Source of the DNA: a virus
Lineage: Duplodnaviria > Heunggongvirae > Uroviricota > Caudoviricetes
Strand: one strand, 5' to 3'
Virus record (IMG/VR): IMGVR_UViG_2585427777_000009
Span: 1-5,591 of that record
DNA: 5,591 bases
Shown here: positions 1 to 5,591 of the stretch, one piece after another
How positions within the stretch are numbered: the stretch's first letter is position 1
How the letters are laid out: the number at the start of each line of letters is the position of its first letter
The notes under the pieces: generated by a model
What the model saw: the letters and a program-made list of their open reading frames with translations, nothing else
The model's database searches: none
What the model was told of the DNA's origin: nothing
Program-made: the position numbers and the translations under genes

Positions 1-17
1 ACCTTGGTTTAAGAGAA
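1..17. other. Left crossover site in inverted orientation, truncated by the window start (central TT at positions 4-5)
   Basis: Positions 1-17 (ACCTTGGTTTAAGAGAA) are the exact reverse complement of 5114-5130. The outer 9 bp of the site would lie left of the window. Confidence 0.65.
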
Positions 18-148
18 CTCGGTACCAGCGGTGAAAAGATCCCCCTGTTGAGTACGGCTAACACATGGAGTGCGCGCCAGACTTTCAACGGCGGGATCAC
101 CGGGGCGCTGACAGGGAACGCCGACACCGCGACGAAATTAAAAACAGC
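1..148. repeat. Left arm of the segment-flanking inverted repeat (pairs with 4983-5130)
   Basis: Hand-aligned reverse complement of 4983-5130 matches 1-148 with 3 mismatches (positions 53, 107, 140), all third-codon-position synonymous changes. Similarity drops to protein level only beyond 148. Confidence 0.9.
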
Positions 149-2237
149 CATAAACATTAATGGCGTCAGGTTCGATGGTTCGGCTGACATTACGTTGACT
201 CCTAAAGATCTGGACGTTTACAGCAAAAGCGAAATAGACAATAAAAAAGGGATGAGAAAATACACTTTTTCAGCGCCTGCAAATGCAGTAAGCGGTAAGT
301 GGTATCCTATAGTCTTTCGCCGATCTAGAGGCAGTACCGATGAATTAGCCTCACGAGTTGTGATAACTACTTATTCCTCAGCTGGCGGATACGCCATGAA
401 TAATTGTGAATTTAATGGTTTTGTTATGCCTGGCGGTTGGTCTGATCGCGGTTCATATGCGGCTGGTTTTTTCTCAATATATTCTACTGCTGAGCGAGCT
501 ATACACTCGATTATTTCAAGTGTGAAAGATGACGATTTGTGTAGTGTGTTTTACGTTGAAGCCAGAGCATTTCCTATCAAGATATTTGCTGAGGAGGGCT
601 TGAACGTAATTGTTCCAACTACTGACTATACCGTTGGTCAAGCCACCTATAAGTGGGGGGCCACAGATCCAGTAGCAGAAAGTACAAATACTCAAACCAT
701 TCTGGATTTTAAAAATGGACGTGGTTATTACTGCTCACATCAGTTTGTTTCAAGCCTTTCAGGAAATGCAGCAACAGCAACGAAATTAGCAAGTTCAATA
801 AACATAGGTGGTGTATCCTTTGATGGTTCAGCCGATATAGATTTGCCTGGTGTTAATGCGACTGGTAATCAGAACACCACGGGGAATGCGGCGTCTGCCA
901 CGAAATTACAAACGGCAAGAACCATTGGTGGCGTTTCATTTGATGGCTCCGCCAATATCAACCTGCCGGGCGTGAATATTGCTGGTAGCCAGAACACGAC
1001 TGGTAATGCTGCAACCGCAACGAAACTTCAGACGGCCCGCACAATAGGCGGCGTGTCATTCGATGGTAGTGCCAATATCGACCTGCCAGGTGTGAATAAA
1101 ACAGGTAATCAGAGCACAACCGGTAATGCTGCAACTGCAACAAAACTGCAAACAGCACGCACAATAGGCGGCGTGTCATTCGATGGCTCCGCCAATATCA
1201 ACCTGCCGGGTGTAAACATTGCTGGTAACCAGAACACAACCGGTAATGCAGCGACAGCGACCAAGTTACAAACCGCTAGAACTATAAATGGGGTGTCGTT
1301 TGACGGTTCTAAAAACATTGAGCTAACTCCAAGGTCTATAGGCACGATCAACTCAGCAACAATGTCTTTTAGTGGTGGTGCCGGATGGTTCAAGCTGGCA
1401 ACTGTAACCATGCCACAAGCCAGTTCCGTGGTTTACATAAGCCTGATTGGTGGCGCAGGGTTTAACGTTGGCTCCCCGCAGCAAGCAGGCATCTCTGAGC
1501 TGGTTCTGCGTGCAGGAAATGGGAACCCCAAAGGTATTACTGGTGCATTATGGCGACGGACCTCGGTTGGATTTACTAATTTTGCATGGGTGAATACATC
1601 CGGTGATACCTATGACATTTATGTAGAAATAGGTAATTACGCCACAGGTGTTAATATCCAGTGGGATTATACCAGTAACGCCAGCGTAACGATTCATACA
1701 TCACCAACTTATACAGCGAATAAACCAACAGGCCTGACAGATGGAACTGTATATGTAATTTACAGTTCGCACATTAAACCGACTGCTGCTGATGTTGGGG
1801 CGTTATCATTATCTGGAGGTCAATTGAATGGTGCACTGGGCATCGGTACATCCAGTGCTCTTGGCGGTAACTCGATTGTTTTGGGTGATAATGACACGGG
1901 CTTTAAACAAAATGGCGACGGTAATCTGGATGTTTATGCTAATAACGTCCATGTTATGCGCTTTGTCTCCGGTAGCATTCAAAGTAATAAAACCATAAAT
2001 ATTACGGGGCGTGTTAATCCCTCGGATTACGGTAACTTTGATTCCCGCTATGTGAGAGATGTCAGACTTGGCACACGTGTTGTCCAGACCATGCAGAAAG
2101 GGGTGATGTATGAGAAAGCAGGGCATGTAATTACAGGGCTTGGTATTGTCGGTGAAGTCGATGGTGATGACCCCGCAGTATTCAGACCAATACAAAAATA
2201 CATCAATGGCACATGGTATAACGTCGCACAGGTGTAG
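1..2237 (+). CDS. Tail fiber protein, alternative variable C-terminal cassette (Sv'-like), silent in this orientation; 5' end is the crossover site and it has no start of its own
   Basis: Frame is open from position 3 ([22 protein letters not shown]...), identical to the minus-strand fiber across the inverted repeat. The TTG at 48 used by the ORF track is not a real start. Contains repeated [32 protein letters not shown] fiber-shaft motifs and a C-terminal [26 protein letters not shown]...NGTWYNVAQV module shared with the other fiber. Stop TAG at 2235-2237, followed 3 nt later by a tfa gene. Confidence 0.85.
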   Translation, partial: LGLRELGTSGEKIPLLSTANTWSARQTFNGGITGALTGNADTATKLKTAININGVRFDGSADITLTPKDLDVYSKSEIDNKKGMRKYTFSAPANAVSGKWYPIVFRRSRGSTDELASRVVITTYSSAGGYAMNNCEFNGFVMPGGWSDRGSYAAGFFSIYSTAERAIHSIISSVKDDDLCSVFYVEARAFPIKIFAEEGLNVIVPTTDYTVGQATYKWGATDPVAESTNTQTILDFKNGRGYYCSHQFVSSLSGNAATATKLASSINIGGVSFDGSADIDLPGVNATGNQNTTGNAASATKLQTARTIGGVSFDGSANINLPGVNIAGSQNTTGNAATATKLQTARTIGGVSFDGSANIDLPGVNKTGNQSTTGNAATATKLQTARTIGGVSFDGSANINLPGVNIAGNQNTTGNAATATKLQTARTINGVSFDGSKNIELTPRSIGTINSATMSFSGGAGWFKLATVTMPQASSVVYISLIGGAGFNVGSPQQAGISELVLRAGNGNPKGITGALWRRTSVGFTNFAWVNTSGDTYDIYVEIGNYATGVNIQWDYTSNASVTIHTSPTYTANKPTGLTDGTVYVIYSSHIKPTAADVGALSLSGGQLNGALGIGTSSALGGNSIVLGDNDTGFKQNGDGNLDVYANNVHVMRFVSGSIQSNKTINITGRVNPSDYGNFDSRYVRDVRLGTRVVQTMQKGVMYEKAGHVITGLGIVGEVDGDDPAVFRPIQKYINGTWYNVAQV
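762..1331 (+). repeat. Tandem 120-bp in-frame coding repeats (40-aa phage fiber-shaft repeat), about 4.75 copies
   Basis: Units at 762-881, 882-1001, 1002-1121, 1122-1241 and a partial unit 1242-1331. Each encodes [40 protein letters not shown]. Exact nucleotide runs of about 30 bp recur between units (e.g. cgcacaataggcggcgtgtcattcgatgg at about 1037 and 1157). Confidence 0.9.
2040..2237 (+). repeat. Internal diverged inverted repeat: conserved fiber C-terminal module (pairs with 3332-3529)
   Basis: The last ~65 codons of the two fibers are about 85% identical at nucleotide level by eye and about 90% at protein level (DSRYVRD(V/I)[18 protein letters not shown]...NGTWYNV(A/S)QV). Confidence 0.8.
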
Positions 2238-2240
2238 TTT

Positions 2241-2768
2241 ATGCAGCATTTAAAAAATATTACTGCGGGTAATCCAAAAACTGTTGCCCAGTATCAACTG
2301 ACAAAAAATTTTGATGTTATCTGGTTATGGTCCGAAGAGGGAAAAAACTGGTATGAGGAAGTAAGTAATTTTCAGGAAGACACGATAAAGATTGTTTACG
2401 ATGAAAATAATATTATTGTCGCCATCACCAGAGATGCTTCAACGCTTAACCCTGAAGGTTTTAGCGTTGTCGAGGTTCCTGATATTACTGCCAACCGACG
2501 TGCTGATGACTCAGGTAAATGGATGTTTAAGGATGGTGCCGTGATTAAGCGGATTTATACGGCAGACGAACAGCAGCAACTGGCAGAATCACAAAAGGCA
2601 ACTTTGCTTTCCGAAGCCGAATCCGTGATTTTGCCGCTGGAGCGCGCTGTCAGGCTGAATATGGCAACAGATGAGGAACGCAGCCGACTGGAAGCATGGG
2701 AACGCTACAGCGTTCTTGTAAGCCGCGTGGATACGGCAAAGCCAGAATGGCCACAAAAACCTGAGTAA
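2241..2768 (+). CDS. Tail fiber assembly chaperone (Tfa; Mu U / lambda Tfa family), partner of the plus-strand fiber cassette
   Basis: 175-aa ORF starting at ATG 2241, 3 nt after the fiber stop. N-terminus [41 protein letters not shown] with internal [18 protein letters not shown] and C-terminal PEWPQKPE are recalled from memory as typical of enterobacterial phage Tfa proteins. N-terminal ~105 aa are ~75% identical to the minus-strand paralog. Stop TAA at 2766-2768 is followed by a hairpin terminator. Confidence 0.85.
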
Positions 2769-2772
2769 AAAT

Positions 2773-2796
2773 AAGGCCCGATAACGGGCCTTTTCT
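2773..2796. terminator. Bidirectional rho-independent terminator between the convergent tfa genes
   Basis: 8-bp stem (aaggcccg 2773-2780, complementary to cgggcctt 2785-2792) with loop ataa. It is flanked by T-runs on both strands (ttttct on plus; tattttt on minus, from 2764-2772). It lies between the plus tfa stop (2766-2768) and the minus tfa stop (2796-2798). Confidence 0.6.
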
Positions 2797-3329
2797 CATT
2801 CTGGTTGTTCGGGAAACGTTACTGGCAGGCTGGAGGTGTCTGTAGATTCGACTTTCTGCGCATAGAGCATCCACTCGGTTAATTTTTGTTTATTCTCGTC
2901 GGAAATGATGCCCAGCCGTAGCTGTGAGTCCCATAGCTGGGTTTTATCCCTGACAAGTTGCAACAGGCTTTGCTTTTCATTCTCTGCCTGCTGCCTCTGT
3001 TCCTCCTCGGTATAAGTTCGCTTTATCACTACGCCATCTTTGAACATCCATTTCCCCGAAATATCAGCCCGGCGATTTGCTGTAATATCAGGCAACTCAA
3101 CGACACTTAAACCTTCTGGATTAATTGCCGATACATCTTTATCCATAGCAACAATTATTCCATCTACAGTGTAAGCCAGTTTTATTGTATCTTCCTGAAA
3201 GTTTTTCACTTCCTCATACCAGTTTTTTCCATCTTCGGACCATAACCAGATAACATTAAAATTCTTTGTTAGCTGATATTGTTCAACGGTTTTTGGATTA
3301 CCTGCGACAATGTTTTTTAAATGCTGCAT
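2796..3329 (-). CDS. Tail fiber assembly chaperone (Tfa; Mu U / lambda Tfa family), partner of the minus-strand (expressed) fiber
   Basis: 177-aa ORF. Its ATG (complement of 3327-3329) lies 2 nt after the fiber stop (3332-3334). N-terminal half is a paralog of the plus-strand Tfa ([41 protein letters not shown]); the C-terminal ~70 aa are divergent. Ends in ...PEQPE, with the stop at 2796-2798 abutting the central hairpin. Confidence 0.85.
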
Positions 3330-3331
3330 GA

Positions 3332-3529
3332 TTATACCTGCGATACGTTATACCATGTTCCGTTAATTAACTTTTGTATTGGTCTGAATACTGCCGGATC
3401 ATCGCCATCAACTTCACCGACAATGCCAAGCCCCGTAATTGCATGACCTGATTTCTCATACATCACGCCTTTTTGCATAGTCTGAACAACACGTGTGCCC
3501 AGGCGAATATCTCGTACATAGCGAGAATC
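3332..3529 (-). repeat. Internal diverged inverted repeat: conserved fiber C-terminal module (pairs with 2040-2237)
   Basis: See the partner feature at 2040-2237. Confidence 0.8.
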
Positions 3530-5591
3530 CGATTCAGCTTTGGTATATGCACCAACATCCCCCGCAGAGGGTTTGCGGGTTGTGGTGTAAAACTCTGACC
3601 AGTTAGCTTCAAAGCCATAACCATCACGCGCTGAACGATAAAAGATACCGCCGTTCTTATAATTCACGCGGAACTGTACAGCAGGGCAACTCCCCGCATT
3701 CATATTGAAGTGGAGGATTAATGTCGATGCACCACTGATATCTGCATCATAAACACCGCTATTCCAGTTCCAGCCAACAGCTTTATCATTTGCAACCCTG
3801 CTTCCTGTTTGCCCTAAAGCGAATGCAGGCTGCTGGTTTTTCGTGTTGTAGTCTCGTCGCCAGCCAGGAGCATAAGCATCACCATGATTAATATAAGTGA
3901 ATTGAGCGTTAGTGATGCCGCCTCCGGTGGAAGTGCTTGGTGTTGTTACACGGATGGTCATGGCACCTTTATTGCCCATAACTTCAATAACGCAACCCGC
4001 AAGGTGAATAAGTCCACATCCGGTGTCAGTAATAATTTTATTATTGCCGTATGACCATGAGCATTTACACATCCAGTATGGATGATTGAAGGCCCACTGA
4101 GATTCCAGCCATTCAATAAATTGCGCCGTCGTCCAGTTTCCTGCACCTGTGCTAATAGAGCCATGAAAAGAGCGGCAAGCACCTATTGTTTGCGTAAATT
4201 TATCTTTGTTTGGAATATCTGCGCCGTTCTGGTTTTTCTGTAATGCTCCTGCGGCTAATTCTACAGTTTGCTCAAGATTTAAATCTGCCGCCGTTAGCTC
4301 AATATTTTTAGAACCATCAAACGACACCCCATTTATAGTTCGAGCGGTTTGTAACTTGGTCGCTGTCGCTGCATTACCTGTTGTATTCTGATTGCCAGTG
4401 GCATTAACACCAGGTAAATTAATATTCGCAGTACCATCAAAGCTAACTCCGCCGATAGTTCTTGCCGTCTGTAGTTTTGTAGCGGTCGCTGCATTGCCAG
4501 TTGTATTCTGATTGCCAGTGGCATTCACACCAGGAATGGAGTCCCTTGATGTATAGACCTGCGCCCAATCTGACCATGCAGCATCTGTTGTATCCCTACG
4601 GGAACGAATGAATGCCGGTGCATGTGCGCCACTTGTACCACTCCACCCAATAAGCAACTCTCCCTCACCAGCAGCACTCGCCCCTTTCATATGCAGAACA
4701 TTGCCGAATGATGTTGGGTAACTATTGCTATATGCTTCATACATTTGAATACCAGCAGTACCCTGAGTAGAGCCACTTAACGCCGTTACGGGCCCGCGTG
4801 ATACCAATGTATTAATGTTGATATCGCCTGAGCCATCAAACTTAACACCATTGATGTTTCTCGCCGTCGCAAGTTTTGTCGCGGTAGCAGCATTCCCCGT
4901 GGTGTTCTGGTTACCAGTTGTATTTACACCTGGAAGATTGATATTGGCCGAGCCATCAAATGCCACACCGCCAATAGTGCGTGCTGTTTTCAATTTCGTC
5001 GCGGTGTCGGCGTTCCCTGTCAGTGCCCCGGTGATCCCGCCGTTGAAAGTCTGGCGCGCACTCCATGTGTTAGCCGTGCTCAACAGGGGGATCTTTTCAC
5101 CGCTGGTACCGAGTTCTCTTAAACCAAGGTATTGGATAACGGCCAGTGTGCTTGTTTTAGCCAGAATATCGCGACCGACTGACGTTAAATCAGTCTGCGC
5201 TACCGTATCCTTACCAGTGAAATAAGGCAGTTTGTTTGCACCAGTCGCAAGGGCAGCGAGCGCGGTTAAAGTTGCATCCAGAGGCTGTTTGCCTGCCAGC
5301 GCATTTGTCATTGTTGTCGCAAAGTTCGGGTCATTGCCCAGTGCTGCTGCAAGCTCATTCAGGGTATCAAGAGCTTCAGGTGATGAGCCGACCAATGCAG
5401 AGATAGCAGCTCTTACATAAGCGGTCGTAGCAATCTGCGTGTTATTCGTACCCTGTGCAGCGGTAGGCGCAGTAGGTATTCCCGTTAATGCAGGACTTGC
5501 TAAAGGCGCTTTAAGGGCCAGAGCATTGTTGATAGTTGTGCTGAAATTCGGGTCGTTATTGATCGCAGCCGCTATTTCTTTCAGCGTATCC
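3332..5591 (-). CDS. Tail fiber protein in the expressed orientation: conserved N-terminal region (continues beyond the right window edge) fused in frame to a variable C-terminal cassette; 5' partial
   Basis: The minus-strand frame stays open upstream of the TTG at 5395 chosen by the ORF track, to the window end (my translation of 5396-5461: ...[22 protein letters not shown] then [25 protein letters not shown]), which is a typical phage tail-fiber N-proximal motif. It crosses the crossover site at 5114-5139 in frame. It contains two blocks of fiber-shaft repeats and a Cys/Trp-rich distal domain, and ends ...[65 protein letters not shown]. Confidence 0.9.
4292..4537 (-). repeat. Two tandem 120-bp fiber-shaft repeats in the minus-strand fiber (aa ~287-368)
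   Basis: Direct repeats are visible on the plus strand (gcattacctgttgtattctgattgccagtggcattaacaccagg at about 4370 and gcattgccagttgtattctgattgccagtggcattcacaccagg at about 4490). Translation gives [21 protein letters not shown](G/N)GVSFDG twice. Confidence 0.8.
4808..5017 (-). repeat. First block of fiber-shaft repeats in the minus-strand fiber (about 1.75 units), partly inside the flanking inverted repeat
   Basis: Encodes [40 protein letters not shown] followed by [30 protein letters not shown]. The counterpart motif in the plus-strand module is at about 114-203. Confidence 0.75.
4983..5130. repeat. Right arm of the segment-flanking inverted repeat (pairs with 1-148)
   Basis: See left arm. 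The repeat extends outward into the crossover site (to 5139), whose left-hand counterpart is outside the window. Confidence 0.9.
5114..5139. other. 26-bp DNA-invertase crossover site (hix/gix/cix family), right copy: TTCTCTTAAACC-AA-GGTATTGGATAA
   Basis: Imperfect palindrome of two 12-bp half-sites around a central AA dinucleotide (5126-5127). It closely resembles hixL (TTCTTGAAAACCAAGGTTTTTGATAA) and gixL (TTCCTGTAAACCGAGGTTTTGGATAA) as I recall them. It sits exactly at the outer boundary of the inverted repeat and inside the fiber reading frame. Confidence 0.75.

Follow-up and report, generated by a model that had tools for sequence, protein, structure and literature searches.

The window, that is, the whole stretch of DNA analyzed here, corresponds to a whole draft contig (JOST01000095.1, 5,591 bp) in assembly GCA_000713855.1 of E. 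coli 5-366-08_S4_C1. It is composed of two convergent cassettes, each with a fiber gene and a chaperone gene, that are separated by a hairpin and bracketed on both flanks by inverted repeats (Table 1). The large open reading frames of both arms have tail-fiber PHROG matches, the small ones encode Caudo_TAP chaperones (E values of 7e-35 and 5e-34), and, as in a P1-type C segment, a chaperone gene of the U/U' type lies behind each variable arm and the cassettes face each other, here across a chaperone-to-chaperone gap of 27 nt. The order of variable fiber, tfa, terminator, tfa', and variable fiber' that was proposed in a preliminary description of this DNA is borne out by the ORF calls, the Caudo_TAP matches, and the central hairpin, and the variable parts that it put at about 740 and 600 codons measure 743 and 597. 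The window contains a single sigma-70-like promoter site, compared with 9.7 ± 3.1 in shuffled sequences, and this depletion is consistent with a promoterless silent arm. A scan of the window against Rfam found no RNA families.

Table 1. Features of the window, with positions counted from its first nucleotide.
Feature	Positions	Strand	Evidence or remark
Left crossover site cixL, partial	1..17	-	Core and inner half-site only; exact 17-mer match; same as inner P1 cixL
Left inverted repeat	1..184	.	184 nt, 90% complementary to right repeat; exact runs of 52, 53, and 32 nt
Silent variable fiber arm, 743 codons + stop	6..2237	+	Mosaic; gene callers give 48-2237 from TTG (729 aa)
Tail-fiber assembly chaperone of silent arm, P1 U ortholog, 175 aa	2241..2768	+	Caudo_TAP E 6.6e-35; phrog_136; 92% aa identity to P1 gpU
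Terminator-like hairpin, bidirectional	2773..2792	.	Stem of 8 bp (6 GC); T-rich tails; scored as terminator on both strands
Tail-fiber assembly chaperone of expressed arm, P1 U' ortholog, 177 aa	2796..3329	-	Caudo_TAP E 4.8e-34; 86% aa identity to P1 gpU'
Expressed variable fiber arm, 597 codons + stop, P1 Sv' / Mu S' type	3332..5125	-	End-to-end alignment with P1 Sv'
Right inverted repeat	4947..5130	.	90% complementary to 1-184
Right crossover site cixR, complete 26 bp, TTCTCTTAAACCAAGGTATTGGATAA	5114..5139	+	Identical across annotated 20-nt P1 cixR; half-site match
Fiber constant part Sc, last 155 codons only	5126..5591	-	Gene continues past window end

The outer ends of both inverted repeats are exact copies of the cix half-site of phage P1. 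This 17-nt half-site, TTCTCTTAAACCAAGGT, occurs exactly twice in the window, in inverted orientation at 1-17 and 5114-5130 (chance expectation 0.02), and no further cix-like site was found in the window with either the 17-mer at up to 3 mismatches or the core pattern at 1 mismatch. By homology with the P1 annotation, the crossover points would fall between positions 4 and 5 in cixL and between 5126 and 5127 in cixR. Over their outer 139 nt the repeats are identical at 136 positions, and the left one encodes the first ~60 residues that are common to both variable fiber parts. The earlier proposal of inverted crossover sites around the cassettes therefore holds, with two inverted, P1-identical cix sites, the left one cut by the window edge. 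The description of the switch as complete applies to the invertible DNA only; the window stops short of the invertase, its enhancer, and the outer half of cixL, and this half-site and the cin stop codon would fall just past its start. No invertase gene is present within the window, and the absence of cin is accounted for by the position of the contig end, which, judged from the sibling contig L003 (see below), directly follows the stop codon of cin.

The minus-strand fiber frame is open from 3332 to the window end (752 aa), with the ORF listing beginning only at the TTG at 5395, and is identical at 752/752 residues to a full-length protein of 1,076 aa (P0121). As had been suggested, the minus-strand fiber alone is fused to a constant region: its frame continues into a P1-like Sc with 95.5% amino acid identity to residues 300-454 of P1 S and 91% nucleotide identity to P1, and a check of the right-hand ORF, which had been expected to continue into a fiber constant region, found the P1 S constant part in place. 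The expressed arm itself can be aligned colinearly with P1 Sv' (70% identity) but is longer (597 vs 518 aa), with four 40-aa repeats vs two in P1. Over its last 315 aa it matches the PDB entry 8ju3, titled "Tail fiber protein S, Tail fiber protein S'", with an E value of 4.6e-151.

On the plus strand, the open fiber frame reaches back to position 6 and consists of the common leader, an inserted β-sandwich domain of ~185 aa (about 183-785, roughly aa 60-250 of the arm), fiber repeats, and a tip from about 1320. The repeats comprise five tandem 120-nt units at 759-1358 and one within the inverted repeat at 111-184; the 74-nt cores reported for the tandem repeats end at 1312. The inserted domain has 61% amino acid identity to side fibers of phages 9g and HdSG1, residues 425-729 of the arm are 94% identical to Muvirus vB_YpM_5, a Mu-like Yersinia phage, and resemblance to P1 Sv is limited to the first 64 and last 75 aa. 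Phage vB_YpM_5 was propagated on Yersinia pestis. The database searches recommended earlier thus assign the expressed arm to the P1 Sv'/Mu S' type and the silent arm to a mosaic of 9g-like and vB_YpM_5-like parts, and they place the two Tfa proteins at 92% and 86% amino acid identity to P1 gpU and gpU', respectively. The silent-arm tfa gene starts 4 nt past the fiber stop codon.

Extra inserted domains had been ascribed to both variable modules. For the silent arm this stands, given its non-P1 domain; in the expressed arm, the additions over P1 Sv' amount to two 40-aa repeats. An AlphaFold2 model of the inserted domain (window 183-785), built from a 25-sequence alignment, is a moderate-confidence β sandwich (pLDDT 66, pTM 0.69). 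A Foldseek search of this model against the PDB gave no confident structural neighbor (best E value 0.07), and a homology search with the inserted domain alone returned mostly fragmentary E. coli tail-fiber entries and no functional lead. We speculate, as an unlikely possibility, that the silent arm encodes a fiber with a host range new to P1-like elements, combining a lateral β-sandwich domain (~185 aa) of the kind seen in 9g-type siphovirus side fibers with a Mu-like tip. If the inserted domain were a second, independent receptor-binding site, the flip would exchange a fiber with one receptor for a fiber with two, and the latter, if it exists, might carry transduction by the plasmid-prophage past E. 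coli and Shigella.

In-silico inversion of positions 5..5126 fuses the plus-strand fiber in frame to Sc in an open frame of 898 aa, of which 896 residues are identical to a natural fused protein of 1,148 aa (P0004). Sc lies outside the segment and is in frame with either variable arm, as in P1-type C segments, and the plus-strand module is, as originally proposed, an in-frame silent alternative. Contig L003, a 90-kb sibling, has the same orientation as the window, with 99.875% identity over all 5,591 nt. Contig L004, from another strain, is 99.84% identical over 1-5130 and carries the Sc flank (465/465 identical) at the opposite end, so that its segment is inverted relative to the constant region. 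An arm-specific SNP at position 53 remains with its own arm in L004, which places the exchange inside the outermost 52 nt, where cix lies. Both orientations are thus observed among near-identical loci in a comparison between strains (L003 and L004, at least 99.8% identity), and a census of complete E. coli genomes places the plus-arm junction beside cin in 6-7 records and beside Sc in 5-9 records.

The sibling contigs also extend the view past the window. In L003 the TAA codon of cin directly precedes window position 1, and the encoded Cin has Resolvase and HTH_7 domains and is identical to P1 Cin at 184/186 residues; the sis enhancer is identical to that of P1 at 70/72 positions, and the full 30-nt Cin-binding region of cixL at 30/30. 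P1 genes lie on both sides of the segment in L003 (lydA/B, darA, and hdf on one, R, gp16, and baseplate genes on the other), and a P1 virion and lysis context is visible in L003, L004, and the plasmid matches, beyond the extent of the window itself. The gene called as R is 49 aa in L003 vs 148 aa in L004, and the P1 late promoter LPs was not recognizable upstream of R in the sibling loci. The best matches to the whole window are P1-like plasmids of 87-103 kb, together with P1, P7, D6, and RCS47, where the annotation gives this region as the C segment inverted by Cin. By analogy with L003, Cin probably adjoins this particular copy as well; cin would lie to the left of position 1, with an expected 3' end of ...TCAATCCTAA.

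P1-identical cix sites, the Sc flank, a sibling with Cin, and a flipped sibling together indicate a C segment of the P1 family and no new system. Very probably (about 0.9), the window represents the C segment carried by a phage-plasmid like P1 (genus Punavirus type) and operated as a Cin/cix switch. The preliminary reading as a host-range switch with an invertible fiber is upheld by the P1-identical cix sites, the in-frame fusion both ways, the two orientations across strains, and the P1 Cin of L003, and its comparison with the architecture of Mu G and P1 C is matched by the convergent S-U / U'-S' layout with P1 cix sites. The suggestion of an undescribed variant fails, given that cin-Sv'-U'-U-S is already documented as a hypervariable region of P1-like phage-plasmids (PMC9603915, PMC6906374).

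In the mechanism that we propose, a cassette of 5,122 bp (window 5..5126) would be flipped by the serine invertase Cin between the two inverted cix sites. The fiber gene S would begin outside the segment in Sc and, past cixR, continue into the variable arm that is turned toward it at the time, and the transcript would also take in the chaperone gene of the same arm, as far as the central hairpin; transcription of the fiber operon probably starts outside the segment. The captured orientation is predicted to give a virion with an S'-type fiber (P1 Sv'/Mu S'-like) and a U'-type chaperone. The flipped state would give a U-type chaperone and a mosaic fiber of 1,148 aa, in which Sc is combined with six 40-aa repeats, the 9g-like inserted domain, and a tip resembling that of the Mu-like Yersinia phage. 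We infer that inversion is active in this strain, and homology suggests that the arms differ in receptor specificity, in which case two states would be expected to have two host ranges.

A switch that is frozen or decayed, with cin lost or truncated or the phage-plasmid defective, would leave the element permanently locked in expression of S'. The window lacks cin and its end falls exactly at the site, R is short in L003 relative to L004, and published P1-like plasmids include some with a truncated cin, presumably frozen switches, or a modified C segment (PMC6906374). Nevertheless, both arms, including the silent one of 743 codons, and both chaperones are intact ORFs, the sites are P1-identical, the nearest sibling has an intact Cin and enhancer, and near-identical copies occur in both orientations; we regard a frozen switch as unlikely. 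Orientation differences might also come from homologous, RecA-dependent exchange between the inverted repeats, or between fiber repeats common to the arms, rather than from Cin at cix, and the locus offers substrates for this in the near-perfect inverted repeat of 139 nt and in further inverted pairs of fiber repeats, up to 242 nt long and 70-80% identical. The SNP at 53, however, confines the exchange to the outer 52 nt together with cix (a homologous exchange could still fall inside those 52 nt), and the sibling has an intact Cin of the P1 type along with the enhancer and sites, which leaves the RecA route with very little probability.

Least probable, with next to no weight, is an origin as the G segment (Gin/gix) of a Mu-like prophage or as a p15B-type Min shufflon with multiple crossover sites. 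Positions 1337-4224, an inner stretch of 2.9 kb, are closer to the invertible region of Muvirus vB_YpM_5 (90.6% identity) than to P1 (82%), and the expressed tip matches Mu S'. The flank, however, is P1 Sc and not Mu S, the sites equal P1 cix, the near-full-length matches are all to P1-like plasmids of roughly 90-100 kb, and in the sibling the segment is flanked by P1 genes at either end. A Mu G segment was accordingly rejected on the flank identity and the full-length matches to P1-like plasmids. Plasmid p15B also combines a P1-related fiber operon with a serine invertase of the Din family, and its six crossover sites shuffle several fiber cassettes; this window has two sites and two states, and a p15B-type shufflon was ruled out by the absence of additional cix-like sites in the window.

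The system itself is the textbook Cin/cix switch of P1, and what distinguishes this otherwise ordinary copy is a reshuffled pair of fiber tips. P1-like plasmids spread resistance genes and serve as DNA-delivery vehicles, with a host range set by the fiber arms. The allele pair found here, an S'-type arm with extra shaft repeats and a 9g-like and Mu-like mosaic, is a natural fiber pair that could be tried in existing P1 tail-swap systems, such as a P1 delta(S-cin) packaging strain (bioRxiv 10.1101/2022.07.24.501295).

Among known systems, the P1 C segment has the same crossover-site sequences and the same layout (cin, cixL, Sv', U', U, Sv, cixR, Sc). In P1 the inverted repeats are about 600 nt and perfect, whereas here they are 184 nt at 90%, and the arm in the Sv position departs from that of P1 in its inserted domain and its receptor-binding region, both of non-P1 type, and in having four more 40-aa repeats. 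The Mu G system (Gin/gix; also in D108, SfMu, and Yersinia phage vB_YpM_5) follows the same logic with the same convergent S-U / U'-S' layout, and Mu-type segments are 83-91% identical to the window in nucleotide sequence over the inner 2.9 kb, with an S' structure (8ju3) that the expressed tip matches; unlike in Mu, the constant part and flanks here are those of P1, and the sibling invertase is Cin, not Gin. Other switches of the Din family, such as Salmonella Hin/hix and e14 Pin, have a serine invertase, 26-bp inverted sites, and a Fis-dependent enhancer. The half-site of the window resembles the hix/gix consensus, but Hin flips a promoter and not the 3' end of a gene, and e14 is a chromosomal defective prophage, whereas the setting here is that of a plasmid prophage like P1. 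Mu has a G segment of ~3 kb with 34-bp inverted repeats, and its size had made the window appear remarkable. The proper comparison is the P1 C segment, at 4,256 bp vs 5,122 bp here, and an exceptional size was rejected: in six P1-like loci the cix-to-cix distances range from 4.26 to 6.96 kb, and the 5.1 kb of the window is mid-range.

The window is the whole of contig JOST01000095.1 (5,591 bp) of E. coli 5-366-08_S4_C1, and searches with its full length matched about 2,400 E. coli records, the best matches being 87-103-kb plasmids together with P1, P7, D6, and RCS47; the annotation of those phages gives the matching region as the C segment inverted by Cin. A repeat finder identified two inverted repeat arms that are 90% complementary and differ at only 3 positions in their outer 139 nt; the 17 nt at the outer end of each arm exactly match TTCTCTTAAACCAAGGT, found twice, inverted (0.02 expected by chance). 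The right site is identical to phage P1 across the annotated 20-nt cixR, and the window starts within cixL, its first 14 nt being the inner part of the P1 site. Given the crossover points transferred from the P1 annotation, the invertible DNA is 5,122 bp, in contrast to 4,256 bp in P1. The inverted repeats of P1 are about 600 nt and perfect, whereas those of the window are 184 nt at 90% because its plus-strand arm has replaced the shared N-terminal domain. No further cix-like sites were found in the window, even at three mismatches, and we interpret it as a two-state switch; a p15B-type multi-site system is rejected, there being two cix sites only. Complete as a draft contig, the window has its left end precisely at the outer boundary of the inverted repeat and cix site, which in the near-identical sibling locus L003 is one base past the cin stop codon; the independent draft contig L004, a second such locus, stops at 16340, exactly that boundary of the other repeat. 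Assemblies break at this edge, which could reflect only the repeat or a sequenced culture of mixed orientation.

The ORF listing comprises four genes and starts the minus-strand fibre no earlier than an internal TTG (5395). The two small proteins match the tail-fibre assembly chaperone family Caudo_TAP (E 7e-35 and 5e-34) and phrog_136, and both large proteins match many tail-fibre PHROGs. The chaperone genes are 27 nt apart, and their spacer contains an 8-bp, 6-GC hairpin that is predicted to be a terminator on both strands. Sigma-70-like promoter matches number 1 in the window, versus 9.7 +/- 3.1 in shuffles, and an Rfam scan of the window returned no RNA family. The lowest G+C of the window (0.38-0.39 versus 0.45-0.52 elsewhere) is in the 5' halves of both chaperone genes (2250-2550, 3000-3450), in agreement with a published association of recombination hot spots in P1-like plasmids with low G+C.

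Features of the window
Feature	Position	Strand	Remarks
Inverted repeat arms	1-184 and 4947-5130		
Crossover points	4/5 and 5126/5127		
Plus-strand fibre ORF	48-2237	+	729 aa
Plus-strand chaperone	2241-2768	+	175 aa, directly after the fibre ORF; Caudo_TAP
Hairpin	2773-2792		
Minus-strand chaperone	2796-3329	-	177 aa; Caudo_TAP
Minus-strand fibre	3332 to window end	-	752 aa, frame open throughout
Secondary inverted repeats	759-1358 vs 4293-4534 and 4817-5020		fibre repeats

The minus-strand variable arm (597 codons) crosses cixR into 155 further codons that are 95.5% identical to P1 S residues 300-454, the constant fibre part Sc, and over all 752 residues this frame is identical to the C-terminal region of a full-length protein of 1,076 aa (P0121). 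Inversion of 5..5126 in silico creates a frame that is open for 898 aa, starting at the window end and including the 743 codons of the plus-strand arm; 896 of the 898 residues are identical to a real 1,148-aa protein (P0004). The preliminary description had proposed an invertible fibre switch in which the minus-strand fibre is fused to the constant region and the plus-strand module is an in-frame alternative, with variable parts of about 600 and 740 codons; the P1 cix sites and the in-frame fusion in both states bear this out in substance.

Both states occur naturally among near-identical elements. Sibling locus L003, a 90-kb contig with 99.875% identity over all 5,591 nt, has the orientation of the window and encodes a 186-aa Resolvase and HTH_7 protein whose stop codon, inside cixL, occupies the three bases preceding window position 1. 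This invertase is identical to P1 Cin at 184 of 186 residues, as are the sis enhancer within its gene (70/72) and the cixL region (30/30) to P1; lydA/B, hdf, and darA lie on the left and S, R, gp16, and baseplate genes on the right. In L004, from another strain (99.84% identity over window 1-5130), the Sc flank (465/465 positions identical) is joined to the other end, and the segment is inverted. In L004, the arm-specific SNP of position 53 is still on its own arm; therefore, the exchange that made the two states lies within the outer 52 nt, cix included, as Cin-mediated inversion would predict, and the same SNP argues against recombination deeper in the inverted repeat. A count over complete E. 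coli genomes placed the plus-arm junction beside cin in 6-7 records and beside Sc in 5-9.

Several observations concern the surroundings of the segment. The fibre-attachment gene R is called as 49 aa in L003 (12779-12928) versus 148 aa in L004 (9552-9998), and the short form could be a frameshift, a sequencing error of the assembly, or a mark of a defective element. The P1 late promoter LPs (-22 box AAGTTACTT and TACAAT) is not recognisable upstream of R in L003 or L004, and their gp16-R spacer (9440-9570 in L004) has a GC-rich hairpin, ttcttcccccaaatgcgggggaagaa, instead. E. coli GPEC79-13-647 has both plus-arm junction types in one assembly, cin-side on a 33-kb record (H96, NZ_JBUBJX010000006.1) and Sc-side on a 100-kb record (H110, NZ_JBUBJX010000003.1), which means that the strain carries two P1-like elements or that each orientation was assembled on its own. 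A close relative of this C segment, accompanied by cin, is found in E. coli APEC17 (H2, NZ_CP178203.1, 3536762-3542302) on a chromosome record of 5.2 Mb instead of a plasmid, which suggests integration of a P1-like element or a join made in assembly.

By analogy with P1, Cin, together with Fis on the enhancer, would cut at the cix cores and rotate the segment; only the arm facing Sc would be transcribed and translated, with its own chaperone, transcription would end at the central hairpin, and the two virion types would adsorb to different receptors. The minus-strand chaperone is the P1 U' orthologue (86% aa), and the minus-strand arm aligns end to end with P1 Sv' (70% identity), its 79-residue excess being due to four 40-aa fibre repeats versus two in P1. 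Over its C-terminal 315 residues, the arm matches the PDB entry 8ju3 ('Tail fiber protein S, Tail fiber protein S'', E 4.6e-151). Based on this alignment and match, the captured orientation corresponds to P1 C(-) and would express an S'-type fibre, which in P1 needs O-antigen (bioRxiv 10.1101/2022.07.24.501295; PMC13172314).

Segment size is not unusual, contrary to what had been suggested: measured alike, cix-to-cix distances are 4,264 bp in P1, 4,534 bp in pS51_2, 5,130 bp in the window, L003, and L004, 6,485 bp in the Survcare253 plasmid, and 6,955 bp in ptetA. The 866-bp excess over P1 is accounted for by an extra 209 + 79 codons. The idea of an undescribed variant is likewise not upheld, given that cin-Sv'-U'-U-S is already listed among the eight hypervariable regions described for P1-like phage-plasmids (PMC9603915) and as region of difference RD-3 (PMC6906374). 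We thus regard the window as a P1-family C segment, well known in kind, with a particular mosaic pair of fibre arms.

In the plus-strand cassette, the chaperone is the orthologue of P1 U (92% aa), and what the plus arm shares with P1 Sv is confined to the repeats and to the 64 N-terminal and 75 C-terminal residues. The remainder is a mosaic: residues 54-235 have about 61% identity with the side fibres of the siphoviruses 9g and HdSG1 and are followed by six 40-aa repeat motifs, and residues 425-729 are 94% identical to a fibre of the Mu-like Yersinia phage vB_YpM_5. The 120-nt (40-aa) fibre repeats, six in the plus arm and four in the minus arm, pair up across the arms as numerous secondary inverted repeats of up to 242 nt (70-80% identity). 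Joints with the fibres of other phages fall at these repeats, the classical pattern of tail-fibre mosaicism, and the repeats look like linkers at which recombination exchanges modules. AlphaFold2 modelled the inserted domain as a beta sandwich with moderate confidence (pLDDT 66), and a Foldseek search of the PDB gave no neighbour better than E 0.07. This domain of ~185 aa (window 183-785, plus strand) is 53-92% identical to many E. coli prophage side-fibre fragments, and its GW.DRG..YA.G.F and R.IHSI motifs are invariant in a 25-sequence alignment.

Follow-up and report, generated by a model that had tools for sequence, protein, structure and literature searches.

A 148-nt inverted repeat just inside the cix sites of a P1/P7-type tail-fibre switch is very probably a shared coding stem that ends at a module junction

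Results and Discussion

We analysed a 5591-nt viral contig (hereafter the window, meaning the whole of that stretch) whose invertible tail-fibre segment is bounded by a 148-nt inverted repeat. Very probably, what is repeated is the DNA just inside each cix of an invertible C segment of P1/P7 type: a coding stem shared by two alternative fibre ends, with its inner edge at a module junction. This reading draws on the anatomy of the segment, the identity of the cix site, the conservation of the block throughout the family, the recurrence of the junction and the occurrence of both orientations in nature. The window adds a new pairing of cassettes to a well-known system, and its repeat-length class already occurs in P7. 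As a textbook host-range switch, the finding is in itself of little weight.

Extent of the repeat

The repeat has the following two arms.

1–148, plus strand: left arm (arm A), the first 48–49 codons of Sv', in frame from base 3
4983–5130, minus strand: right arm (arm B), the first 48–49 codons of Sv, currently fused to Sc

A preliminary description of this DNA had reported a 148-bp inverted repeat with silent differences at positions 53, 107 and 140, and had named a pairwise alignment as the check. An ungapped comparison of the window with its own reverse complement (bases 1–400 against 4731–5130) upheld it: the arms are identical at 145 of 148 positions, those three mismatches are the only ones, and the identity is no shorter than claimed and contains no non-synonymous difference. 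Read in frame from base 3, the changes are AGT/AGC (Ser) at 53, GCG/GCA (Ala) at 107 and TTA/TTG (Leu) at 140, each a transition at a third codon position. Uninterrupted identity runs of 52, 53 and 32 nt are left between the arms, and the overall identity is far beyond chance.

From 149 onward the arms mismatch at close intervals (149–152, 154, 155, 159–161 and so on). A repeat search extended the same arm pair to 184 nt at 90% identity; the extra stretch reflects weak similarity of the fibre-repeat motif, with 52% identity over 149–181. The abrupt divergence after 148 that had been described is therefore real, but the "protein-level similarity" said to lie beyond it is not what we found. The likeness is at the level of the motif for about 35 nt, and from about position 192 arm A is unrelated to arm B.

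Anatomy of the segment

BLAST searches against phages, plasmids and E. coli genomes matched the window to the tail-fibre C segments of P1-like phage-plasmids, including P1, P7, RCS47, D6, JL22 and many plasmids of E. coli and E. albertii. Roughly 600 P1-like plasmids matched, and the C segments of P1, P7 and D6 among the matches are annotated as such. No record in the phage, plasmid and E. coli genome collections covers more than 85% of the window, which indicates that its cassette combination is a mosaic. The invertible C segment is 5130 bp long (1–5130), and the layout of the window is Sc / cix / Sv-U / U'-Sv' / cut cix.

3–2237, plus strand: Sv', silent alternative tail-fibre C-terminal part, open from the contig edge, with tail-fibre PHROG matches
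759–1327, plus strand: 120-nt fibre repeats in tandem, about 4.3–5 copies, within Sv'
2241–2768, plus strand: U', tail-fibre assembly chaperone paired with Sv' (Pfam PF02413, 6.6e-35; phrog_136)
2773–2792, no strand assigned: G+C-rich hairpin with a T-run after it on either strand, where U' and U converge
2796–3329, minus strand: U, tail-fibre assembly chaperone paired with Sv (Pfam PF02413, 4.8e-34)
3332–5130, minus strand: Sv, variable tail-fibre C-terminal part, expressed in the present orientation (gp37_C domain; PHROG tail-fibre match)
5131–5591, minus strand: Sc, constant part of tail-fibre gene S, partial, its frame open to the contig end

On the minus strand a frame is open from the right edge through Sc (5591–5131) and across cix into Sv, and U comes next. 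Sc matches S of P7 and RCS47 through base 5591, and its protein is 100% identical in two related loci (L090, L091). Two alternative fibre C-termini thus face in opposite directions; both are in frame with Sc, and each has a chaperone of its own. Both frames read LGLRELGT... across the cix core, and U and U' are both Caudo_TAP chaperones (E ~1e-34). Sv' is without a start of its own, the TTG at 48 not being a genuine one. The hairpin at 2773–2792 looks, from its sequence, like a bidirectional terminator.

Inverted likeness returns at the far ends of the two cassettes. The last 66 or so codons of Sv and Sv' are 83–84% identical (2040–2236 and 3333–3529), as are the first two thirds of U and U' at 77% (2241–2587 and 2983–3329). 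This points to the C-terminal tip and its chaperone as a conserved pair, with unrelated middle domains between the shared ends.

Sigma-70-like promoter matches are depleted in the window (1, against 9.7 ± 3.1 in shuffled sequences), which fits a promoterless segment of a late operon. A promoter or terminator role for the repeat was considered and rejected: there is no promoter-like site inside it. The minus-strand hairpin at 147–164 is weak and is among 6 predicted where 6.1 were expected.

Crossover sites, invertase and inversion

That the repeat lies inside the crossover sites, as had been proposed, was confirmed by the positions of the two cix sites.

5114–5139, plus strand: complete cix on the Sc side, TTCTCTTAAACC AA GGTATTGGATAA, core at 5126–5127
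1–17, plus strand: left cix, truncated at the contig edge; of the outer half-site the final 3 nt (ACC), then the TT core at 4–5 and the inner half-site GGTTTAAGAGAA at 6–17

The complete site sits at the Sc/Sv junction and consists of two imperfect 12-bp half-sites round a 2-bp core. It is the single such site in the window (0 expected by chance), has 2 mismatches to the palindromic consensus and is identical to the annotated Sc-side cix of P1. At the left end, the TT core and the inner half-site of a putative second, inverted site are present; the outer half-site falls off the contig end, and the site is complete in five near-identical relatives (L171–L175). In all relatives the outer half-sites differ, being TTTCAATCCTAA beside cin and CCGTTATCCAAT beside Sc, so the repeat truly begins at window base 1. 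No internal cix-like site was found within the segment at up to 3 mismatches. A Min-like multi-site inversion system, for which three or more sites would be expected, was ruled out because the only sites are the two terminal ones.

The cin gene is not within the window. Three relatives that are 98–99% identical to window 1–3334 or further (L171–L173) carry, directly left of arm A, a 186-aa gene with resolvase and HTH_7 domains whose product is identical to P1 Cin at 185 of 186 positions. A Fis-dependent recombinational enhancer is annotated in P1 and P7, in P1 inside cin, and a counterpart would fall outside the window.

By the mechanism that we propose, the serine invertase Cin, encoded just left of base 1 and off the contig, would exchange strands at the 2-bp cores of the inverted 26-bp cix sites (4–5 and 5126–5127). 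Inversion would fuse Sc in frame either to Sv with U or to Sv' with U', and the exchange of Sv for Sv' would switch receptor specificity. P1 Cin inverts the C segment at cix and thereby swaps S and S' (bioRxiv 10.1101/2022.07.24.501295), and Cin-type inversion that fuses Sc to Sv or Sv' has been described for P1 (PMC6906374). What is stated here of P1 and P7 draws on their GenBank annotations, on our measurements and on these two papers. We infer that Cin also acts in the source strain of the window. The recombination signal in each arm would be only the 12-bp inner half-site at its outer tip; the rest of the 148 bp would be duplicated because both fibre ends start with the same stem of 48–49 residues, which is apparently common to every Sv cassette of the P1 family. 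What lies inside the repeat is coding sequence common to both alternatives, and in this account it would be neither a signal nor needed for inversion.

Both orientations of the segment are seen, between strains. The window and L171–L173 have the order cin-armA...armB-Sc, and L174 and L175 have Sc-armA...armB-cin. In L175 the 5130-nt segment is 99.84% identical to that of the window but reversed; Sc there continues into arm A as an 1148-aa S', and the contig stops precisely where arm B has its outer end. The pair formed by L175 and the window is natural, between-strain evidence that the segment inverts. Arm-specific variants (T53) remain with their cassette in both orientations, which argues for a crossover at the core of cix rather than within the repeat.

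The same observation bears on the possibility that the 148-bp homology is itself functional, either because Cin-independent inversion could use it for homologous exchange or because it aids the invertase in synapsis as an accessory element. Synonymous diversity in the block is reduced, and identity runs of 52, 53 and 32 nt are long enough in principle for RecA-dependent recombination. We nevertheless regard a function of this kind as highly improbable. Haplotypes kept with their cassettes in the window and L175 place the crossover at cix, Din-type switches work with arms that diverge after about 17–20 nt (in LGLGE-type prophages) and Mu with 34 bp, and P1-like elements with one and the same Cin have repeats of anything from 88 to 859 nt.

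Repeat length in the family and the 148/149 boundary

P1-type cix sites were located in 170-odd loci and the ungapped repeat inside them was measured; about 20 segments were complete, so the lengths below are a sample and not a census. Block 1–148 is 88–100% identical in all 46 P1-type arms sampled.

Repeat of about 148 nt, 9 elements: the window, P7, RCS47, L088, L172, L175; L103 (151); L171/L173 (145)
Repeat of 181–192 nt, 7 elements: pS51_2, D6, two E. albertii/ETEC plasmids, pCFS3292-3, L075, L079
Repeat of 592 nt: JL22
Repeat of 616 nt: P1
Repeat of 859 nt: L074
Repeat of about 88 nt: L174

A comparison with related phages had been suggested as a way to see whether the repeat boundary is conserved. 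The end at 148 does recur in P7, RCS47 and other relatives, and other length classes exist beside it. The length of the repeat had also been placed between those of Mu (34 bp) and P1 (0.62 kb); the measured lengths of 34 bp and 616 bp agree.

The length classes follow the peptide that comes after the block. Arm A falls in the xNING class (I/RNINGVRFDGS...), as do both arms of P1 and the majority of the others; arm B and the cin-side arm of P7 belong to the RTIGG class; minor classes are also present. The xNING class splits again after 181–192. An RTIGG arm opposite an xNING arm gives a repeat of 148, two xNING subclasses give 181–192, and the same cassette twice gives about 600 or more. Repeat length is thus set by which two cassettes are paired and is not a fixed, or tuned, property of the switch.

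The boundary itself lies within the fibre repeats.

111–230, plus strand: first 120-nt (40-aa) fibre-repeat unit of arm A, in the middle of which the inverted repeat ends
4863–4982, minus strand: extra 120-nt repeat unit of arm B (arm-B 149–268), absent from P1-type arms, its 5' edge being the end of the repeat

Arm B, a cassette of the RTIGG class, has an extra canonical 120-nt unit starting at 148/149, and arm A is a cassette of the xNING class. Relative to a P1-type Sv arm, the unit is an insertion after about 146–148. Gapped alignment gave 97% identity between P1 arm 1–146 and arm B 1–146 and 78% between P1 arm 147–229 and arm B 267–349; over the longer stretch, arm B 267–540 matches P1 arm 147–420 at 71–78%. 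The peptide motif that precedes the 148/149 junction is found again in both fibres, in their tandem arrays of 120-nt units. On this evidence the first 40-aa fibre repeat contains, at 148/149, a junction between modules that recurs among the elements, and this junction likely arose by recombination between repeat units. The junctions at 148/149 and 181/192 could guide the design of chimeric P1 tail fibres for transduction or antimicrobial delivery.

Several further features of the relatives were observed. Four of them switch to unrelated sequence within the segment (L174, GCA_003591415.1, 5266–5973; L171/L173, 9587–11682; L172, 9094–9295), at points that correspond to window positions of about 4531, 3827 and 3334–3532, and are mostly 97–99% identical in the rest. 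Several of these switch points lie at the edges of repeat arrays and are further mosaic junctions in the fibre genes. In a diverged relative (L156, 972–3727) the segment spans 2.8 kb and the repeat 121 nt, and both outer flanks read CCGTTATCGAAT; two Sc-type flanks are an unusual configuration. In five P1-like loci (L091, L098, L099, L106, L107) an Sc-side cix was recognised but no partner for it in the 7.5 kb downstream; these may be fixed, rearranged or longer fibre loci, or may have a divergent partner site.

Searching IMG/VR with the U' protein returned mostly loci that lack a P1-type cix, and few of 80 loci were usable. An exact 52-nt scan of species-representative genomes gave 2 matches and is uninformative on spread across species. 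One exact 52-nt match to the repeat block lies in a 3745-nt contig (L180, JAFAFU010000077.1) binned into a "Bacillota bacterium" MAG; the contig is probably a misbinned fragment of an enterobacterial phage-plasmid.

Origin of the three differences between the arms

Sites 53 (C/T), 107 (A/G) and 140 (A/G) are polymorphic among the 26 haplotypes of the block. At nt 140, G is present in 11/11 RTIGG arms and 9/28 xNING arms (Fisher p = 1.5e-4), and at nt 107, A is present in 5/11 RTIGG and 2/28 xNING arms (p = 0.012). The three differences are therefore family polymorphisms, partly linked to cassette class, and not private mutations.

The sharp boundary had been taken to suggest homogenisation by gene conversion or recombination. 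One form of this is RecA-dependent gene conversion between the two arms within a single element, the boundary being the edge of a conversion tract. Identical arms do occur, only in elements with long repeats: P1, JL22, L074 and pCFS3292 have no arm differences within 1–148. In addition, nucleotide diversity (pi) is about half as high in the block (0.051; third positions 0.124) as in the adjacent Sc (0.10; third positions 0.244). Several observations are at odds with arm conversion in the window. Arm B is identical over 1–148 to arms in L007, L008 and L088, and arm A has 1 difference from L007 and L008 but 3 from its own partner, so that each arm is nearer to arms of other elements (0–1) than to the other arm of the same segment. 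Differences between own arms in elements of the 148 class (3, 6, 6, 5 and 12) are spread around the median of 5 found between elements. The sites at which the arms differ are polymorphic in other elements too, with nt 140 tracking cassette class, and the same boundary is found in unrelated cassette combinations, where it coincides with the insertion of a repeat unit. Conversion between arms is, in our judgement, improbable. From the earlier suggestion, recombination in the form of cassette exchange stands; homogenisation between the arms of this element is not supported, given the closer arms elsewhere and own-arm differences near the median.

We attribute the low diversity of the block to shared ancestry of the backbone and frequent recombination between elements. 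Because diversity is half that of Sc, which the reading of the repeat as a stem ending at a cassette junction does not itself explain, there is room for a modest additional homogenising force, or for DNA-level constraint, on the block.

Selection on the stem peptide

Among random single-base changes in the 48 codons about 25% would be silent, and 36% among transitions. Three silent differences out of three are thus only mildly unlikely (p = 0.016, or 0.047 for transitions). The stronger evidence for constraint comes from other loci. Three diverged lineages (L077, L127, L089) have 79–83% amino acid identity at 65–68% nucleotide identity, with third-position identity of 0.27–0.31, near saturation; one diverged lineage has 81–83% amino acid identity at 67% nucleotide identity and 0.29 at third positions. 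Within the P1 family 33/48 variant states among the 26 haplotypes are synonymous. Retention of the amino acid sequence despite nearly saturated third positions, together with the predominance of synonymous states, indicates purifying selection on the stem peptide, as had been proposed for the junction peptide of about 48 aa. Peptide selection cannot account for the 98% nucleotide identity of the arms.

A second inverted repeat within the fibres

The segment contains another inverted repeat, at 1242–1327 and 4293–4378, which is 86 nt long with 3 mismatches (1278, 1304, 1316), all synonymous. In either fibre it is read in frame as the final 40-aa repeat unit, immediately ahead of the distal domain, and on the inner side it stops abruptly at 1327/1328. 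A homologous crossover there would re-pair proximal and distal fibre modules.

We also considered, as a rather speculative and on balance unlikely idea, that the 148-nt block is a family-wide homology "handle" that is kept uniform by recombination between elements and serves to swap cassettes together with their 40-aa units, and that with the 86-nt repeat secondary inversions might follow. If so, homology-driven secondary inversions would make four fibres from one segment and not two.

Assembly breaks at the repeat

The window is a complete draft contig (JOST01000095.1, 5591 nt, assembly GCA_000713855.1) that starts at the first base of the repeat. The contig of L175 ends at the mirror position, and those of L176 and L178 start at bases 54–56, beside polymorphic site 53. 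The left edge of the window is most likely an assembly break caused by the repeat, and there seems to be a systematic tendency for short-read assemblies of P1-like elements to break up at this place. The repeat explains why draft assemblies of P1-like phage-plasmids break exactly here.

These breaks raise the question of whether the repeat is itself an artefact of a short draft contig, given that the window is the entire 5591-nt contig, that it starts exactly at the repeat boundary and that sister assemblies break there or at bases 54–56. We reject this explanation as having virtually no likelihood. Finished genomes (P7, RCS47 and complete plasmids) and at least 5 independent assemblies have the block with this same boundary, and arms that differ at three sites have not been collapsed into one copy.

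Comparison with known systems

P7 (AF503408) and RCS47 are the nearest counterparts of the window. Their cix sites and gene layout (cin / Sv'-U' / U-Sv / Sc) are those of the window, and their repeat, likewise of 148 nt, stops at the same base, one arm being RTIGG and the other xNING. In P7 the arms differ at 6 sites (3 in the window), and the segment is 4015 bp long (5130 bp in the window). The distal cassettes of P7 are unlike those of the window, about 52% of which aligns to P7; compared with P7, Sv' of the window has a unique domain of about 190 aa and five 40-aa repeats.

P1 shares the identical Sc-side cix, the first 148 nt of its arms are 97% identical to those of the window, and its Cin is 99% identical to that of the close relatives of the window. 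Past the extra repeat unit, its Sv is 71–78% homologous to the Sv arm of the window. P1 has the same proximal cassette in both arms, which makes its repeat 616 nt long, whereas that of the window stops at 148.

The cassette of arm A is shared with pS51_2, pCFS3292-3, L007, L008 and L075, at 99% identity over 182–260. D6 and P1-like phage-plasmids of E. coli and E. albertii have the same backbone order, with lydA-lydB adjoining cin as in D6. Unlike in the window, the second arm is also xNING in elements of the D6, pS51_2 and pCFS3292-3 type, and the repeat is 181–192 nt.

More distantly, the G segment of Mu (Gin/gix) and the Pin-type switches of e14 and P2-like elements use the same serine-invertase logic, with homologous chaperones and partly homologous distal fibres. 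In Mu the repeat is essentially the crossover site, measured at 34 bp, and the 148 nt of the window do not conform to that type. Nor does the window resemble the arms of LGLGE-type prophages, which diverge about 17–20 nt in. The Min system of p15B and the shufflons likewise shuffle the C-termini of tail fibres or adhesins by site-specific inversion, but they do so with several crossover sites, where the window has only the two terminal ones.

Follow-up and report, generated by a model that had tools for sequence, protein, structure and literature searches.

A phage P1-type invertible tail-fibre segment whose cin invertase very probably lies directly beyond the left contig end

The Din family of small serine invertases includes Hin, which acts on the H segment of Salmonella, Pin, which acts on the P segment of e14, and Min of p15B, and these systems use 26-bp crossover sites and an enhancer that contains a pair of Fis sites. 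The pair is spaced by 48 bp in the enhancers of Hin, Gin and Cin. The G-segment of phages Mu and D108, which is inverted by Gin, has a constant fibre part (Sc), two sets of Sv and U genes, an invertase gene beyond the far crossover site, and a Fis-dependent enhancer within that gene. Inversion of the Cin type is also Fis-dependent and also has its enhancer within the invertase gene.

The DNA analysed herein (the window; 5,591 nucleotides) is the entire contig JOST01000095.1 of assembly GCA_000713855.1 (range 1-5591, 100% identical) and, being the whole contig, has no DNA to the left of position 1 in the record. We are confident that it represents a C-segment of the phage P1 type, an invertible tail-fibre switch of host range carried on a P1-like phage-plasmid, with cin directly to its left. 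Its features are as follows.

1-17, no strand: cixL, inner two-thirds; an inverted copy of 5114-5130 that equals the annotated P1/P7 cixL there
1-184, no strand: left arm of the terminal inverted repeat, encoding the junction peptide
3-2237, plus strand: Sv', the silent alternative C-terminal fibre part, without a start of its own and open from base 3
48-2237, plus strand: open reading frame of 729 aa with a TTG start
2241-2768, plus strand: U', the tail-fibre assembly chaperone paired with Sv' (175 aa; Pfam Caudo_TAP, E 6.6e-35)
2773-2792, both strands: terminator-like hairpin with an 8-bp stem that includes 6 GC pairs, from a promoter/terminator scan
2796-3329, minus strand: U, the tail-fibre assembly chaperone expressed in the captured orientation of the contig (177 aa; Pfam Caudo_TAP, E 4.8e-34)
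3332 to beyond 5591, minus strand: fibre open reading frame, a continuous frame that exits the right end
3332-5125, minus strand: Sv, the variable C-terminal fibre part now fused to the constant part (gp37_C match)
5114-5139, no strand: cixR, complete; TTCTCTTAAACC AA GGTATTGGATAA, crossover at 5126-5127
5128-5591, minus strand: Sc, the constant N-terminal part of the tail-fibre gene S (distal end only), exiting the right end

The window holds four substantial open reading frames (ORFs), of which the two long ones have weak Pfam matches to gp37-type tail fibres. A preliminary description of this DNA, made from its letters alone, had placed the fibre constant region on the right, and this is where we find it, at the end of the minus-strand frame that leaves the window beyond 5591. 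The stretch at 5128-5591 is 93-99.5% identical to the Sc of phage P7 and of three further relatives (L001, L008 and L009), and the annotation of P1 and P7 also identifies it as Sc. The same description had stated that no ORF in the window resembles a serine recombinase, and it was right: none was found in the ORF list or by Pfam, and the sole match of the relatives' Cin to the window in a tblastn search was 5 residues long (E 6.6). The two ORFs of approximately 175 aa were considered as an invertase and ruled out, as both are Caudo_TAP proteins. As a GC-rich structure with T-runs on either side, the hairpin between the convergent chaperone genes U' and U is a candidate terminator for both directions.

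The segment is bounded by an inverted repeat (1-184 versus 4947-5130, 90% complementary in a repeat search) that is perfect over bases 1-52, with its first mismatch at 53. The junction peptide encoded from base 3 on the plus strand is the same as that on the right side. Within this repeat, the 17-mer TTCTCTTAAACCAAGGT occurs in exactly two inverted copies, at 1-17 on the minus strand and at 5114-5130 on the plus strand, where 0.02 copies would be expected by chance, and no further copies were present in the window at up to 3 mismatches. With two copies only, this is a two-site rather than a multi-site system; a multi-site arrangement like that of p15B Min had been considered and was ruled out on this basis. 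The sites correspond to two inverted 26-bp crossover sites, each with 12-nt half-sites and a 2-bp core. The right one, cixR, is identical to P1 cixR at 26 of 26 nt, and its inner 17 nt are those that recur inverted at 1-17. For cixL, 17 of the 26 nt lie in the window: the outer half-site contributes its last 3 nt (ACC, bases 1-3), followed by the crossover dinucleotide TT at bases 4-5 and the 12-nt inner half-site, GGTTTAAGAGAA, at bases 6-17. P1 and P7 annotate the crossover at the equivalent of window 4/5. The 9 nt of the outer half-site that are cut off at the contig end read CAATCCTAA in the relatives, where they overlap the last cin codons and the stop; they are present, and identical to those of P1, in seven relatives of the same orientation as the window and in L008. 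Put together, the full left site reads CAATCCTAAACC-TT-GGTTTAAGAGAA, and its outer half-site contains the cin stop codon.

Both orientations of the segment are found across strains, with the window and L004-L007 one way and L009 and L008 the other. In L009, which matches window 1-5130 at 99.84% identity, the segment is flipped, such that Sc is fused to Sv' in a gene called as 1148 aa. L008 (97.7% identity) carries the complete flipped state on one contig, in the order Sc, Sv', U', U, Sv, cin. A simulated flip of the window gives in-frame read-through of 898 aa to the stop at 2235-2237. The window has two fibre C-termini, each with its own chaperone and each in frame across the site: Sv is fused to Sc, Sv' is open, and there are two Caudo_TAP genes. 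The TTG start at 48 is an artefact of ORF finding, and the silent alternative end of the fibre, Sv', spans 3-2237. The 48-2237 frame is a promoterless gene end whose expression needs inversion. It is called as a stand-alone 729-aa gene with the TTG start on L004, L007, L008 and the window's own contig (L011).

A search of complete E. coli genomes, phages and plasmids with the whole window gave a best match of approximately 89% identity over 85% of its length. Nine relatives extend past the crossover site: L004-L007, L001, L003, phage P7 (L002), L008 and phage P1. L004, L006 and L007 match window 1-3827 at 99.2% identity, and L005 matches at 98.3% and 97.2% over most of the length. The plasmid L001, L003 and P7 are annotated records whose collinearity with the window extends past both of its ends. 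Each of the nine relatives encodes a 186-aa Cin invertase, and its gene abuts the crossover site on the far side from the fibre constant region; in L008 it sits at the opposite end of the segment, still opposite the constant region. The preliminary description had expected an invertase to the left of the window, directly adjoining one crossover site. The first of these expectations appears correct, since the relatives have Cin there, or opposite the constant region if flipped, and the second is likewise supported by related DNA, in which the cin stop abuts the equivalent of window base 1. The deduction by which this position had been reached, that an invertase should be on the left if the constant region is on the right, is correct reasoning.

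The junction itself is constant in the seven relatives with the same orientation as the window (L004, L005, L006, L007, L001, L003 and P7). Here cin is 561 nt long, lies on the plus strand and has its TAA as the three bases before window base 1, and the sequence reads TTCAATCCTAA up to the boundary and ACCTTGGTTTAAGAGAA after it (onward, ...TTCAATCCTAA followed by ACCTTGGTTTAAGAGAAC...). The window begins ACCTTGG. The gene is annotated as cin in P7 and P1, with cixL spanning the junction, and the P1 arrangement is the same. At the DNA level the relatives' cin is 96-99% identical to that of P1 (96-100% across all nine). The protein comprises a Resolvase domain (Pfam; residues 3-135, E 3e-51) and an HTH_7 domain (residues 138-181, E 2e-18); the catalytic serine is Ser9, in an RVST motif, and residues 1-182 align with the solved Gin structures 3uj3 and 4m6f (E ~1e-88).

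As a control, a spread sample of E. coli records was searched with a query comprising cin plus the junction, and some P1-like plasmids matched the junction part only. Two of these, L015 (NZ_CP074972.1) and L016 (NZ_CP148417.1), carry a fixed fibre gene and an assembly gene, one of each, together with a serine acetyltransferase, and have neither a second arm nor cin. These look like fibre variants of the P1-like backbone that do not switch. As these cin-less plasmids are without the second arm, the invertase goes with the two-armed segment, which is the form found in the window. The genes of L015 and L016 occupy the place where cin and the second arm would be.

Two of the annotated relatives show peculiarities of their own. 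P1-like elements normally persist as plasmids; in L003 (NZ_CP178203.1, 3,533,762-3,545,002) the complete P1-type cin/C-segment/fibre region is found in what its record calls a 5.2-Mb E. coli chromosome, a placement that could reflect integration or an assembly join. In L001, at 5997-7323, the annotation splits the active fibre gene into two pseudogene pieces, frameshifted or partial, beside an intact 616-aa tail-fibre gene, and this fibre locus may be damaged or misassembled across repeats.

The enhancer of Cin-mediated inversion is annotated in GenBank at cin nt 19-90 in P1 and at nt 19-86 in P7, and the relatives are 92-100% identical to P1 over the annotated stretch. The earlier proposal that a recombinational enhancer would lie within the 5' part of the invertase gene thus agrees with this annotation, and the conservation suggests that it applies to the relatives as well. 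Two matches to a loose Fis consensus (KNNYRNNWNNYRNNM) fall in this region and are kept in all relatives, one at cin nt 23-37 (TATCAACAAATGAAC; TATCAACTAATGACC in L005 and L008) and one at cin nt 71-85 (GCGCAGGATGTGAGC), with their centres 48 bp apart. Single loose matches are weak, with about 4 (4.3) expected per shuffled 561-nt gene; a pair spaced by 48 bp within the first 100 nt occurred in 0.18% of shuffles, in a test that was defined after the pair had been seen. With a strict consensus (GNNYRNNWNNYRNNC) only the second of the two enhancer sites was matched, and neither site matched an AT-core pattern. A literature search on the P1 Cin C-segment enhancer and on this assembly found nothing.

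Bases 1-60 of the window contain no invertase sequence; they comprise what is present of the left crossover site (1-17) and the first stretch of the inverted repeat. Very probably, cin and its internal enhancer are absent only because the contig stops at the recombination site, inside cixL. The position of the break is informative. When the right junction of the window was reverse-complemented and compared with the relatives' cin-side junction, bases 1-52 were identical and position 0 differed (A versus T). Base 1 is the first base that the cin-side and Sc-side junctions have in common, and the contig end therefore looks like an assembler break at a repeat; most likely the assembler was blocked there by the repeat or by a junction of mixed orientation. 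L009, a contig from an independent assembly, stops at the mirror position, which corresponds to window 5130, and other short contigs begin at window 54, 56 or 62, just beyond the first mismatch of the repeat. It seems that short-read assemblies break at predictable bases where they meet invertible segments.

The right end has no visible reason: it lies at 5591, after 461 nt of the constant part of S. Related contigs continue for 143 nt (L012) and 274 nt (L008) past the equivalent of 5591 before they end. No tandem repeats that might account for this end were detected by TRF in the corresponding part of L009 (6400-8000). Our guess is a repeat held in common with another prophage fibre gene in those genomes.

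As the window is the whole contig, the flank of the source element lies outside it, and the element could have lost or inactivated its own cin, leaving the segment frozen or flipped in trans by another Din-family invertase, for example one from a Pin- or Gin-type prophage. P1-like plasmids without cin do exist, and E. coli chromosomes commonly carry more distant recombinase genes, approximately 74% identical to cin. However, every two-armed relative examined that reaches past the site opposite Sc (9/9) has cin abutting that site, and the cin-less plasmids also do without the second arm and the second cix site, whereas the window retains the two arms, two intact sites and an Sv' that is open in frame. 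We consider such a loss highly unlikely. On the strength of near-identical DNA in other assemblies, the source strain in all probability carries cin at this place.

A further alternative concerns which DNA adjoins base 1. The break falls exactly where the cin-side and Sc-side junctions begin to coincide, as if reads supported both, and L009, the closest relative among the matches listed, is flipped; Sc rather than cin might then lie to the left of base 1, with the majority orientation flipped and the link of Sc to the right end an assembler choice. Yet the deposited contig joins Sc to the right end, and this reading would not remove the invertase but place it at the far end of the segment, where L008 has it. 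We regard it, too, as highly unlikely. There is also a very small chance that the two-armed segment lacks an adjacent cin and is flipped in trans by the invertase of another prophage, or that the enlarged 5.1-kb segment, with its repeat-expanded Sv', gives a receptor specificity undescribed for P1-like phage-plasmids.

Read from its right end, the window has the layout Sc - cixR - [Sv, U, U', Sv'] - cixL, and in the favoured arrangement cin would follow directly to the left in molecules of the contig's orientation. Cin would be encoded on the plus strand, reading towards the segment, from about -560 to 0 (taking the last cin base as 0), and its last codons and TAA stop would form the outer half-site of cixL. 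The enhancer would lie at about -542 to -471, with its two Fis-type sites at about -538 to -524 and -490 to -476. Cin (186 aa, with Ser9 and the C-terminal HTH) would pair cixL with cixR, and host Fis bound at the two enhancer sites would activate the synapse. The 5.1-kb segment would then flip, exchanging Sv/U for Sv'/U' behind the constant part, and this exchange would alter receptor specificity. We infer that Fis binds in this way in the source genome and that inversion is still active there.

For annotation, the 'missing' invertase of this contig is very probably an artefact of its ending at a recombination site, and the ORF at 48-2237 is a silent gene end and no standalone gene. Contig ends at the outer edge of inverted repeats can serve as a signature of inversion systems.

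The Sv' arm has a repetitive interior. Window 765-1286 consists of 4.3 tandem copies of a 120-nt unit (75% matches) that encodes a 40-aa repeat, and units related to it occur on the other arm at 4291-4534 and 4817-5020. Units of this type explain most of the long internal inverted repeats of the window. They may allow homologous exchange from arm to arm, or variation in fibre length.

The arrangement is an ordinary one that has long been known, the textbook Cin/C-segment host-range switch of P1. With P1 and P7 (Punavirus) it has in common the gene order cin, cixL, Sv', U', U, Sv, cixR, Sc, R, 16, an identical cixR, a cixL that is identical over the bases present, and, as judged from the relatives' cin, the position of the enhancer in the 5' end of that gene. 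It differs in that approximately 5.12 kb separate the crossovers in the window versus approximately 4.26 kb in P1 and 4.0 kb in P7, in its divergent variable arms, such that P1 and P7 match just about half of the window, and in the 4.3 tandem 120-nt (40-aa) repeats of its Sv'. These differences are only quantitative. Likeness to the G-segment of Mu and D108 extends to the U/U' region, which is approximately 83-86% identical between Mu-like phages and the window, and to the alignment of the relatives' Cin with the Gin structures. However, the G segment is approximately 3 kb long and belongs to a transposable, Mu-type phage, whereas the flanks here are P1-type, with lydC/lydA/darA on one side and R/16/bplA on the other. 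More distant are Hin, which flips a promoter rather than fibre gene ends, and p15B Min, which acts on six crossover sites, in contrast to the two copies of the cix 17-mer in the window.

Follow-up and report, generated by a model that had tools for sequence, protein, structure and literature searches.

A phage owes its host range to its tail fibres, and in E. coli and Salmonella, P1-like phage-plasmids commonly carry resistance genes. Phages P1, P2, Mu and lambda have mosaic tail fibre genes in common. Such genes, and shafts built of repeats, have long been known, and an array such as the one described here is biologically unsurprising. Among the closest described systems is the C-segment of phages P1 and P7, which has relatives in the G segment of Mu and the Min region of plasmid p15B. 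In T-even phages, recombination between conserved motifs in the distal fibre genes reportedly swaps adhesin specificity, a result attributed to Tetart, Desplats and Krisch in 1998. The T5-like fibre LtfA contains a block of 19-residue repeats in its shaft, and direct nucleotide repeats common to two fibre genes have been proposed as recombination hot spots (PMC4728585). The fibre examined here likewise carries tandem coding repeats in its shaft, but LtfA is unrelated in sequence and unit length and has no invertible segment.

We analysed a window of 5,591 bp, a complete contig from E. coli 5-366-08_S4_C1. The initial annotation had described a tandem coding repeat in a silent fibre and proposed that its expansion and contraction change fibre length; the repeat was partly confirmed and the interpretation partly supported. 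We consider it likely that 762–1325 is an array of shaft modules that also serves as a recombination adaptor in a P1-type tail fibre, stable within its lineage and only rarely changed in copy number.

The invertible segment and its two fibre cassettes

The window holds a P1/P7-type, Cin-invertible C-segment with two convergent cassettes, each consisting of a tail-fibre part and a chaperone, and the element that hosts the locus is a P1-like phage-plasmid. The segment has the following features.

1–17: cixL, inner half, cut by the contig end; the crossover annotated in phage P1 corresponds to window 4/5
3–2237, + strand: unexpressed variable fibre cassette, Sv-type (ORF list; PHROG tail fibre families)
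2241–2768, + strand: tail fibre assembly chaperone, U-type, of the + cassette (Pfam Caudo_TAP, E 7e-35; PHROG 136)
2773–2792: hairpin, terminator-like on both strands, between the convergent cassettes
2796–3329, − strand: tail fibre assembly chaperone, U'-type, of the − cassette (Pfam Caudo_TAP, E 5e-34)
3332–5591, − strand: expressed fibre, 752-residue open frame (PHROG 454, E 1e-236)
5114–5139: cixR, complete, TTCTCTTAAACCAAGGTATTGGATAA on the + strand, within the reading frame of the expressed fibre

The cix sites bound the segment in inverted orientation, the right one complete and the left one cut at the contig start. The reverse complement of 5114–5139 is identical to phage P1 cixR, TTATCCAATACCTTGGTTTAAGAGAA, and window 1–30 is identical to the inner side of both cixR and cixL of phage P1. 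Window position 1 aligns with position 3001 of record L022, and the crossover annotated in the phage P1 record lies at 3004/3005. The left site is complete in the related records L019 and L011. The arms of the inverted repeat, 1–184 and 4947–5130, are 90% complementary. The invertase gene lies outside the window: in L011–L014, L019 and L020, the equivalent of window position 1 is preceded, at a distance of about 40 nt, by the end of a 186-residue Resolvase + HTH_7 gene.

Each of the two alternative variable fibre parts is accompanied by a Caudo_TAP chaperone, and only the − frame is joined to the constant part. The expressed fibre runs from its constant part (5591 to ~5140) through cixR into its variable part and is open to the window end. 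The + cassette, which matched PHROG tail fibre families at E values down to 7e-199, is open from the window start and lacks the constant N-terminal part in the present orientation. The expressed and silent fibres of the initial annotation were thereby borne out as the two cassettes of an invertible segment. A flip of the segment makes the + cassette the C-terminal part of the fibre. Both orientations were seen among relatives: L016 is the flipped isomer, 99.84% identical over window 1–5130 with the constant part on the other side, and the + cassette is fused to the constant part in L016, L015 and L001, as a 1148-residue protein in L016 (P0004).

The locus shares with the C-segment of phages P1 and P7 the identical cix sequence, the adjoining resolvase-family invertase (in the longer contigs), the convergent variable fibre parts with their own Caudo_TAP chaperones, the fusion across cixR and the flipped isomer. 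It differs in the number of full 40-residue units per cassette, which is 0 in phage P1, 0 or 1 in P7, and 4 in one cassette of the window element. The repeats annotated in the phage P1 record (a0, a1, b1 and b2) are different ones and lie in the constant part only. The cassettes themselves are mosaics; the best record in three annotated collections reached 85% coverage at 89% identity, and none matched over the full length.

Anatomy and divergence of the repeat units

Tandem Repeats Finder called a repeat at 765–1286 with a period of 120, 4.3 copies, 75% matches, 0% indels and a score of 477. The units lie in the frame of the + strand ORF 48–2237, start at 762, 882, 1002, 1122 and 1242, and have no indels between them. 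The fifth matches the consensus only over 28 residues, up to 1325, beyond which it diverges, so that the array comprises 4 × 40 + 28 residues; about 4.75 consecutive units had been proposed at 762–1331, and the count of 4.7 at 762–1325 agrees with this. Each unit consists of a 28-residue core and a 12-residue linker, PGVNxxGNQNTT, and the array therefore holds five cores with four linkers between them. Using a unit HMM, we described the window and all relatives by one scheme, in which F is a full unit, h a 28-residue core that precedes a non-repeat domain and t a 13-residue tail that follows an inserted domain.

114–197, + strand: isolated 28-residue core P0 (unit HMM 1–28), just inside the crossover site
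198–761, + strand: 188-residue non-repeat proximal domain, upstream of the array
762–881, + strand: unit P1, full, 40 residues
882–1001, + strand: unit P2, full
1002–1121, + strand: unit P3, full
1115–1129, + strand: 15-nt direct repeat CACAACCGGTAATGC, copy 1, at the P3/P4 border
1122–1241, + strand: unit P4, full, missing from L019
1235–1249, + strand: 15-nt direct repeat CACAACCGGTAATGC, copy 2, at the P4/P5 border
1242–1325, + strand: terminal 28-residue core P5 (unit HMM 1–28), abutting the distal domain directly
1326–2237, + strand: 303-residue distal domain (receptor-binding and chaperone-binding) and stop codon
4295–5017, − strand: repeat region of the expressed fibre (unit HMM matches)
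5017–4898, − strand: full unit of the expressed fibre, followed by a core (4897–4814) and a 92-residue insert (4813–4538)
4537–4499, − strand: unit tail after the insert, followed by a full unit (4498–4379) and a core (4378–4295)

Between P0 and the array, the window and over 100 homologues all have a gap of 188 residues. The C-terminal 78 residues of the distal domain matched the structure of Mu tail fibre protein S (5yvq, E 7e-16), with a weaker match to the distal subunit of the S16 long tail fibre (6f45). For the expressed fibre, an earlier count of 2 + 1.75 units was roughly right; there are 1.7 + 2.0 units, separated by the 92-residue insert, and the second group begins with the 13-residue unit tail.

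The full units are less alike than the term near-identical, used at first, implies: they share 68–83% nucleotide and 72–95% residue identity (82% of nucleotides for P2 and P4). Exact matches of about 30 bp, also claimed at first, do occur, as 29-nt in-register runs at 1038–1066/1158–1186 (P3/P4) and 942–970/1182–1210 (P2/P4). These are the longest such runs within the array, and runs of 15 and 14 nt lie at unit borders. Between full units, dN/dS was 0.03–0.12 and pS 0.43–0.79, with synonymous sites near saturation. Within the array, only P3–P4 (z = +4.2) and P2–P4 (z = +2.4) shared codons above the level of random synonymous choice, and z lay between −1.6 and +1.9 for all pairs except P3–P4, P2–P4 and P5–M4. 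Across the cassettes, P5 and the − strand core 4378–4295 had 25 of 28 shared codons identical, against 10.2 expected.

The nucleotide similarity of most unit pairs is therefore of the degree that the conserved protein sequence alone imposes. Judged by their sequences, the units are shown to be old duplicates that protein-level selection has kept alike, and their DNA has diverged about as far as synonymous codons allow. Selection for synonymous divergence that would suppress recombination was considered and rejected, as codon sharing was not significantly below random expectation. Since the units are not near-identical DNA, they are a poor substrate for RecA-dependent unequal crossing-over within the array, and such old, diverged unit DNA leads us to expect an array that is stable within a lineage.

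Family and structure of the unit

The unit matches 11,690 protein clusters at 50% identity. No Pfam model for it was found with whole proteins or with the array alone at E values up to 10, and NCBIfam held none. A search for a phage fibre repeat family had been suggested in the initial annotation. The family of that description, PF03406 (Phage_fiber_2, 'phage tail fibre repeat'), resembles the unit in being a repeat of ~40 residues in the same proteins, but it gave no match to the 194-residue array at E values up to 10. Its sole match in the full-length fibre was at residues 174–205 (EFSNEISSTEERKAATPLAVKTLHDLVDTKAP), making it a motif of the constant part that is unlike the array unit. In the literature searched, we found no published description of the unit or of its copy-number variation.

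No solved structure containing the unit was found either: hits of the sequence search were confined to the chaperone-binding C-terminal end, and the profile search yielded only Dec of phage L. The profile match covers Dec residues 98–129 (6e3c_C) at E 0.0014, and the shared motif in Dec's C-terminal spike (PDB 6e3c) is NAxTAxKLxTARTI...FDGSANV. This segment, ~36–40 residues per chain, is the spike that holds the Dec trimer together and folds only on trimerization (PMC11398494). Its atomic structure is debated between a beta-helix model and an antiparallel AlphaFold model (PMC11398494). Dec differs from the fibre in that it is a capsid protein and has the segment once only, with 7 residues inserted relative to the unit. 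Around the array, an AlphaFold2 monomer model was unusable (mean pLDDT 43) and was dropped as a fold-search query; the secondary structure in this model was all-beta with a period of 40.

By analogy with Dec, each unit would add a short stretch of intertwined, all-beta trimer. If the unit is such a stretch of trimer shaft, the number of units would in turn set the length of that part of the fibre. Alternatively, the units might be modules that bind a ligand, such as a surface polysaccharide, with additional copies raising avidity and not length. The linker PGVNxxGNQNTT is polar and probably exposed, and the arrays lie just proximal to the receptor-binding domain, as such modules might. However, nearly the same unit precedes distal tails of 303, 310, 311, 320 and 429 residues and occurs in fibres of unrelated phages, and for this reason a structural adaptor fits better than a specificity element. 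The trimerization role of the related Dec segment and the very low dN/dS, with no sign of diversifying selection, also argue against ligand binding, which we regard as improbable. The module is very widespread, and the annotation of many phage proteins now called 'hypothetical' or 'beta strand repeat-containing' would gain from a family model and from a structure of the trimer.

Copy number and exchange among relatives

In relatives, 1, 2, 3 or 4 full units lie between the same 188-residue and 303-residue flanking domains, in line with the proposal that copy number changes in steps of 40 residues. Among the best 120 clusters, proteins with this arrangement fell into 9, 36, 2 and 13 clusters with one, two, three and four full units, respectively, and three further FFFFh proteins were truncated. 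Before the 303-residue distal domain, 17 of these 120 clusters have four units (including three with truncated proteins) and 2 have three. Tandem runs of 1 to 9 full units were found in the best 150 of the 11,690 matching clusters, and an exact-pattern scan of viral and metagenome contigs yielded more array architectures. Close relatives (96–99.8% identical over the aligned stretch) keep four full units in 8 of 8 cases, as FFFFh. The instability expected of the array at first was not supported, given these 8 relatives and the 17 clusters against 2.

One record, L019, equals the window minus exactly 120 nt, unit P4. The two have no mismatch over 420–1129 or 1242–1930, that is, ~700 nt of identity on each side. 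The 15-nt direct repeat brackets the 120-nt difference, with the junction inside the repeat. The order P3-P4-P5 occurs in window-type arrays, in the opposite cassette of L015 and in P0008. L002 and L008 share the P4-P5 part of it; the order P3-P5 occurs in one context only. At the nucleotide level, the P3|P5 junction was not seen a second time in the exact-pattern scan of viral and metagenome contigs. By parsimony, then, the difference would be a loss in L019 and not a gain in the lineage of the window. Of the slippage-driven or RecA-dependent expansion and contraction once suggested for the array, one deletion stands, with a junction as expected of slippage or short-homology deletion, but the RecA part suffers from the poor substrate. 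In L009, adjacent units that are 98% identical with a 77-nt exact run are a recent duplication.

These cases bear on whether the array might be a hypermutable contingency locus, in which frequent slippage or RecA-dependent unequal crossing-over lengthens and shortens the array within a population and so gives several fibre lengths on the time scale of infection. The tandem repeat keeps the reading frame and has no indels, it contains 29-nt and 15-nt direct repeats 120 or 240 nt apart, and both the natural one-unit variant L019 and the L009 pair are of the kind that such a locus would produce. However, units of 68–83% identity are not near-identical, and codon sharing in most pairs is no higher than chance. 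Furthermore, all 8 close relatives retain four units, as do 17 of the 19 close clusters in which three or four full ones precede this distal domain, and the loss in L019 is a single type of event with no ladder of variants around it. We therefore consider a contingency locus very improbable. Change in the array is probably ordinary modular fibre evolution on an evolutionary time scale and not a hypermutable, fast switch of length. Rare copy-number change follows two routes: deletion between short direct repeats at unit borders, as in L019, and in-register recombination that joins arrays of different fibres, as shown by mosaic relatives, among them the 835-nt block described below.

An array length created by short-read assembly, in the window or in the relatives that differ from it, is hardly credible. 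The window is indeed a draft contig of short length with its ends at repeats, but the same four-unit array occurs at 98.6% identity in the complete circular plasmid pEP91B-2 and in seven other independent contigs from isolates and metagenomes. The three-unit form was likewise found twice independently, in one E. coli and one Salmonella record. In addition, the units differ at 17–32% of positions, and reads therefore place them unambiguously. The sharing of a module among fibres also explains why short-read assemblies break at such loci.

Exchange with other fibres was evident at the P3|P4 border. Window 1121–1955 (835 nt), which starts there, is 100% identical to L002 (plasmid pYLPD4a), a plasmid of a different type, 112 kb long, that carries TipJ-type tail tip genes and an otherwise unrelated fibre. 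L008 also matches the window from 1121, at 98%. L004 shows a clean 360-nt in-register offset, and window 216–949 is 94% identical to the side fibre of a lambdoid prophage (L006). The lone full unit of L004 and L006 has 92% identity to unit P1 and shares an exact run of 92 nt with it. P0008 and P0036 are three-way mosaics. High-identity blocks with sharp borders thus occur in otherwise unrelated fibre genes, as expected of mosaic modules. Starts of homology blocks at 882/885, 1002 and 1121/1122 were discarded as recombination joints, being mostly shorter arrays that align in register; the evidence that we counted is limited to the 100% block from 1121 and the clean offsets of 120 nt and 360 nt.

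The arrays, and above all the terminal core, are shared adaptors that allow proximal parts, inserted knobs and distal receptor-binding domains to be shuffled across P1-like, lambdoid and other fibres. As in the T-even distal fibres, short conserved coding motifs mark the module joints, here the unit borders and the terminal core. The locus differs in that the motif is a 40-residue tandem unit whose number also varies, and in that exchange spans P1-like phage-plasmids, side fibres of lambdoid prophages (L006) and the 112-kb plasmid (L002). The data show one 40-residue module to be the common joint for the movement of distal receptor-binding parts between fibres of P1-like, lambdoid and other kinds, and its joints mark natural in-register splice points for engineering chimeric fibres.

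Exchange also occurs within one segment. Homology between the two orientations, which the initial annotation had pointed out, is present in the window, but it is strong at one place only. The inverted matches between the two cassettes span 190–242 nt at 71–80% complementarity, and the − fibre's last core (4378–4295) has 96% identity to P5 (1242–1325), with exact runs of 36 and 25 nt. The flanks of this island of inverted homology are unrelated. It is conceivable, though unlikely, that within the invertible segment the arrays add a second level of shuffling that does not depend on Cin. If so, homologous recombination across the P5 island would invert only the inner part, with both distal domains and both chaperones, and re-pair each receptor-binding domain with the other proximal shaft. 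Two cassettes would then yield four fibres differing in length and specificity, and the nearly identical arrays that both cassettes carry in L015 and L034 would be the footprint of this process. Comparison of the cassettes supports exchange of arrays between the two cassettes of one segment in L015 and L034, and in L015 a unit of the opposite cassette is 99% identical to unit P3.

The invertible segment and its two fibre cassettes

The window is the entire draft contig JOST01000095.1 of Escherichia coli 5-366-08_S4_C1 (locus L018, protein P0001). It comprised the following features.

First bases to 2237, + strand: fibre open frame of the silent cassette (ORF list)
2241-2768, + strand: Caudo_TAP chaperone gene (ORF and Pfam)
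2773-2792, both strands: hairpin between the two convergent chaperone genes, predicted to read as a terminator either way
3329-2796, - strand: second chaperone gene (ORF and Pfam)
3332-5591, - strand: fibre frame ending at 3332 and open to the window end (open frame)
1-184 versus 4947-5130: inverted repeat

Positions 5114-5139 were identical to cixR of phage P1, and the window started 4 nt from the crossover position annotated in the P1 record. In longer contigs with the same chaperone protein, a resolvase-family gene adjoined window position 1; the resolvase side carried the P1 genes lydB, darA, and ddrB, and the opposite side the P1 tail fibre gene R and gene 16. Given the cixR identity, the crossover position, these neighbouring genes, and the two-cassette layout, we assign the window on sequence grounds to a P1/P7-type C-segment of a P1-like phage-plasmid. 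All C-segment features that we tested were found in this element. Searches of the phage, plasmid, and complete E. coli collections gave no whole-window match, the best one reaching 85% coverage at 89% identity.

From this arrangement, the - strand fibre, joined to the constant part, is taken as the expressed one, and the + cassette as silent in the present orientation. A flipped isomer was present in another assembly (L016; 99.84% identical over window 1-5130), with the constant part on the other side, so that the + cassette, fused to it, is there expressed as one 1148-residue protein. The + cassette was also in expressed orientation in the related locus L015 and in the complete plasmid pEP91B-2 (L001). 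The hairpin is GC-rich, with 8 pairs and T-runs after it on both strands, and is likely a bidirectional terminator. Only one sigma-70-like promoter match was found in the whole window, compared with 9.7 ± 3.1 in shuffles, which would fit a reliance of both cassettes on the fibre operon's upstream late promoter. The assembly break falls at the inversion joint (first base 4 nt from the Cin crossover), as would happen if the assembler had been misled by the 184-nt inverted repeat or by a culture containing both orientations. The silent cassette itself is annotated as a free-standing 729-residue protein with a TTG start.

A conserved protein repeat on diverged DNA

Tandem Repeats Finder reported a period of 120 over 765-1286 (4.3 copies, 75% matches, no indels), and the units followed one another in frame.

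Repeat units of the + strand fibre
Unit P1: start 762, + strand, in frame
Unit P2: start 882, + strand, in frame
Unit P3: start 1002, + strand, in frame
Unit P4: start 1122, + strand, in frame
Unit P5: start 1242, + strand, consensus kept for 28 residues, then the distal domain

The repeat is real, far beyond chance, and lies where the initial annotation had placed it. Its description as near-identical DNA was overstated. Full units shared 68-83% of nucleotides and 72-95% of residues pairwise, with dN/dS of 0.03-0.12 and a proportion of synonymous differences (pS) of 0.43-0.79. We compared identical codons at shared residues with a random synonymous draw from the usage of these genes; most unit pairs were at random expectation, the pairs above it within the array being P3-P4 (24 observed, 12.3 expected) and P2-P4 (20 observed, 13.3 expected). 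The longest exact in-register runs were 29 nt (1038-1066/1158-1186 and 942-970/1182-1210), followed by 15 nt (1115-1129/1235-1249) and 14 nt. Because nucleotide identity and dN/dS are low and codon sharing is at chance level for most pairs, this is a conserved protein repeat over diverged DNA, not a near-identical DNA repeat.

A profile built from the full units was applied to the window and to its relatives (33 loci, 268 proteins), and one grammar held throughout. Each full unit (F, 40 residues) consists of a 28-residue core and the linker PGVNxxGNQNTT. The core alone (h) is used wherever a non-repeat domain comes next, and a 13-residue tail (t, positions 28-40) where the repeat restarts beyond an inserted domain. 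Inserted globular domains thus enter at a single fixed point, after unit residue 28; common insert sizes among relatives were 88-92, 102, 188, and 249 residues. The + cassette reads h-[188]-FFFFh-[303] and the - fibre Fh-[92]-tFh-[320], with non-repeat domain sizes in residues. We assign the repeat as a shaft module array, a type of structure long known in phage fibres.

Change in unit number and exchange between arrays

The expected variation in unit number was confirmed, with 1, 2, 3, or 4 full units between the same flanks. The implied instability was too strong a reading, as FFFFh was kept in 8/8 close relatives (L001, L011-L017; 96-99.8% identical).

Protein clusters by number of full units (best 120 homologous protein clusters)
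[188]-array-[303]: one unit, 9; two, 36; three, 2; four, 13
Other distal domains (310-311 residues): one unit, 35; two, 1; three, 0; four, 1

Within these best 120 clusters, the [303] group also held 3 FFFFh proteins with a truncated N-terminus. More than 20 records from complete E. coli genomes had a same-flank span exactly 360 nt shorter. Unlike the + cassette here, with four full units, phage P1 has 0 in both cassettes and phage P7 none or one per cassette.

A clean one-unit deletion variant, which we consider worth keeping, was found in L019 (protein P0017). Exactly unit P4 (120 nt) was absent, with 0 mismatches to the window over 420-1129 and 1242-1930, and the junction lay inside a 15-nt direct repeat, CACAACCGGTAATGC, which closes both P3 and P4. 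The order P1-P2-P3-P5 also occurred in an independent Salmonella record (P0018). Because P3-P4-P5 is also the order found in the related protein P0008 and in L015's opposite cassette, and P4-P5 stand together in L002 and L008, it would be more parsimonious for L019 to have lost P4 than for a gain to have occurred. Such a loss would fit the RecA-independent deletions that short direct repeats lying close together are well known to give in E. coli. The opposite event is suggested by L009 (pMTY12355_3), where adjacent units 2 and 3 were 98% identical with a 77-nt exact run, and unit 7, in a second array of the same gene, matched unit 2 at 99%. A recent tandem duplication, together with between-array exchange within one gene, is indicated.

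A second route of array change is recombination joining arrays of different fibres. Every window unit had a closer match elsewhere than inside its own array: unit P1 shared 92% identity with the lone unit of L004 and that of L006, P3 shared 99% with a unit in L015, and for P4 and P5 the matches, at 100%, were units in L002 and L008. Equally worth keeping is a block of 835 nt (window 1121-1955) that was 100% identical to the fibre gene of the unrelated 112-kb plasmid pYLPD4a (L002 4725-5559) and was carried by L008 at 98%. Its left border is the P3|P4 border; the pYLPD4a gene has as neighbours a TipJ-type tail tip protein and a 'receptor-recognizing protein', and these are not P1-like. We interpret the block as a distal half-fibre that passed very recently from one element to another, unrelated one. 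Its right border, near 1955, is roughly where the L019 identity ends too (1931). P0008 and P0036 were also mosaics, each joining the + cassette's 188-residue domain, an Fh-[92]-t stretch characteristic of the - cassette, and the distal domain of 303 residues. The joints in the present array behave like the conserved motifs through which modules are exchanged among T-even fibres and within the fibre mosaic of P1, P2, Mu, and lambda.

Two related cassettes showed other peculiarities. In the plasmid of ETEC1720, an IS3-family element (L004 4564-5793) interrupts the homologous fibre cassette in its distal part, and this cassette is probably inactive. The 1365-residue fibre gene of pAMPD01 (L003 1366-5463), which contains these units, is clearly misannotated in RefSeq, where its name is 'short-chain fatty acid transporter'.

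The arrays had also been described as common to both cassettes of one segment, and this was correct. Inverted matches between the window arrays were 71-80% complementary, a poor substrate for homologous recombination. The exception was the terminal cores, an inverted homology island also worth keeping (1242-1325 versus 4378-4295): 96% identity, with uninterrupted matches of 36 and 25 nt. Of its 28 shared codons, 25 were the same, whereas a random synonymous draw predicts 10.2. The flanks of this island were unrelated on both sides, and it looks like recent gene conversion or a recombination joint. In the window, a second, Cin-independent inversion across it is conceivable, with a low probability. 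In L015, the opposite cassette carried an FFFh array copying P3, P4, and P5 at 99, 100, and 96% identity, which creates a 449-nt inverted repeat within the invertible segment (5028-5476 versus 1614-2062, equivalent to window 879-1327). L034 had a unit 99-100% identical to P4 in both cassettes. Since near-identical units stand in both cassettes of L015 and of L034, array exchange between the two cassettes of one segment does occur in nature. Beyond the arrays, the fibre ends (last ~65 codons; 2040-2236 versus 3333-3529) were 84% complementary between cassettes and the chaperone starts (first 115 codons; 2241-2587 versus 2983-3329) 77%; the middle of each distal domain was not conserved. The conserved fibre end matched the C-terminus of Mu protein S (PDB 5yvq).

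Possible role and distribution of the units

No Pfam or NCBIfam model matched the array. A search with PF03406, a known phage fibre repeat family, hit a different motif in the constant part. No solved structure containing the unit was found; in the structure search, the unit profile matched only Dec of phage L, in its C-terminal segment (6e3c_C, E 0.0014). This segment of ~36-40 residues is all-beta, folds only upon trimerization, and holds the trimer together; its atomic structure is still debated (PMC11398494). An AlphaFold2 monomer model of the array was unreliable (pLDDT 43), with strands predicted at a 40-residue period. Based on the similarity to Dec, a dN/dS that is very low, the recurrence of the same unit ahead of many different distal domains, and the fixed knob insertion point, we infer that each unit forms a segment of an intertwined trimeric shaft, the unit number setting the length of that stretch. 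That the units instead bind a ligand seems unlikely.

The module is very widespread, yet without a family model or structure in Pfam, NCBIfam, or solved structures, and for this reason is worth keeping. Its profile matched 11,690 clusters at E up to 0.001 (1.84-billion-protein library, clustered at 50% identity), and a single protein could contain as many as 15 matching stretches. Among the best 150 of these clusters, tandem runs of 1, 2, 3, 4, 6, 7, and 9 full units numbered 198, 50, 22, 10, 2, 1, and 1, respectively. In some viral and metagenome contigs (L028, L029, L024, L026), the array and an 88-residue insert formed a larger module, itself repeated variably, as in h-[102]-FFFFh-[88]-tFFFh-[88]-tFFh, h-[102]-FFh-[88]-tFFh, and h-[102]-FFh.

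Follow-up and report, generated by a model that had tools for sequence, protein, structure and literature searches.

The centre of the stretch of viral DNA analysed here (hereafter the window, taken at its full length of 5,591 nt) raises the question of why two convergent tail fibre genes should end in closely similar sequences, followed by tail fibre assembly (Tfa) genes that are alike in their first halves and unlike in their last parts. An earlier note, made from the letters of the window, described this centre as a diverged palindrome around a bidirectional terminator, and its estimates by eye are borne out by measurement. Positions 2040-2587 match the reverse complement of 3529-2983 in a single blastn HSP (79.4% over 548 nt; E = 5e-137, far beyond chance), and a repeat search finds the same arms as 197 nt at 84% and 347 nt at 77%. 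The fibre C-termini, put at about 85% nucleotide identity, are 83.8% identical in an ungapped comparison (2040-2237 versus the reverse complement of 3332-3529), and the Tfa N-terminal halves, put at 75-80%, are 77.3% identical (2241-2570 versus the reverse complement of 3000-3329, ungapped). The divergence seen beyond these stretches likewise holds in the protein alignments that the note had proposed, in which the last 66 aa of the fibres are 91% identical and the preceding 134 aa 17%, and Tfa residues 1-115 are 77% identical and those from 116 to the end 27%. Differences between the two window tails are mostly synonymous (dN 0.048, dS 0.90), and the fibre tail is, judged from these alignments, under strong purifying selection. 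What the note missed is that the window as a whole represents a P1-type C-segment invertible by Cin, and that the unusual element within it is the similarity of the two tails, which is a recombinant feature.

Segment architecture and the cix sites

The locus is of an ordinary, known kind: a P1/Mu-type invertible host-range switch with two back-to-back cassettes of fibre tip and chaperone. More precisely, we put a probability of about 0.85 on the reading that the window is the Cin/cix invertible C-segment of a P1-like phage-plasmid and that the "diverged palindrome" is the centre of that segment. The features concerned are as follows (positions in the window).

1-17, no strand: cixL, of which the window edge leaves the inner half; crossover TT at 4-5
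3-2237, plus: Sv, the putatively silent alternative variable part of the fibre, with a reading frame open at the left window edge (ORF translation)
2040-2237, plus: S-type fibre tail, last 65 codons and stop, aligning to the Mu S C-terminus
2241-2768, plus: U-type tail fibre assembly protein, 175 aa (Caudo_TAP; Mu U match)
2773-2792, no strand: bidirectional intrinsic terminator hairpin, 8-bp stem with 6 GC pairs and a 4-nt loop
2796-3329, minus: chimeric Tfa, 177 aa; residues 1-45 U-type, ~46-65 a third variant, 66-177 U'-type
3180-3535, minus: D108 S-U-type recombinant tract inside an S'/U' cassette, comprising the tail and Tfa codons 1 to ~45
3332-3529, minus: S-type fibre tail on an S'-bodied fibre (nucleotide and amino acid alignment, sliding identity)
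3332-5590, minus: putatively expressed fibre gene, the 3' part of Sc fused to Sv', open to the right window edge
3530-4285, minus: Mu-S'-like receptor-binding body (PDB 8JU3 match)
5114-5139, no strand: cixR, the 26-bp Cin crossover site (TTATCCAATACCTTGGTTTAAGAGAA, identical to the annotated P1/P7 cixR); central TT at 5126-5127

The crossover points at 4-5 and 5126-5127 delimit a Cin segment of ~5.12 kb. The first 20 nt of the window (ACCTTGGTTTAAGAGAACTC) are the inner half of the P1/P7 cixL and cixR, and across its first 148 nt the window matches the reverse complement of 4983-5130 at 98% identity. The remainder of cixL and the invertase gene cin fall outside the window and are found in a contig (L091) that is 99.875% identical to it over all 5591 nt. 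This contig has cixL in full, immediately preceded by the cin stop codon; its 186-aa ORF with Resolvase and HTH_7 domains ends at window position 0, followed by the P1 genes lydB and darA, and R and gp16 lie on the other side of the segment. A Fis-dependent recombinational enhancer is annotated within the invertase gene of P1 and P7, a position that falls outside the window. Both orientations of the segment occur among relatives 94-97% identical to the window, two contigs (L087 and L090) being opposite to a third (L089) relative to cin and Sc. The gene order (cixL, Sv', U', U, Sv, cixR, Sc) runs collinear to that annotated for the P1 and P7 C-segments.

The two cassettes are convergent, with a minus-strand ORF open from 5590 through cixR to 3332 (translation of 5100-5590 meets no stop) and a plus-strand ORF open from the window start to 2237. 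The full-length S called on L091 has 1076 aa, and a 729-aa product of the plus-strand fibre part is called on L088, L091 and L092; Sv has no start codon of its own and would therefore be fused to Sc after inversion. Each cassette consists of a fibre variable part, a 3-nt gap and its own Tfa gene, and both end at the common hairpin terminator. Transcription would be limited to the cassette in frame with the constant fibre part Sc, in the window the minus-strand Sv'-Tfa, and Cin acting at the cix sites would flip the segment and so exchange receptor-binding tip and chaperone together, by analogy with P1 and Mu. A promoter scan inside the segment gives one site versus 9.7 expected, with nothing relevant, and this sparseness fits expression from an external late promoter.

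The bidirectional terminator proposed in the earlier note is recovered as a hairpin that is terminator-like on both strands (AAGGCCCG-ATAA-CGGGCCTT, flanked by an A-run and a T-run), lying in the 27-nt gap between the two stop codons and folding at -18.1 and -20.3 kcal/mol (z = -4.1 and -5.3). At the corresponding position the D108 record has two rho-independent terminators annotated, and the stop-to-stop spacer is 27-28 nt in all 59 of 59 distinct convergent pairs.

Tfa domains and probable chaperone docking

Both window Tfa proteins match Pfam Caudo_TAP (PF02413; 120.6 bits for the left and 117.8 bits for the right, cut-off 22.1). The left one matches Mu U over its full length (PDB 5YVQ chain B, E 1.8e-103), and the left fibre tail aligns, with gaps, to residues 424-503 of chain A, the Mu S C-terminus. 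The earlier note suggested that the conserved fibre tail is a chaperone-docking module, and published work on Mu agrees: by homology to the S-U complex in 5YVQ, docking would take place between the final ~66 residues of the fibre and the N-terminal domain of Tfa. The note also held the Tfa pattern to be at odds with a C-terminal domain that contacts the fibre. As far as secondary descriptions of North et al. 2019 and North & Davidson 2021 go (PMC9608196, PMC10579305, PMC11915804), this assignment of the domains is reversed. The N-terminal domain of TfaMu is described there as binding the distal fibre tip and its C-terminal helical domain as mediating oligomerisation (PMC9608196, citing North et al. 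2019). Binding of the N-domain to the C-terminal region of the fibre, and a need for the chaperone in fibre folding, are known from this literature for Mu. Since in TfaMu it is the N-domain that contacts the fibre, co-conservation of the fibre tail and the Tfa N-half is what would be expected, and the window pattern thus fits current knowledge of Tfa chaperones from the Mu S-U work.

Nor is a conserved N-terminal and a diverged C-terminal part special to this window, as the comparison of U with U' in P1, D108 and pS51_2 gives 70-74% for the Tfa N part and 26-29% for the C part, so that the pattern is the standard relation between the two types. It would arise because the C-terminal ~60 aa, probably a helical hairpin serving as oligomerisation domain, exist in two old flavours, U and U'. 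AF2 models the chimeric Tfa with a two-helix hairpin at residues 108-161 (pLDDT 86-96), the N-domain staying below pLDDT 50 with the two-sequence, window-only alignment used. With these findings the puzzle raised by the earlier note is closed: the pattern agrees with what is known of Tfa, and as an invertible host-range switch the locus is of the textbook type.

Across the family, the fibre tail varies most, followed in order by Tfa 1-45, Tfa 46-115 and Tfa 116-end (the last within each C flavour). Mantel-type correlations of tail distance with Tfa segment distance (r = 0.78, 0.66 and 0.63) trend in the expected direction but are confounded by the two dominant types and by adjacency on the DNA, and are therefore no evidence of co-evolution. 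Tail type also associates with the type of Tfa 1-45 across cassettes, an association confounded by the physical adjacency of both stretches. The constant pairing of S-type tails with U-type Tfa 1-45, next to a Tfa 46-177 of either flavour, may amount to a natural domain-swap experiment; if it does, tail-type specificity would lie within Tfa residues 1 to ~45, and the remainder of the protein would be interchangeable between fibres. The C-terminal domains are distributed differently from the tails and N-domains, which exchange freely in convergent pairs: each of the 59 distinct pairs (59/59) combines one U-type with one U'-type C-domain, ~29% identical at the nucleotide level. This centre could be kept heterotypic by selection, as a long palindrome with near-perfect arms would be a target for cruciform formation or SbcCD, and palindrome avoidance in invertible segments is in this sense a small testable idea. 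Taken together, these two readings, tail specificity in Tfa 1-45 and palindrome avoidance at the centre, are rather doubtful.

Mosaic structure of the minus-strand cassette

What is non-canonical in the locus is a natural recombination, by which one of the cassettes has the fibre-tail type of the other. The right fibre matches PDB 8JU3 (Mu S/S') with E 3.7e-153 in an alignment that is visibly poor over the last ~65 aa, and its homology to Mu S' does not extend over the whole length, in that these residues diverge and are of D108-S type instead; with an S' body and a D108-S-type tail it is therefore a hybrid and not a plain S' orthologue. In 60-nt windows at ~3383-3499 (~115 nt) the right tail is 100% identical to D108 S, compared with 38-55% to the S' of D108 and P1, and no residue differs between its last 66 aa and the tail of Yersinia phage vB_YpM_5. 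With megablast, similarity to P1, P7 and Mu S' ends at ~3543 and that to D108 S-U begins at 3529. Sliding nucleotide identity then follows the D108 S-U type to ~3180 and the D108 U' type, at 98-100%, from ~3140 to 2796; the intervening Tfa residues (~46-65) resemble a third variant, as in contig L107. Judged from these breakpoints, the right cassette is a mosaic of a Mu-S'-like body, a D108-S-type tail with Tfa codons 1-45, and U' thereafter, in which the D108-S-type tail and the first ~45 Tfa codons would have taken the place of a canonical S' tail and U' start. The two window tails are unusually similar because the right cassette is a product of homologous recombination, and the shared tail is the non-canonical element because canonical S and S' tails (P1, D108, pS51_2) are only 38-41% identical. 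The route could have been gene conversion from one arm to the other in an ancestor of Mu-like type, or else a crossover of two cassettes that both had S' bodies.

The same breakpoints bear on the alternative of vertical descent, in which an ancestral cassette was duplicated and then held similar by strong purifying selection without recent recombination. Such descent is in keeping with the low dN/dS of the tails and with the homology of S/S' tails and U/U' N-domains everywhere, including common motifs such as RPIQ..INGTWYN, but it is very unlikely and largely refuted by the breakpoints: where this S' body has its canonical S' tail, that tail shares little with S tails, the perfect match to D108 S switches sharply on both sides, and similarity to P1, P7 and Mu S' breaks off exactly at the edge of the tail.

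The chimera occurs elsewhere in seven phage records (among them Yersinia vB_YpM_5/6 and four E. coli phages), in 39 of 5426 E. coli genomes and in three plasmids. A 511-nt probe spanning body, tail and Tfa is 100% covered in 39 complete E. coli genomes, vB_YpM_5/6, vB_EcoM-12474II-V and the three plasmids, and independent assemblies with 94-99.9% identity to the window likewise contain the chimeric junction. Inverted repeats are known to cause misassembly, and a mis-joining of them might have produced such a junction; its recurrence in complete genomes, isolated phages, plasmids and independent assemblies leads us to reject this explanation, the probability of which is practically negligible.

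The earlier note further regarded the inverted homology as a possible substrate for invertase-independent rearrangement. As far as the past is concerned this stands, in that homologous exchange within the gene family is evident from the mosaic structure of the cassettes as read from their alignments. An active role, with RecA-mediated inversion of the centre swapping the Tfa genes or their C-halves, would draw on the 548 nt of inverted homology and might be tolerated with the same tail type on both fibres, yet we consider it unlikely. The arms are only 77-84% identical and their longest exact runs are 23-25 nt, a length at or below the minimal efficient processing segment for E. coli recombination, so that a present-day RecA crossover should be inefficient. 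Moreover, the chimeric cassette is found with several different partners and therefore moves as a module and is not made by local inversion, and among 90 convergent pairs from the sampled loci there are no central-inversion isomers (0/90; Tfa or Tfa-C flavour swapped relative to the fibre bodies).

The recombinant origin of the right cassette also maps natural recombination joints, one at the body/tail boundary (~3530-3543) and one within Tfa codons ~45-65. Since isolated phages have viable fibres with these joints, the joints are useful splice points for engineering, applicable to P1-, Mu- and P2-type fibres and their chaperones for retargeting.

Comparison with known systems

Among the closest known systems is the C-segment of P1 and P7, which shares with the window the gene order, an identical cixR, Sc outside the segment, two convergent Sv-Tfa cassettes of U and U' type with a common terminator, and the adjacent cin (the last in the near-identical contig L091). 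The P1 segment is shorter (4.2 kb versus ~5.1 kb), and only ~50% of the window aligns to P1/P7 by megablast, at 84-88%. The window differs from both in its left fibre body, in a cix-proximal inverted repeat of 184 nt (90%) that gives way to fibre repeats of 120 nt, and in having an Sv' fibre with an S-type rather than an S'-type tail and a Tfa that is a U/U' chimera.

With the G-segment of Mu and D108 (gin, S, U, U', S') the window shares the terminator arrangement, a U that corresponds to Mu U and an S' body that matches 8JU3, and window positions 2026-4246 are 84-86% identical to the G-segment centre of D108 and P88. However, the context of the window is P1-type (cix, Sc, cin), and the S' of D108 keeps a canonical S' tail that is 39% identical to the S tail. 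In the Mu S-U complex (PDB 5YVQ), the chaperone is a near-identical homologue of the left window Tfa and the domain logic matches the conservation pattern, whereas the Mu S tail is another tail variant that aligns with gaps; the structure covers Mu S-U, and what is known here of the chimeric Tfa and of an S' body bearing an S-type tail comes from sequence.

A close relative of the mosaic itself is the G-segment of the Yersinia Mu-like phage vB_YpM_5 (MT374853), with a collinear 2.9-kb match to window 1337-4224 at 90.6%. This phage has the chimeric cassette, with a 66-aa tail identical to that of the window and a Tfa of the same U/U' make-up, in a different setting, a Mu-like phage of 37 kb with a short constant fibre part. 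Its own two tails are 98-100% identical over ~115 nt, compared with 84% for the two tails of the window, which suggests that the tails of vB_YpM_5 were homogenised more recently than those of the window.

Identity and architecture of the locus

By its sequence, the entire window is a P1-type invertible C-segment. It runs collinear with the C-segments annotated in P1, P7, D6, and RCS47, and its central part matches Mu-like phage G-segments. Every defining feature of a Cin/Gin-type invertible fiber segment that was tested is present. In the P1 and P7 records the features run in the order cin (invertase gene), cixL, Sv', U', U, Sv, cixR, Sc (constant fiber part), where cixL and cixR are the Cin crossover sites, S and S' are alternative fiber types, and U and U' are their tail fiber assembly (Tfa) proteins. 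The corresponding features are:

Position 1: cixL, the window starting inside the site
Window start to 2237, plus strand: silent fiber part Sv, open frame without its own start
2773-2792: hairpin AAGGCCCG-ATAA-CGGGCCTT between both stop codons, flanked by an A-run and, opposite it, a T-run
Right window edge through cixR to the stop at 3332, minus strand: expressed fiber, Sc fused to Sv', open frame
5114-5139, minus strand: cixR, TTATCCAATACCTTGGTTTAAGAGAA, identical to cixR of P1 and P7

A contig from an NCBI assembly (L091) is 99.875% identical to all 5591 nt of the window; its 186-aa Resolvase/HTH_7 gene terminates exactly at window position 0, with the P1 lysis and dar genes past it and R and gp16 at the other end. 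In a set of 5,426 complete E. coli genomes, the top match lies on a P1-like plasmid and reaches 89% identity over only 85% of the window, indicating that this particular mosaic is uncommon, although the kind of element is not. In closely related P1-like contigs, the C-segment is flipped relative to cin and Sc (L087/L090 versus L089), and these are natural inversion isomers. A cix-proximal inverted repeat (1-184 versus 4947-5130; 184 nt, 90%) is 98% identical over its first 148 nt, with a longest exact run of 53 nt, and the arms diverge beyond it.

Both fibers contain 120-nt (40-aa) tandem repeats (759-1312, plus strand, 5 copies; 4291-4534 and 4817-5020, minus strand, 2-3 copies), which add 71-80% inverted homology between the arms (repeat families D1-D4, I2, I3, and I6-I11); Pfam Phage_fiber_2 is found in related full-length S proteins. 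The non-repeat globular inserts amid these repeats (185-760, plus strand; ~4540-4815, minus strand) differ between the arms, and a Pfam search of both returned nothing above threshold. The left distal body (1337-2039, plus strand) resembles phage S16/T4 gp37-type trimerisation regions only weakly (PF20744, 18 bits, below cut-off; PDB 6F45, E 5e-6). Two metagenome contigs (L088 and L092) encoding a 1340-aa S are 99.2% identical to window 1-3827 and give no megablast match to 3828-4985, which places a further mosaic breakpoint near 3827, inside the S'-like body.

Central inverted homology and the Tfa proteins

The diverged palindrome that the earlier note described at the centre is correct, and its architecture was already known. 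Its estimates by eye, ~85% nucleotide identity for the fiber C-termini and 75-80% for the Tfa N-halves, agree with ungapped values of 83.8% (2040-2237 versus the reverse complement of 3332-3529) and 77.3% (2241-2570 versus 3000-3329). A repeat search found the same two arms (I4, 197 nt, 84%; I1, 347 nt, 77%), and a single blastn alignment spans both (2040-2587 versus 3529-2983; 79.4% over 548 nt, E = 5e-137). At the protein level, the tails are 91% identical across the last 66 residues, with nearly all substitutions synonymous (dN 0.048, dS 0.90), while the 134 residues preceding them are only 17% identical, bearing out the described divergence of the distal fiber domains. Identity between the two Tfa proteins is 77% in residues 1-115 and drops to 27% from residue 116 onward. 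The proposed bidirectional terminator scores terminator-like on both strands (2773-2792; folding energies -18.1 and -20.3 kcal/mol, z = -4.1 and -5.3 versus shuffles).

Caudo_TAP membership, a tested mark of TfaMu-type chaperones, is clear for both Tfa proteins, and the left one matches Mu U along its full length (PDB 5YVQ chain B, E 1.8e-103). The earlier note took the conserved N-half to run contrary to expectation, on the view that the Tfa C-terminal domain contacts the fiber; this view reverses the published roles, and the apparent paradox stems from that reversal. PMC9608196, which cites North et al. 2019, describes TfaMu as docking on the distal fiber tip through its N-terminal domain, with the conserved C-terminal helical domain mediating oligomerisation and assembly; a statement in PMC10579305 has Tfa remaining attached at the fiber tip in virions. 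Joint conservation of the fiber tail and Tfa N-half is thus expected from the published model. The same split separates U from U' in P1, D108, and pS51_2 (N part 70-74% identical, C part 26-29%), so the window's pattern is ordinary and consistent with the literature. An AF2 model built on a shallow alignment gave confident helices in the C-terminal part only (108-139 and 144-161).

Across 170 distinct fiber-Tfa cassettes (173 loci), the Tfa C-domain has only two flavours, and within each, variability declines from the fiber tail through Tfa 1-45 and 46-115 to 116-end, a gradient that fits the "variable N, conserved C" description. The IMG/VR loci L095-L121 hold at least three more tail variants (...GSQQYYGVNNWQTWNF..., ...GGASSYKPANNG..., ...GSIEYKNVWRDYGF...), each with its own Tfa N-terminal variant and a common U-type C-domain; both C flavours are found with one tail type (U' in L007, U in L108).

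A recombinant right cassette

The unusual feature of the window is the tail common to both fibers. In P1, D108, and pS51_2, S and S' tails are just 38-41% identical, the S' tail reading ...SRFITGIRLGG...NAGSI and the S tail ending ...NVAQV. The expressed fiber has an S-type tail on a Mu-S'-like body (PDB 8JU3, E 3.7e-153); it is not a plain Mu S' orthologue, as the S' homology does not extend through its tail. Sliding nucleotide identity divides the right cassette into zones:

Above ~3545: S' body type
3529 to ~3180: tail and Tfa codons 1 to ~45, D108 S-U type (100% identical to D108 S in windows across ~3383-3499)
~3200-3140: neither type, resembling the third Tfa variant of locus L107
~3140 to 2796: U' type, 98-100% identical to D108 U'

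In megablast, alignments with canonical S' genes stop at ~3543 and those with D108 S-U start at 3529; together with the zones, these breakpoints identify the right cassette as a recombinant. The same recombinant occurs in Yersinia phages vB_YpM_5 and vB_YpM_6, E. coli phages vB_EcoM-12474II-V, 39 of the 5,426 E. coli genomes, three P1-like plasmids, and, with varying partner cassettes, several IMG/VR contigs. This recurrence marks the cassette as a circulating module rather than a product of misassembly or of a local accident. Along ~115 nt the two tails of vB_YpM_5 share 98-100% identity, a sign of probable gene conversion from one arm to the other in a Mu-like ancestor. An identical product would come from a crossover joining an S'-body/S-tail/U cassette to a canonical S'/U' one; 25 cassettes of the S'-body/S-tail/U kind were seen, every one unpaired.

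Rearrangement and comparison with known phages

The earlier note raised the inverted homology as a possible substrate for invertase-independent rearrangement. These genes clearly carry the marks of homologous exchange. No product of a central inversion was found: in none of 90 convergent pairs were Tfa genes or C-halves swapped relative to the fiber bodies. Exact identity in the central arms extends for at most 23 and 25 nt, inside 77-84% identical DNA, and in E. coli RecA-dependent crossover should therefore be rare. Each of the 59 distinct convergent pairs has one C-domain of U type and one of U' type (~29% nucleotide identity) across a spacer of 27-28 nt. This may be mere shared ancestry of the core; more speculatively, it could reflect selection against long, perfectly palindromic arms set close together.

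Compared with known phages, the left distal body (1337-2039) shares ~90% nucleotide identity with the left cassette of vB_YpM_5. Both Tfa genes of the window are intact, whereas the P7 record lists its U-side Tfa (3409-3942) as a pair of ORFs, Ua and Ub, so that this gene is apparently split. The sole new detail is the natural swap of tail and Tfa N-terminus, which is already present in sequenced phages.

Follow-up and report, generated by a model that had tools for sequence, protein, structure and literature searches.

A predicted all-beta shaft domain of an unnamed family in the silent tail-fiber half of a P1/P7-type invertible segment

Organization of the invertible segment

The stretch of DNA analyzed here (5,591 nucleotides, hereafter the window) is a P1/P7-type Cin-invertible C-segment (Din family). 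It is collinear with the annotated C-segment of P7, which is flanked by cin and cixL immediately to the left and by Sc and gpR to the right, and it shares with P7 and P1 the cix-bearing inverted repeats, an Sc part outside them, two convergent Sv/U sets and close DNA similarity. The two arms of the inverted repeat (I5; 1–184 and 4947–5130, 184 nt, 90% complementarity) align to the P7 cixL and cixR positions. Between them lie two convergent pairs of fiber and chaperone genes, recognized as ORFs and, for the chaperones, by Caudo_TAP matches. The features are as follows.

1–184, no strand: left inverted-repeat arm with a cixL-type crossover inside (nt 4/5 by homology to P7)
3–203, plus strand: start of the silent fiber part Sv', with the junction common to the Sv side followed by the first, terminal-type copy of a 40-aa repeat (nt 111–203; repeat family D2); frame open from nt 3
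204–761, plus strand: 186-aa globular domain, predicted to be all-beta (AlphaFold2, alignment A1, family clusters, absence from P7 Sv')
762–1327, plus strand: five tandem 40-aa shaft repeats, the last a terminal-type half repeat (direct-repeat families D1 and D2 with 120-nt spacing; repeat alignment)
1328–2237, plus strand: distal Sv', a presumed receptor-binding region and a C-terminal part of ~75 aa resembling the Mu S tip (chaperone-bound); includes the stop codon
2241–2768, plus strand: U', tail-fiber assembly chaperone for Sv' (Pfam Caudo_TAP, E = 6.6e-35)
2773–2792, no strand: bidirectional intrinsic-terminator-like hairpin between the convergent chaperone genes (terminator-like sites on both strands)
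2796–3329, minus strand: U, tail-fiber assembly chaperone for the expressed Sv (Pfam Caudo_TAP, E = 4.8e-34)
3332–5126, minus strand: Sv, variable part of the expressed fiber (ORF continuous with Sc; collinearity with P7 gpS)
4947–5130, no strand: right inverted-repeat arm with a cixR-type crossover inside (nt 5126/5127 by homology)
5127–5591, minus strand: end of the constant part Sc of fiber gene S, which leaves the window (near-identical to Sc of P7 gpS; P7 annotation)

The first nucleotide of the window corresponds to nt 1501 of the P7 locus, in which the annotated cixL crossover lies at 1504/1505; the window thus begins 4 nt before the crossover, and cin is expected outside it. In both P7 and an E. 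albertii plasmid that carries the domain, a cin/recombinase gene ends immediately before the matching position.

The minus-strand fiber part is continuous with Sc and the plus-strand part begins at a cix site. The former is the fiber currently expressed and the latter is the silent alternative 3' half of gene S, an assignment that the initial annotation had made correctly. The plus-strand frame stays open over 745 codons, from nt 3 up to the stop codon at 2235–2237, and U' is intact. The Sc–Sv junction on the opposite arm encodes a peptide identical to that of the silent side. Were the segment to invert at the cix sites, Sc would be joined in frame to Sv' and the 186-aa domain would become part of the fiber, with U' as the chaperone. 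The evidence for both orientations comes from relatives and not from the element in the window itself: in the window and in NZ_CP030784.2 the half with the domain is silent, and in pEA50_2 (NZ_CP117572.1) and pCombat11I9-3 the domain belongs to a full-length S gene that comes straight after gpR. The fusion of the Sv' half to Sc in these other plasmids represents the inverted state. In three sequence collections no record matched the window over its full length at high identity; the best hit reached 85% coverage at 89% identity. The finding leaves the understanding of the Cin switch unchanged.

The distal parts and the chaperones have solved relatives. The last ~77 aa of Sv' match the Mu tail fiber S (5yvq_A, E = 1.2e-15), distal Sv' also matches 6f45 (long tail fiber distal subunit, E = 1e-5), and a weak match to Pfam gp37_trimer stays below threshold (E = 0.0029, 18 bits against a cut-off of 21.7). 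U' matches Mu U (5yvq_B) over its full length with E = 1.8e-103, and U and U' form a 77% inverted repeat across 347 nt. Read from its Sc end, the expressed Sv consists of repeats, a 91-aa knob (4538–4810), further repeats and a Cys/Trp-rich distal domain of the P1/P7 S type (3332–4290), and its distal part matches 8ju3_A (Tail fiber protein S / S' chimera) with E = 4.6e-151.

The expressed Sv and P7 gpS are collinear and share the 91-aa knob and the Cys/Trp-rich distal domain. The initial annotation had described the former as an insertion and taken both for independently acquired modules; the two segments do exist, but both are found in P7 gpS and in the S protein of an E. albertii plasmid and are therefore canonical parts and no special insertions. 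Unlike P7 gpS, the window Sv has two extra repeats and a different stretch of ~50 aa at its end, which resembles the Sv'/Mu S-type tip and not the P7 S tip. On the silent side, P7 Sv' lacks the 186-aa domain and carries about two repeats only. The invertible segment is about 5.1 kb long in the window, compared with about 4.0 kb in P7.

Boundaries, composition and predicted fold of the domain

An AT-rich segment inserted between the junction repeat and the tandem repeats is indeed present: nt 204–761 encode 186 aa in frame with the long plus-strand ORF, preceded by 52 aa from the ORF start and followed by about 490 aa in Sv'. The segment separates one copy of the 40-aa repeat (nt 111–203) from five copies that begin at nt 762, and the spacing of repeat copies across it is 648 nt, as opposed to 120 nt elsewhere, an excess of 528 nt. 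In P7 Sv' the sequence ..TATKLKTA joins directly to what follows, whereas the window has, in addition, the domain with a repeat half on either side. Similarity to P7 Sv' accordingly stops at nt 148 and similarity to the Sv side of P7 at nt 194; similarity to phages HdSG1 and 9W begins at nt 216 and, in HdSG1, continues through two repeats to nt 1039. The left edge of the domain thus lies just past a terminal-type repeat copy (..INGVxFDGSxxI..), and the right edge runs into the next repeat array.

The domain is lower in GC than its surroundings (0.414, compared with 0.487 in the repeats, 0.532 in the junction and 0.462 in the window), so composition is not uniform along the ORF. The deviation is nevertheless modest and does not make the segment an outlier: the domain lies at the 8.6th percentile of all GC values of 558-nt windows, and the chaperone genes go down to 0.34. 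Its codon composition deviates in the same direction, with a GC3 of 0.323 against 0.416–0.427 in other coding sequence (Fisher p = 0.012–0.015), and does not differ significantly from that of the distal part of the same ORF (p = 0.12). In the four other genomes checked the module is 1–5 GC points below its surroundings (3–5 points in the three with the whole module). The deviation being small and similar in other genomes, strong compositional foreignness was rejected. The Cys residues noted earlier in this segment are real but number just three, of which only C68 is typical of the family (76% conservation).

AlphaFold2 predicts the segment, modeled as a monomer, with high confidence (pLDDT 90.4, pTM 0.87) as an all-beta structure of about 13 strands, with a short helix (VYSKSEIDNKK) at the N-terminus leading into a beta-sandwich-like core at aa ~15–180 (nt ~246–743). 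On this model the segment appears to be a genuine self-folding domain.

The domain has no counterpart in the expressed fiber, as had been proposed at the outset. BLASTP gave E = 1.6 against the 91-aa insert and E >= 1.6 against the whole 752-aa fiber, and profile–profile comparison with hhalign gave a probability of 0.1% for the knob and 0.4% for the 40-aa repeats. The domain aligned by neither method to the other insert or to ordinary repeats. It was suspected of homology to the 91-aa insert from overlapping positions in phrog_454, a long mosaic fiber family that both segments match; BLASTP and hhalign reject this relationship, and hhalign likewise rejects an origin from diverged shaft repeats.

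A widespread domain family

The search for remote relatives recovered no known domain but defined a large family. Pfam and NCBIfam scans of the domain, and Pfam scans of each of the 58 members of an alignment built from it (A1), returned nothing for the domain, and neither the single sequence nor the 58-member profile found a relative in the PDB; the matches to antibody VH domains there are at chance level (E >= 0.028) and were rejected as spurious. The family, an unnamed tail-fiber shaft domain family defined here by alignment A1, is without a Pfam, NCBIfam or PDB entry and thus has neither a name nor a solved structure. Neither sequence nor fold comparison gave significant homology to a lectin, a carbohydrate-binding module (CBM) or an enzyme. 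Nor did the domain show significant similarity to any solved carbohydrate-binding domain of the galectin-like, laminin-G/concanavalin-like or CBM beta-sandwich classes.

At E <= 1e-3 the family comprises 130 representative clusters of proteins 400–2,700 aa long, with phmmer E-values reaching 1e-119, and tblastn matches it in 261 phage records. The carriers include side fibers of Nonagvirus, T5-like long fibers, rV5-like lateral fibers, T4-like Aeromonas fibers, lambdoid mEp460 and P2-like gpH, and the family is found only in fiber proteins of phages of Gram-negative hosts. Conservation at the protein level extends through the A1 members down to 26–40% identity. The family motifs, spread over about 165 aa, are APxGAxxGKYYPV, PMNNCxFxGxVRxGGWSDRG, ERAIHSI and VFYVExRAFP, all of which are present in the window copy; P35, N66, G78, Y117, F123 and P124 are invariant in the alignment. 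BFVD models of domain-bearing fibers superpose at TM 0.7–0.9. Of the 92 distinct full-coverage matches, 88 have 50 or more fiber residues after the domain; the remaining four comprise at least two fragments, P0001 and P0010, which are marked partial or have no start Met, together with P0037 and P0039.

It should be noted that N66, D81 and E97, which are invariant or nearly so, and the common residues H101 and S102 lie in or beside predicted loops, an arrangement that also fits a binding or catalytic site.

The Pfam domains that adjoin the domain vary between family members (Gp34_trimer, Collar, Peptidase_S74, Phage_tail_fib). None of the 58 A1 members matches Gp34_trimer (PF21446) at E <= 1; in P0025 the Gp34_trimer match sits about 250 residues downstream of the domain, and in P0032 and P0034 the matching stretch overlaps the last ~50 residues of the domain and mostly covers the adjacent segment. 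The 40-aa repeats were considered as Phage_fiber_2 (PF03406) and this was rejected, neither window fiber matching at E <= 0.1. In relatives PF03406 covers another region, which in P0032 lies some 17 residues upstream of the domain. Judging by its location and the character of the family, this is probably the ..LAATPKAVK.. segment and not the 40-aa repeat.

Exchange of the domain between fiber genes

The view that the domain is an independently acquired, separable module is borne out by its absence from P7 Sv' and by closely similar DNA in the unrelated siphophage HdSG1 (92%) and in P2-like gpH genes (73%). The nearest carriers are P1-like phage-plasmids of E. coli, E. albertii and Salmonella (e.g., NZ_CP030784.2 and pEA50_2, NZ_CP117572.1), in which the junction repeat and domain are 99% identical to those of the window and cin lies directly upstream. 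The E. albertii plasmid Sv' differs in having about two repeats (one full, one terminal-type), compared with five in the window, and another C-terminal tip. At least 55 P1-like plasmid records carry the junction repeat and domain at >=99% identity. Among these plasmids the Sv' variants differ from the window, P0022 by the addition of the 91-aa knob and P0023 by an S-type tip, and the orientation varies by record. The same junction and domain are thus joined either to the plus-type tip (window, P0022) or to a P1/P7 S-type tip (P0023). Moreover, the domain and the 91-aa knob occur together in one polypeptide, in either order, in P0022, P0028, P0032, P0034 and P0035.

Outside the P1-like group, homologous domains always lie inside side or lateral fibers, as in the Nonagvirus HdSG1 (92% nt) and the P2-like gpH of 9W (73% nt); the other carriers (30–57% aa) include the Nonagvirus phages JenK1 and 9g, the P2-like gpH of P22H4, T5-like long fibers and rV5-like lateral fibers such as that of MaxBurger. 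The fibers of these unrelated phages differ from that of the window in belonging to sipho- or myo-type virions and in having other N-terminal attachment parts, tips and chaperones, and most of their genes lie outside invertible segments.

The domain is, in short, a cassette shuffled between fiber genes, a case of ordinary tail-fiber mosaicism, and the conserved 40-aa repeats supply the homology that moves whole domains, with or without adjoining repeats, among unrelated phages. Mobile domains within fiber shafts have been described before (PMC12143355). The mobile pseudo-domains of the RBPseg atlas (pyocin knob D7; D11, D40 and D73 of distal T4 gp34; D42), whose position and partners change across diverse phages, represent the same phenomenon (PMC12143355). 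Recent spread, as opposed to functional constraint, may account for the near-identity of the domain among the many P1-like plasmids.

The locus therefore offers a worked example of fibers built from interchangeable parts, with one domain, two tips and 40-aa repeats as the recombination joints. For the engineering of fibers on P1 or P2 delivery particles, the repeat boundaries at nt ~195–215 and at nt 762 are natural splice points. The family is frequent in fibers of coliphages and of Salmonella and Aeromonas phages, and naming it or solving its structure would remove a recurrent block of "unknown" annotation.

Role of the domain in the fiber

In our opinion, the segment probably represents a widespread, unnamed, self-folding all-beta shaft domain with an accessory role, receptor choice being set by the distal tips and their chaperones. 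Three copies of the domain would form a knob-like node on the fiber shaft. The conserved stretch at aa 64–124, much of which falls in predicted loops, would most likely contribute the core and the trimer interface, and the variable, indel-rich loops at aa 41–50, 103–112 and 130–170 would face the solvent; this division into a conserved interface and exposed variable loops is inferred from conservation and secondary structure only. The accessory role may be structural (spacing, stiffness or a hinge) or consist in weak secondary binding to surface glycans. The primary choice of receptor, and hence the difference between the orientations, would be set by the distal C-terminal domains (1328–2237 versus 3332–4290) with their cognate U' and U, because the distal parts and chaperones match the solved Mu S, S' and U proteins and because published work on P1 assigns host specificity to Sv and Sv' (PMC13172314).

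The initial annotation had proposed that the two orientations target different receptors through their inserted modules. Different receptors are likely, this being the established function of the switch in P1 (PMC13172314), but the inserts are not the cause. As regards the 186-aa domain, it is internal, ~490 residues follow it, it is fused to both tip types and it co-occurs with the knob; its designation as a receptor-binding module likewise found no backing in lectin, CBM or enzyme homology by sequence or fold.

A direct role in adsorption deserves discussion all the same. Here the domain would be an adhesin that gives the Sv' fiber a distinct or additional receptor, such as O-antigen or a capsule sugar, and contributes to the host-range difference. 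A scaffold that is conserved while its indel-rich loops vary is compatible with a binding domain, the all-beta fold weakly resembles galectin, laminin-G and tailspike accessory domains, only fibers of phages of Gram-negative hosts carry the family, and P1 S' is reported to bind O-antigen (PMC13172314). We nevertheless regard this as unlikely. The domain is internal (at least 50 residues follow it in 88 of 92 matches, about 490 in the window), it is combined with both distal-tip types of the window, and its sequence hardly varies between plasmids (>=99% identity in at least 55 of them), whereas variability in fibers usually peaks in the receptor-binding tips. P7 Sv', in addition, is known to be functional without it. 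Lateral binding sites along fibers are known, and an internal domain may still contact a receptor.

Somewhat differently, the conserved polar residues (motifs MNNC, GGWSDRG and ERAIHS; N66, D81 and E97) might form a ligand pocket, in which case the family would be a new glycan-binding or glycan-modifying module; we put this forward tentatively and consider it rather doubtful. Were it true, the shaft would carry a second specificity, independent of the distal tip and swapped separately, and host range would depend on which shaft and tip modules are combined.

That the domain is a small glycan-modifying or depolymerizing enzyme on the fiber shaft is highly improbable. The invariant or near-invariant N66, D81, E97 and Y117 and the common H101, S102 and R121 do cluster within aa 64–124, and the best, weak fold matches are parts of tailspike-type glycanases (6tgf WceF, 6c72, 8oq0); the domain, however, matches no enzyme family by sequence or profile, and it is a 186-aa beta-sandwich without a recognizable catalytic motif.

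Finally, the segment is almost certainly not a decayed, non-functional remnant in a silent copy with its composition difference as noise, for although this gene half is unexpressed in the present orientation, the compositional deviation is small and the annotation of HdSG1 divides the homologous gene into two overlapping CDSs whose meeting point is within the module, such a reading is effectively refuted by protein conservation across the 58 aligned members with their invariant residues and by the intact frames (745 open codons and an intact U'), and is further opposed by the confident fold prediction and by the fusion of the same gene half to Sc in other plasmids.

Position in the invertible segment

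The domain encoded at 204-761 (186 aa) lies in the silent half of a Cin-type switch; it is intact and conserved, and its fold is predicted with confidence. The window is a P1/P7-type invertible tail-fibre segment, and the switch is a textbook P1/P7 C-segment; its megablast matches are the annotated C-segment of P7 and those of P1, D6 and RCS47. Two long ORFs run convergently through it, and its main features are as follows.

1-184 and 4947-5130: 184-nt inverted repeat at the ends, 90% complementarity
3-2237, plus strand: open fibre frame (silent half, Sv')
111-203, plus: single upstream copy of the 40-aa repeat; also used to compare repeat forms
204-761, plus: the domain, 186 codons, in frame
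from 762, plus: five further repeat copies at 120-nt spacing
1242-1327, plus: repeat copy used to compare forms
2241-2768, plus: Caudo_TAP chaperone gene after the plus fibre (U')
3329-2796, minus: second Caudo_TAP gene, after the minus fibre (U)
from beyond the window end to 3332, minus: fibre frame (expressed half, Sv)
4811-4900 and 4291-4330, minus: repeat copies used to compare forms

In P7, cin and cixL lie directly to the left of the equivalent of window nt 1, and Sc and gpR to the right; by homology, the crossover points would fall at nt 4/5 and nt 5126/5127. Because the minus fibre runs on without a break into the constant part Sc, it is the expressed form. The plus fibre starts at the crossover site with the same junction peptide as the minus side, so that inversion would fuse it in frame to Sc. 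The labels "silent" and "expressed" of the initial annotation are right. Moreover, in the related plasmids pEA50_2 and pCombat11I9-3 the domain-bearing half is joined to Sc directly after gpR, which indicates that the domain is expressed after inversion.

pCombat11I9-3 is an IncY plasmid; after its domain-bearing S gene come a chaperone gene and a convergent gene for serine acetyltransferase (5470-6596 of its locus). Neither a second fibre half nor an invertase is annotated in this stretch; the switch may therefore be lost there, with the domain-bearing fibre fixed as the expressed one.

Boundaries and composition

The gap between the first and second repeat copies of the plus fibre is 648 nt. 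In alignment with P7 Sv', the extra window sequence falls exactly at the segment: the window reads ...KLKTA-ININGVRFDGSADITLTP-[domain]..., where P7 joins directly. Relative to P7 Sv', the insertion consists of one repeat unit plus the globular segment. The segment was said to have no counterpart in the expressed fibre, and BLASTP indeed shows no similarity to the minus fibre or its 91-aa insert. Profile-profile comparison with hhalign likewise found none (probability 0.1% against the insert, 0.4% against the repeats), so alignment to the other insert or to ordinary shaft repeats is ruled out.

The segment is AT-rich as described (GC 0.414, vs 0.487 in the repeats and 0.462 in the window), but the deviation is weak: among stretches of its size it lies at the 8.6th percentile, and AT content is higher in the chaperone genes. 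Its GC3 is 0.323 vs about 0.42 in other coding sequence (p = 0.012-0.015); against the distal portion of its own ORF the difference is not significant (p = 0.12). In HdSG1, 9W and an E. albertii plasmid, the homologous module has a GC content 3-5 points lower than the sequence around it; for the part of it present in 9g the deficit is about 1 point. Thus, the bias tends to travel with the module. The "several Cys" amount to three, only C68 being typical of the family.

Spread and shuffling of the domain

In at least 55 P1-like plasmids (E. coli, E. albertii, Salmonella), the junction repeat and domain match at 99% identity or more; in all, 166 plasmid records contain them. The domain is absent from canonical P7, in contrast to the window's Sv', and a distant DNA search for it returned no P1 or P7 record among the matches. 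Its DNA shares 92% identity with part of a side-fibre gene in the siphophage vB_EcoS_HdSG1 and 73% with part of gpH in P2-like phages. The HdSG1 gene is annotated as two overlapping CDSs (2384-4453 and 4413-6101 of locus L003) with their junction inside the module (4001-4547), which could be due to a frameshift or a sequencing error, or to a gene that is really split.

Similarity to P7 stops at nt 148 (Sv' side) or nt 194 (Sv side); that to HdSG1 and 9W begins at nt 216 and, for HdSG1, goes on across two repeats up to nt 1039. These breakpoints place the exchange joints in or adjoining repeats. Repeat copies preceding a globular domain have the form ..INGVxFDGSxxIxL/I.. without LPGVN (4/4), and those preceding another repeat have the other form (6/6). 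The "ING" form resembles a half-repeat of terminal or adaptor type that marks domain boundaries.

What follows the junction repeat and domain varies among close relatives: in the window, five repeats and the plus-type tip; in the homologous fibre protein P0022, the same type of tip, but preceded by two repeats, the 91-aa knob and one repeat; two repeats and the Cys/Trp-rich P1/P7 S-type tip, the type found on the window's minus strand, in P0023. Five proteins carry the knob and the domain in one polypeptide, in either order. Taken together, the spread over plasmids and phages, the breakpoints, the varied tips and the co-occurrence with the knob indicate that the domain is separate from the choice of receptor-binding tip.

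Domain family and probable role

An exhaustive HMMER scan yielded 130 representative clusters at E <= 1e-3, 110 of them at E <= 1e-10, and tblastn found the domain in 261 phage records, spanning Nonagvirus side fibres, T5-like long fibres, rV5-like lateral fibres, T4-like Aeromonas phages, lambdoid mEp460 and P2-like gpH. Several records of ~135-140 kb labelled "Campylobacter phage" (tblastn matches H118, H125) carry it at ~30-31% identity, the same as rV5-like Escherichia phages; mislabelling or contamination may account for these. Most full-length members are long proteins (400-2,700 aa), with flanks varying widely: 40-aa repeats, ..NGADIPDKGRFLS linkers, collar-like and gp34-like segments.

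AlphaFold2, run on a 58-member alignment (26-88% identity to the window sequence), gave a confident all-beta model of about 13 strands and a short N-terminal helix (pLDDT 90.4, pTM 0.87). Strong matches (TM 0.7-0.9) among predicted viral structures are fibres of JenK1, Vibrio phage phi 3, Aeromonas phages pAh6-C and phiAS4 (gp37) and Escherichia phage navn. Pfam and NCBIfam hold no family matching the domain, and PDB sequence and profile searches gave chance matches only; neither family nor fold has a name in any database searched.

In our opinion, this shuffled shaft module probably plays an accessory part, the primary receptor being set by the distal domains and their chaperones. Three copies would make up a knob-like node of the trimeric shaft, with the conserved central stretch as core and interface and the variable loops exposed; the role would be structural, or a weak secondary glycan contact. 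Published work assigns P1 host specificity to Sv and Sv', the ligand being the LPS outer core for S and the O-antigen for S' (PMC13172314). Mobile compact domains of fibre shafts have been catalogued (PMC12143355). A direct receptor-binding role is rather unlikely: at least 50 fibre residues follow the domain C-terminally in 88 of the 92 distinct matches covering nearly the whole of it (of the other four, P0001, named "partial", and P0010, without start Met, are evident fragments; the others are P0037 and P0039). There is some chance that residues conserved in the loops create a pocket for binding or catalysis, which would make the family a new shaft-borne specificity module. Six residues are invariant in the 58-member alignment, and APxGAxxGKYYPV, PMNNCxFxGxVRxGGWSDRG, ERAIHSI and VFYVExRAFP are strongly conserved, with aa 41-50, 103-112 and 130-170 variable and indel-rich. 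An enzymatic role is improbable. That so conserved a segment is a non-functional remnant, despite its silent position, is hardly credible.

The window as a mosaic

That P1, P2, Mu, lambda and T-even phages exchange fibre segments horizontally is knowledge dating from the early 1990s. The whole window was not found at high identity in the phage, plasmid and E. coli (complete genome) collections; the closest record there reaches only 85% coverage at 89% identity, which makes the window's combination of parts a new mosaic, with single blocks up to 99% identical. The element is thus made of known blocks in a new combination absent from the collections searched, and novelty is limited to this particular mosaic and to a frequent fibre domain family without name, profile or solved structure.

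The 91-aa insert (4538-4810) and the Cys/Trp-rich distal domain (3332-4290) of the expressed fibre, initially regarded as acquired modules, are present but not special. P7 gpS and the S protein of an E. albertii plasmid align with both, residue for residue, and for the distal part there is a match of known structure, chain 8ju3_A (Tail fiber protein S / S'), with E = 4.6e-151; they are canonical parts. Compared with P7 gpS, Sv has two additional 40-aa repeats, one before the knob and one after it (4811-5010 and 4291-4537, minus strand); repeat copy number thus differs between otherwise near-identical fibres and would change fibre length.

The last ~50 aa of Sv, unlike those of P7 gpS, resemble the plus-fibre tip. 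The S and Sv' tips of P7 differ, whereas the window combines an S-type distal domain with an Sv'/Mu S-like tip. As inverted repeats, the last ~65 codons of the fibres are 84% identical (2040-2236, plus, vs 3333-3529, minus) and the first ~115 codons of the chaperones 77% (2241-2587 vs 2983-3329). This pattern suggests that tip and chaperone were once exchanged as a unit within the segment, and that the chaperones may be cross-compatible. The match of U' to Mu U (5yvq_B) has E = 1.8e-103, and over its final ~77 aa Sv' matches the end of Mu S that is bound by the chaperone (5yvq_A). Between the convergent chaperone genes lies a GC-rich hairpin resembling a bidirectional terminator (2773-2792, AAGGCCCG-ATAA-CGGGCCTT), with T-runs on both strands.

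Follow-up and report, generated by a model that had tools for sequence, protein, structure and literature searches.

A P1-type cixR crossover site within a tail-fibre reading frame and the probable invertible C segment that it borders

Phase variation of phage tail fibres by inversion of a DNA segment is known from several systems with related crossover sites. The closest described one is the C segment of phage P1 with its Cin invertase and cix sites (Iida 1982/1984; Hiestand-Nauer & Iida 1983; both as cited in bioRxiv 10.1101/2022.07.24.501295, which summarises the P1 inversion mechanism as well). The annotation of the P1 genome (NC_005856) marks the invertible segment, cin and the enhancer and places the crossover between the two central bases of cixR and of cixL, and the sites of the Din family have been tabulated together (PMC3241671, Table 3). 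For the Hin system of Salmonella, PMC3798978 describes an invertasome composed of invertase dimers at two sites and a Fis-bound enhancer on supercoiled DNA, in which the active-site serines cut all four strands at the crossover point, a subunit pair rotates by 180 degrees and religation follows. Hin sites equally have 26 bp and an AA core, and the same paper describes a serine invertase mechanism dependent on Fis and the enhancer; Hin, however, flips a promoter for flagellin genes and not a coding cassette, and its sites are not located within a reading frame in the same way. The Min (mix sites) system of p15B and the Pin (pix sites) system of e14 use AA-core sites of the Din family and switch fibre C-termini, whereby Min operates with six sites.

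Position of the window among described invertible segments

The DNA analysed here, a stretch of 5,591 nt referred to as the window (positions 1 to 5,591 of the Caudoviricetes record IMGVR_UViG_2585427777_000009), is in all probability the invertible C segment of a P1/P7-like phage or phage-plasmid. Its layout is that of an invertible tail-fibre segment of the P1 C or Mu G type, with two opposed cassettes and a crossover site at the boundary between constant and variable fibre parts, and the arrangement of two fibre cassettes around two convergent genes with Caudo_TAP domains agrees with that of the C segments annotated in P1, P7 and D6. Among phage records, megablast equally retrieved the C segments of P7, RCS47, P1 and D6, besides the G segments of Mu and D108. 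The order of elements is the one of P1, namely cin, cixL, silent cassette, two assembly genes, expressed cassette, cixR and constant part. The same sites and the same layout are present in P7, RCS47, D6 and the plasmids pS51_2 and pCFS3292-3, with cixL and cixR of D6 having been annotated by homology.

It is the cargo that sets the window apart from P1, to which megablast aligns just 49% of the window, with 84% identity. The constant fibre part is 91-97% identical to the S constant part of P1 and D6 and 99.5% identical to that of a viral contig introduced below as L005 (BLAST), while the 3' portion of the expressed cassette, which aligns with the S' variable part of P1, and both assembly genes show about 83% DNA identity to the corresponding P1 region. 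Compared to the P1 reference record, an S'-like cassette occupies the expressed position, and the cassette at 3-2237 has little in common with P1 beyond its ends. In the phage, plasmid and complete Escherichia coli collections, no record closely matches the whole window; the best one, pS51_2, covers 85% of it at 89% identity, with 96% over window 1-946. As no single record exceeds 85% of the window, the cargo represents a mosaic of fibre modules. Parts of the segment have their nearest counterparts in fibre genes of Yersinia phage records; over the central stretch 1337-4224, Yersinia phage vB_YpM_5 reaches 90.6% identity compared to about 83% for P1.

The G segment of Mu (Gin, gixL/gixR) shares a 12-2-12 site of the same family inside the S fibre gene (21/26 positions) and homologous assembly genes and fibre C-termini (about 84% DNA identity over window 2271-4246), but possesses the core dinucleotide GA where the window has AA. 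Mu inverted repeats have only about 34 bp and the invertase is a different one.

Two cix sites at the ends of a long inverted repeat

The right crossover site is located at 5114-5139, where the 26-mer TTCTCTTAAACCAAGGTATTGGATAA is composed of an inner half (5114-5125), the core AA (5126-5127) and an outer half (5128-5139), TTCTCTTAAACC-AA-GGTATTGGATAA. The initial annotation had recognized here a 12-2-12 imperfect palindrome of the hix/gix/cix family with a central AA, and the assignment could be made more precise, as the site is P1 cixR in 26/26 positions, letter for letter TTCTCTTAAACC AA GGTATTGGATAA in Table 3 of PMC3241671 and, as reverse complement, the annotated cixR region of the P1 genome NC_005856 (TTATCCAATACCTTGGTTTAAGAGAA; 26/26). 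The half-sites TTCTCTTAAACC and TTATCCAATACC (right half, reverse complement) agree at 8 of 12 positions around the central AA, and the palindrome is therefore real. Alignment to the hix, gix, cix and pix sites, which had been proposed as a check, separates cixR with its complete identity from the other sites with 17 to 22 identical positions (cixL 22/26, hixL 21/26, gix 21/26, pixL 20/26, pixR 19/26 and hixR 17/26). On all features that a sequence can display, the site is a member of the Din family.

From 13 published sites of the Din family, with cixR itself among them, a half-site weight matrix was constructed, which assigned 30.0 bits to 5114-5139 compared to a maximum of 17.9 bits over 200 shuffles. 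The runner-up 26-mer in the window scored 3.6 bits, below the shuffle median of 6.3, and only three half-sites exceeded 12 bits, namely the inner one (5114-5125), its inverted counterpart (6-17) and the outer one (5128-5139). The search with the matrix across the window for internal crossover sites, as in a Min-like shufflon, found none, so that a simple two-site switch with just two flanking sites and not a Min-type shufflon is indicated; with a runner-up full site of just 3.6 bits, a multi-site shufflon of the p15B Min type was ruled out.

The partner site is cut by the left end of the window. Window 1-17 (ACCTTGGTTTAAGAGAA) comprises the inner 17 bp of cixL, with 3 nt of the outer half, the core TT at 4-5 and the inner half at 6-17, and is indeed the exact inverted copy that the initial annotation had seen, the reverse complement of 5114-5130. 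A search with 3 mismatches allowed found 2 copies of this stretch compared to 0.02 expected by chance; together with the matrix score against the shuffles, this excludes a chance palindrome. The outer 9 bp of the left site fall just left of the window. They could be supplied by a proxy, the contig IMGVR_UViG_2585427777_000014 (L006), which was found by an exact-pattern scan of viral contigs and is 100% identical to window 1-719. L006 carries CAATCCTAA directly ahead of window position 1 (in a longer reading ...TTTCAATCCTAA), and the leftward extension by 9 bp suggested earlier thereby completes, in favour of the initial annotation, a 26-bp site, CAATCCTAAACCTTGGTTTAAGAGAA, with the halves CAATCCTAAACC-TT-GGTTTAAGAGAA, which is the reverse complement of P1 cixL in 26/26 positions. 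Flank and site are the same in the closest plasmids, pS51_2 and pCFS3292-3. The outer halves of the two full sites differ at 4 of 12 positions (cixL GGTTTAGGATTG, cixR GGTATTGGATAA). With high confidence, we consequently consider 5114-5139 as the cixR of a P1/P7-like C segment and window 1-17 as part of its partner cixL.

The invertase gene is equally found in L006, where cin, a gene of 186 codons, adjoins window position 1. Its product is identical to P1 Cin in 184 of 186 amino acids and contains the domains Resolvase (PF00239) and HTH_7 (PF02796). The stop codon TAA (L006 13093-13095) resides inside the left site, as in P1, where cixR likewise lies inside the S reading frame. The annotated 72-nt inversion enhancer of P1 is conserved in L006 with 70 of 72 nt, outside the window, and a serine recombinase gene is located beside the site also in pS51_2, pCFS3292-3, D6 and P1. 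Within the 5,591-nt window, neither an invertase gene nor an enhancer was found. Because left flank, cin and enhancer are all situated outside the window, we infer them from L006, a proxy identical over the first 719 nt only. Window position 1 (L006 13096) is the first base past the cin stop codon, and the window boundary seems to have been set by gene call rather than by the biology of the site.

The pattern scans probed window 231-280, 4560-4619 and 56 nt from about 1650-1705. With window 231-280, the exact scan of viral contigs retrieved 4 loci, two of which agree with the left window part at 100% identity, over stretches that end at the equivalents of window 719 and 1586; genome contigs gave no match with this pattern and metagenome contigs one relative of 94% identity (L010). 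In viral contigs, window 4560-4619 had no exact match, and the 56-nt pattern retrieved just a partial relative (L009) and neither L005 nor L006.

The 17-nt copy is the mere tip of a 184-nt inverted repeat with the arms 1-184 and 4947-5130, of which the left arm codes for the N-terminal stretch shared by the variable fibre parts. The arms are 90% complementary. They match perfectly over the first 52 nt and begin to diverge at arm positions 53, 107 and 140, with perfect-identity runs of 52, 53 and 32 nt. The identity of the junction peptide is owed as much to this long inverted repeat as to the crossover site.

Fibre cassettes and reading frames across the junction

The plus strand carries from 3 to 2237 a fibre cassette of 744 codons and a stop, open from position 3, which represents a variable C-terminal part. 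It has neither its own N-terminus nor its own promoter, and its expression would require an inversion that fuses it to the constant part. Such a fusion has been seen in L005, in pCFS3292-3 (L004), in L008 and in L010. A Pfam search with the 744-aa product retrieved no family at E <= 0.001. The silent cassette is paired with a tail-fibre assembly gene of the U/U' type at 2241-2768 (plus strand; Pfam Caudo_TAP, E = 6.6e-35), which converges on the assembly gene at 2796-3329 (minus strand; Caudo_TAP, E = 4.8e-34) paired with the expressed cassette. Between the two genes, a G+C-rich hairpin (2773-2792) with an 8-bp stem, AAGGCCCG-ATAA-CGGGCCTT, is followed by a T-run on the plus strand and a weaker T-run on the minus strand; these flanking T-runs suggest that the hairpin is probably a bidirectional terminator shared by both genes at the centre of the segment. 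The variable C-terminal part in the currently expressed orientation extends on the minus strand over 3332-5125, as delineated by its open reading frame and BLAST to P1, with a marginal match to gp37_C (23.3 bits compared to a cut-off of 22.5), and passes at the site into the constant N-terminal part Sc, of which the window contains the 3' end (5128-5591, minus strand), cut by the right window edge.

Read on the minus strand, the site is translated as GTT ATC CAA TAC CTT GGT TTA AGA GAA, V-I-Q-Y-L-G-L-R-E. The frame TAC CTT GGT places the central dinucleotide at positions 2-3 of the Leu codon; the initial annotation, which had located the central AA in the codons for Leu and Gly, was right with respect to Leu, whereas the Gly codon is only abutted. 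Both the frame 3-2237 (plus) and the frame 5590-3332 (minus) are open across the site with the same 16-residue stretch, and the two are identical for 49 residues past the junction Tyr. As the two cassettes possess the same start in the same frame, fusion of the constant part to either of them would be in frame and produce the same junction peptide, a prediction of the initial annotation with which the open frames and the fusion in L005 agree.

Beyond their starts, the two halves of the segment resemble each other at the ends that meet in the segment centre, where internal inverted repeats are found at 2040-2236 / 3333-3529 and 2241-2587 / 2983-3329. Between the fibre cassettes, approximately the final 65 codons agree at 84%, and between the assembly genes approximately the initial 115 codons at 77%; with such similar ends, it is mainly in the middle that the two cassettes diverge. 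In the silent cassette, a 120-nt unit is repeated in tandem at 765-1286 (4.3 copies, 75-77% matches) and codes for a 40-aa fibre repeat. Related copies on the opposite strand, at about 4291-4534 and 4817-5021, give rise to many secondary inverted repeats (pairs I2, I3, I6-I11).

Natural junctions, alternative readings and a proposed mechanism

Opposite junction states are observed in natural sequences. In the contig IMGVR_UViG_2585427777_000008 (L005), the reverse complement of window 5131-5591, which comprises the constant part and the outer half of cixR, continues directly into window 1-1586, with 0 mismatches over 461 + 1586 = 2047 nt. Contigs of the same assembly hence show the start of cassette 3-2237 joined to cin in L006 and to the constant part in L005, while the window itself has the minus-strand cassette attached to the constant part. 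The stretches L005 7088-9134 and L006 12535-13814 of IMG genome 2585427777 present the same cassette start at 100% identity with different partners. The explanation is either a sequenced culture with both orientations or a genome in which the element occurs twice.

These junctions bear on the reading that the sites are intact and the switch is inactive here, for example by truncation or loss of cin, with the window frozen in one orientation. That cin is located outside the window would accommodate such a state, as would the P1-like plasmids reported in PMC6906374, in which cin or the C segment is truncated or rearranged. Both sites, however, are perfect copies of functional P1 sites, L006 holds a full-length cin 99% identical to P1 Cin along with the enhancer sequence, and the opposite junction occurs with 100% identity within the same assembly as L006, so that we consider an inactive switch improbable.

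The position of the exchange can be narrowed down by the differences between the repeat arms. Comparing the window with L005, all three diagnostic arm differences (53, 107 and 140) move with the cassette, which leaves for the exchange only the 55 bp between site position 10 and arm position 52, with the core included. The plasmids pS51_2 (L003) and pCFS3292-3 (L004) are 99.8-99.9% identical with the segment inverted, and the four positions that separate the outer half-sites remain with the flanks; their arms are too similar for finer mapping, and this pair confines the exchange to 1-181 only. At arm position 65 (about L003 128 and 4533), the arms of pS51_2 differ, while those of pCFS3292-3 share one base. 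Simple site-specific inversion would have this polymorphism move together with the segment, which it does not; an ordinary SNP, gene conversion or crossing-over within the repeat may be behind it. Both junction states fit site-specific inversion as judged from the joined sequences, and identical junctions would arise from homologous exchange in the outermost part of the repeat.

That the two arms of the 184-nt repeat recombine through RecA and thereby cause the inversions, with the 26-bp site as a passive passenger, might be argued from the perfect runs of 52, 53 and 32 nt, from natural junctions mapped no finer than 55 bp and from the position-65 polymorphism of the plasmid pair, which fits a crossover inside the repeat. 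Yet the identical site in P1 has Cin binding and the crossover point annotated from experiments, the arm differences at 53, 107 and 140 move with the segment and thereby place the exchange in the outermost interval, the one that contains the site, and the outer half-sites always remain with the flanks. Arms of 184 nt would also be short for efficient RecA exchange, and we assign this reading a very low probability. A homologous-recombination repeat devoid of a site was rejected on the basis of the site identity to P1, the arm differences and the flank-bound outer half-sites.

For the preferred reading, a Cin-dependent C segment, a mechanism can be proposed by analogy with the knowledge on Cin, Gin and Hin. 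Serine invertases make a 2-nt staggered cut at the central dinucleotide. Applied to this segment, a Cin dimer would bind to each of the 26-bp sites. On supercoiled DNA, the two sites would synapse with the enhancer that Fis occupies in the 5' part of cin. At the central AA/TT, all four strands would be cut with a 2-nt stagger, and half of the tetramer would rotate by 180 degrees before the ends are religated. As a result, the segment of about 5.1 kb would flip and the constant fibre part would be joined to one of the two variable C-terminal parts; it is the location of cixR inside the fibre gene, together with the same cassette starts in frame, that would permit the fusion of the constant part to either variable part. 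Each cassette would bring its matching assembly gene, with the swap placing both downstream of the constant part and the late promoter, and the switch would change the host range of the phage. In the window as given, the minus-strand cassette 5125-3332 would be the expressed one.

Judged by sequence, site, partner, invertase and architecture are those described for phage P1 in the early 1980s and as such already known; the only new content is the mosaic combination of fibre modules, which is usual for fibre genes. It is conceivable, though we put it forward tentatively, that the two cassettes form an undescribed pair of receptor-binding specificities, as no record of the phage, plasmid and complete E. 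coli collections exceeds 85% of the window and the silent cassette is without a Pfam match, and that the assembly with both junctions shows the switch mid-flip in a natural isolate. For annotation, marking the window as an invertible segment implies that assemblies of the element may differ or break here. The fibre ORF 3-2237, which seems to lack its N-terminal part, is likewise a silent cassette and not a pseudogene. Equally, this particular pair of fibre tips may merit recording for host-range work on P1-like phage-plasmids.
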